This document shows positions 1-39,632 of a stretch of 39,632 nucleotides of DNA, piece after piece; within the stretch, counting starts at the first letter, position 1; each line of letters begins with the position of its first letter. The DNA is taken from positions 1 to 39,632 of the forward strand of contig JALGVI010000022.1 of NCBI GenBank assembly GCA_029838215.1, given 5' to 3'. The stretch comes from Candidatus Helarchaeota archaeon (lineage in GTDB: Archaea > Asgardarchaeota > Lokiarchaeia > Helarchaeales > RDOG01). The notes below the pieces were generated by a model. It saw only the letters and a list, made by a program, of their open reading frames with translations, ran no database searches and was not told where the DNA came from. The translations under genes and the position numbers were made by a program.

Positions 1-2
1 AA

Positions 3-221
3 TGTCGTGTAATCGCCGAAAAGAAACCAGATATAACCGATTCCAAAGCAGAGAAATAATATCCCCCAATCCAATTCGATTATGGACGGCACGCCTTTTC
101 TCCTGTTGTTTATATATTTCACGAAGAAGAAGACAGCTATTTCAAGGAAGACCGCCATGATTATCAATTCTAATGAGATCAAGATCTCTTGGAATGGTCC
201 CGTTATCGGATAGACTACCAT
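3..221 (-). CDS. Membrane protein, truncated by window edge (probable paralogue-type 7TM protein)
   Basis: Not in the ORF track. ATG at 221 on the minus strand, open to the window edge: MVVYPITGPFQEILISLELIIMAVFLEIAVFFFVKYINNRRKGVPSIIELDWGILFLCFGIGYIWFLFGDYTT. Two hydrophobic helices; starts 4 bp after the stop of the 7TM-longin gene. Confidence 0.75.
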   Translation of the reverse strand, partial: MVVYPITGPFQEILISLELIIMAVFLEIAVFFFVKYINNRRKGVPSIIELDWGILFLCFGIGYIWFLFGDYTT

Positions 222-225
222 GGTA

Positions 226-1323
226 TCACATTTCTATTGTTATTAAATTCTTAATGATCATCTCGGTTGGTTGGAAGAATTCGGAGCGAGATTTCATGAT
301 TTCTGCTGCGTCGTATTCTTCCAAATAATCCTTGAAATAGGTTTCAAATTTGGACGTGATCTCTTTCAACACGTATCGTGCATTTAATAAGTTCTTTTTG
401 GTAACCATTGCAACGATGATTTTTTCCCCATTTTCGATTAGAATGAGATGTTTTTCCAGATTAATGACATCTATGTTTTCTTTTGATTCTGTAATTTCAT
501 TTAACATCCTTATCATGCCCGAAATGCCGCCCGTGAAAAGGTCTTCGCTTTTTATTTCGGCTTCCAAGAAATCCTTATGGTATAACCCGATATTCCTTAC
601 CTTGTCGATGACGTGAACGGAAACAAGGTTTTTCACCCATTGTAATTCTAAAGAGAATGTATTACCTCTAAAACCAAAAAACATCAGAAAGATTCCTATG
701 AATGTCAGGATTTGAGATGAAAGCAGGATGTAATACGGAAATGAAAAATACGCCTGAATGAAAATGTAGCGATTGCCCGAAGAGAAAAAGAGACCCGTAT
801 AAAAAAGCAGGATGCCCAGCAGTGCGACCTTTAACTTCTGCTTGATTTCCCCGAATGTATTGAACGTGAAATAGATTGTGGAGGAAATACAGGGACTCAA
901 GAATAACGCATGAAAAACATTCAAGGTGACCAAATTCATCGGAGTGGGCCACGGAATTAGCGCCATGACTACCGAAATTGTAAATGTCAGCGTTATAGTA
1001 TAGTGCGTTTTAAAGCTTTTCCTGAAAGCATGTTCCAAATTAATATAGAAGATAAGACCACCAACGCCTCTCACGAGGATGACCGTGATGATGAGGAGTG
1101 AAAACAACTCAATGGAAAGAAAATGAAACTTGTAATAAGTCGAGATGAAATGACTTATTGCAAACGAAATGAAATACAAACCATAACTCAGAATGATGAC
1201 ATTTCCTGCTTGCTTTCTCCGTTGCGCATTCCATTGAATCAAGAATATCATGCCCAATTGAAAGATGAAAACAGAAATCATGTAACCGAGACCGATCAAA
1301 ACGCCAATTTCTAGGTCATTCAA
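226..1323 (-). CDS. 7-TM membrane protein with C-terminal longin-like domain
   Basis: About seven hydrophobic segments in aa 1-220. The soluble C-terminus has a longin-like pattern (SVHVIDKVRNIGLYHKDF...DLFTGGISGMIRMLNEI...ILIENGEKIIVAMVT...LKEITSKFETYF). Confidence 0.7.
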   Translation of the reverse strand: MNDLEIGVLIGLGYMISVFIFQLGMIFLIQWNAQRRKQAGNVIILSYGLYFISFAISHFISTYYKFHFLSIELFSLLIITVILVRGVGGLIFYINLEHAFRKSFKTHYTITLTFTISVVMALIPWPTPMNLVTLNVFHALFLSPCISSTIYFTFNTFGEIKQKLKVALLGILLFYTGLFFSSGNRYIFIQAYFSFPYYILLSSQILTFIGIFLMFFGFRGNTFSLELQWVKNLVSVHVIDKVRNIGLYHKDFLEAEIKSEDLFTGGISGMIRMLNEITESKENIDVINLEKHLILIENGEKIIVAMVTKKNLLNARYVLKEITSKFETYFKDYLEEYDAAEIMKSRSEFFQPTEMIIKNLITIEM

Positions 1324-1367
1324 TTAGGCACACCCAATACATCTTATCATTCACCATCCGGTCGTCT

Positions 1368-1910
1368 TCAGGTGACAAGCGATTTCCGAAAGATCGTATA
1401 TATTGTTGTCTTGAAGATCTTGTGGTTAAATTCGGGCGGAACCGTGTTCTTAACCATTTCTATTAGCCTGTCAGCCTGCTCACGTGAAAAGTTCTCAAGC
1501 CTTTCTATATCGGGATCGTATTTGTGCAAGAAAACTGAGAGATTGATTTTTGCATTTTTCTTTTTTAATGCATTTATGATTTTTTGCAAATAATCCAAAG
1601 CCACGTCATAGCGTTCTTTGTCCTGAACGTCGATGACGAATAGAATCTTGTCAACGCCTTCCATGAATTTGTCTAATTCTTCCAAATATGACTTGCGGTA
1701 TTTTTCTTGCCCACCAAAATCCCAAATATTGAAAAGCGTGTTTCGATCTTCGAAATTTATAATTTTCAAGCCAGGAGTGGGTTTTAATGAGTAATATGAT
1801 AATAAATTAGTATTACGTTCAAGACTAAGTCTAATGGACGTTTTTCCGCTATTATCAAGACCCATTATCACGATCTTGGCTTCTTTTTTATCATGTGTCA
1901 TTTTACTCAT
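1368..1910 (-). CDS. Small GTPase, Rag/Gtr-like (Arf/Rag-related), G-domain only
   Basis: G1 GLDNSGKTS, G2 PTPG, G3 WDFGGQ, G4 HKYD (HKxD is Rag-type), G5 TTIY. No C-terminal roadblock domain (180 aa). Confidence 0.85.
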   Translation of the reverse strand: MSKMTHDKKEAKIVIMGLDNSGKTSIRLSLERNTNLLSYYSLKPTPGLKIINFEDRNTLFNIWDFGGQEKYRKSYLEELDKFMEGVDKILFVIDVQDKERYDVALDYLQKIINALKKKNAKINLSVFLHKYDPDIERLENFSREQADRLIEMVKNTVPPEFNHKIFKTTIYTIFRKSLVT

Positions 1911-1957
1911 GTAGAACCCGCCTCCATCTATCCTACAAGCCCGATATCAAACAGCAC

Positions 1958-2350
1958 TTAGTATAGAGTATCAATGACATCCAATGCAGATAACTCATCT
2001 ATCTTCTCTCGATGCCTTTGCGACAGAAAAGAGCTAATTGCAGCCAGTATGGTGAAGATTCTGGGATCTCGAATCTTGTAAAACTTCCTTGCACCTACTT
2101 TTCGCACGGAGATGAGATCCGCCCCTGTTAGTGTTTTTAATTGCTGGGAGATTGTTGATTGGCTCTTATTCAATGCAATTTGTATCTCGTTCGCCATTTT
2201 TTCGCCGTGTTTTAAATATTCTAAAATTTCTAGTCTAGTGAAATCCGCTAGAACCTTGAGAAAATCAACCAAATTTGAAATCAACTCTTGCACTTTTGAT
2301 TCACGACCTGAAAATTTTTGCTCGTTCAATATCATTTTAGCTAATAACAC
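1958..2350 (-). CDS. ArsR/SmtB-family transcriptional regulator
   Basis: FLKVLADFTRLEILEYLKHGEKMANEIQIALNKSQSTISQQLKTL...RKVGARKFY winged-HTH pattern. The start may be ATG at 2335. Confidence 0.9.
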   Translation of the reverse strand: MLLAKMILNEQKFSGRESKVQELISNLVDFLKVLADFTRLEILEYLKHGEKMANEIQIALNKSQSTISQQLKTLTGADLISVRKVGARKFYKIRDPRIFTILAAISSFLSQRHREKIDELSALDVIDTLY

Positions 2351-2371
2351 ATCGTGTTTAACATATTTAAG

Positions 2372-2388
2372 TATTGTTATATAACGAT
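2372..2388. promoter_or_regulatory. Palindromic operator/TATA candidate 1 (tattGTTATATAACgat)
   Basis: Perfect 10-bp palindrome GTTATATAAC just upstream of the arsR-like gene; 16/17 identical to 2456-2472. Confidence 0.55.
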
Positions 2389-2455
2389 TCCACGATTCAA
2401 TCTTTCAAAACCGGTTTAAAAAGTGACAATCTATTTATACTTTTGGCTTTCGTTA

Positions 2456-2472
2456 TATTGTTATACAACGAT
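2456..2472. promoter_or_regulatory. Palindromic operator candidate 2 (tattgttatacaacgat)
   Basis: Direct repeat of 2372-2388 with one mismatch, 84 bp away, in the divergent intergenic region. Confidence 0.55.
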
Positions 2473-2613
2473 ACGGCAATATGGGTTAAAAAAAGATTGA
2501 AAAATGAAGGATTTACGAGGAGATTCTTGGATGAATAAAATGTCTTTTCAAATTTCTGCAAGCGAAGGGTTAAGAAATAATTCCATTATCAAAAAACAGG
2601 AAAAAAACAAATT

Positions 2614-3279
2614 TTGGATGACGATCAAGAATCAATCCTTCAAACAGATAAATCTATTTCAAAATGTTATAAAAATAAGCGAGGGGTGAGGAAAATTTCC
2701 GTGATGAGAAAAAATGTATCGATACGAAAAGATTTGGCGGAAGAGCTTGCACACATGGCCCGGGATGATGGACGATCTATCTCTTCCTTATTGAATGAGA
2801 TCTTGAGTGCATCAATTCAAGTATTGAAGGCTCATGATTCTCCGATAACCGAAATATTACAGGAATATGAAGACCTGATGATGGCAAAAGAGATGGGTCT
2901 GGTTCTCACGTGCGAGCAGGAATTCTTGGAGCAGGAAGAAATTAAAAAACGCATGATTGAAAAATGGGCAAGTTGGGGAGATTGGCTTGGTTTTTACCTG
3001 CAAGCACGTTTTCGCGATGAGGGACTATACCTCGTTCACCGGATTTCCAAGGTAATATTTTGGAAAAATGCAAAAATTGAATTTGAGTGGGATTCTGATT
3101 TGAATCCAAAGGAGCTCACAATTCGAATTTACGGTTCTGCCCTGAAGCCGATGAGAGGCGAGTGCATCGTTGCGGCTTATGAAAAGATCTTTGACCATTT
3201 TGGTTTTAAAATGGCTGAAAGTGAAGTCATTCATGGAATTTGCAAGATCATTTTCAAGAAATCAGGAGATTTAACATGA
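2614..3279 (+). CDS. Ribbon-helix-helix N-terminus + V4R-like ligand-binding domain
   Basis: KNVSIRKDLAEELAHMARDDGRSISSLLNEIL is an RHH pattern. The C-terminus (GDWLG...GECIVAAYEKIFDHFGFKMAESEVIHGICKIIF) resembles V4R. Likely start ATG 2704. Confidence 0.65.
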   Translation: MDDDQESILQTDKSISKCYKNKRGVRKISVMRKNVSIRKDLAEELAHMARDDGRSISSLLNEILSASIQVLKAHDSPITEILQEYEDLMMAKEMGLVLTCEQEFLEQEEIKKRMIEKWASWGDWLGFYLQARFRDEGLYLVHRISKVIFWKNAKIEFEWDSDLNPKELTIRIYGSALKPMRGECIVAAYEKIFDHFGFKMAESEVIHGICKIIFKKSGDLT

Positions 3280-3447
3280 AAATTTTACCCGAAAAAATAG
3301 ATATGGCGCAAGATCCTCTTGAAAATTGCGTGAAATCGTTTTTAAAATCGAGGAAAGACACGTAAGAATGCTTATGTACGAAATGGAAGATAAAGAATAT
3401 TGGAGGATTTTCGGGATCTTTCCTGACAATGACTTGGAGTCTTAAAA

Positions 3448-4218
3448 ATGGAGAAAATTATAGAAATTATTGACAAGCTTGAAGAATACTCAACGGAGAA
3501 AAGCGAAATTGAAGCATTGGATAATTTGAAAAAACGAATTAACATGATAAATTCAATAAACAACCAGATAATTGAAAACGAAAAAAAAGCGGGAAGCATG
3601 AGTTCCATTTCAAAAGGTTCAAACTTTGATGAAGATTTGGAGCAGCTTAAACGACAGGTGAGTAAGGGTTTTACGAATTTATTCAAGCTTTCGAGTAAAA
3701 TAGAATTACGCGCTTCACCAAAGGCAATCTTGGCGGAGAAAATTGAAAAAGTCTTTGAAGATATTGCGGATGAGAATATTTGGGGAATTAGCATTTACGA
3801 CGAAATTGTAAATGACATTAAATTGCGATTGAAGAGAAACTTGATAGATAAGGTCACGGACGAGGATTTCGTTACGGATAAAAGTTCAACGGATTTTAAA
3901 TCGGTGCAAGATCTTCTGAGCAAGGAATTGGATGAGATTAATCAACATCTATCGGGAATCAAGAAGGAGTATGGTCCACAACTCAAGCTCCAAGCCGTCA
4001 TGAAGGAATTATATGATGAATTGTTACCAAAATTGACCAAATCAATCATGGACCTTCGAGAGAATTCGGATAAGATGACCTTGGAAATTCAAAACGAGCT
4101 TTCAAGCATTCGTGGCAAGCCCAAGCAATTATTGAAAAATATCAGGGGCAAGATGCAAGATTGTCCAACAAAAAAAAGACCGTTCTACTTCTCAAGGATA
4201 AATTTTAAAGGGCATTGA
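3448..4218 (+). CDS. Alpha-helical/coiled-coil hypothetical protein (possible 3' frameshift)
   Basis: Long ORF rich in E/K/L heptads; no recognised motif. Confidence 0.7.
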   Translation: MEKIIEIIDKLEEYSTEKSEIEALDNLKKRINMINSINNQIIENEKKAGSMSSISKGSNFDEDLEQLKRQVSKGFTNLFKLSSKIELRASPKAILAEKIEKVFEDIADENIWGISIYDEIVNDIKLRLKRNLIDKVTDEDFVTDKSSTDFKSVQDLLSKELDEINQHLSGIKKEYGPQLKLQAVMKELYDELLPKLTKSIMDLRENSDKMTLEIQNELSSIRGKPKQLLKNIRGKMQDCPTKKRPFYFSRINFKGH

Positions 4219-4228
4219 ATGAAAATAA

Positions 4229-5272
4229 GTGATTATAATGACCGAAGATTTGATAGTAGGCATAATTTATTCACAATTTGACGAGATCTACGGTCCTACA
4301 CCCGTTTCTTGGTATCCACCTGACATGAGTAAAGAATTGAGGAATCTCGTTAGCTTGAAATCAATCAACATGTTAACGGGAGAGCACGGATTGGTTCCGG
4401 AATCACTTGCCTTTCTCCCATTCCCTTCGTTTGCAATGGGAGGGTTGATAAAATCCATAGAACTTAAAGATGAAACAAAAAGAGGAGGCTCCATTGATAG
4501 TTCAATTACGATTCTCTTTAAAGAAGCACACGATCCCATTTTCTACAAGTATTTCAAGAACTTCGAGTCCCGCGTGAATGAAGCCGCAGAAAAAATCGTC
4601 GGTTTTGAGAGATCAAATATCAAAAAAAGATTCATCCAAGAGGAATTGGAGAAGCTTCATGAAGACATCATCGGATATTTAAAAGAAATGAAAGATGCAG
4701 AACTCGGAACGTTAGAAGAGAATGCATTTCCTAAAGGTCAGGAGTTTTCCACGTCAGATCGGACATATAGTTATAAGATCATTGTTTGTGGAGATCCCGG
4801 TGTCGGGAAGACTTCTCTAATCTTGCGGTTTACGAATAGAGCATTTCGGAAGACATATCTGCCCACAATGGGAGTGAACATCAGCGAAAAGAGAATTCGA
4901 ATAGAAAACGCCGTAATTAATTTCATATTATGGGATTTGGCAGGACAGACAAAATTTCAGACAATTCGGAAACATTTTTATCAAGGAGCGAATGGTTTGT
5001 TACTCGTATTTGACCTGACAAGACCAATGACGTTCAAAAACATCACTAACTGGCACGACGACATCAAAAAATTCAGTAGTTTAAAAATCAAAGGTTTCAT
5101 TTTGGGAAATAAGTGTGATTTGACGGATTTAAGAGAAGTATCGAAAGAAGAAATCGAAAAAATGGCGGAAAAATTAAATCTTAATTACATTGAAACATCG
5201 GCTCGGACTGGAGAGAAAGTCGATGATGCCTTTCATGAGCTGGGTGAGATCTTGCTCAAGACGAGGTCATGA
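4229..5272 (+). CDS. uDENN/longin-like domain fused to Rab-like small GTPase (paralogue 1)
   Basis: N-terminal IIYSQFDEIYGPTPVSWYP (FxxxxGP motif). C-terminal GDPGVGKTS, YLPTMG, WDLAGQ, NKCD, ETSA. Likely start ATG 4238. Confidence 0.85.
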   Translation: MIIMTEDLIVGIIYSQFDEIYGPTPVSWYPPDMSKELRNLVSLKSINMLTGEHGLVPESLAFLPFPSFAMGGLIKSIELKDETKRGGSIDSSITILFKEAHDPIFYKYFKNFESRVNEAAEKIVGFERSNIKKRFIQEELEKLHEDIIGYLKEMKDAELGTLEENAFPKGQEFSTSDRTYSYKIIVCGDPGVGKTSLILRFTNRAFRKTYLPTMGVNISEKRIRIENAVINFILWDLAGQTKFQTIRKHFYQGANGLLLVFDLTRPMTFKNITNWHDDIKKFSSLKIKGFILGNKCDLTDLREVSKEEIEKMAEKLNLNYIETSARTGEKVDDAFHELGEILLKTRS

Positions 5273-5379
5273 ACGTTTTTTCATCGAAACATGATTAAAA
5301 ACAAAAAATTATAATCTAAGAATATATGATTCGAGTTCCTAAAATCAGAAACATTGATATTTAATGCCGTCAAATAAAA

Positions 5380-6441
5380 GTGGTGATGACGGAAAAAGGG
5401 ATCATTTATGGAATCATCCATGCACAATTTAATAACAAACTCGGACCGATTCCAATAGCATGGACACCTGCGGATTTAGCAGATAACATTAAAGGTCCGA
5501 CAAGTTTTAAATCCATTAATTTATTGCTTTCAGAAGGCGAATCAATAATACCGGGTTCTCTTGCGATCATTCCTTTTCCATCCTTGAACCTAAAAGGTCT
5601 CGTCCGATGCTTCAAAGTCAAGGATGAAAATGCCATTTCGGGTTTTAGAGAATCATCCATCACCATAATTTTTAAAGAAGAGCATGATCCGATTTTCTAC
5701 AAGTATATCAGAAATTTTGAGCCGAAATTTGACAATTTAATCGCTGAATTAGAGAATGTTTCGGATGATGACATTGAAAAAGGAATTTTAGTAGAAAAAA
5801 TCACCGAATTTTATTACGATTTGAATTTCATGCTTGATGAACTCAGGGAAGCAGAAATATCTTTTAAAAAAACAGATGAATTTCCTGAAACAGAAGAAGA
5901 TGAAGACATTAAGAAATATACATTCAAGATAATCGTTGTTGGAGATGTTGCGGTCGGCAAGACTTCAATTATATTGCGGTTTACGGACAATGCTTTTAGA
6001 AAAACCTATTTACCGACAATGGGCGTGAATATAAGCGAAAAAGTAATTAGGAGAAATGGCACGAATGCCAAGCTGACATTGTGGGATCTAGCCGGTCAGA
6101 CAAAGTTTCAAATCATGAGAAAGCATTTTTATCAGGGCGCAGACGGTAAGTTGCTAGTATTCGATTTAACTCGACCGAAATCTTTTAAAAGCATGGTTGA
6201 CTGGCATAAAGATATAAAAAAGCATTGTGACCAAGTGGTTCTCGGTCTTCTCGTTGGAAATAAATCAGACTTGGAAGATGAAAGACGCATTTCCAATGAA
6301 GAAATATTCAAGCTTTCAAGTAGGCTAGATCTCGAATATGTCGAAACATCAGCTCTGACGGGAGAGAACATAGACAAGGCATTCTATGCTTTGAGCGAAA
6401 AACTTATTGCCATTGCTGATGAGAAGAAAGACAATTCGTGA
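5380..6441 (+). CDS. uDENN/longin-like domain fused to Rab-like small GTPase (paralogue 2)
   Basis: IIHAQFNNKLGPIPIAWTP; GDVAVGKTS, YLPTMG, WDLAGQ, NKSD, ETSA. Shares AFRKTYLPTMGVNISEK, LWDLAGQTKFQ, RKHFYQGA and HDPIFYKY with paralogue 1. Confidence 0.85.
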   Translation: MVMTEKGIIYGIIHAQFNNKLGPIPIAWTPADLADNIKGPTSFKSINLLLSEGESIIPGSLAIIPFPSLNLKGLVRCFKVKDENAISGFRESSITIIFKEEHDPIFYKYIRNFEPKFDNLIAELENVSDDDIEKGILVEKITEFYYDLNFMLDELREAEISFKKTDEFPETEEDEDIKKYTFKIIVVGDVAVGKTSIILRFTDNAFRKTYLPTMGVNISEKVIRRNGTNAKLTLWDLAGQTKFQIMRKHFYQGADGKLLVFDLTRPKSFKSMVDWHKDIKKHCDQVVLGLLVGNKSDLEDERRISNEEIFKLSSRLDLEYVETSALTGENIDKAFYALSEKLIAIADEKKDNS

Positions 6442-6472
6442 GGATTTTTCCAACTTGCAAGATGGTGAAAGC

Positions 6473-6718
6473 ATGTCAGAAGCAGAAGTCGATATCAAGG
6501 TTCGTCCCGTGGAAATCATGCGCGTGAAAAACATCATTAGAGGAAGGGCATCAGAATTAGGGGATTTGATGATAAAATTCAGCGATGAAATTGGCGGTAA
6601 AAGCCTGCCTTGTTCGGGATTTGAACCAATGACAATAACAGCCATCATTACAGGGGCACACGGTGAAGAAGAGACCATTGACCGGCTCGTGGCATGGATC
6701 AAGAATAAGTGGAAATGA
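6473..6718 (+). CDS. Small hypothetical protein (81 aa, alpha/beta)
   Basis: ATG 6473 is preceded by GGTGA (archaeal RBS-like) and the gene is followed by a T-tract. The ORF-track start at 6407 overlaps the upstream gene. Confidence 0.65.
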   Translation: MSEAEVDIKVRPVEIMRVKNIIRGRASELGDLMIKFSDEIGGKSLPCSGFEPMTITAIITGAHGEEETIDRLVAWIKNKWK

Positions 6719-6719
6719 A

Positions 6720-6745
6720 TTTTCATTTTTTTTTTCATTCATTTT
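6720..6745 (+). terminator. Oligo-T archaeal terminator candidate
   Basis: ttttcattttttttttcattcatttt directly after the stop of the last co-oriented gene of the GTPase run. Confidence 0.5.
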
Positions 6746-6880
6746 GAAAAACATGTTTTCCTCGGATTTTCCGTGCATGAAGGAATAACTTTTTTATAGA
6801 AACGTGAGAAGGTTAAGAAAATTGGTTTTGGAAATTCATATTTTAAACTATCAGTAGTAAGACAAATCTCTGACAGGTGC

Positions 6881-8089
6881 GTGAACCCAATTCCGGTCTT
6901 TGGATTGTATGATCTTTTTGTAGGAATCGCCTTTTTTTCTTTCACGCCGATTTATCTTTACATTGCAAAAAAGCATTGGGAGGATAATCGATATGCCGCA
7001 TATTCGGCGATAATAACTACCATTGGAACCATTCTTGTTGGCATTCATTTCATCATCACGGCATTACCCATTCTCATTAGTGCGATTTTCGCCACGACCG
7101 TTGAGCAAATTAACGGTGTTTTATATGTTGCCATTCAAATGCCGCTTCCTTATCCCATCTCATCGTTCGTGTTTTATTTTTGTTCTTTTGTCGTGCTATA
7201 CATTTTAGGTTTTTACTTGATAGAAAGCAAGAGAAAAGAATTCGTGGATGCGAAAGAACAAAAAACGGAAGTCCATCCATTAGACAAGGAAGTTTCGCGC
7301 AAGCTTTTTCATATTTGCATCATCGCGGTTATTGTTTGTTATCTCATAATCGGCGAGTTAATAGCAGGTGGAATATTTGATGTCGTTTATCGCATTTTTC
7401 AGTATTATTTTGGACCCAATGCGGCTTATTTCTTGATGCCAATCAATTCCACGACACTTGCCAATTTTCCTCAGCTTTCAGGGCAAGCAATCACGGTATT
7501 CGTGTTCAGCATTTTAATAATTTTGCTGGTCTGGTTTGATTTTCTCCGAATTTTTGATTATCGTTTTTACCCCATGAAAGAGTTGGAATTCGTTTACAGG
7601 AATAAGGAAAAAAACGTGTTGGGACCGCACGTTCACCTTCTCACGGGATGCCTGTTTGCCGCCCTTTATTTTCCGGGCCCCATTGCCATTTCGGCGATTG
7701 CAATGACGGGTTTTGGAGACGCAATGGCAACGATAGTAGGAGTGAGCGTGGGAACTAAAAAAATAAAGCCGCTGGGACGAAAGTCAAGCAAGACTCGCGA
7801 AGGATGCATCGGGGGATTCGTAGGATCTTTTGTTTTTGGTTTTATCTCTTACTATTTCGTGGCTTCGAAGTGGTTCTTGGGCGTTCCGATCCCTTTTCTA
7901 CCATTTCAGATTCTGTCAAGTGCAATCATCATCAATCTCGTGGGCGCAGGCGTATTCTTACTCTTTGATTATTTGGATCCTCCTGTTAGCGATAACATTT
8001 TCAATCCAATTCTCATTTCCATCGTTCAATTCGTCGTGACCATTTTAATTTTTCCACAATTAATAGTCTACCCGCAGATGATCACGTGA
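6881..8089 (+). CDS. CTP-dependent polyprenol/diacylglycerol kinase family (dolichol kinase/VTE5/DGK1-like) with extra N-terminal TM region
   Basis: EVSRKLFH, GFGDAMATIVG, SKTREGCIGGF and VSDN motifs; highly hydrophobic. Confidence 0.8.
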   Translation: MNPIPVFGLYDLFVGIAFFSFTPIYLYIAKKHWEDNRYAAYSAIITTIGTILVGIHFIITALPILISAIFATTVEQINGVLYVAIQMPLPYPISSFVFYFCSFVVLYILGFYLIESKRKEFVDAKEQKTEVHPLDKEVSRKLFHICIIAVIVCYLIIGELIAGGIFDVVYRIFQYYFGPNAAYFLMPINSTTLANFPQLSGQAITVFVFSILIILLVWFDFLRIFDYRFYPMKELEFVYRNKEKNVLGPHVHLLTGCLFAALYFPGPIAISAIAMTGFGDAMATIVGVSVGTKKIKPLGRKSSKTREGCIGGFVGSFVFGFISYYFVASKWFLGVPIPFLPFQILSSAIIINLVGAGVFLLFDYLDPPVSDNIFNPILISIVQFVVTILIFPQLIVYPQMIT

Positions 8090-8090
8090 G

Positions 8091-8339
8091 GTGCTTAGAA
8101 TGCTTGACCTGTTAACAACACCCAATCCAATCCAAAATCTTCACATTCTCTTTGACACGTTTCTCGCAATAAGCGTCGTCACCACGTTCGTGATAATGAT
8201 CGTGCTTTTCTACATTTCCTTGTTTAAGCCGGACCTGAAAAAGAAATGCTACGTTGGTTTGGCAATTGCCTGTGCATTTTTCATCATGCTTTTAGTTTCG
8301 AATTATGTCTGGCCATTATTTTTCGGATTTCCCATCTAA
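8091..8339 (+). CDS. Small 2-TM membrane protein
   Basis: Two hydrophobic helices; GAGGTG RBS overlapping the upstream stop; likely start ATG 8100. Confidence 0.65.
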   Translation: MLRMLDLLTTPNPIQNLHILFDTFLAISVVTTFVIMIVLFYISLFKPDLKKKCYVGLAIACAFFIMLLVSNYVWPLFFGFPI

Positions 8340-8369
8340 GCACGTGATCTAATTCGAATTAAAAATCGA

Positions 8370-9734
8370 CTAAACATACAATCTCAGGAAAAAGTAACCA
8401 ATCCATGCCAGTATCAAAACACCGACCGTGGAAGGTAGGACGAGATATCGCTTGATGCGAGATTCCCGCGTGTAGATGAGCACTGCAGTCAATTGTTGCA
8501 AGAGCATGTGTAACATGTTTATGACCATAGGGATGACTAAAAATGGAAAGACAAAAAACTCATAATTTTGGGCGTAATACAAGTCATCCACGACGTATGC
8601 GTTGAAGACATAATAGATATTCACTGCAACGATGCAATTAATGTAAACGAGAAATTGATACACGTAGTTTTCCTTGAATGTATCGGACGTATCCAGCAGG
8701 TAGCTAGGGATCAAAACCCACGGAAAGTACCATATTGCAATATATGGTTGGAAAATGAAGAAAATAAAAAGAACGGGAATGAGCATTCGTTTTATTGCAT
8801 CGATGGGTTCGAAATCTTTACGCACTTGCCAGACGCTATAGCCGATTATGAGGGAAAATGCCACGACATTTGCAGCCATTTTTATCATTGATTTTGTCAG
8901 GGATGTATAAGGTATTAAGGGTAATAGAAAGAAATAGGGCAAGTTCAAGGGATGTCCTTCAGGCATCATGAGCGGAGAAAGAAAGAAATACACCAAGTTA
9001 ATAAAGATCCATGTCACGGATTCATTAAAGATGATGAATTTAAGAATCGAGAAGGGTAGATAAACAGCAAGGAAGATCCCGACCGTTCCCAAGACCATCA
9101 GAACGAAACTCTTGATTTTTTTATTCTTTAAATAATAAAGTCCGAGAGGGATGATCAAGATCACGGGAAAGATTTTTACCATGACACCCAATCCGATGGA
9201 CAACCCAACGATTAAAGGATTATCCCGCAGGAAGAAGTCGAAGGCAAGCATGAGGAAGAGAATCATCAAGATGTCATTGTTTATCGCATCAATGACGAAT
9301 AAAATGAGAACGGGACTCACGATAAACCAAATCAATCGCCAATTCTTACTCTTGATTTTCATCTGTTTCATGATATCCCAGGCGACAATCATGCACGCAA
9401 AGAAAATCAAAGATTGGAATATCCTGGCAATGGTTGGATTCATTCCAAAGATACCAAACAAGAGAAAATAGAATTCCGCAAGAAGTGGATACCACGGCGT
9501 GTAATGAATGAATGGAATGTGTCCACTTAATAAATGCGCGGCATCAATGGCATAAAAATGGCGAAAATCCAAACAACCGCGTGCGGGCAGGAAGAACCAG
9601 ATGACATTTATTATCACCAGAAGGATGCCCGTAGCCAACAAGAATCTTGGAAAAGATAATTCAATTATCGTGGTCTTGAGGCGTTCATAATTTTCCGTTA
9701 AAAGAGCAAGTTTGGAGGAATCGTTCGTGGTCAT
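8370..9734 (-). CDS. GT-C superfamily glycosyltransferase, GT87/DUF2029-like (copy 3)
   Basis: LDFRHFY, YTPWYP, NNDILM, GLGVMVKIFP; multi-TM. Confidence 0.75.
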   Translation of the reverse strand: MTTNDSSKLALLTENYERLKTTIIELSFPRFLLATGILLVIINVIWFFLPARGCLDFRHFYAIDAAHLLSGHIPFIHYTPWYPLLAEFYFLLFGIFGMNPTIARIFQSLIFFACMIVAWDIMKQMKIKSKNWRLIWFIVSPVLILFVIDAINNDILMILFLMLAFDFFLRDNPLIVGLSIGLGVMVKIFPVILIIPLGLYYLKNKKIKSFVLMVLGTVGIFLAVYLPFSILKFIIFNESVTWIFINLVYFFLSPLMMPEGHPLNLPYFFLLPLIPYTSLTKSMIKMAANVVAFSLIIGYSVWQVRKDFEPIDAIKRMLIPVLFIFFIFQPYIAIWYFPWVLIPSYLLDTSDTFKENYVYQFLVYINCIVAVNIYYVFNAYVVDDLYYAQNYEFFVFPFLVIPMVINMLHMLLQQLTAVLIYTRESRIKRYLVLPSTVGVLILAWIGYFFLRLYV

Positions 9735-9773
9735 TCTATTCTCTCGTTATCATTTATTCTTTTTATTTCTTAT

Positions 9774-11135
9774 TCAAGCATAATAAAATAGGAAGAAATA
9801 GACGAGTCCCAAATAAGACAACACGGTCAGGAAGACCGCAATGGGAAGGACAATGTAACGACGTTTTGGCGATTCATCCAGCATTATCAACAAGGCGGTG
9901 ACCTGCTTGAGCGTGACGCCGAGGAAATTTATGAACATCGGGATTACCAATGAAGGCGTGATAGGAAATTCATAAAAATTGGCGAAAAGCAAATCTCCAA
10001 TCACGTAAGTATTAAAGTCATAATGAATTTTTTGAGTGACGGTGTTACTAAATAAAATATATGGTTGATAAATGTAATTTTCACGGAACGGATTTGGAGT
10101 ATTGCGAAGGTACCTAGGTGCCAGTATCCACGGCGTGTACCAGCCGGGCATGTAAGGTTGAAACATGAAAAAAATGAAGAGACCCGGAATTATGACGTCT
10201 TGCACGGTTTCAATGGGATCACGTTTTTTTCGTAACTGCCAAGAACAATAAATTACCAACAGGGAAACGGCAAGGGCATTTGCAATTAACTTCAAGAAAG
10301 ATTTTGAAATTGGAGTATAAGGTATGAGCGGCAAGAAGAAAAAATAAGGCAAACTAAGAGGATGACCTTCTGGCATCATGAGCGGAGCCAGAAAGAAAAA
10401 AATATAGTTTCCTATCAAGGCGTAAAAAGGTTGGTTTAACATGACAACTCGAATCACGGAAAATGGTAAATAACAAAGAAAATAGATTCCAATGGTCGAG
10501 ATAAAGAGAAGAATGATATCCTTAAACTGTTTATTGCGAATGTAATATAATGAAAGAGGCACGAAAAGAATGATCGGGAAGATTTTTACCATGATTCCGA
10601 GCCCGATAAATAACCCGGCAAGAGCAGGATTTTTTCGCAGGAAGCAATCCAATGCTAAAAGGAGGAACAAGATCATCAAGACATCAAAATTGAGGGTAAA
10701 TAAGACGTACAACAGGAGAATTGGGCTTCCAACGAACCATATTAAATGCCAGTTAATCTTTTTGATGTTCAATAGCGTCATCAAATCATACATCACGAGA
10801 AAACAAGCAAATAAAACAACGGTTTGGACGATTCGCGCAAGGATGACGTTCATGTCAAGGAGTGCAAATAATACGAAATAAAGATCTGCCAAAAGAGGAT
10901 ACCATGGAATATAGTGAACATACGGAACTAATGGGCTTAAAAAAAGCACCGCATCAGGAGAATAAAAATAAAGAAAGTCATAACCAGCCCGAATGCGGAA
11001 GATGATGCTAAAAATGTTAAAAACTACAAGAAAAACAATTACAACGAGCAAGTATCTCTTAAATGACAAGTTGATGAATTTCTCTTTCCATTCGTGCAAT
11101 AGTGCCATCGTGTTTTCGGTAAGAGATGTCATCAT
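9774..11135 (-). CDS. GT-C superfamily glycosyltransferase, GT87/DUF2029-like (copy 2)
   Basis: YDFLYFY, YIPWYP, NFDVLM, GLGIMVKIFP, PLMMPEGHPLSLPY. Confidence 0.75.
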   Translation of the reverse strand: MMTSLTENTMALLHEWKEKFINLSFKRYLLVVIVFLVVFNIFSIIFRIRAGYDFLYFYSPDAVLFLSPLVPYVHYIPWYPLLADLYFVLFALLDMNVILARIVQTVVLFACFLVMYDLMTLLNIKKINWHLIWFVGSPILLLYVLFTLNFDVLMILFLLLALDCFLRKNPALAGLFIGLGIMVKIFPIILFVPLSLYYIRNKQFKDIILLFISTIGIYFLCYLPFSVIRVVMLNQPFYALIGNYIFFFLAPLMMPEGHPLSLPYFFFLPLIPYTPISKSFLKLIANALAVSLLVIYCSWQLRKKRDPIETVQDVIIPGLFIFFMFQPYMPGWYTPWILAPRYLRNTPNPFRENYIYQPYILFSNTVTQKIHYDFNTYVIGDLLFANFYEFPITPSLVIPMFINFLGVTLKQVTALLIMLDESPKRRYIVLPIAVFLTVLSYLGLVYFFLFYYA

Positions 11136-11185
11136 GCCGATCCAATAATCATTTTTTCTTTAAAACTTTGTTTAGGTAATAAGAA

Positions 11186-12532
11186 TTAATAAAAAAGCAA
11201 GGCGAAAAGCCCGACAATAGCAATTATAGACAATATTATCGTGCAGGGGATGAGTATAACGCGTTTCTTATGGGACTCATTTAATACAAGAGTCATAACG
11301 GAGAGTTGTTTTAGTGCAAGACCCACGATTACAATAAAAATGGGGAATAATAGGATCGGCGTGATGGCAAAACGCCCGCCTACAAAATAGGTCGGGTCTT
11401 TTTCAATATTAAACTTGAAAAGAAAATTGATATTCAGGGAAACGAGCAGGTTGAACAACACGGGGGGTTGGTAGATGTAATTCTCGAATAGAGGGTCTTC
11501 AACTCGACGAAGGTATCGAGGAACCAAAACCCAAGGCACGTACCATGGTGTTATATATGGTTGAAAGAGAAAAAACAGGAAAATACTCGGTATCATCACG
11601 GACTGAAGGGCATCTCGTGGCTCAAGCCTTTTCTTAAATCCATAAATACAATAGGAAATTAGCAAAGAAAACGCCACGACATTCGCAATGTTTTTCAGGA
11701 TAGAACGCGGAACGATGGCAAAAAATAGGCAATACGGCAAGTTCAGAGGGTGCATTTCAAAAAAGAGAAGAGGTGCAAGGAAGAATTCAATGAAATTAAG
11801 GAAAAATGAAAGAAGAGAATCTTGGAAAATGATGAAATGAAGAATTGAAAAAGGAAGATAAATCAGAAAACATGTAAGAAGACACGAGATAAGGCAGGCG
11901 AGTAGTCTTTTCCAAGACTTTGCACGCACGTAAAAAAGCAATACCACGATTAAGAACGTGATGGGAAATATTTTTACCAGCATTCCAATGGCGATAAAAA
12001 CACCAGTTAGCATACCCTGCTCCCGCAAGAAGCAATCCATTGCAAGGAGCAAGAACAAGAGCATTAGGATGTCGAAATTGATGTTAAATAAGGAAAAATA
12101 GATGAGAATGGGACTACCCATGAACCAGAGTAGGTGCCAGTTCGGGTTTTTAAAATTCAACAGGGAGGAAATATCCCTGAACACGAGCATGCAAGAAATA
12201 AGCAGCATTGATTGGAAAATTCGTGCAATGATAGGATTCATTCCAAAAAGCCCGAAGAGAGCAAAATAATACTCTGCCACGATGGGATAGACTGGAGTGA
12301 AATGAACATAGGGAATCTTGCCCGAAAGAATTTGAATTGCTTCAATAGTATAAAAATGACAAAAATCATATCCTGCAGGAACCTGCAATAAGGCAAAAAG
12401 AACGTTAACGACCGTGAGAATGCCGACATTTATTAGCATTATTCTAGGTAATGACAAGGACGAAATGAAATTCTTGAAATTATCAAATCTAGATTCATTC
12501 GCCATCATAATCGGGTCCATTTTTTCGTTCAT
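11186..12532 (-). CDS. GT-C superfamily glycosyltransferase, GT87/DUF2029-like (copy 1)
   Basis: YDFCHFY, FTPVYP, NFDILM, AIGMLVKIFP, HPLNLPY. Confidence 0.75.
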   Translation of the reverse strand: MNEKMDPIMMANESRFDNFKNFISSLSLPRIMLINVGILTVVNVLFALLQVPAGYDFCHFYTIEAIQILSGKIPYVHFTPVYPIVAEYYFALFGLFGMNPIIARIFQSMLLISCMLVFRDISSLLNFKNPNWHLLWFMGSPILIYFSLFNINFDILMLLFLLLAMDCFLREQGMLTGVFIAIGMLVKIFPITFLIVVLLFYVRAKSWKRLLACLISCLLTCFLIYLPFSILHFIIFQDSLLSFFLNFIEFFLAPLLFFEMHPLNLPYCLFFAIVPRSILKNIANVVAFSLLISYCIYGFKKRLEPRDALQSVMIPSIFLFFLFQPYITPWYVPWVLVPRYLRRVEDPLFENYIYQPPVLFNLLVSLNINFLFKFNIEKDPTYFVGGRFAITPILLFPIFIVIVGLALKQLSVMTLVLNESHKKRVILIPCTIILSIIAIVGLFALLFY

Positions 12533-12603
12533 TGGTTCCTGTTTGTTAATCAGATCATTTTAATCATTTTTAACGATAAATTTAAAACTATTCTTATCAT
12601 AAA

Positions 12604-13440
12604 ATGAAAAATATATTAGAAGTCTTGAAATGGAGTGTCAATAACATGGATTTAAACCTTGCAGATAAAGTAGTCCTCGTTACGGGTGGCTCGAAGGGAA
12701 TAGGAAGAGCCATTGCCTTAAAATTTGCCGCTGAAGGATGTAAAAAATTAATTATCTGTGCGCGCACAGAAAAGACCTTGATGGAGACAAGAAACGAAAT
12801 AAACACCAAGTTCGGCATTGATGTTCTAGCCGTGGTAACGGATCTCACCAAAACGAAAGACATTGACCATTTAGCAGAAATCATTCAGGATCGTTTCGGA
12901 GGCATCGACATTCTAATAAATAATACAGGCGGTCCTCCCCCGGGAGAATTCAAGGATTTTTCTCTCAAAGACTGGCAAGATGCCGTCTCGCTAAACTTAT
13001 TCAGCGTGATTTATTGTTGCCAGAAATTCCTGCCTCGCATGAAAGAGAAAGGCTGGGGGCGAATCATCAACATGACGTCAGTTTCCGTGAAGCAACCGTC
13101 AAATAACATCATCCTGTCAAATGTCGTGAGGTCGGGAGTCGTAGGACTGACAAAGAGCATGTCAAATGAGCTTGCTCGGCATAACATCTTGATAAACGCG
13201 GTTGCGCCCGGCTACACCGAAACGGATCGAGTAAAACAGATCGTGGAGAGAAATTCCCGGCGAGACAAGATATCTGTTGAAGAAGTTAGAAGGAGAATTA
13301 TAGAGCAAATACCAATAAAAAGGATAGGAACACCTGAGGAAATTGCTAATGTCGTCGTGTTTTTGGCATCAGATCAGGCGAGTTATGTTACGGGAGTGAA
13401 CATTCAGGTGGATGGAGGTTTCGTCAAGGGGATTTCATGA
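12604..13440 (+). CDS. SDR-family oxidoreductase (atypical BKR-like subgroup)
   Basis: TGGSKGIG, NNTGG, NAVAPG, DGG; SNVVR stands where YxxxK normally is. Likely start ATG 12646. Confidence 0.9.
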   Translation: MKNILEVLKWSVNNMDLNLADKVVLVTGGSKGIGRAIALKFAAEGCKKLIICARTEKTLMETRNEINTKFGIDVLAVVTDLTKTKDIDHLAEIIQDRFGGIDILINNTGGPPPGEFKDFSLKDWQDAVSLNLFSVIYCCQKFLPRMKEKGWGRIINMTSVSVKQPSNNIILSNVVRSGVVGLTKSMSNELARHNILINAVAPGYTETDRVKQIVERNSRRDKISVEEVRRRIIEQIPIKRIGTPEEIANVVVFLASDQASYVTGVNIQVDGGFVKGIS

Positions 13441-14274
13441 AGAATTCAAGTCATTCTTAAAGTAAAATTCTGGTCGACGATCCATTAGCACGTTATTAAA
13501 TGCATTTATTTTTTTATTGCGTGAGAGAGAAGTGTCAATTGTGGCATGAAGGATCTCTTCTTGATCTTCGCTTGCCCTGCACAGGACCTTTCCTGTCGGG
13601 TCCGTGATCTGGCTCATTCCGATGAAGGTCAGATCGCCTTCAACACCTATTCTATTTGCAAGCAAGATTGCAACGCGGCTCCATTTTGAGTGGCAGATGT
13701 TACCGATATACGCACCTTCTCTGATGACGGCGTTCATCGGATGCGCGATGATGTCGGCACCCATCATGGCAAGCGTGCGGGGAAATTCGGGAAAAAACCA
13801 ATCAAAACACACCATCGTTCCCACCTTGACGTCACCCATGTCAAACAGTCGTGGGGGCTTGCTTCCTGCAAGAAAATAAAGTTTTTCCCGCGAGTAAAGG
13901 TGAATTTTACGATACGTTTGGATGTAACCTTCAGGTCCGAAGACCACGGCAGAGTTGTAGAGACCCTCATCAGTTTTTTCGTCAATTCCCGAAACAATGT
14001 AGACGGAATGATCTCTTGCAAGATCGTCTAATAGACGGCAACTCTTTGAATTGGGTATTTGTTCGGCATTTCGCACGGCATCTTTTTCTTTCTCGAAATT
14101 GTAACCGGAGAATGCCAGCTCGGGCAAAACGATTAATTGAGGTTCTTTTGATAGCGCCTCGAGTATTTTTTCTTGGACCCTTTCTCTATTCTCCTCGAGT
14201 GCATTGAGGAGCGGTTCGAATTGGATGACGGCTACGGGAACTTTTTGTCTTTCAGGCATTATCCTTCTTCCCAT
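13435..14274 (-). CDS. Carbon-nitrogen hydrolase (nitrilase superfamily)
   Basis: Catalytic E-K-C triad: LPELAFSGY, YRKIHL, VCFDWFFPE. Confidence 0.92.
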   Translation of the reverse strand: MGRRIMPERQKVPVAVIQFEPLLNALEENRERVQEKILEALSKEPQLIVLPELAFSGYNFEKEKDAVRNAEQIPNSKSCRLLDDLARDHSVYIVSGIDEKTDEGLYNSAVVFGPEGYIQTYRKIHLYSREKLYFLAGSKPPRLFDMGDVKVGTMVCFDWFFPEFPRTLAMMGADIIAHPMNAVIREGAYIGNICHSKWSRVAILLANRIGVEGDLTFIGMSQITDPTGKVLCRASEDQEEILHATIDTSLSRNKKINAFNNVLMDRRPEFYFKNDLNSS

Positions 14275-14295
14275 GAATCGTTTTTAGTCAATAAA

Positions 14296-15663
14296 TTAAT
14301 ATTTTTTGGCGAGATTATAGAAGAACTTGGTGGCAAACATTAAATTGTCCACGGATATTCGTTCATTATAACCGTGAGGCATTTCACCCATTTCCCTGAT
14401 GGTCATTCCTTCATCAATTTTCATGGGAACAAAGCCAAAGGCATTCATTCCCTTGTTACGGAAGTGAAGAAGATCGGTCGAACCGGGACTTAAAATCGGA
14501 ACTAATTTGGCACCGGGTTCAACCTCTTGGATTGTTTCCTTAATTTGGTTGTAAAATGGAACACTTGTCGGCGTGTAGCCGCCGGGTTGGTCGATAATCG
14601 GTTCCCATTCGACCGCTTCATATAGTTTTTTCCCGAGCACCTCACGCAGAATTCTATTCAGGTCATTTCGATCGTATCCGGGCAGGAATCGCACGTCGAT
14701 TGCACCTTCACACTCGCCAGGAATTGCATTTACCTTTTCCCCTGCCTTGAGCATTGTTGGCGTGATTTTATTTTGCACCAGCGGAAAGATCAATTGCCCG
14801 ATATCCTCTCCAAATATTTTTCCTGCGAGCCAGACAGCACCCTTCATCGTCAACTTTGTTGTTAGAAGCTTCCTTGCGATCGAAGGCAGGCTGATATTAG
14901 CGGCGGTCTCTCGAAAAATGTCTTGAATGATGATTGGTGGCTTGTATTTACTTAACTTGTCAAGGACTTCTTTCATTTTGATTATTGCCATTTCTTTTGG
15001 CTTGCCAGGTATCGAGCCGTGTCCTGCAGGACCAAAAGTGCGGAATTTCGTCCAAAAAATGCCTTTTTCGGCAATTTGGATTAGAAAATTTGGGTTCTTA
15101 CCACCTATCGGAAGAACGCTACCCCCGCCTTCGGAAATCACGTTATCAGCCTTAATTTTTTCAAAGTGTTCCGGCTGATTTAAAAGCCATCCGGGACCAA
15201 AATGTCCGCCTGCTTCTTCATCGGCTGTGGCAGCGTAAATGATGTCCCCTTTCGGTCGATATCCCTCGCGATGAATTCTCAAGAATGCCATTAATTCAGC
15301 GACAACAGAACCTTTCATGTCAAGAGCCCCCCGCCCCCAGATAAAACCATCCCGTAATTCACCTGAGAAGGGAGGCACGTCCCATTTATCTAAATCACCT
15401 GCAGGAACGACATCGAGGTGCCCGATCAGAAGCAAGGATGGCCCATTTCCAGATCCCTTAATGCGAGTAATGACGTTGCCGCGTCCGGGAGCACTTTCTA
15501 TTAATTCCGTATCGAAACCTTCAGATTGGAGCTTGTCTTGAATGTACTCCGCCGCTTTCGTTTCATTTCCGGGCGGGTTCGTGGTGTCAATTCGTATTAA
15601 ATCTTGGAGTGTTTGAATTGCCTCCTTCTTGAACGAAGGATCATCGAAATACTCGTCTGACAT
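14296..15663 (-). CDS. M20/M25/M40 metallopeptidase (ArgE/DapE/aminoacylase-like)
   Basis: GHLDVV, GRGALDMKG, ADEEAGG, SEGG, PHGYNER. Confidence 0.92.
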   Translation of the reverse strand: MSDEYFDDPSFKKEAIQTLQDLIRIDTTNPPGNETKAAEYIQDKLQSEGFDTELIESAPGRGNVITRIKGSGNGPSLLLIGHLDVVPAGDLDKWDVPPFSGELRDGFIWGRGALDMKGSVVAELMAFLRIHREGYRPKGDIIYAATADEEAGGHFGPGWLLNQPEHFEKIKADNVISEGGGSVLPIGGKNPNFLIQIAEKGIFWTKFRTFGPAGHGSIPGKPKEMAIIKMKEVLDKLSKYKPPIIIQDIFRETAANISLPSIARKLLTTKLTMKGAVWLAGKIFGEDIGQLIFPLVQNKITPTMLKAGEKVNAIPGECEGAIDVRFLPGYDRNDLNRILREVLGKKLYEAVEWEPIIDQPGGYTPTSVPFYNQIKETIQEVEPGAKLVPILSPGSTDLLHFRNKGMNAFGFVPMKIDEGMTIREMGEMPHGYNERISVDNLMFATKFFYNLAKKY

Positions 15664-15843
15664 GATAAATTTACCTTCAAATCTCGAAATTTAATCATTA
15701 GAAAATTGAATATCTTGCCAAGTTTCTTCTCAATTCGATATTACAATGAGCATATAGATGATGCCTCAACTTCACTTTTAATCTTGTCACGATGCAAAAC
15801 AGACTTGAAAGGAAATAAACAAAAATACGAAACGACCGAAATT

Positions 15844-16797
15844 TCAGGGGAATTTATTTCGACAGGGAACGTGAAAGTGGTTGAGAATTTTCAATAAGTT
15901 CAAATCGCGGGAAACCACCAGTCGTTCGAAGTCCACTAAATGCGTGCCCAACGCAACCAAGGAGAGGTCATTCCAGAAAGAGGCTCTTTCGTGATTGATG
16001 CGAATCCTTGCAAGGTCTCCGTCCAACTTGATTTCTTTGTTGAGTTGGATTATCAGTTGCTTGCTGATCTTGCAAATCCAAATCGTTTCTGCAAACTTGA
16101 GAAACTGAGAATCAATGAATTCAAAATGCAATGTGATTTCGTCGTAAATGCTTGGAGTAATTAAGAAGAGAGTTGTCGTTTTTTTTCCGGCAAGATACTT
16201 GTAAAATGAATCGTTATCTTCTTGCAATGAGTAAAGAATGAAGCTAGAATCAAGAATTTGAATTTTTTTTTCGTGTTGGTATAAGTACCTGATGAGTTTT
16301 TTCAGACCAACCTTTGTAACATCGATTTTTTTCTGGATTTCCGCCTGTAATGCCTGTTGGATTTCAGCTTCCACGGGCGGCATTATGAGATCTCCAAACT
16401 CGTCCCGAAAACGCTTCAAAATTTCTCCCGTCGGCACGCCTCGAAAATTCTTGTGCCTATCAAGGACAATATTCTTGAAAAAACGAGGAATCGTTTCGTT
16501 GATTTTGAGTTTCAAATAAATTGCCTGTGAAGACCCGAAAATGCTTTCGATCTTCTTGAGAAACACCTGAAAAATCAGCCGTGCGCTCACGAACGTGTTG
16601 TCCAACTTGATTGCACGATCAAAAACTTCGTAGAAAAGCCGGTTGAAATTCTTACGTTTCCGTAGTTGTTTAATTTCAGATGGAGTCAAGTGTTCTTGCA
16701 AGATGAAATCAAAAAGTTCCAAATTTTTTTCATCCGAGAATTCAGAGTCCATTTCGGTTCGGAATTCTTCATAGATTTCTCGAGCAGGATATTTCAT
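15844..16797 (-). CDS. Protein with ~175-aa helical N-terminus and C-terminal PIN-like nuclease domain
   Basis: ILDSSF, TPSIYDEI, NDLSLVAL and VVSRDLNL supply the four acidic PIN positions in order. Confidence 0.65.
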   Translation of the reverse strand: MKYPAREIYEEFRTEMDSEFSDEKNLELFDFILQEHLTPSEIKQLRKRKNFNRLFYEVFDRAIKLDNTFVSARLIFQVFLKKIESIFGSSQAIYLKLKINETIPRFFKNIVLDRHKNFRGVPTGEILKRFRDEFGDLIMPPVEAEIQQALQAEIQKKIDVTKVGLKKLIRYLYQHEKKIQILDSSFILYSLQEDNDSFYKYLAGKKTTTLFLITPSIYDEITLHFEFIDSQFLKFAETIWICKISKQLIIQLNKEIKLDGDLARIRINHERASFWNDLSLVALGTHLVDFERLVVSRDLNLLKILNHFHVPCRNKFP

Positions 16798-16907
16798 TCG
16801 TGATCCACACGGATTTCAAGGATTTTCGTCTTTGATTTCCACATCGCTGACATGTATTTTTCTTTCGTGCGAAGTGAATCATCAATTGTCCGTAATTTTT
16901 AATGAAA

Positions 16908-17318
16908 TCAAGTAATGCTTTCAAGCAAGTTGAATTTTTTCTTGAGTATTTTTTTTGCTTCTTCCGAATCGTCAACCCGTAACACGATGATGGCTTTTTT
17001 CTGTGGTGCTACAAACGAATAGAGATATGCTATGTTGATTTTCTCGTCCCCTAAAGTTTTAGCAATCTCGTGAAGTGCACCGGGTCGATCTGGGACTTCG
17101 ATGGCGAGGACTTCGGTTTCGGAAATCAGGTAATTTTTTTCTTTCAGGATTTCTGAACATTCTTTCGGCTTATCCACGATTATGCGTAAAATTCCGTAGT
17201 CCACCGTATCGGCAACCGTTAATGCTTGCAGGTTTATTTTCTTTTCCTGAAGAAATTTCGTCATTTCAGCCAGCATTCCCGGACGATTGGGAAGAAAAAT
17301 TGAAATTTGAGTTAACAT
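16908..17318 (-). CDS. ACT-domain protein (two ACT repeats), typical paaK neighbour
   Basis: QISIFLPNRPGMLAE and LAIEVPDRPGALHE. Confidence 0.9.
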   Translation of the reverse strand: MLTQISIFLPNRPGMLAEMTKFLQEKKINLQALTVADTVDYGILRIIVDKPKECSEILKEKNYLISETEVLAIEVPDRPGALHEIAKTLGDEKINIAYLYSFVAPQKKAIIVLRVDDSEEAKKILKKKFNLLESIT

Positions 17319-17320
17319 TT

Positions 17321-18637
17321 CTATATGGCCTCCTCTTTTCTGATGTCAATAACTCTTTTTGCCTTGCCTTCACTTCTAGGGATAGTTTCAGGAGAAACGA
17401 GTTCCACGCGAGAATGAATTTGCAAGACGTTGTATAAACTATTCTCGATCTCCTGTTTGAATTTTTCGAGCTCTCCCATTTTGTCGGAGAACGTTTCGGG
17501 AGTGAGTTCGACCTTGACCTTCAAGGAGTCGACGATCTCACGATCGAGTATGATTTGATAATGTCCCGACACGCCGGGGATTTGCATGAGCACGTGTTCT
17601 ATTGCAGAAGGAAAGACGTTTATGCCTTTAACGATGAGCATGTCATCGGCACGTCCCATGATTTTTTTCATTCTGGCGTGGTATCGTCCACAATTGCATT
17701 TTTCGTGCGTTATCGTGCTGATATCATTTGTCACGTATCGCAAGAGTGGTTGTCCCGTCTTCGTGAGCGTGGTGAAGGCGAGCACGCCTTTTTCTCCAGG
17801 TGATAAGACTTCATGCGTCTTGGGATCCAATACTTCCACGAGAAAGTGGTCTTCCCAGACGTGGAGACCGTCTTTTTCGGGACACTCCACGGAAACACCG
17901 GGTCCGCACAGCTCACTCAAGCCGTAAATGTCAATGGCGTCGATGTTCAACACATCCTCGATTTTTTTTCGGAGATTGTCCGACCACGGCTCCGCACCGA
18001 ACATCCCAACCTTTAAATGAAGTTTAGAAACATCCACGTCCATTTTTTGTGCATATTCCACGATGTACAGGCTATATGAAGGGGTGCAGGTTAGAAATGT
18101 TGATTTAAAATCTTGCATGAGCATGATTTGACGTTGCGTGTTTCCTCCTGATACGGGTATTACCGTTGCACCGATTTTCTCGGCACCATAATGAAATCCG
18201 AGTCCTCCCGTAAAAAGCCCGTATCCGTAGGCGTTTTGCACCACGTCATTACTCGTCATCCCTGCACAAGCCACGGTTCGAGCCATGACTTCTGTCCATG
18301 CATCAAGATCATGTCGCGTGTAGGATACAACAGTTGGTTTTCCCGTCGTTCCCGATGACGCATGAATGCGCACGATCTCGGACATTGGCACGCAAACGAG
18401 ACCGAAAGGATAATTATCCCTCAAGTCCGTTTTGAGAGTTGGAGGAATCTTGCTAATATCTTCTAATGAGTGAATGTCATCGGGAGAAACGCCACTTTTT
18501 TTCATTCTATCGTGATAAAACTTTTGATTCTTATAACAATAGTCGACAAGCGTCTTGAGTTCCTTCAATTGAATTTTTTCAAGTTCTTCACGAGTCATCA
18601 GTTCTCGTTCTTTATTCCAGAATTGAGTTTGAACCAT
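17321..18637 (-). CDS. paaK: Phenylacetate--CoA ligase family
   Basis: RIHASSGTTGKPT, YGYGLFTGGLG, GAEPWS, YGLSE, GRADDMLIVKGINVFPS, GKAKRVID. Confidence 0.93.
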   Translation of the reverse strand: MVQTQFWNKERELMTREELEKIQLKELKTLVDYCYKNQKFYHDRMKKSGVSPDDIHSLEDISKIPPTLKTDLRDNYPFGLVCVPMSEIVRIHASSGTTGKPTVVSYTRHDLDAWTEVMARTVACAGMTSNDVVQNAYGYGLFTGGLGFHYGAEKIGATVIPVSGGNTQRQIMLMQDFKSTFLTCTPSYSLYIVEYAQKMDVDVSKLHLKVGMFGAEPWSDNLRKKIEDVLNIDAIDIYGLSELCGPGVSVECPEKDGLHVWEDHFLVEVLDPKTHEVLSPGEKGVLAFTTLTKTGQPLLRYVTNDISTITHEKCNCGRYHARMKKIMGRADDMLIVKGINVFPSAIEHVLMQIPGVSGHYQIILDREIVDSLKVKVELTPETFSDKMGELEKFKQEIENSLYNVLQIHSRVELVSPETIPRSEGKAKRVIDIRKEEAI

Positions 18638-18705
18638 GAACTCACCAATACTCGAATATTTTTAGTAAATAAAAAGGAAAAAAAATTTGAGAAGAAATTC
18701 AGCAA

Positions 18706-19194
18706 CTAATATTTGGTTCGCCCGCCGAAGACCTTGATTTTGAGCTTCGTCCTTTCTTTCTCATCTTGAACTATGATGTATTCTGATTTTTCAGCAGACA
18801 GGTTAACCTTTATTTTGGTCGAAGCCACTTTTTTATCCTTTTTTAGCAGGTCTCGCTCCCAGATGGAAATCGGGATTTCAATTATCTTGTCATCGCCCTT
18901 ATGAAGATGCAGGAATTGCGTGTAGAGAGAAATCTCGTTTTGTCCGGGCTGAAAAGCCTCGTTTTTCTCCAATTGGATGGTTCCGCGTGAAGGCGTGCGA
19001 ATCTGATAGCGGGGCCATTGACCGCATTTAATATAAAACTCACCAGTCCAATCCAAATCATAATCGGCGATTGTTTTTAGGCTTATCATCCCAATGTTAA
19101 TGTAATATCGATCTTTCCGGGCTTTTTGTTCGTGCGAGAAGCTTTCACCTTTTGCGTGGGTCTTTTTACCTTTTACGTAAACTCGTCGTCCCAT
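18706..19194 (-). CDS. Stand-alone C2-like beta-sandwich protein
   Basis: ADYDLDWTGEFYIK and ISIWERDLLKKDKKVASTKIKV resemble the C2 D..DPYV and VwD.D...Dd.iG motifs; basic N-terminal tail. Confidence 0.55.
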   Translation of the reverse strand: MGRRVYVKGKKTHAKGESFSHEQKARKDRYYINIGMISLKTIADYDLDWTGEFYIKCGQWPRYQIRTPSRGTIQLEKNEAFQPGQNEISLYTQFLHLHKGDDKIIEIPISIWERDLLKKDKKVASTKIKVNLSAEKSEYIIVQDEKERTKLKIKVFGGRTKY

Positions 19195-19333
19195 TAAAAA
19201 TCACTTCGTATCCAATATCTGTTAAAATTTATCTGGTTGAATCTTATTATGCAATTTAGATTATTTATAAAAACTGGTTCATTATTGTATATTAAAAATA
19301 TATAAAAAAAATTCAATTGATGAAGGGTTTTCG

Positions 19334-20632
19334 GTGTACAGCGTTCTAAAATGCATTAAATGCAAAAAAGAATATCCTCTGAATGAATTAATATACGAAT
19401 GCAAGTCTTGTGGCGCTCTGTTGGACGTGCAACACGATTTAGAGGAAGTAAAAGAGGCTATTTCGAAAGAGTTATTTGATAAACGGTTAGGGACGAGACA
19501 ATTTCCATACATGAGTGGTGTATGGAGATACAGGGAGTTGATCCTGCCCGTAGAGGAGAAAATGATAATTTCCCGACCTGAAGGAAATACCAACCTTTAC
19601 AAGTCCAAAAAGGCGGCGGAATTCGTGGGGAGCACGTTGGAAAATCTTCGTTTAAAGCACGAAGGAGAAAATCCCACGGGATCTTTTAAGGATAGAGGCA
19701 TGACTTCTGGCGTGACTCAAGCAAACGTGCTGGGTGCCGAAATCGTTGCTTGCGCATCGACAGGGAACACGTCGGCTTCGATGGCAGCCTTTGCCGCAGT
19801 CGGCAATAAAAAAGCAATTGTTTTCATTCCCGAAGGAAAAATTGCATATGGAAAGCTCTCACAGGCATTGGCTTACGGGGGAATCACGCTTCAAATACGC
19901 GGCAACTTCGACGACGCCATGAAACTCGTCAAGGAAGTCTCTTTAGATTTGAACCTGTATCTCTTGAATTCCGTGAACCCTTTTAGACTCGAGGGACAAA
20001 AATCCATCATCATTGAATTGCTCCATCAATTGAACTGGGAAGTTCCTGACTGGCTCGTTTGTCCGGGAGGCAATCTCGGAAATTCTTCGGCTTTTGGGAA
20101 GGCATTACATGAATTGAAGGAATTGGGTTTCATCGATTCTCTTCCGCGATTGGCTGTCATACAAGCAGAGGGGTCTGCTCCACTATATTTGAGTTATAAG
20201 ACGGGTTTTGAGAAACACGTCGAGGTGGAAAATCCCGAAACCATAGCCACTGCCATCAAGATCGGAAAACCCGTGAACTACACGAAAGCGGTGCGTGCCA
20301 TCAAGTGGACCAATGGACTCGTTGAAATCGTCACGGAAGACGAAATAATGAATGCCAAGGCTATTGTTGACGGTGCAGGAATCGGCGCTGAACCCGCATC
20401 GTGTGCCACCGTTGCAGGAATTAAAAAACTGATAGAAGCAGGGATAATGGACAAGAAGGACAAAATTGCGGGAATACTCACGGGAAATATCTTGAAAGAC
20501 CCCGATGCCACAGTAAATTATCACATGAAAAAGCTGGACGGTTATGCTTGTACTCACGCAAATGAACCCATCGTCGTGGATGCCAACCGCGAAGACGTGG
20601 AGCGCGTGATAAAGGGGATTTTAAACGCTTAA
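19334..20632 (+). CDS. thrC: Threonine synthase
   Basis: NPTGSFKDRG, CASTGNTSAS, NSVNPFRLEGQK, PGGNLGN, EPASCA; N-terminal Zn-ribbon CxxC...CxxC. Confidence 0.95.
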   Translation: MYSVLKCIKCKKEYPLNELIYECKSCGALLDVQHDLEEVKEAISKELFDKRLGTRQFPYMSGVWRYRELILPVEEKMIISRPEGNTNLYKSKKAAEFVGSTLENLRLKHEGENPTGSFKDRGMTSGVTQANVLGAEIVACASTGNTSASMAAFAAVGNKKAIVFIPEGKIAYGKLSQALAYGGITLQIRGNFDDAMKLVKEVSLDLNLYLLNSVNPFRLEGQKSIIIELLHQLNWEVPDWLVCPGGNLGNSSAFGKALHELKELGFIDSLPRLAVIQAEGSAPLYLSYKTGFEKHVEVENPETIATAIKIGKPVNYTKAVRAIKWTNGLVEIVTEDEIMNAKAIVDGAGIGAEPASCATVAGIKKLIEAGIMDKKDKIAGILTGNILKDPDATVNYHMKKLDGYACTHANEPIVVDANREDVERVIKGILNA

Positions 20633-21642
20633 AGCCCGTGCTTGATGGCAATCGATAGGACATCACCCAACAGGCCACTTGCGGCTTCCATGCCACCAGC
20701 ACCGTGTCCTGCAATGGAGATGTCCTGTGCTAAATCTGTTTTTAAAATGATGATGTTATTCGTGCCTCCAATTGCAAAGGGTGATTCGAGCGGCACCAGG
20801 CTCGGTGCAACTTCAAGCCTTCCGTCTTCCGTTGCAATGGCAATGTGTTTTATGATGAGGTCATCTTCCCTTGCCAGTTCCATTGCTTCCAAGGTTATGT
20901 CTTCAATTCCCTTGATTTTAACATCATTTATGGAATAGTTTTTCTTCAGAAACGTGTTTGCAAGGATGAGAAGCTTGAATGCCGCATCATGACCGCCAAT
21001 GTCCAGAGTGGGATCAGCCTCGGCATAACCGAGCTCCTGTGCGTTCTTCAATGCAATCTCAAAGGGTACCTTTTCTTCGTTCATCTTTGAAAGAATGAAA
21101 TTTGACGTTCCGTTTAGAATCGCGGTTATTGCTTTTATTTTATTTCCACGAAGCCCTTCTAATCCCATTTTAATCACGGGAATTCCGCTTCCAACCGTTG
21201 ACTCATAACGGATCTCGACACCGTTCTCACGGGCGAGTGAATGCAGCTCGTCATAGTACAGGGCAATAGGTCCCTTATTTGAAGTCACGACATGGCGTTT
21301 TTGACTCAATGCATGTTTCATGTATGAATAAGCCGGTTCTCCAGTTTGGGGATTGGTATATGAAACTTCAACCAGTATTTGAACGGGAAGCTTGCCCAAT
21401 TCATCCGTGACTTTCTTGCCATCTTTCCAGTTAGGGTGCTTTTTAAATTCCTTGAAAGAATAACCCACGAGTTCGCCCAAGTTCAAGCCGCTCTCGTTTA
21501 TGAATGCACCCTCAAGCTCAAAAATCGCAATTACTTTTAAATCCATGCCGTAATCCTTTTTTATTTCCGCTTTTTTATCGTTGATAATGCCCGCCAATGC
21601 GCGTCCAACGGTTCCGAACCCCACTAATGCTAAATTGACCAT
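20629..21642 (-). CDS. hom: Homoserine dehydrogenase (short form, no ACT)
   Basis: GFGTVG, VVTSNKGP, YESTVGSGIP, NGTSNFIL, GYAEADPTLDIGGHDAAFK. Confidence 0.95.
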   Translation of the reverse strand: MVNLALVGFGTVGRALAGIINDKKAEIKKDYGMDLKVIAIFELEGAFINESGLNLGELVGYSFKEFKKHPNWKDGKKVTDELGKLPVQILVEVSYTNPQTGEPAYSYMKHALSQKRHVVTSNKGPIALYYDELHSLARENGVEIRYESTVGSGIPVIKMGLEGLRGNKIKAITAILNGTSNFILSKMNEEKVPFEIALKNAQELGYAEADPTLDIGGHDAAFKLLILANTFLKKNYSINDVKIKGIEDITLEAMELAREDDLIIKHIAIATEDGRLEVAPSLVPLESPFAIGGTNNIIILKTDLAQDISIAGHGAGGMEAASGLLGDVLSIAIKHGL

Positions 21643-21655
21643 TCAAACCACCTCT

Positions 21656-22165
21656 TCATGTTTCAAGTTGGAAAATGGGGTTCAACCCTTTCTCCGAGCA
21701 GATCTTGTTAATCTCGGCATAAATCACGTCCAAATCTTCCTTCTTTTCGTACTGAAAATTGATCTTCATCGAAGATACTTCTTCGGAAGATTTGATGCGA
21801 GAATCGACCTTTCGAATGTATGCTTTTCTTGCCATCAAGCGATCCAGCGTGTTTTTTACATCCGTCTTGTAAATATGCCCGATTAAAATGACGGTCTTGC
21901 CATACACGCCGACTTCTGATTCGAGACGCTTGATTTTTATGCCCTGAATCTCCAATGCAGACCTGATTTTACCCAAGCTTTCAGGAGAGTCAATCTCGAA
22001 TTCAAACACGACGGGAACCAAATCTTTCGTTTTCAAATCCCTTAAATGGTATATTCCAAAAAAATTCCCGCCTCGTAATGATATGACATCAACAACCTTC
22101 ATTAATTGACCGGGCGTGTCGGGCAGTTCAACTTCCAGAGTTACTATCATGTTTTTTTCCTTCAT
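21656..22165 (-). CDS. ACT-domain protein, predicted allosteric regulator of homoserine dehydrogenase (COG2061-like)
   Basis: ELPDTPGQL ACT motif, second half VILIGHI; lies 13 bp upstream of hom. Confidence 0.85.
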   Translation of the reverse strand: MKEKNMIVTLEVELPDTPGQLMKVVDVISLRGGNFFGIYHLRDLKTKDLVPVVFEFEIDSPESLGKIRSALEIQGIKIKRLESEVGVYGKTVILIGHIYKTDVKNTLDRLMARKAYIRKVDSRIKSSEEVSSMKINFQYEKKEDLDVIYAEINKICSEKGLNPIFQLET

Positions 22166-22193
22166 TTCTCTTTAGGAGCGGAAATCGTTCAAG

Positions 22194-22233
22194 TATCACT
22201 CACGTGAAGAAAACATTCACGATCTGAGTGATA
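22194..22233. promoter_or_regulatory. Bulged stem-loop upstream of ACT-hom operon
   Basis: TATCACTCA(22194-202)/TGAGTGATA(22225-233) plus CGTGAA(22203-208)/TTCACG(22216-221); 3-nt bulge, 7-nt loop. Confidence 0.5.
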
Positions 22234-22361
22234 ATAGATTTCAGATTTGGATTTAAAAGTTATTTTCACTAATTTTTATATGATTTGAATCATTATGAAT
22301 CCTTCAGTTCGATTGATTAATCGAAAAAAATCCAAATTTAAAAATATCGAGGTCTTCATGA

Positions 22362-22913
22362 ATGAGTGATGATAAAACGGGTTTGAAAAGAACAATTGAG
22401 GACTTGCGGAAAGTAATCGCCGAGAAGAACGCCAAAAATGAAGAATTGACCGAGAAAATCACGGAATTAGAAAAACAACTTGCCGAAAAAAATGCCAAAA
22501 TTGAGGAACTGGATAAAAGAATCGCCGAATTTGAAGCATCAAAATTAACACCTAAAGCGGAAGTAAAAGAAGGACAGCCGGAAGGAGCAGGAATGAAAGG
22601 ACGAGAGGAAGGGTTTGGCTCTATCGTCAAACAGCAAACCAGCCCCACCAGAATACTCATAGAGCTCCAGGCTTATTTGAAGAAGTCTTCAGACATAAAA
22701 GTCAAGCAAGTATTAGATGATATTGATAAAGCAAAAGACGCACTTGAAAATGCACAGGGAACGCAACGATTGTGCTATGCAATAAATCAATTCTCTCGGG
22801 AAATAAAAGGGTGGTATTCAAGGGAAAACCCTGCAGATGCAAGAATCAAGAGCAATCACTTACAAAAAATCTTAGACGAGATCGATACTTGGATAGATCG
22901 ATACTTTCGATAA
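22362..22913 (+). CDS. Coiled-coil protein with C-terminal helical bundle
   Basis: Heptad N-terminus with a 21-aa internal repeat (AEKNAKNEEL.../AEKNAKIEEL...). Confidence 0.75.
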   Translation: MSDDKTGLKRTIEDLRKVIAEKNAKNEELTEKITELEKQLAEKNAKIEELDKRIAEFEASKLTPKAEVKEGQPEGAGMKGREEGFGSIVKQQTSPTRILIELQAYLKKSSDIKVKQVLDDIDKAKDALENAQGTQRLCYAINQFSREIKGWYSRENPADARIKSNHLQKILDEIDTWIDRYFR

Positions 22914-23122
22914 TTCTTTTTCTTCATCACTCATTTTTTGAGTAATTTCGTTCAAGAGCTTTTTCTAGATTCATCCTGACTTATTTTTAAAGCGGTTTTT
23001 TACCCCTTTTTCGAAATCCATTTTACGTAGAAGATTTCGTGGCTGTTATATACATAATTATCAAATAAATTTAGAAGTCAGAATTTTAGAATAATTAAAT
23101 ATGAAGAGGAAGTTGATTTGAA

Positions 23123-24280
23123 ATGCCTTCTCGGCAGAAAACCGCAAGTAAAAAATCCTCCAAGAGAGGAAAAAAGAAAAAAAATATTTCTAGTGAAAAA
23201 TCAGGAGTTTCAGCTGATGAAACGGTTAGAACGCCGATAAACAAACCCGAAACAGAGAAAATTGTTGGATCAAAGGAAGAAGTGGAGTCTGAATTATTAA
23301 CGAAATTAAAAAAATCGCTTGCTTTGAGTCCCATTCAAAATTTGGAGATGATGGAAAAACTCAGGACGGCACCACTGGAGCAATTATTTGAAGAATCGAA
23401 ACAGCTTCAGAGGGAAGTAAAAGTCGATTTGGTGATAGAAGGTCAATACAAAGAAGCCCTTGAACTTTTAATGGATGCGGACACGGCAGGTCTATATCCA
23501 GCACTGGTGGGACCGCCAGGTGTGGGGAAGACGGCATTATGCAGGTACTTCACGGAAATAAGGGCAAAATTGACGGGAAATGATAGTTTTGAATGGTTGA
23601 CTTTTGATGAAGCGACTCGTCCATCTCACCTAATCGGCTCTTTTAATCCCGCCTTAACAATTAATCAAGGCTTCATTCCTCAAGCTTTTAATTTCGGCCC
23701 ACTTACAAGGGCAATGTTAAGGGGAGGCGTGTTTCTTGCAAATGAAATAAACCGCGCAACCGAATTCACTCAAAATACGTTGCTGGAACCTTTGGAAGAA
23801 CGTACAATCAACGTGCCGCACTTGGGAAGAATTCAAGCAAGCCAAGGTTTCTTTTTCATCGCGGCAATGAATCCATCGGAAATCGCGGGAACTCACAGGA
23901 TCGGTGATGCTCTCAAAGATCGATTGAAGGTATGGATAGAATTAACCTATCCCCGGAAAATAACGGAGCTCAGGATAATTAAAAAAAATAATCCTCATTT
24001 TGTCTTGGGAGATTCCTATCTCGATAAAATTCACGCGCTTATTAGTGCAACCAGAACGGATTCGCGCGTGGAACTGCCCGCTTCATTGAGAACAGGAATA
24101 GCAATAGCGCGGCTGATGGGTTTATTTTGTCAAAAAAAGAACGGAGATGATTTAACAGCAAAATTAGCCAAGATTTCATATCACGTGCTCATTGGAAGCA
24201 TAAAAACGAAACCGGGAACGCAACCAAAAAACGTCATAATGAGAATAATCAAGGAACAGCTAGGATTCACAATAAAGTGA
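23123..24280 (+). CDS. MoxR-type AAA+ ATPase with Lys-rich N-terminal tail
   Basis: Walker A GPPGVGKT, Walker B region FLANEINR, TQNTLLEPLEER, AMNP, ALKDR. Confidence 0.9.
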   Translation: MPSRQKTASKKSSKRGKKKKNISSEKSGVSADETVRTPINKPETEKIVGSKEEVESELLTKLKKSLALSPIQNLEMMEKLRTAPLEQLFEESKQLQREVKVDLVIEGQYKEALELLMDADTAGLYPALVGPPGVGKTALCRYFTEIRAKLTGNDSFEWLTFDEATRPSHLIGSFNPALTINQGFIPQAFNFGPLTRAMLRGGVFLANEINRATEFTQNTLLEPLEERTINVPHLGRIQASQGFFFIAAMNPSEIAGTHRIGDALKDRLKVWIELTYPRKITELRIIKKNNPHFVLGDSYLDKIHALISATRTDSRVELPASLRTGIAIARLMGLFCQKKNGDDLTAKLAKISYHVLIGSIKTKPGTQPKNVIMRIIKEQLGFTIK

Positions 24281-24380
24281 AGATGAAATTTGAAAAAAAA
24301 CATGATTATTTATAAAAAATTAAGGGGAGATAGATAGAATCACGCATCAAGACCATCAGAAAGGTGAGTACTCAAGCGGC

Positions 24381-27086
24381 GTGCCGGGAGCTAGTCCCGA
24401 ATCCGATAGTACAATGAAGAGACAGAAAAGGGTTTTCCCCCTTGATCCCGTCCTATTCTCGGTAAACTTTGTAAGAAAATTAAGAAAACATCGCGAGATA
24501 AAAACCCATCCCAGCATTAGACAATCCCTTTCAATTGCGAGATTGCTCATCGCCCGGTTCATGAGGGCGGGGCTGTTATCAAGAACAGATTACGTGAATA
24601 TCGCTGTTGCTACATCCGATCCCGAAAACAAAATCATCGCTTACCTAGTTGCCTCGGAGCTCGTATTTGCGGATGAAATTCTGAAATCGTTTAATTTTCA
24701 AAAATCACTAGAAGAAGAAAATTTACTTTCTGCATTGGGAAAAATCGTGGATGACGATGAGAAACATGAAGATCCCGAACTCGAGGATGAATTAGAAAAA
24801 ATATCAAAGGAGCTTTCATACTACGCACGATATTTCAACAACAATGAAGCGGATTTAGAAGAAAATAGGGAATCGCGACCACAGGACAAAGCACGACAGC
24901 TTCAACCGGGTCGGGACGAGTTCGAAGAACAATACAAGTTTTTAGAGTATTTAGAGTCAAATTCACATAAAGAACCCGTCAAATCGATTTTAGAATTCAT
25001 GGATGGACTGGGTTCAATACAAGAACAACACGTAAAATCAATGGATGACCTCATTAAGGCCGTTAGGGAAAAAATTCTGAAGCAACACGATGATTTCGAT
25101 CCATTAAGACTAAAATTAACCGATGAACTCGATATCGGAAAGGATTTGTTAGAAAAGACTTCAAACGAATTGGAAGAATTTATCATCAAATCTAAAATGA
25201 ACTTGGACCCCCAAGAGATCGTTTCGAGCATTTTTAAGGACAGAATAACGGAATTACTGAACGCAATAAACTGTGCAAGGACCAACCAGTTACTAAATTC
25301 ATCAGAACTCGGGCGATATGTTAATGAGGTCAAGAAGATGTTGTCAAACCATTCGTTATATACGTTAAAGGATGTGGCGGCATCATTCGGTAAAGCATCG
25401 CCACAAATCTTTAATGACACGCGACTATTGAATGATATCTTTGGAAACAGCCTCCAATCCATGAGTTTCAATGATTTAATTTCAGAATCCCGATTCATTG
25501 ATGATTATTTTGGAACCGATTTAGAAGAACAACTCAACGATTTTGTGGATGGCTTTTCAAGTTCAAACTCGATGGACCAACTTGAAGCAAGTAAATCTCA
25601 GCACGGACTTCAAAGCCTATCAGAGGACGATTTGCTCAATCAGCTTACATGCCCAATAAATTCACCATTCTGGAGAAAACAAGTCAAGAAGGGAGTTCAA
25701 CAATATCTGAACAAACTTAATCAGTCGGTAGAAAAGAGTGAAGGCGAATCTTTTTCTTCAGCATTGAATTTATTGGATAAAACCAACACCGGATTGCGAT
25801 CATCTGCAAGCATCGCTGACAGATTTTTTATGGAATCGATATTGGATGATTCAATAAATTTGACGCTGGAAATCGTTAATAACAGGGAGGATTTCATGGG
25901 ATTTCTTGAATATTTAAAGAAAACAAACTTGAAAATAGATATTGACAAGGCGAGATCCAAAGGGCTTGAATTAGGATTAAATTCTCAAGAACTGTTGATG
26001 ATGTTATCTCCCAATTTCGACTTGGTCAAGACAATGGTTGAATATCCCGATAATGATATAGACTCATTTCTTAGAATAATGCATGAAATCAAAATCACGC
26101 CGAATCAGGTAGAAGAACTTGTCAAATTAAGTTCCAAACTTTCAAACGAGAAGGCAATTTGTGCCTTGACTTTAGTAGACATGAAAACTACGATGAGAAC
26201 TCTTGAAAATTCAGGTCTGGCAAGCTCCAATTCGATAAAGAACATGATTTACAATTTTGGTGCAGGGTACGGTGAACAATTATTAAAGCAGTGGTTCAAG
26301 GCGAAGCACGGACTCTCGAAATCCGTTTATAACGTGATTAAAGATTACATTAAAAAGATTCTGGTAGAATTATCAATACAGTATTCAAATCTATATCTGG
26401 GGACAGCAGATATCGGACCCAATCCTCAAACGGAACTAAGAAGTTTTAACGAAGATGATGAATTCGATAACATCGATTTAGAAGCAAGCGTCTTGAACAT
26501 AATCGAAAGCGGAAAATCGATGAACCTGCTCGATCACGATGATCTCCTGGTTAACGTTACCAAAAAGGGAAAAAGAGCCGTTGTGATTGAGATAGACGTT
26601 TCGGGATCAATGGCAAGTGCAAATTTGGACTCGATCGCCATTGCTGCACTGATGATGTTGTACAAATTTGACGCGGAAGAAATAGCCATTTGTTTTTTCG
26701 AATCCGATTTATATATATTAAAGGAATTGAGTGAGCGGGCCGATATCGAGAAGATTGCGGATAAAATCCTGAGTTTGGAACCAATGGGCGGAACAATGCT
26801 TAAAAAAGCGTTGGAATGGGCGAACATGAATCTTGAGAAATATCGTTCGGGTGAAAAAATCAACATCCTATTTACTGATGCTGAAATTTATGATGCTGAG
26901 GAGTGCCGTGTTGAGCTCCTGAAAATGGCATCGAATGAAGTTAAGATGGTCTTGGTCGTGCCGAAATTTAATTTTTCAGGCACATTCGCTAAAAAAATCA
27001 TTGAATTAACAAACGGCACCATCCTGAAACTCGAAGAGTGGGAAGATTTTCCGAAATTAATATCGAAAATATTCAGAAATCAGTGA
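24381..27086 (+). CDS. Large vWA-domain protein (MoxR partner)
   Basis: C-terminal MIDAS: IDVSGSM, GGTM, FTDAE. Likely start ATG 24414. Confidence 0.88.
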   Translation: MPGASPESDSTMKRQKRVFPLDPVLFSVNFVRKLRKHREIKTHPSIRQSLSIARLLIARFMRAGLLSRTDYVNIAVATSDPENKIIAYLVASELVFADEILKSFNFQKSLEEENLLSALGKIVDDDEKHEDPELEDELEKISKELSYYARYFNNNEADLEENRESRPQDKARQLQPGRDEFEEQYKFLEYLESNSHKEPVKSILEFMDGLGSIQEQHVKSMDDLIKAVREKILKQHDDFDPLRLKLTDELDIGKDLLEKTSNELEEFIIKSKMNLDPQEIVSSIFKDRITELLNAINCARTNQLLNSSELGRYVNEVKKMLSNHSLYTLKDVAASFGKASPQIFNDTRLLNDIFGNSLQSMSFNDLISESRFIDDYFGTDLEEQLNDFVDGFSSSNSMDQLEASKSQHGLQSLSEDDLLNQLTCPINSPFWRKQVKKGVQQYLNKLNQSVEKSEGESFSSALNLLDKTNTGLRSSASIADRFFMESILDDSINLTLEIVNNREDFMGFLEYLKKTNLKIDIDKARSKGLELGLNSQELLMMLSPNFDLVKTMVEYPDNDIDSFLRIMHEIKITPNQVEELVKLSSKLSNEKAICALTLVDMKTTMRTLENSGLASSNSIKNMIYNFGAGYGEQLLKQWFKAKHGLSKSVYNVIKDYIKKILVELSIQYSNLYLGTADIGPNPQTELRSFNEDDEFDNIDLEASVLNIIESGKSMNLLDHDDLLVNVTKKGKRAVVIEIDVSGSMASANLDSIAIAALMMLYKFDAEEIAICFFESDLYILKELSERADIEKIADKILSLEPMGGTMLKKALEWANMNLEKYRSGEKINILFTDAEIYDAEECRVELLKMASNEVKMVLVVPKFNFSGTFAKKIIELTNGTILKLEEWEDFPKLISKIFRNQ

Positions 27087-27095
27087 AAAGATAAG

Positions 27096-29921
27096 GTGGT
27101 TTCCATCCCTCGAGATCTTAAAAATCATTTAGAAAATTTAAGCTTTATCAAACAGTTCTGCGACTCAAGACGCATTAAAAGGGCAAAGAGTATTCCGAAC
27201 CACTATATCTTCATGTACGAGCTTGATGATCTATCAGAAATGATTGAAATTCGTGCCAGAATTGCAGGTTCTTTTTCTAAAGATTATCAAATCTTAATTA
27301 AAGCAGATCTTAAAGAAAAAATAATGACGTTGATTCATTATTGTCCCGATTTTCATAATATTGGAGACCATAAGTTTTGCAAGCACGTCAGCAAGATTCT
27401 GTTAGTCACGGAACCAAAAATCATGAAAAAAATCACGGAAATTTTTAAAATAGAAAAAATAATCAACGAGATGGAAATTAATAAAATCAAGAGGGAAAAT
27501 ACGCTAATTGAAGTAGAAAAACACTTGAAATTAAAGAATCATGAACACGCTATTAGAAGAATAATGAATCTGGCAGAAGAAACTCAGGATTATTCTCTTT
27601 TAAATGGAACCGCGGATTTATGTCTTAAATATTCATGTCTGAAAGAATTTTTGGACTTGTATGTTTTTCTAAACAAAAAGTTGCAAGAGTTTCTAGAAAC
27701 AAAAAAACAAGTTTATCATCGGATTTCAAAATCTTCCAAAAAAAGACATCGTCGCAGTGAATTTATTCGTGATAAATTGATCCGAGAGAAAAAAGAGATT
27801 GATGGCCTAGTCGCTCAAGTAACCGAATGCCGGAATCAAATAAATCCTGAAAAAGTATTTGAGGCGATAAAGAAAACGCTCGAATTAATTGAGATCGCCC
27901 CGAAATTGAAGAAAATATCTCTCATTCATGAAATAAATAAAGTATATCAAATTTTTGAATCTGAATTGTTTGAAAAATTCTTTTTATTACTCCATGATCA
28001 CGTCACTTCGTCCAAAATGCACTTTTTATTTAAGTACATGATTCTTGGACCTGCAGTCCTGAAACCTAAAATCACGTTATCTACGATGAAAAATGAAATA
28101 ATCAAGAAAATTTTTCGGGTCAAGTCTCCCAAAGATAGAATAAAAATCGTTTTTGGTCGTTCACATTCTGATTTAAACGAAGATTACAGGTTGATGTTGC
28201 AAGATTTAATTTTGAATCTTGCGGGCAGGGACGTGATTAACTCGGCAGAAGAACTTTCTTTGCAACTATCTTTATCGCCTAAATTAACGCGAGAAATTCA
28301 AACATTGATAAGAGATTACAGAAAAAACTCGGAAGACTTAATTAAAAAGTCCTACAAGATCAAATTCCAATATTTGAAAAAAATCATGTATTTATACCAC
28401 GATGGAAAGCCCATAACTTATTCCGCGAGATTTTCAACGTTTTATGGAAGTAACAAGTATTCAACAACCGTTAAAACTATTTTTATCAGTCCGAAACCTC
28501 GAAATCCATTCGAACGGTTCCTTAGAGAAAAAATCGGTTTTGATGCTTCTCATCCCGATTATTGCAGGAAAGAAGACTACATTCATAATTTTCCCATCTT
28601 GAAGGATATTTATGATGCAAGGGAAATTCTCAACATTTGGAACTACTGGAGGAAGGAAGATCTCGAAGTATCCGTTATATTCTCCAATGAACAAGTCAAA
28701 TCAGACGTGAACATCATCCTCGAAAGCGATCTTAATGAATTCTGTCTAATTGAATGGGATTTGTCGAACGAGCCCGTAAATGGACTCTTTCTCGTTCAAT
28801 ATGGCGACTTGATAATGATACCCGATGAGAAAGCACCTCTCACGAAAAAGATAATGCCGTTTGACTTGTTGCTGTGTGAGAAATCTCCTGTCGAAATTAA
28901 AAATGGTCTCGCGACTATGAGACCGGTCAAAAAAATCGCATTTGAAATGCTTTTTGAAGTGATCCAGAAAAACCTACCGATTTTCTCATCGTGTCTTCCA
29001 TTAAAAAAACTGCAGAGTCTTTTTAGAGTATATAATCAGATTCGTGTACCCGAAACCACGAACGTCTCGAAAAAGTCAGATGATCAAGCAAGATCCATCC
29101 AATTCTTTAAATTATTGGGGGAAATCAAGGAAGACCTGTTAAATCTATTCCATCCAAACAAACCGAAGTTTCTACAGCTTTTTAACAAGCACGTTTCCAA
29201 CATGATCGTAAATGATAAGGAGAAATTCTTCTCAATTCTAAAGGATTTTCCTGTCGGACACGAGTTTGAGAAGTTTATCCTAACGTTATCCAACTTTGAT
29301 AAATACAAGAAGATTTTCATTGATACCAACCTGCAATCCGTGAAGCATCGTCCCCAAGTATCTGCCATTTTCGAAAATAGAATCGAGGTTTCTTTGGATA
29401 TAAAAAAAAGAGATCATGACCTGACTCAAAAGGTTCAAAAAGCAGACATCTATCATGGTGGACAAATATTGAAGTATTTCATCATAAAAAACTTCAGAAA
29501 ACACGAAAAATTCTCGGATTTTAGGCGTGAACTGTTAAAATTCATTGAAAAACGTTTAAAGATGCTCGAAGCACATCCTTTCGGTCATCTTTTAATAGAC
29601 GTGGACCAGTTATCAATGCATCCCATTTTTGAAAAGCACGTGAGCTTTTTTGTCAAAAAACGAATGGAAGAACTCTTTAAAGTGAAGATCAAGGCGATAG
29701 CAACAGAGACAACCGAAGAGCAACCAAACCGCTCAAGTAAGATTTGTAAATATGATATTGGGCAATTTTATAATACCCACTATGGTTACTTGATTTGCAA
29801 AAACGTCTTGGTGGATTATGACGGAACAGATCTTGTGTCAAGCGAAGAGATAAAACAAATAAGAGAAACCATCAATACATACGGAATCCCAATCAATATT
29901 AACAATTTGATCCATCCCTGA
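27096..29921 (+). CDS. Large protein with N-terminal SWIM-like zinc finger
   Basis: HYCPDF...FCKHV (H-x-C-x10-C-x-H SWIM variant) preceded by beta-strands (RIAGS...YQILI); starts 9 bp after the vWA stop. Confidence 0.7.
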   Translation: MVSIPRDLKNHLENLSFIKQFCDSRRIKRAKSIPNHYIFMYELDDLSEMIEIRARIAGSFSKDYQILIKADLKEKIMTLIHYCPDFHNIGDHKFCKHVSKILLVTEPKIMKKITEIFKIEKIINEMEINKIKRENTLIEVEKHLKLKNHEHAIRRIMNLAEETQDYSLLNGTADLCLKYSCLKEFLDLYVFLNKKLQEFLETKKQVYHRISKSSKKRHRRSEFIRDKLIREKKEIDGLVAQVTECRNQINPEKVFEAIKKTLELIEIAPKLKKISLIHEINKVYQIFESELFEKFFLLLHDHVTSSKMHFLFKYMILGPAVLKPKITLSTMKNEIIKKIFRVKSPKDRIKIVFGRSHSDLNEDYRLMLQDLILNLAGRDVINSAEELSLQLSLSPKLTREIQTLIRDYRKNSEDLIKKSYKIKFQYLKKIMYLYHDGKPITYSARFSTFYGSNKYSTTVKTIFISPKPRNPFERFLREKIGFDASHPDYCRKEDYIHNFPILKDIYDAREILNIWNYWRKEDLEVSVIFSNEQVKSDVNIILESDLNEFCLIEWDLSNEPVNGLFLVQYGDLIMIPDEKAPLTKKIMPFDLLLCEKSPVEIKNGLATMRPVKKIAFEMLFEVIQKNLPIFSSCLPLKKLQSLFRVYNQIRVPETTNVSKKSDDQARSIQFFKLLGEIKEDLLNLFHPNKPKFLQLFNKHVSNMIVNDKEKFFSILKDFPVGHEFEKFILTLSNFDKYKKIFIDTNLQSVKHRPQVSAIFENRIEVSLDIKKRDHDLTQKVQKADIYHGGQILKYFIIKNFRKHEKFSDFRRELLKFIEKRLKMLEAHPFGHLLIDVDQLSMHPIFEKHVSFFVKKRMEELFKVKIKAIATETTEEQPNRSSKICKYDIGQFYNTHYGYLICKNVLVDYDGTDLVSSEEIKQIRETINTYGIPININNLIHP

Positions 29922-29958
29922 AATTCATGTGAAGAATTAATGGACAAACTTTTTCTTC

Positions 29959-30537
29959 CTAAAAACGGATGCGCTTCAAGATTGCCTCTTTTATTAGGTT
30001 GATGCCCTTCTTCGTTTTTGCAGAACAGGGAATTATTATGTCGGGAACGGCATGCCAGTCAGGTCCTAAATTAAATTCACGCGAAACCATGTTTAACGAA
30101 TCGTTTAATGCTTGTTGCGGTAATTTGTCGCTTTTATTGCAAGCCACGATCGGATTCAGGTCGAATTCCTGCAGGAAGTGAAACAATTCAATATCGAGGG
30201 GAACCTGCCGATCTTTCCAGCGCTTGACCAGCTCGGGAAAGAGCTTTATGTCGAGTATCAACACGGCAGTTTCAATTATGCGATGATTCGGGCTTGCATT
30301 CTTTTCAACATACGAAATGATTTTTTTCTGGATGGCTCTGGCTTGCTTGAACCTCAAGCCAGGAGTATCAACCAAGATGTAATTCTTAAGCTCTTGATGC
30401 CAAAACGCTTGAGTCGTTCCCGCGTGTTTTCCGACAGCAACACCTTTCTTCCGGTTGGACAAAAGCCGAAAAATAGAAGACTTGCCAACGTTTGAGCGAC
30501 CGATCAACAGAACCTCTTTTTTCATCCGAAATACCAC
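29959..30537 (-). CDS. engB: EngB/YihA-family GTP-binding protein (archaeal type)
   Basis: GRSNVGKSS, GTT, DTPG, NKSD, SAK; VPLDIELFHFL archaeal signature. Confidence 0.88.
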   Translation of the reverse strand: MVFRMKKEVLLIGRSNVGKSSIFRLLSNRKKGVAVGKHAGTTQAFWHQELKNYILVDTPGLRFKQARAIQKKIISYVEKNASPNHRIIETAVLILDIKLFPELVKRWKDRQVPLDIELFHFLQEFDLNPIVACNKSDKLPQQALNDSLNMVSREFNLGPDWHAVPDIIIPCSAKTKKGINLIKEAILKRIRF

Positions 30538-30655
30538 TCATTTCATTCTATAATGGACGTTCAGGGCGATCAGGAACGAACAAAAAATTAAAGAAAACCT
30601 CCTGACGATGTACTTCAACAAAAGTCTATATAAATCATGACGATTTGGGATTGTC

Positions 30656-31270
30656 TTGCCGAAAAAACGCTGGATTGAGAAACGAATAACAGATCCGTAT
30701 TACGTGCGATCGAAACGAGAAGGATATTCGAGTCGTGCGGCTTTCAAATTGGAAGAAATGAAGAAATTTCATGTATTCAGGGGGGCCCGGGTCATCATAG
30801 ACCTGTGTTCATCACCAGGAAGTTGGATCGAAGTTCTAACACGCGAGACAGATGCAGAGTTCATTTTGGGGATCGACTTGAAGAAAATTCGGGTAGGGGA
30901 ATCGGAACACGTTCATTTCTTACAGGGTGACGTCACGGACGAAACATTGATCCCGCAAATCCTAGAAAAATTACCGCGTTTAGCCGATCTCGTGCTGAGC
31001 GACTGTTCTCAAAAGACTTCAGGAGTCAAGGCAACGGACCACGCACGACAGATGTTTTTAGCCGAATGTTCATTAGAAATAGCATTAAATTGCCTTAGAC
31101 CAGGGGGAATATTCGTCACGAAGGTTTTCCAAGGCGACCTGCTTCAAGATTTCGTCAGTAGATTAAAAGATTCTTTTTTTTCGGTCAAGAGATTTAAACC
31201 ACGTGCTTCATTAAAAAGTTCCGCAGAAATGTACGTTTTGGGATTTGGCAAAAAAGCAGTCAGGTCATGA
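30656..31270 (+). CDS. rlmE: 23S rRNA (Um2552) methyltransferase RlmE/FtsJ
   Basis: DPYY, YSSRAAFKL, DLCSSPGSW, VLSD, KVFQG, SAEMY (K-D-K-E tetrad). Confidence 0.93.
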   Translation: MPKKRWIEKRITDPYYVRSKREGYSSRAAFKLEEMKKFHVFRGARVIIDLCSSPGSWIEVLTRETDAEFILGIDLKKIRVGESEHVHFLQGDVTDETLIPQILEKLPRLADLVLSDCSQKTSGVKATDHARQMFLAECSLEIALNCLRPGGIFVTKVFQGDLLQDFVSRLKDSFFSVKRFKPRASLKSSAEMYVLGFGKKAVRS

Positions 31271-31708
31271 GTTCGTGGTTTTTGCTTCTTCAGTTTCTCC
31301 GGGAGCATTTTCTTTTATCCGGGAGCGATTATTCACCTGATTTATGATCCACTCGCTCAAGTTATCGCATTTATTCGGAGTGATGAGTTGTCTTGCGCCA
31401 CAAGATGAGAGCGAACCGCAAACAAAACAGGGACAATCTCCCAAGGTGTCCCAATGCAATCGGTCGGAATCGAGGATTTCGGACTCAAGCGGATATAGTC
31501 GATAGGTCCATCTACCCCCATTTAGCTCCTTGTTGCGACGGACCATCCCTTTTTTCTCTAACCTGAGAGCCACGCGACTCCCTTCTCTGCTATTCAGACC
31601 TAAATGCCTCCATAGCTCTGATTGGAGAATGCCTTTCGGACCAGCCTGCTTCACGAGTTCTAAGGCATTTCTTTCCACTTCATCATCATCTTGTTGCTTT
31701 GGCGACAC
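31265..31708 (-). CDS. TFE-beta / RPC34-like protein (winged helix + 4-Cys cluster)
   Basis: GILQSELWRHLGLNSREGSRVALRLEKKGMVRR wHTH, followed by W..LGDCPCFVC.....C......P..C....W. Confidence 0.8.
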   Translation of the reverse strand: MSPKQQDDDEVERNALELVKQAGPKGILQSELWRHLGLNSREGSRVALRLEKKGMVRRNKELNGGRWTYRLYPLESEILDSDRLHWDTLGDCPCFVCGSLSSCGARQLITPNKCDNLSEWIINQVNNRSRIKENAPGETEEAKTTNS

Positions 31709-31801
31709 AATTAAGCACTCTTTTACCTTGGCTTGCTCTCATCGTTCTAATAGGCAGCGAAGAAATTGCATTCTTCTGAAAACTCTGAGAATTCGAAAAC
31801 G

Positions 31802-31841
31802 AAATTCATTCTCAATATTAATTATGTGCAAGAATGAATTT
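31802..31841. repeat. 11-bp perfect inverted repeat around an AT-rich 18-bp core
   Basis: AAATTCATTCT(31802-812) / AGAATGAATTT(31831-841). Confidence 0.7.
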
Positions 31842-31986
31842 AAACGTAATTCAAACAAATCGTAGAACAACATGATTAGTTAAAACAATGTTATTTCTTA
31901 ACAGTCGTGTCATTTTCGTGAGTGCTCTACCGATTAAATGCTTTAAAACATGGAACCACCGTGATAAGAAAGTAAAATGAAAGGAA

Positions 31987-32003
31987 TAGGGGAACTTCCC
32001 CTA
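31987..32003. repeat. 17-bp palindrome TAGGGGAA-c-TTCCCCTA
   Basis: 8-bp arms with a 1-nt centre, in the long divergent intergenic region. Confidence 0.7.
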
Positions 32004-32221
32004 AGAAAAAGTCAGTGGTTGAATTCGTCGTCATTGCACGAAAATCGTGCTGCCGAAGACCGTTTATTCTCATCATCCTTGAAATACATGTGCTTTTGAA
32101 CTTAAGAAAATTTTGTTTTTCCATGAAATTTGATGAGTCAAGGTCGAAAAATGGCGATTTTTTGTCAAGTCTGATGGATGCTTTTTTATTTCAAGTCTTC
32201 AAGTGACCGTATTTATCATGA

Positions 32222-33226
32222 GTGACATCACGAGATATCAGGTCAGGCAACTTAAAAACAAAACAGGTCGAAGGAAAAATCATGGTCAAGAAGAAAACGA
32301 AGATCGGAATTCTCTTTGCAATCGGCTCGATATTTTTGGGAGGAATCCAACCCATCATTGCCAGGGCACGCCCGATCGTCCTTGATGCGCACATCTTCTC
32401 GGCAATGAGCTGCCTGTTCCAGGCATTAATCTTCATTCCACTCGTGTTACTCGAATATAAACTCGCAAGGAGAAATTCGAGCGAGTCGGTGGACGTGAAT
32501 TTCTTATCCGATTCAGGCGTGAAGCTCTATTTCGGCAAGTCAAAGTGGATTTTATACATCATCGTGGGCGTGACGTTTTCTCTGGCACTGTTTTTGTATT
32601 ATTTTGGACTCGATCTTGCAGGTGCCATAAATGGAACACTGGCTCAAAAAAGCACGGCATTCTTTGGGCTATTCTACGGTTACCTGCTGTTACGAGAGAA
32701 AGTCACGAAATTGCAAGTGATTTTTTCCTGCGTGCTTTTCTTTGGATTGGTGCTTGCCGTAACGCAAGGCGCTTTCTTCCTTCTCCAAGTAAACATCGGA
32801 GTCATCATAATTCTAATTTGTTCGGCCATCTGGATGTTCGGACACACCTGCAGCAAGCCATACCTGAGCAACAAGATAACAAACTCGTCAGAACTCCTCA
32901 TAATGAGAAATTTCATTTCTGCTGCCGTATTGCTCGTTACCTACTTGATCATCTTCGGACCGTTTCACATGATCATCATCTTCGACCCCGTCAACGCGAT
33001 GTTCTACATCCTGATGGCAGTTGTATACGGAAGCAACCTTTTCTGCTGGTACCAAATAATAAAATATCTCGACGTGTCCATCGGCACGATTCTAATCACG
33101 CCACAACTCATTGTCACGGCGTTTTTCGGCTCGATATTCTTGGGAGAAGCCTTTACCATTTTCCACCTGATCGGTCTCATCATTATACTCTCAAGCATCA
33201 TCATCATCAATTACCAGTCCCGATGA
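32222..33226 (+). CDS. EamA/DMT-family transporter
   Basis: About 10 TM segments in two repeats; YLLLREK and IFLGEAF repeat ends. Likely start ATG 32282. Confidence 0.9.
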   Translation: MTSRDIRSGNLKTKQVEGKIMVKKKTKIGILFAIGSIFLGGIQPIIARARPIVLDAHIFSAMSCLFQALIFIPLVLLEYKLARRNSSESVDVNFLSDSGVKLYFGKSKWILYIIVGVTFSLALFLYYFGLDLAGAINGTLAQKSTAFFGLFYGYLLLREKVTKLQVIFSCVLFFGLVLAVTQGAFFLLQVNIGVIIILICSAIWMFGHTCSKPYLSNKITNSSELLIMRNFISAAVLLVTYLIIFGPFHMIIIFDPVNAMFYILMAVVYGSNLFCWYQIIKYLDVSIGTILITPQLIVTAFFGSIFLGEAFTIFHLIGLIIILSSIIIINYQSR

Positions 33227-33307
33227 AGGGAAGGTCTTGCCGTTTCCAGCAGGTAGATTTAAATTTCTCAAATTTCACGTCTTGATATGTCAGGAGGCAA
33301 GTGAACC

Positions 33308-34036
33308 GTGAAATCACCGATAGTATTTTGTTTTGACTTGGATGGATGCCTGCTTGATACGGTCCCATTCTTCGTGCGAATTACCGATGAAAGCCTAAAG
33401 GAATTGGGCTATGATAACGTGGATAAAAAAATCCTGTTTCGCGGACTCTCCAATCCCGAATTGGATAAGACAAAACGTCGATTCATCGATGACCTCTTCA
33501 AGTGGATAGGAAGAGAAGGCGGCATCAAGGACAAGGGCACTTTAAACAAGTTCCTTGTTTCGGTCGCAATGAAATACCTGAAAATGACAGAACCGCAATA
33601 TGATGTCAGGCTTTTTGACGGCGTTCCCGAATTCATTCGCTTCCTGAAAAAAAAGGGATTCAGGATTGCAATGGTCACCACGTCTTCAATACACGACCTC
33701 AAAAAGAAGATTGGAGATCTCTACGACGTGTTCGATGCATTTTCCACGCGAGAAACAACCCGCAGGCAAAAACCACACCCCGACCCCATTTACAAGGCTC
33801 TCGAACAAATAAACGAGAAGGAACCCCAACCGATTCAACCATCACGAGCCATAATGATAGGGGATGACGTGGGCGACATCCTGTGCGGCAAGGCGGCAGG
33901 GACGAAAACCATTGGCGTTCTTTCGGGACTCACGCAGGATAAAAAAGAATTCGAAAAACACGGTGCAGACTTGATCTTGAATGACGTGCTTGAGATTCGC
34001 GACCACCTAGATGAGATTTTAGAATGGTTCAAATGA
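33308..34036 (+). CDS. HAD-superfamily hydrolase (phosphoglycolate phosphatase-like)
   Basis: FDLDGCLLDT, VTTS, KPHPDP, MIGDDVGD. Confidence 0.92.
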   Translation: MKSPIVFCFDLDGCLLDTVPFFVRITDESLKELGYDNVDKKILFRGLSNPELDKTKRRFIDDLFKWIGREGGIKDKGTLNKFLVSVAMKYLKMTEPQYDVRLFDGVPEFIRFLKKKGFRIAMVTTSSIHDLKKKIGDLYDVFDAFSTRETTRRQKPHPDPIYKALEQINEKEPQPIQPSRAIMIGDDVGDILCGKAAGTKTIGVLSGLTQDKKEFEKHGADLILNDVLEIRDHLDEILEWFK

Positions 34037-34858
34037 GTGGTAGGTGCCACCATGACAGAAGATAAAAGAAAATACGTGTCCGTGCGAGAAATCGACGGAA
34101 GAAGAGGCATCGACACGCCCCACGAACGAGAACTAAAAACGGTCGAAGAAGGAAAAATGGACATCTTCCAAAAAACCGACCAAGCACTAATGAAACAACT
34201 CGTCCAACAAAAACTTGCGGGAAAAATTGAAAACATCGGCTTCGATGAAGATTACACCATCACTTTTGAGTTCTTTCCCGAAGTCAGGGTCCACGTCCTT
34301 TATTTTAATTACGAAGACGAAGAAGACGAAGCATTCAGCGGCATTGAATTACAATTCCTGTTCTCGGGATCACGCGTGAAATGGGTCCCGAGCGAAGACC
34401 TGATCAGCCTGCTCGACGTGGCGCTAGATTATCTGGAAGACCTCGTGGAACCAGAACAAAAAATCTACAAGTTACCCGAACATCAGACAGACCTCCTGAA
34501 GGATTCGATCAAGCAACGTGCAGAACCATTCGAACATTTAAAACGGGAACAATTGCAGGATCTTGCCGATTTCGTGGGCGGGAAAATTGAACGGGAAAGG
34601 CAGACTTGGATTCTTTCACGAACATTCTTTCCGGGAATCATCATCGGGCTCCTGATTGACGAAAAAACAAGAAAAATCAACATTCAATGCAAAGGCGAAA
34701 ACATCGAAAGGATTAACAATTACGCCCGAGACCAACTGGGCATCTTCTTGATAAACCATTGCCTGAGATTCATTTCAATAACGAATCCCGGTGTCGAAAT
34801 GCCCGACATCGTCAGCAAGATGTTCTCATTCTCATACAAGAAGGCTCAAGCGAAATAG
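34037..34858 (+). CDS. Hypothetical protein, two DUF3786-like halves
   Basis: FEFFPEVRVHVLYFNYEDEEDEAFSG...FLFS and a second RTFFPGIIIGL half. Likely start ATG 34052. Confidence 0.5.
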   Translation: MVGATMTEDKRKYVSVREIDGRRGIDTPHERELKTVEEGKMDIFQKTDQALMKQLVQQKLAGKIENIGFDEDYTITFEFFPEVRVHVLYFNYEDEEDEAFSGIELQFLFSGSRVKWVPSEDLISLLDVALDYLEDLVEPEQKIYKLPEHQTDLLKDSIKQRAEPFEHLKREQLQDLADFVGGKIERERQTWILSRTFFPGIIIGLLIDEKTRKINIQCKGENIERINNYARDQLGIFLINHCLRFISITNPGVEMPDIVSKMFSFSYKKAQAK

Positions 34859-34896
34859 CACGCGGTTTCAACGGTTCAACACGAAACGTTCGAGTT

Positions 34897-36177
34897 TTAT
34901 TTCTGAAGCATTTTTAGCACTTCCTTGAGCCTCTCCTCAAGGAATTTAGGCGTGCATTTCAAGAATTTTGACATGAACTGCTCCGCATCAAGAGGAACAA
35001 CAGGACAACCGCCGAGAAACTTGCCGATCTTCAAGTCCTTTAAATGCTTGCAACAATCCCCAATGATCGCCGTGGTCTTTCGCTCCAAAGTCGGCGGCAA
35101 CTCTTCAGGTCGAATACCCTTTCCAAGTATGAAGGTTCGAGTCGGGAGACTCTCAGCGCCATATTCGAGAATCCAATTATCCAAGACACAACGAATCATG
35201 CCCGCACAACCAGACTCACAAACACCATCAGGACCGAGAATGAAAAGAAATCTTGGCGATAGGTTCGTCAAAGTGGGGTCCGCACGGGCAAACCTCTTCC
35301 CCCGCTTCAACAGGTCCTCATTCACGATCTCGATTTCGTCAAGGTCGATCGAACCGAGACCCGCTTCCGATACAAAACGCAAGTGCTCGATCTCCCCTGG
35401 CTCAAAACCCATGAGCCTGCAACAAACCGCATCTACAGCAGGACCGTTCGACCCCCCAATAATCAGCCCGAGATTAAAAGGCTCCGCAATCATCGGCCCC
35501 TGCCCCTCGCCTGCATGAATCGCATCCACGAGCACGAAATCAGGGGGACGCACGCGATACAGGTCGGCAATCTTCTGGTGCAATTCCATCGCCGTGGTGT
35601 GATGCTTGATGCGATTCATAATGGGCAAAAAACCCAGATTATTCTTGATGGAAAGCGTGACCTTCGTGAAAAGATTCGTCTTTATCTTCGGCAAGGAAAT
35701 AAACACGTCCGCATCAAGCCAAATCCGGGGAACCTCGAACGGCTCGGTCTGAACCAACGGCTCGGGAACAGTAACCTCAACGTGTTCGGCTTCACTAAAA
35801 TACACGGGCTCCGCCAAGCCCTCAATGGCATCAAGCGTGCCCGTTATCTTAAACGCAAGGAGAGAAGGCACCTTTATCTTTTGGGACGACAAGGACGTGT
35901 TCTCACCAACAAGTATTTTTTTCGGCTCAAACTCTCGCAACGCCTTGCACGCCCCCGCAATAAAAGCAGGTTGCGTGTTAATACCGAGTAATTCCTCGCT
36001 TTTATACGGATAAACAAGACTCGGCTTCAATAAAATTGTCTTGTCCCGAAGCTTCGGTCCCATCCCACAATTCTTCAAAACCCTCAAGCATTTCTCACGA
36101 ATCTGCTCGACATCATATTCAAACTGCTCTTCCAAACACACGCGATTCATCAAATTCTCACCTTGCAATGACAACAA
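34897..36177 (-). CDS. DUF362-domain Fe-S protein
   Basis: ILLKPSLV, NTQP, SLPKIKT...VTLSIKN, DAIHAGEGQGP, AVDAV; C-terminal CESGC, IGDC and GCP. Confidence 0.88.
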   Translation of the reverse strand: MLSLQGENLMNRVCLEEQFEYDVEQIREKCLRVLKNCGMGPKLRDKTILLKPSLVYPYKSEELLGINTQPAFIAGACKALREFEPKKILVGENTSLSSQKIKVPSLLAFKITGTLDAIEGLAEPVYFSEAEHVEVTVPEPLVQTEPFEVPRIWLDADVFISLPKIKTNLFTKVTLSIKNNLGFLPIMNRIKHHTTAMELHQKIADLYRVRPPDFVLVDAIHAGEGQGPMIAEPFNLGLIIGGSNGPAVDAVCCRLMGFEPGEIEHLRFVSEAGLGSIDLDEIEIVNEDLLKRGKRFARADPTLTNLSPRFLFILGPDGVCESGCAGMIRCVLDNWILEYGAESLPTRTFILGKGIRPEELPPTLERKTTAIIGDCCKHLKDLKIGKFLGGCPVVPLDAEQFMSKFLKCTPKFLEERLKEVLKMLQK

Positions 36178-36291
36178 AATTCACGCTCTTCAATCACGAG
36201 CTCGTAATACGCGGGTATAGCTGTTCGTAATCCTAGAATAAATATCATTGGAATGCAGATCGTCCTCTAAATTCAAACGGAGCAAGATAAA

Positions 36292-36489
36292 ATGACCGTC
36301 GAAAAAAAACTCTGCCTTGAATGTCCCTCCTACGCAAGAACAAAACTCTTTCAAAAACTAAACGTCGTGTTCAATAACTGGTGCGAACACTACCAACGAC
36401 CACTCGGGCTTTGCAAGGGCTGCGAATTCCAGCAACCCGATAAGAACGAAATCGAAGAAATCATAGAATACGAATTCGTGTACTACTAA
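36292..36489 (+). CDS. Small Cys-rich protein (65 aa)
   Basis: CLEC...WCEHY...CKGCEF; acidic C-terminus. Confidence 0.6.
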   Translation: MTVEKKLCLECPSYARTKLFQKLNVVFNNWCEHYQRPLGLCKGCEFQQPDKNEIEEIIEYEFVYY

Positions 36490-36503
36490 TATACACGATT
36501 CAC

Positions 36504-36881
36504 TCACTTATCATATTTCTCAAGCAAGAGCTCATCCAAATCATCTGACTCATTCTCAAGCTCCTCCAACTCATGCTGAACAATCTCCAAATACTCTACA
36601 TCCACCTTTCCAACAAAATTCTCGCAACGCTCGTACCTGTCACACACGTTCACCTCAGAATACAAAACCAAGGTCCTATCATCCTTGCAAAAATCACGAA
36701 ATAACTTGCACTCGACAATCTCAAGGTCCAAATCCGATTCCTCAACCTGATCTTGGGAAAACTTACAGGTCGCACAACACTCCGCCTGCCGATAATTAGG
36801 AGGAAACTCGGGATATTCGTCTTCTGCCATTAATATTAACTCCAAATCCTCTGCTTGCTTCAAATTATTATAAAAAAACAT
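36504..36881 (-). CDS. Small acidic Cys-rich protein
   Basis: CCATCKF...CKLF...C...CDRYERC; very D/E-rich tail. Probable start ATG 36830 (GGAG upstream), giving 108 aa. Confidence 0.7.
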   Translation of the reverse strand: MFFYNNLKQAEDLELILMAEDEYPEFPPNYRQAECCATCKFSQDQVEESDLDLEIVECKLFRDFCKDDRTLVLYSEVNVCDRYERCENFVGKVDVEYLEIVQHELEELENESDDLDELLLEKYDK

Positions 36882-36967
36882 TGATTAAAAATTCAATCAC
36901 TAATTCATTTCCTTGAAATTCAAGCAAAACAAAATTCTTGATCGAGTTATTTAGGCTTGCCTAGTCA

Positions 36968-37188
36968 CCGGCATGTCGGCGGCTTTTCTCAAAAGAACGT
37001 TTATATAAATAAAACGATTTTCCGCCCCAATTCGCCCAAAAACGGCCCCGGCTCTGGCGAGCCCGCCATTCTAGATCCGCCGCGAAGGTCCCGAAGAATC
37101 TTCCGGTCCACCGCGCGGCATTTCCCTCCTCGATTCGTCACTACCGGCATGTCTTTATAAAGGATCGCGGAAAACCGCGACATGCCGG
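36968..37188. repeat. 221-bp element bounded by imperfect inverted repeats, with an internal direct copy of CCGGCATGTC
   Basis: CCGGCATGTCG at 36968-36978 is the reverse complement of 37178-37188. A third copy of CCGGCATGTC lies at 37144-37153. The core is visibly GC-richer than its flanks. Confidence 0.75.
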
Positions 37189-37252
37189 AACTTTTATTTT
37201 TAAGTCTTTCCATTTGGTTTTTATAATACCCGATCTTTTCTATATATATAGG
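37144..37252 (+). promoter_or_regulatory. Putative CRISPR leader/promoter
   Basis: AT-rich non-coding stretch with TATA-like TTTATAAA (37154-37161) and TTTTTATAA (37218-37226), upstream of repeat 1 in the orientation implied by the ATTGAAAT 3' end. Confidence 0.55.
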
Positions 37253-39554
37253 GTAGCAAGAATAAGCCTCAAGTGAGAGGATTGAAATCAAATCTTTCAT
37301 TTAAAACTGTCGAAGGGAACATTGAAAGTAGCAAGAATAAGCCTCAAGTGAGAGGATTGAAATCAAAGCATTTCTAACGTAGCTGAAACAATTTTTTTAA
37401 AAGTAGCAAGAATAAGCCTCAAGTGAGAGGATTGAAATATCATTTGTAAGAAAATGGTGATCAACGGAAAGTTTTGTAGCAAGAATAAGCCTCAAGTGAG
37501 AGGATTGAAATTGGACTTGTTCTTATTGAACGTTATGTAATGCGTTAGTAGCAAGAATAAGCCTCAAGTGAGAGGATTGAAATCTTTCTTTTTCTTGTAA
37601 ATCCTGTAAAATCCGATGACAAGTAGCAAGAATAAGCCTCAAGTGAGAGGATTGAAATGGTGGATTGCTATATAGTGCATTAACACGCCAGGAGGTAGCA
37701 AGAATAAGCCTCAAGTGAGAGGATTGAAATTTTCTTGTTGCATTACTATCTAGTTTCTCTTTAAGTGGTAGCAAGAATAAGCCTCAAGTGAGAGGATTGA
37801 AATATCTTATCGCGAGCGATTTACAAATTCAGATATAATCGTAGCAAGAATAAGCCTCAAGTGAGAGGATTGAAATGTCTTTCTCGCTTTCTCTGTCTCC
37901 ATTATGAGATCTCGTAGCAAGAATAAGCCTCAAGTGAGAGGATTGAAATAGTACACTTATTTTTATCACCTCGAGTTTTTATTATGGTAGCAAGAATAAG
38001 CCTCAAGTGAGAGGATTGAAATGTCGTTGAGAGCGTCTCAAAAATGGAACAACCAACCTGTAGCAAGAATAAGCCTCAAGTGAGAGGATTGAAATTTATC
38101 TGGAACTATACTTATCAAAACAGGATTATTTTGTAGCAAGAATAAGCCTCAAGTGAGAGGATTGAAATCGATGGAGCAGGACAACAGGCTCACAATGTTC
38201 CCCACGTAGCAAGAATAAGCCTCAAGTGAGAGGATTGAAATATCTCCCGGATTGCGAGATAGGTCAGCAAGAACGCCGGGTAGCAAGAATAAGCCTCAAG
38301 TGAGAGGATTGAAATATATCCATTACACCTTAACTTTTTACCTTCCCATACGTAGCAAGAATAAGCCTCAAGTGAGAGGATTGAAATGCAGCAGCCACGG
38401 TGATGCTCTCCTTCACCTTTATCAGGTAGCAAGAATAAGCCTCAAGTGAGAGGATTGAAATGAAATGATTTTTGTCCGCGTTATCGCGGATTTCATTAAG
38501 TAGCAAGAATAAGCCTCAAGTGAGAGGATTGAAATTGGATCACGTCGCAAGCGGCACAGCACTTGTAACTTGTAGCAAGAATAAGCCTCAAGTGAGAGGA
38601 TTGAAATATACAAGCAATCAGGGCATGGTGAAGAAAATGGCGGACGGTAGCAAGAATAAGCCTCAAGTGAGAGGATTGAAATTTTCTGGGATCTTCGTAA
38701 TGCTCGCAACAGCTAAAGTAGCAAGAATAAGCCTCAAGTGAGAGGATTGAAATATCTTATCGCGAGCGATTTACAAATTCAGATATAATCGTAGCAAGAA
38801 TAAGCCTCAAGTGAGAGGATTGAAATAGTAAATAGAAAAGCGGATTACCACGATAAGAAAAAGTAGCAAGAATAAGCCTCAAGTGAGAGGATTGAAATAC
38901 ATCTCTCACATACATTTTGAGAGATTGATTTTTTAGTAGCAAGAATAAGCCTCAAGTGAGAGGATTGAAATCCATAAAATTGCTTACTTTTAAAATGCAC
39001 GCAATTAGGTAGCAAAATTAAGCCTCAAGTGAGAGGATTGAAATTTCTCATCGCAGTCCTCCTGATCGGAGTTCTCGACCACGTAGCAAAATTAAGCCTC
39101 AAGTGAGAGGATTGAAATTCAATACGATCCTGATAAGGATCTGATACTGTATCAGGTAGCAAAATTAAGCCTCAAGTGAGAGGATTGAAATGGATTGGAA
39201 TTTAATTCCCCTACTAGGAGAATGCCTTGTAGCAAAATTAAGCCTCAAGTGAGAGGATTGAAATCCATAAAATTGCTTACTTTTAAAATGCACGCAATTA
39301 GGTAGCAAAATTAAGCCTCAAGTGAGAGGATTGAAATGACCAAAGGACTTTACCTCTGACGCACTATGATTTGGGTAGCAAAATTAAGCCTCAAGTGAGA
39401 GGATTGAAATGTTAAGAGTATTGGTGAACCTGACACCAATACATTGTAGCAAAATTAAGCCTCAAGTGAGAGGATTGAAATTTTATTGACAGGTTAGTCG
39501 TGTGTAGTGCTGAATAAGGTAGCAAGAATAAGCCTCAAGTGAGAGGATTGAAAT
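37253..39554 (+). CRISPR. CRISPR array: 32 repeats of 36 nt (GTAGCAAGAATAAGCCTCAAGTGAGAGGATTGAAAT), 31 spacers of 35-39 nt (29 unique)
   Basis: Counted directly. The stem CCTC/GAGG ends exactly 8 nt (ATTGAAAT) before the repeat end, the usual Cas6 handle of class 1 type I/III arrays. Repeats 25-31 are the variant GTAGCAAAATTAAGCC...; spacer 8 = spacer 21 and spacer 24 = spacer 28. No cas genes in the window. Confidence 0.99.
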
Positions 39555-39632
39555 GTTACGAATTATCGTGTTTTTAGAAAAAGGGTGGGAGATTTAGGCG
39601 GTTTGTTTTCGTTTTTCCAGTTTTGGAATTAA

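Follow-up and report, generated by a model that had tools for sequence, protein, structure and literature searches.

Rag/Gtr GTPases carry a signature in which the G4 motif reads HKxD in place of NKxD and the G5 motif reads T-S/T-I-W/Y. Longin/roadblock platforms, represented by TRAPP Bet5-Trs23, Mon1-Ccz1, Fuzzy-Inturned, SR-alpha SRX/SR-beta, Ragulator LAMTOR2/3 and MglB, reach the membrane via a lipidated subunit (LAMTOR1 in Ragulator), via the membrane helix of SR-beta, or peripherally. To our knowledge, no solved platform is built with a longin domain covalently fused to a seven-helix membrane domain. SLC38A9, in the SLC38A9-Ragulator-Rag system, is a transporter with 11 helices whose action depends on its N-terminal tail rather than on a longin domain. 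As to transcription factors, ArsR/SmtB metalloregulators sense metal via a Cys/His site, namely the alpha3 CxC or the alpha5 site.

Asgard genomes harbor dozens of small GTPases and longin/roadblock proteins. The corresponding genes lie mostly outside operons (PMC10933270; bioRxiv 10.1101/2020.10.19.343400), which makes it difficult to match a given GTPase to its regulator; NPRL2-like longin domains fused to two-component domains have also been described (bioRxiv 10.1101/2020.10.19.343400). The locus analyzed here and its relatives offer concrete candidate pairs, namely a short Rag-like GTPase lacking the roadblock domain together with soluble longins, the same type of GTPase with an ArsR regulator, and a conserved pair of seven-helix membrane proteins with longin tails.

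The window, i.e. the whole stretch of 39,632 nucleotides that was analyzed, belongs to a Loki-type Asgard archaeon and begins at base 1 of contig C52. We interpret its first genes, with moderate confidence, as the junction of two separately conserved Asgard signaling modules, at which a short GTPase may be recruited or switched by a pair of seven-transmembrane (7TM)-longin proteins. Four co-oriented genes lie on the minus strand with intergenic gaps of 47, 44 and 4 bp, figures that were identical to those of the first-pass annotation upon re-checking: an ArsR-type regulator (ORF at 1958-2350), a 180-aa GTPase (1368-1910), a 365-aa 7TM-longin protein (226-1323) and the first 73 aa of a position-2-type 7TM-longin paralog (3-221; matching the N-terminus of the family, HMM E 2e-9), which is interrupted at the contig end because the window begins there. 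The 44-bp gap between the GTPase and 7TM-longin genes contains neither a T-tract nor a terminator-like site, and is G+C-richer than the AT-rich promoters found 5' of position-1 genes at other loci. A TATA-like AATATATA in the final codons of the GTPase gene, ~70 bp 5' of the 7TM start, could be a candidate independent promoter of the 7TM gene. A sigma-70 promoter scan of the region, based on a model irrelevant to archaea, gave fewer matches than shuffled sequences.

The GTPase had initially been called a Rag-type G-domain on the basis of its HKxD and TTIY motifs, and profile searches agree. It matches Pfam Gtr1_RagA (PF04670; 4e-24, 85.8 bits vs a cut-off of 22) with residues 12-171 on profile positions 1-161, and Pfam Arf (PF00025; 6e-23, 81.7 bits vs a cut-off of 22.3) in an alignment restricted to residues 2-133. 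All G motifs are intact (G1 GLDNSGKTS, G3 WDFGGQ, G4 HKYD, G5 TTIY), with H129, K130 and D132 invariant among 48 homologs, and HKYD and TTIY both conform to the Rag/Gtr signature. As for Arf features, the N-terminus MSKMTHDKKEAK is polar and devoid of Gly2, and G4 is HKYD rather than NKxD. The best structural match of the G-domain model is LokiRagO (8yl2; Z 21.5, 34% identity), ahead of Arl2 (Z 18.2), Gtr1 and RagD (Z 17.9) and Arf/Arl proteins (Z 17-18), which are tied; the nearest relative is hence an Asgard RagA-like GTPase and not a canonical Arf. In a tree that took in Asgard sequences only, the protein falls among ArsR-led members in a single clade of short GTPases (support 99/95), separate from the long Rag-like GTPases of this genome.

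Like LokiRagO and eukaryotic Rag/Gtr, the protein thus combines an HKxD G4 with a T-T/S-I-Y/W G5. Unlike them, it has an Arf-like P-loop (GLDxxGKT) and stops 12 residues after G5; in the model no additional domain follows beta6, the next gene begins after just 44 bp, and homologs measure 165-220 aa. The absence of a C-terminal roadblock domain, already proposed in the first-pass annotation, is therefore borne out in both sequence and model, and makes a Rag-type dimer impossible for this protein. The model also lacks an alpha5 helix. With no N-terminal amphipathic helix and no cysteine, the GTPase is without a membrane anchor of its own, and would thus need a protein partner to reach the membrane.

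The first gene encodes a genuine winged-helix ArsR regulator, as previously called, with scores above the curated cut-offs of Pfam HTH_5 (1e-10, 41.6 bits vs 22) and NCBIfam ArsR/SmtB NF033788 (72.5 bits vs 55). Its true start is likely the ATG at 2335, since the orthologs are 111 aa long; it is 50-54% identical to these 111-aa genes, which lie upstream of orthologous GTPases. Its 130-aa translation is devoid of cysteine, contains just two histidines and so does not provide the metal site of ArsR/SmtB metalloregulators. A palindromic 16/17-mer with the core GTTATATAAC occurs twice upstream, at 2372-2388, where it overlaps a TATA-like element, and 84 bp away at 2456-2472. Allowing up to 2 mismatches, these are the only two occurrences of the 16-mer in the 3.6-Mb genome, both in the ArsR intergenic region, and the same palindrome is found upstream of ArsR at loci of five other genomes (L007, L008, L010, L045 and L049), which makes it a candidate ArsR operator.

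This regulator and the GTPase constitute module A. ArsR lies directly upstream of the short GTPase in 23 of 29 related loci, and the arrangement is also seen at L007, L008, L010 and L088. In a cassette of Lokiarchaeia that encodes ArsR, GTPase, a MASE3/PAS kinase and a receiver-X protein, the first two genes are orthologous to those of the window (46-60% identity for the GTPase, and the above 50-54% for ArsR); in the sister family f4, the MASE3-PAS histidine kinase and receiver protein usually follow ArsR-GTPase. Compared with that cassette, the 7TM-longin pair here replaces the kinase and receiver genes, and a receiver-X ortholog (E 1e-93 or lower) is found on contig C83 of this genome, clustered with a PAS kinase, a longin and long Rag-like GTPases. 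Sister paralogs of the short GTPase have soluble longin genes as immediate neighbors at eight loci of five genomes (L002, L003, L046, L057, L071, L087, L089 and L090). Longin partners encoded in trans are therefore a habit of the family, in line with the earlier suggestion that the longin partner is supplied in trans.

The 365-aa product of the third gene was modeled by AlphaFold2 with a pLDDT of 91.7 and a pTM of 0.88, as seven long membrane helices (residues 2-218) followed by a beta-beta-alpha-beta-beta-beta-alpha domain (233-362). What had been described as a longin-like tail has the longin fold over the whole cytoplasmic domain (aa 228-365; positions 229-642, minus strand). Its strands span residues 233-240, 245-251, 286-289, 292-298 and 302-308, and its helices 260-278, 313-336 and 351-362. 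VIA-align matches, all spanning residues 232-365, include the longin domain of Fuzzy (Z 13.3), Sec22 (12.2), Trs23 (12.1), an AP-4 core chain (11.8) and SR-alpha SRX (11.4), the top four with 118-127 aligned residues at an rmsd of 2.9-3.5, while roadblock domains align to 228-332 only (Z 9-11). The top 50 Foldseek matches in the PDB are all longin or roadblock proteins. At the sequence level, residues 225-365 gave no match to Pfam Longin, Fuz_longin_1 or Robl_LC7, and the soluble longin paralogs gave only sub-threshold matches to the Pfam longin/roadblock models (E 4e-4 to 0.1). In the alignment the longin tail has no GP motif, and an arginine in the loop between beta1 and beta2 is kept in just 11 of 16 close homologs, so that no catalytic signature can be named.

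The seven-helix membrane domain (aa 1-222; positions 658-1323, minus strand) is predicted to have its N-terminus outside and its C-terminus inside, with basic loops after helices 1, 3 and 5. E97 is invariant among close homologs, and the domain has no Pfam or NCBIfam match. Its fold matches an adhesion GPCR (Z 11.0), ACER3 (10.3) and cytochrome b561 (10.1) with an rmsd of 4-5, values within the noise level of such comparisons, as helical bundles reach Z ~13 by their arrangement alone. The term receptor-like, applied to this domain in the first-pass annotation, would hence reflect its seven-helix topology and nothing more. A relationship with the MASE3 domain (PF17159) of the kinases found at this position in relatives is unsupported, hhalign giving a probability of only 15% over 95 columns.

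The third and fourth genes belong to module B, a tandem pair of 7TM-longin paralogs. The family comprises 261 cluster representatives and has matches at E ≤1e-10 in 140 of 301 Asgard genomes, some of these matches being to the longin domain alone within larger proteins. All related loci show a position-1 gene followed by its position-2 paralog. Each of the two types has its own clade (support 99 and 91), and both clades are drawn from the same genomes with similar branching, a pattern that points to an ancient duplication whose order was fixed. A conserved pair of paralogs is what would be expected of a heterodimer, and GTPase genes are frequent neighbors, as for the longin/roadblock platforms introduced above, with which the domain shares a whole-domain longin fold (Z 11-13); it differs from them by its fusion to seven membrane helices, and is known here from genes and models. 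With SLC38A9 there is no homology, and the likeness is one of concept, in that a multi-pass membrane protein would use its cytoplasmic part to act upon a Rag-type GTPase. Our literature searches found no description of the 7TM-longin family, which could still be published outside the literature covered; both modules are real and, within these searches, undescribed.

The two modules are each conserved, and their union is seen in this genome only among those sampled. In none of the 29 related GTPase loci is the short GTPase followed by a 7TM-longin gene, and ArsR-GTPase is missing upstream of the nearest 7TM-longin orthologs (L004, L005 and L014/L091). The only other sampled genome of the order, G297, lacks the junction and encodes five short GTPases and six 7TM-longin family members apart from each other. 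A conserved four-gene order is thus not observed, and from the earlier interpretation it is the longin fold and the roadblock-less Rag-like GTPase that remain, whereas the four-gene unit dissolves into two modules conserved separately.

On the reading that we favor, which builds on what is directly observed, namely the gene structure, the folds, how each module is conserved and the repeated occurrence of GTPase and longin genes as neighbors, the cysteine-free ArsR-type regulator probably represses its own promoter via the palindrome overlapping the TATA element, and is followed by a 180-aa Rag-like G domain that would have lost, or never had, the roadblock dimerization tail and has no membrane anchor. 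In module B, each of the tandem paralogs would contribute seven helices and a cytoplasmic longin, the two longins pairing as a heterodimer at the inner face of the membrane to provide a small GTPase with a platform for docking or regulation (GEF, GAP or tether), a role modeled on the longin/roadblock dimers of TRAPP, Mon1-Ccz1, Ragulator, SR-alpha/SR-beta and MglB. Located 44 bp 3' of module A, module B takes the slot that a membrane sensor kinase and receiver hold in relatives, so that the short GTPase may here be recruited or switched by the pair. We infer co-transcription and, most of all, that this GTPase and this longin are partners; as derived from sequence, the sensor-longin-GTPase switch is a testable idea.

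A chance juxtaposition by rearrangement is the strongest competitor, and we regard it as possible though not the better account. The 7TM-longin pair would then serve a Ras-like GTPase, and the ArsR-led GTPase would work with the kinase, receiver and longin genes clustered on C83. Elsewhere, indeed, the GTPase adjoining module B is Ras-like and not of the short Rag-like type: one lies within 1.5 kb in 11 of 15 family-f4 7TM-longin loci, vs a chance background of 7.4% (the fraction of ORFs of at least 150 aa in this genome that lie within 1.5 kb of a GTPase ORF), and two follow the four-gene array of L005. Given this background and a genome content of 77 GTPase ORFs and about 60 ORFs with the same longin domain, GTPase/longin adjacency alone is unremarkable in this genome. 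However, unrelated units would be expected to lie further apart than across this 44-bp gap, which lacks an AT-rich promoter region, and the short GTPases otherwise show a strong association with longin neighbors.

Slightly less probable, and in our view doubtful, is the dedicated operon of the first-pass annotation, in which a 7TM receptor would signal, by way of its own longin tail, to the Rag-like GTPase that lacks a roadblock, with the whole unit expressed under ArsR control. The shared strand, the short gaps without a terminator-like site and the confirmed longin and Rag-like folds are all consistent with it. The 7TM-longin pair would moreover be a one-component substitute for the kinase/receiver relay, as the slot after ArsR-GTPase in family f4 holds a multi-pass membrane sensor kinase (MASE3) and a receiver protein. 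Yet the gene order is unconserved in the other sampled genomes, there is no evident signature of ligand binding or of a receptor, and the fold matches of the 7TM domain lie within noise. That the 7TM-longin proteins are unrelated to GTPases, their longin being a dimerization or regulatory module of a transporter, an enzyme or a membrane-shaping protein, appears improbable: longins do act without GTPases in SNAREs and in adaptor sigma/mu subunits, which are among the best fold matches, the tail has no catalytic or GP motif, and many loci outside the class (family f10) have no GTPase within 1.5 kb, but GTPase neighbors are enriched in family f4 and the family has no signature of a transporter or enzyme (neither a Pfam or NCBIfam match nor a cluster of His or Asp among the conserved columns of its alignment).

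Returning to recruitment of the short GTPase by the 7TM-longin pair, such binding would define a membrane-integral longin platform with no solved counterpart, and the pair could reveal how GTPase switches are held at the membrane in these archaea without lipid anchors. More speculatively, and in our opinion unlikely as a whole, the pair would act as a one-component receptor whose membrane domain perceives a signal and whose heterodimeric longin face directly loads, unloads or tethers the anchor-less GTPase, which in turn controls the co-encoded ArsR. If true, the locus would encode a complete route that runs from the membrane via the GTPase to transcription, interchangeable in function with the kinase and receiver relay of sister lineages, and would be an archaeal counterpart of the membrane-anchored Rag control of eukaryotes.

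Divergent from ArsR, two tandem genes of 347 and 353 aa (4229-6441, plus strand; Pfam Ras 1e-49) encode a GP-motif N-domain fused to a Ras-like GTPase; L008 and L009 have a single 352-aa Ras-fusion ortholog, likewise divergent and upstream of ArsR-GTPase, with 50-56% identity to this pair. The output domain of receiver-X also begins with a GP motif. It has no Pfam match, no sequence-profile match in the PDB and no Atlas feature match, and it shows no similarity to the 7TM-longin family of the window (0.1%); with the GP-motif N-domain of the 347-aa Ras fusions it shares a weak profile match (42%, E 3e-4).

The window covers the initial 39.6 kb of contig C52 in an Asgard genome bin of 3.6 Mb. 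Four minus-strand genes at the contig start run head to tail: an ArsR regulator (1958-2350), a short Rag-like GTPase (1368-1910), a 365-aa membrane protein (226-1323) and the first 73 codons of a fourth gene that continues off the contig (3-221). The first-pass annotation described their common orientation and intergenic gaps of 47, 44 and 4 bp correctly, and inspection of the gap sequences revealed neither a terminator-like site nor a T-tract. The operon that it proposed, in which a membrane sensor acts through a longin domain on a Rag switch, is not reflected in a conserved four-gene order. The string is instead the union of two separately conserved modules and occurs only in this genome (G000) among those sampled.

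Of the 29 best loci encoding GTPase relatives in other genomes, 23 have ArsR immediately upstream in the same orientation, three have soluble longin genes in its place and two end at that point; a 7TM-longin gene is found downstream in none (0/29). Three further assemblies show ArsR-GTPase with unrelated genes downstream. In the sister family f4, which belongs to the same class, the next same-strand gene is a homologous large ORF in 13 of 18 ArsR-led loci; in the two searched with Pfam, this ORF encodes a MASE3-PAS-HisKA-HATPase histidine kinase (726-775 aa). All 13 extended f4 loci then encode a receiver protein (receiver-X) whose output domain of ~175 aa has no Pfam match, starts with a WDDKxGP motif and contains an invariant arginine. 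Profile comparison links this domain weakly (42%, E 3e-4) to the N-domain, likewise with a GP motif, in the 347-aa Ras fusions of the window. In both f4 loci examined (L073 and L074, e.g. L074:447-959), the ArsR-GTPase-kinase-receiver cassette is preceded by a divergent gene for an Lrp/AsnC-type regulator (170-174 aa). In a minority of ArsR-GTPase units (L047, L059, L060), the gene that comes next, after 134-300 bp, specifies a conserved 293-304-aa protein (40% mutual identity) rather than the kinase. The Ras fusions of the window are tandem plus-strand paralogues (4229-5272 and 5380-6441), in which an N-domain of ~175 aa starting with an FxxxxGPxP motif is fused to a Ras-like GTPase. In L008/L009, a divergently oriented 352-aa orthologue lies upstream of ArsR-GTPase, and the wider neighbourhood is therefore conserved there beyond the pair.

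The second module is a pair of 7TM-longin genes, encoding seven-helix membrane domains with a C-terminal longin. The nearest orthologues of the 365-aa protein (L004, L005 and L014/L091; 40-44% identity) lack ArsR-GTPase upstream and are always followed by a paralogue. First- and second-position genes fall into separate clades (support 99 and 91) comprising the same genomes with similar branching, which points to an ancient tandem duplication whose gene order has stayed fixed; the complete gene of the window is of the first type and the contig-cut gene sits at the second position. In f4, 11 of the 15 pairs have a Ras-like GTPase no more than 1.5 kb away, in three different arrangements, against a background of 7.4% in G000, the count overstating independence because the loci are related. 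In three Ras-like GTPase genes adjoining such pairs (L017:3027-3449, L019:675-1097 and L038:2770-3192), the P-loop codons precede the first in-frame ATG/GTG/TTG, and no canonical start codon lies between the preceding stop and the P-loop; these genes would have either a non-canonical start codon or an N-terminal truncation. In their G3 motifs (DFGGE, DFVGD), the catalytic Q is replaced by E or D.

The junction in the window may be a rearrangement without function, in which case the 7TM-longin pair would work with a Ras-like GTPase, as at other loci. Alternatively, the 7TM-longin pair may have assumed the role of membrane input to the ArsR-led GTPase: the slot after ArsR-GTPase, where relatives encode a receiver protein and a sensor kinase of the membrane, is occupied here by the pair, which is suggestive. 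We consider direct coupling of the two modules possible, though somewhat improbable. In the same genome, one minus-strand string on contig C83 (L076:1446-7525) unites the receiver-X orthologue (307 aa) with a soluble PAS histidine kinase of 358 aa, a longin of 168 aa, two long Rag-like GTPases of 406 and 416 aa, and a 321-aa fusion of an N-domain to an Arf-like GTPase. The string resembles a second phosphorelay-longin-GTPase cluster.

Every G motif of the short GTPase is intact. Its Pfam scores for two families are nearly the same, with 85.8 bits for Gtr1_RagA over the whole G domain and 81.7 bits for Arf over residues 2-133 only. The closest solved relative by both sequence and structure is the RagA-like small GTPase LokiRagO of an Asgard Lokiarchaeota (PDB 8yl2; sequence E 1e-24; Foldseek E 2e-15, 34% identity; structural Z 21.5), behind which eukaryotic Gtr1 and RagD (Z 17.9) tie with Arl2 and Arf6 (Z 17-18). 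The G4 (HKYD) and G5 (TTIY) motifs are Rag-like and the P-loop (GLDNSGKTS) is Arf-like. Only 12 residues follow G5, and the model of the protein (pLDDT 87.5) contains neither an alpha5 helix nor any further domain. "Roadblock-less Rag-like GTPase" is a fair description. Strictly, the protein does not belong to the Rag family, since it lacks the C-terminal domain that defines that family. Its sequence has no amphipathic N-terminus and no cysteine, and it therefore cannot reach the membrane unaided. Our tree groups the short GTPases in a single clade (support 99/95), separate from the long Rag-like GTPases of G000 with fused domains. The codons of the TTIY motif read AATATATA, a TATA-like sequence (1390-1397, minus strand) ~70 bp upstream of the 7TM-longin start that could be an internal promoter.

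In the AlphaFold2 model of the 365-aa protein (60 homologues; pLDDT 91.7, pTM 0.88), seven long helices (2-218) precede a beta-beta-alpha-beta-beta-beta-alpha domain (233-362). The longin-like tail seen initially is borne out: this domain matches solved longins from end to end (Fuzzy, Z 13.3; Sec22, 12.2; Trs23, 12.1; AP-4 core chain, 11.8; SR-alpha SRX, 11.4), roadblock domains align with its first 100 residues only (Z 9-11), and its best 50 Foldseek matches in the PDB are all longin or roadblock proteins. Basic loops after helices 1, 3 and 5 predict an N-terminus outside the cell and a cytoplasmic longin domain. The seven-helix part matched no Pfam or NCBIfam family and showed no relation to MASE3; its similarity to adhesion GPCRs, ceramidase and cytochrome b561 (Z 10-11, rmsd 4-5) is within the range of helical-bundle arrangement. 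The family counts 261 cluster representatives and as far as sampled is restricted to Asgard archaea; of 301 genomes of the phylum, 140 contain matches with E values of 1e-10 or lower, some of them to the longin domain only, within larger proteins. Two ESM Atlas clusters of "hypothetical proteins" (Thorarchaeota, Promethearchaeota) also belong to it. Our literature search found no paper describing 7TM-longin proteins.

Soluble longins (126-168 aa) or larger longin-containing proteins directly flank short GTPases at eight loci in five genomes (L002 and L003 in G000; L046, L057, L071, L087, L089, L090). Their domain is that of the window's tail (HMM E 1e-11 to 1e-30), with weak Pfam matches to Longin, Fuz_longin_1 and Robl_LC7. 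The set consists of a subclade sister to the main ArsR-led clade and of G000's own paralogues, whose tree placement is uncertain. A longin supplied in trans, as first suggested, is therefore recurrent in the short GTPase family, but is not a trait of the ArsR-led branch as such. Earlier reports describe Asgard NPRL2-like longins fused to two-component domains (bioRxiv 10.1101/2020.10.19.343400) and place most Asgard genes for small GTPases and for longin or roadblock proteins outside conserved neighbourhoods (PMC10933270; bioRxiv 10.1101/2020.10.19.343400).

The regulator is an ArsR/SmtB-type winged helix (Pfam HTH_5, 1e-10; NF033788, 72.5 bits for a cut-off of 55) and, being cysteine-free with only two histidines, is not an obvious metal sensor. 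Upstream of its gene, a near-palindromic 16/17-mer with the core GTTATATAAC occurs in two copies 84 bp apart, the only sites in the whole genome matching the 16-mer with at most two mismatches. A TATA-like element situated ~40-50 bp ahead of the probable ArsR start overlaps with copy 1, and the palindrome is also present upstream of the ArsR orthologues in L007, L008, L010, L045 and L049; autorepression would be the simplest reading. In L010 (~2770-2830), upstream of the orthologous ArsR, four tandem copies of the half-site ATAACGAT stand beside the palindrome, which suggests that several regulator dimers may bind there.

Follow-up and report, generated by a model that had tools for sequence, protein, structure and literature searches.

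What is the role of a 10-bp element that stands three times, in both orientations, between a CRISPR array and a small acidic gene in an Asgard archaeon? We addressed this question in a stretch of 39,632 nt (hereafter the window). The host genome spans 3.6 Mb (38.6% GC, 94% complete), and the closest relatives of its Cas1 are labelled Helarchaeota and Lokiarchaeota. Its sole assembled array comprises 32 repeats of 36 bp (37253–39554), assigned to the + strand by an orientation inferred from the 3′ end of the repeat and the position of its stem. The type I-B cas locus is located on contig C80, which starts with DUF2797-cas1-cas2-cas4, encodes a stand-alone Cas2 without a Cas2-3 fusion, and carries inside the cas locus a gene for a Csa3-like HFX_2341/DUF6293 protein (C80:10026–10634). 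Two alternatives, a leader beyond the right-hand end of the array and a junction of contig C52 with C80, were dropped, as the sister strain L047 shows the start of C80 running into a separate array of its own with a different repeat.

Three copies of one 10-mer in the intergenic stretch

Every motif string quoted in the earlier note was found at its coordinates, and both the perfect 10-bp inverted repeat (37144–37153/37179–37188) and the inner hairpin (37166–37179) were verified. Three copies of one 10-mer in the 371-bp intergenic stretch are beyond chance: any 10-mer occurred three times in 4 of 3,000 dinucleotide shuffles, and none of 9,678 fixed genome tiles contained three copies of a GC-rich 10-mer with both orientations represented, in a tiling that splits the window's own site. 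The elements of the mirror image described earlier, a TATA word with a downstream element on each side, are real, but their symmetry is loose. The TATA word and its arm are 25 bp apart on the right and 30–32 bp apart on the left, and the left TATA word (37000–37009) has no direction of its own because it is a perfect palindrome. Furthermore, the mirror couples arm 1 with arm 3, whereas the conserved units proved to be the inverted repeat of arms 2 and 3 and the spacing between arms 1 and 2.

The non-coding module that adjoins the first repeat, upstream in the crRNA sense, is designated leader A (36951–37252, + strand); its left boundary is the point at which identity with a cas-linked copy in the sister strain L048 ends (36951). 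Arm 1, a distal direct copy of the 10-bp arm (36968–36977, + strand), lies 176 bp upstream of arm 2. It is followed by a block (36988–37021) that contains the palindromic TATA-like word, with a purine-rich flank on the + strand side; this block is near-identical in a second leader, leader B (C80:101–172 and L047), and absent at the corresponding place in the more distant leaders examined. The junction of an apparent 82-bp deletion relative to the sister strains L030 and L048, either real or an assembly error, falls at 37044–37045. Arm 2 (37144–37153, + strand) is the left arm of the inverted repeat and starts at −109 from the first repeat. The 25-bp core (37154–37178, + strand) opens with an eight-base TATA-like word (consensus YTTWTAAA), and arm 3 (37179–37188, − strand) forms the right inverted arm. 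A proximal TATA-like word (37218–37227, + strand), kept in leader B, reads as a putative alternative array promoter.

Two leaders in one species and their copies in sister strains

Leader B is complete in L047, while the cas locus of the window genome retains it as a cut-off copy (C80:101–172). When the missing 82 bp of leader A were taken from L030, the two leaders gave a gap-free alignment of 382 bp with 63% identity, and all three arms of leader B carried the same three substitutions (TGCACGAC vs GGCATGTC). The inner hairpin of leader A is not kept in leader B. In L030, which carries the extra 82 bp, arm 1 and arm 2 are 258 bp apart, and L048 runs into extra sequence that is also present in L030; on this alignment, the 176-bp gap of the window is read as 258 bp minus an 82-bp deletion relative to the sister strains. 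In L048, leader A sequence precedes a second DUF2797-cas1-cas2-cas4 module whose Cas1 is 66% identical to that of C80; this matching module is absent from the assembly of the window genome. The module is thus conserved before related arrays independently of its flanking genes, as the match to leader B and the L048 copy indicate. One species therefore offers natural controls: two leaders with different arms and different Cas1 proteins (66% identical), and a putative natural 82-bp deletion.

These comparisons bear on two earlier proposals. The first was a 221-bp MITE inserted in the leader, a reading to which the 11-bp terminal inverted match between arm 1 and arm 3 lends some appeal. However, the genome-wide search suggested in the earlier note, once run, returned 11 copies of the 10-mer (three in the window, four in an unrelated repeat near contig ends, and four scattered), and the sole similar stretch elsewhere in the genome is the second leader at C80:101–172. 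Moreover, leader B is colinear without gaps through both ends, the length varies by deletion (221 bp in the window versus 303 bp in a sister strain), and neither a target-site duplication nor an empty site is visible. Without dispersed copies, the MITE is refuted, and its probability is negligible. The unrelated repeat is the end, approximately 80 bp long, of a repeated element, probably an insertion sequence; it lies near four contig ends (C28:254, C49:187, C96:9370, and C154:18818) and carries the same 10-mer by coincidence.

The second proposal was a pair of divergent promoters under one factor, coupling crRNA output to the acidic Cys-rich protein (36504–36830, − strand; likely start 36830, the same ATG at which database gene calls begin). 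It is true that 140–180 bp separate the left TATA word and arm 1 from the start of this gene, but the gene has a TATA-like word of its own at 36867–36874, approximately 40 nt before the likely start, and the spacing of the two faces is unequal. The left TATA word is not conserved beyond leaders A and B, and among the leaders compared only the two closest showed a TATA 22 bp from arm 1. In addition, leader A also fronts DUF2797-cas1 in L048, and the relative L029 has a syntenic orthologue of the acidic gene (64%), with the small convergent partner gene kept, at a site with neither array nor motif. The leader before DUF2797-cas1-cas2-cas4 and the orthologue without a leader together indicate that the acidic gene is a bystander, and we consider the coupling very improbable.

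The two small Cys-rich genes (36292–36489 and 36504–36830) form a convergent pair that is also found in L029 (5359–5850); as it is kept there without an array at the site, the pair is older than the arrival of the array. In the sister strain (L028:160–558), both small genes have lost their ends to a 61-bp deletion, which lengthens the acidic protein to 132 aa.

A length-locked layout shared by Asgard leaders

Leaders were collected via Cas1 and DUF2797 homologues, all within the Asgard phylum. A DNA search with the leader in 60 relatives gave weak matches only, indicating that the layout is conserved and the sequence is not. Exact-repeat scans of metagenome, genome, and viral collections and a scan of metagenomes for Cas1 loci returned nothing useful. 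Fourteen leaders from Cas1-homologue loci, aligned by eye, revealed a common plan, in which inverted arms of 10 bp flank a core whose first bases form a TATA-like word. In all 14 aligned loci (C80:332–1201; L047–L058, L108–L116), a DUF2797-related gene heads the cas1-cas2-cas4 genes beside the leader.

A matrix built from these 14 leaders was then run blind on 600-bp windows of leaders outside the training set. It placed the dyad start at −107 to −109 in all six leaders with a first repeat, from three other Asgard families, and, for the family with the far-upstream element, at −256 in one additional leader and −270 in another; no such match appeared in five mini-arrays or lone repeats that have no leader. 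Over the window genome, the window's own dyad scored highest (27.7 bits), and the next match reached 19.7 bits. Arm 1 was then located at 255–258 bp in 8 of the 9 newly tested leaders, matching arm 2 exactly in two of them.

In total, the layout recurs in 23 Asgard leaders, which supports the earlier suggestion of an undescribed archaeal leader architecture. The core measures 24–26 bp (25 bp in 20 leaders, 26 bp in three), and its positions 2, 3, and 5–8 are conserved in 19–22 of the 23. Arm 1 lies 254–258 bp upstream of arm 2 in 20 of 22 leaders, although several arm 1 calls are weak (6/10); it stands at 329 bp in L059, and no clear arm 1 was found in L132 or L117. In one family (L133, L134, and L136), the 257-bp gap is nearly pure A/C filler when read on one strand, which argues that its length matters and its sequence does not. 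Beyond the L108–L116 family, the layout occurs with other arm sequences, and approximately 148 bp nearer to the array, in five other leader groups. Arm 2 starts at −107 to −109 in nine leaders from four groups, and arm 3 ends 65–75 bp from the first repeat, or approximately 212 bp in one family. The dyad axis falls at −84.5 to −86.5 in nine leaders, at −97.5 or −98.5 in three, and at −231.5 to −235.5 in eight. These shifts of approximately 1 and 14 helical turns are what a site facing the first repeat would be expected to show, a weak argument given the few independent events.

Collectively, the feature in the window is very probably one instance of a conserved leader layout, locked in its lengths, that precedes CRISPR arrays of Asgard archaea. 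A literature search found no published description of Asgard leaders or of this layout; the leader motif surveys of Santiago-Frangos 2021 and Buyukyoruk 2025 lay outside its scope, so an earlier description may exist there. As a motif, the layout marks and orients Asgard arrays, including leaders truncated by assembly breaks.

Exceptions and variants were also observed. The L058 array, with 112 repeats, has lost the inverted repeat through an 89-bp deletion that may be recent or an assembly error; leaders of this species (L058 vs L059; L060) differ by this dyad-removing deletion and one of 36 bp, reflecting either polymorphism or misassembly of C-rich stretches. Related genomes also contain lone repeats and mini-arrays that lack a three-arm leader (L094, L097–L100, and L051:20410), and some of them could be regulatory crRNA-like units.

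Concerted change of the arms

Arm sequence varies between leaders and changes together within one leader. Arm 3 shares a mean identity of 7.1/10 with its own arm 2 versus 4.5 with the arms of other leaders; across the arms, own-partner identity is 7.1–7.6/10 versus 4.5–4.7 overall and 6.2–6.6 within groups. A within-group permutation gave P < 0.001 for this own-partner likeness, a value overstated by the kinship of the leaders. A single arm position barely varies, being G in 65 of the 68 arms.

Such concerted change would also be expected if arm 3 paired alternately with arm 2 or arm 1, as RNA or extruded DNA, forming either a switch or a cruciform cut by an Slx1-like DUF2797 protein. The window region folds better than its shuffles as DNA (z −3.2), and the best matches of the predicted model of the DUF2797-related protein are the GIY-YIG nucleases HIGLE and Slx1, albeit weak (Z 4.9–5.5); a preprint likewise describes a GIY-YIG-like Slx1/HIGLE fold (10.64898/2026.10.10.758204). 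Against this, the arms form a mean of 7/10 pairs around a 25-nt loop, and 40 of the 67 mismatches fall outside the G-U and A-C classes. Only 4 of 67 are G-U on the array strand, a rarity that argues against an RNA stem. The RNA z-score of −1.6, the loss of the inner hairpin in leader B, and an Rfam search of the window region that returned only sub-threshold CRISPR repeat matches point the same way. The layout also exists in a family group (holding G314, G320, and G389) where the DUF2797 profile found nothing in 89 genomes. We therefore regard alternate pairing as improbable. With RNA pairing unlikely and the inner hairpin not conserved, protein sites on double-stranded DNA remain.

Three further candidates were set aside. 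A non-coding RNA from 37020–37205 was dropped on the Rfam result and the RNA z-score, DUF2797 as a universal reader of the arms on its 0/89 count, and arm 2 as a plain BRE on the finding that arms 1 and 3 share its consensus without an adjacent TATA.

Candidate roles of the arms

Positions, spacings, and concerted arm sequences are conserved across the leaders; protein binding at any of these sites is what we infer from them. In the reading that we rank first, at about even odds and by analogy, the machinery of spacer integration would dock on the arms as double-stranded DNA, within a protein-bent scaffold for Cas1-Cas2. In such a scaffold, a protein of the host, either TBP bound to the TATA word or a histone, would bend the core and set arms 2 and 3 side by side, a two-fold symmetric Cas1-Cas2 complex would grip both arms and put the first repeat into the active site, as in type I-F, and arm 1 would close a longer loop of fixed length. 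The 10-bp inverted arms, the AT-rich core, and the position within 110 bp of the first repeat are consistent with this, and so is the near-invariance of a single base per arm, since I-F Cas2 mainly recognises shape. Invariant arginines in the Cas2 alignment are not decisive for a grip on both arms. The scaffold is favoured because the dyad resembles the type I-F unit and because of the shifts by approximately 1 and 14 helical turns. Conversely, the TATA word has its fixed place at the core's left edge, which fits a promoter no less well than it fits a symmetric bend, Thermococcales leaders likewise keep the promoter at a set distance from the repeat (PMC13748974), and the L058 array speaks against a strict need for the dyad, unless its deletion is recent or an assembly error. 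In the window, the 82-bp-shorter loop and the missing cas module suggest that this copy may be a partly disabled orphan.

The off-centre, strongly conserved TATA word also suits a second role for the arms, as operators for a regulator of the Csa3 type, with CARF and winged-helix domains, that would co-regulate the array and the adaptation genes through a DNA loop. Arms 2 and 3 would then bracket the array promoter, with arm 2 in the BRE position and arm 3 over a start near 37180–37185, and arm 1 would lie near the promoter of the divergent DUF2797-cas1-cas2-cas4 operon. Consistent with such operators, the HFX_2341/DUF6293 gene lies inside the C80 cas locus, 8 of 17 other genomes have a Csa3-like gene no more than approximately 30 kb from cas1, a TATA-like word stands immediately left of arm 1 in one family, and in Sulfolobus Csa3a binds Cas1 as well as a motif in the leader and the csa1 promoter (PMC5587795, PMC9456107). 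However, G320 and G389, both 98% complete, have the three-arm leader but yielded no Csa3-like gene, and no exact copy of arm B lies in the intergenic DNA of the C80 interference genes. The geometry fits poorly as well: the arm centres are 35 bp apart, more than a 27–28-bp Csa3a site, and a 45-bp dyad is wide for one dimer. A promoter need not hold a helical register with the first repeat, and one family has the element at −235 and a separate BRE/TATA-like word near −40. Regulation by a Csa3-like protein is thus the main alternative, possible but less likely than the integration scaffold; the two are compatible, and both could hold.

Archaea generally lack IHF. How spacers are steered to the first repeat in archaea without it is partly understood, through histones and one proximal motif in Pyrococcus and through Csa3a in Sulfolobus. 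A bolder version of the integration scaffold, which we consider unlikely, is that TBP replaces IHF across Asgard archaea: by kinking the TATA between the arms, it would make the array promoter double as a Cas1-Cas2 landing pad, with the third arm, 257 bp away, closing a chromatin loop. If true, transcription and spacer uptake would be tied to one switchable DNA fold. The layout supplies exact, testable coordinates for such models, namely three arms, a 25-bp core, a 257-bp gap, and a helical register to the repeat.

Comparison with known leader systems

In the type I-F leader of Pseudomonas aeruginosa, the scaffold is ordered IR(distal)-IHF(distal)-IR(proximal) (bioRxiv 10.1101/2023.05.26.542337; PMC12661925), and two 10-bp inverted arms flank DNA that IHF bends; the Cas2 dimer grips these arms mostly by shape (bioRxiv 10.1101/2023.05.26.542337). 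The Asgard leaders likewise have two 10-bp inverted arms and an AT-rich core within approximately 130 bp of the first repeat, with few conserved bases per arm. They differ in that the host system is an archaeal type I-B without a Cas2-3 fusion, the core is a TATA-like word and not an IHF site, and the third arm 257 bp upstream has no I-F counterpart; binding in the Asgard leaders would follow by analogy.

Archaeal I-B leaders conserved to 300–500 bp, with fixed motif positions, are known from the Thermococcales (motifs T1–T22) and the Methanococcales (M1–M14), in a survey that did not cover Asgard archaea (PMC13748974). Their imperfect inverted pair T22/T3 and AT-rich repeat-adjacent segment resemble the Asgard plan (PMC13748974). 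In contrast, T22 (−472) and T3 (−316) are approximately 156 bp apart, and the BRE/TATA lies at −64 with no inverted arms described around it (PMC13748974). Inverted motif pairs and long motif-bearing archaeal leaders are therefore already known, in another geometry.

In Sulfolobus islandicus, Csa3a has a leader site at −130 to −103 and a related site at the promoter of the adaptation operon (PMC5587795, PMC9456107). The likeness lies in these related sites at leader and adaptation promoter and in the Csa3-like gene in the cas locus of the window genome. However, the Csa3a site is one compact imperfect palindrome of 27–28 bp upstream of the TATA, whereas the Asgard leaders have three separate 10-bp arms with gaps of 25 and 257 bp, including a 45-bp dyad that brackets the TATA word. 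The Asgard layout thus resembles both the I-F scaffold and the Csa3a sites and belongs to neither class, and a shared mode of action would rest on analogy.

Further observations on the array and the cas module

In the sister strain L047, cas1 of the C80-type module is split into two reading frames of 80 and 237 aa (L047:1513–2535). Within the window's array, two spacers are duplicated (37804–37840/38754–38790 and 38972–39008/39265–39301), and seven variant repeats form a block (39009–39481) flanked by consensus repeats.
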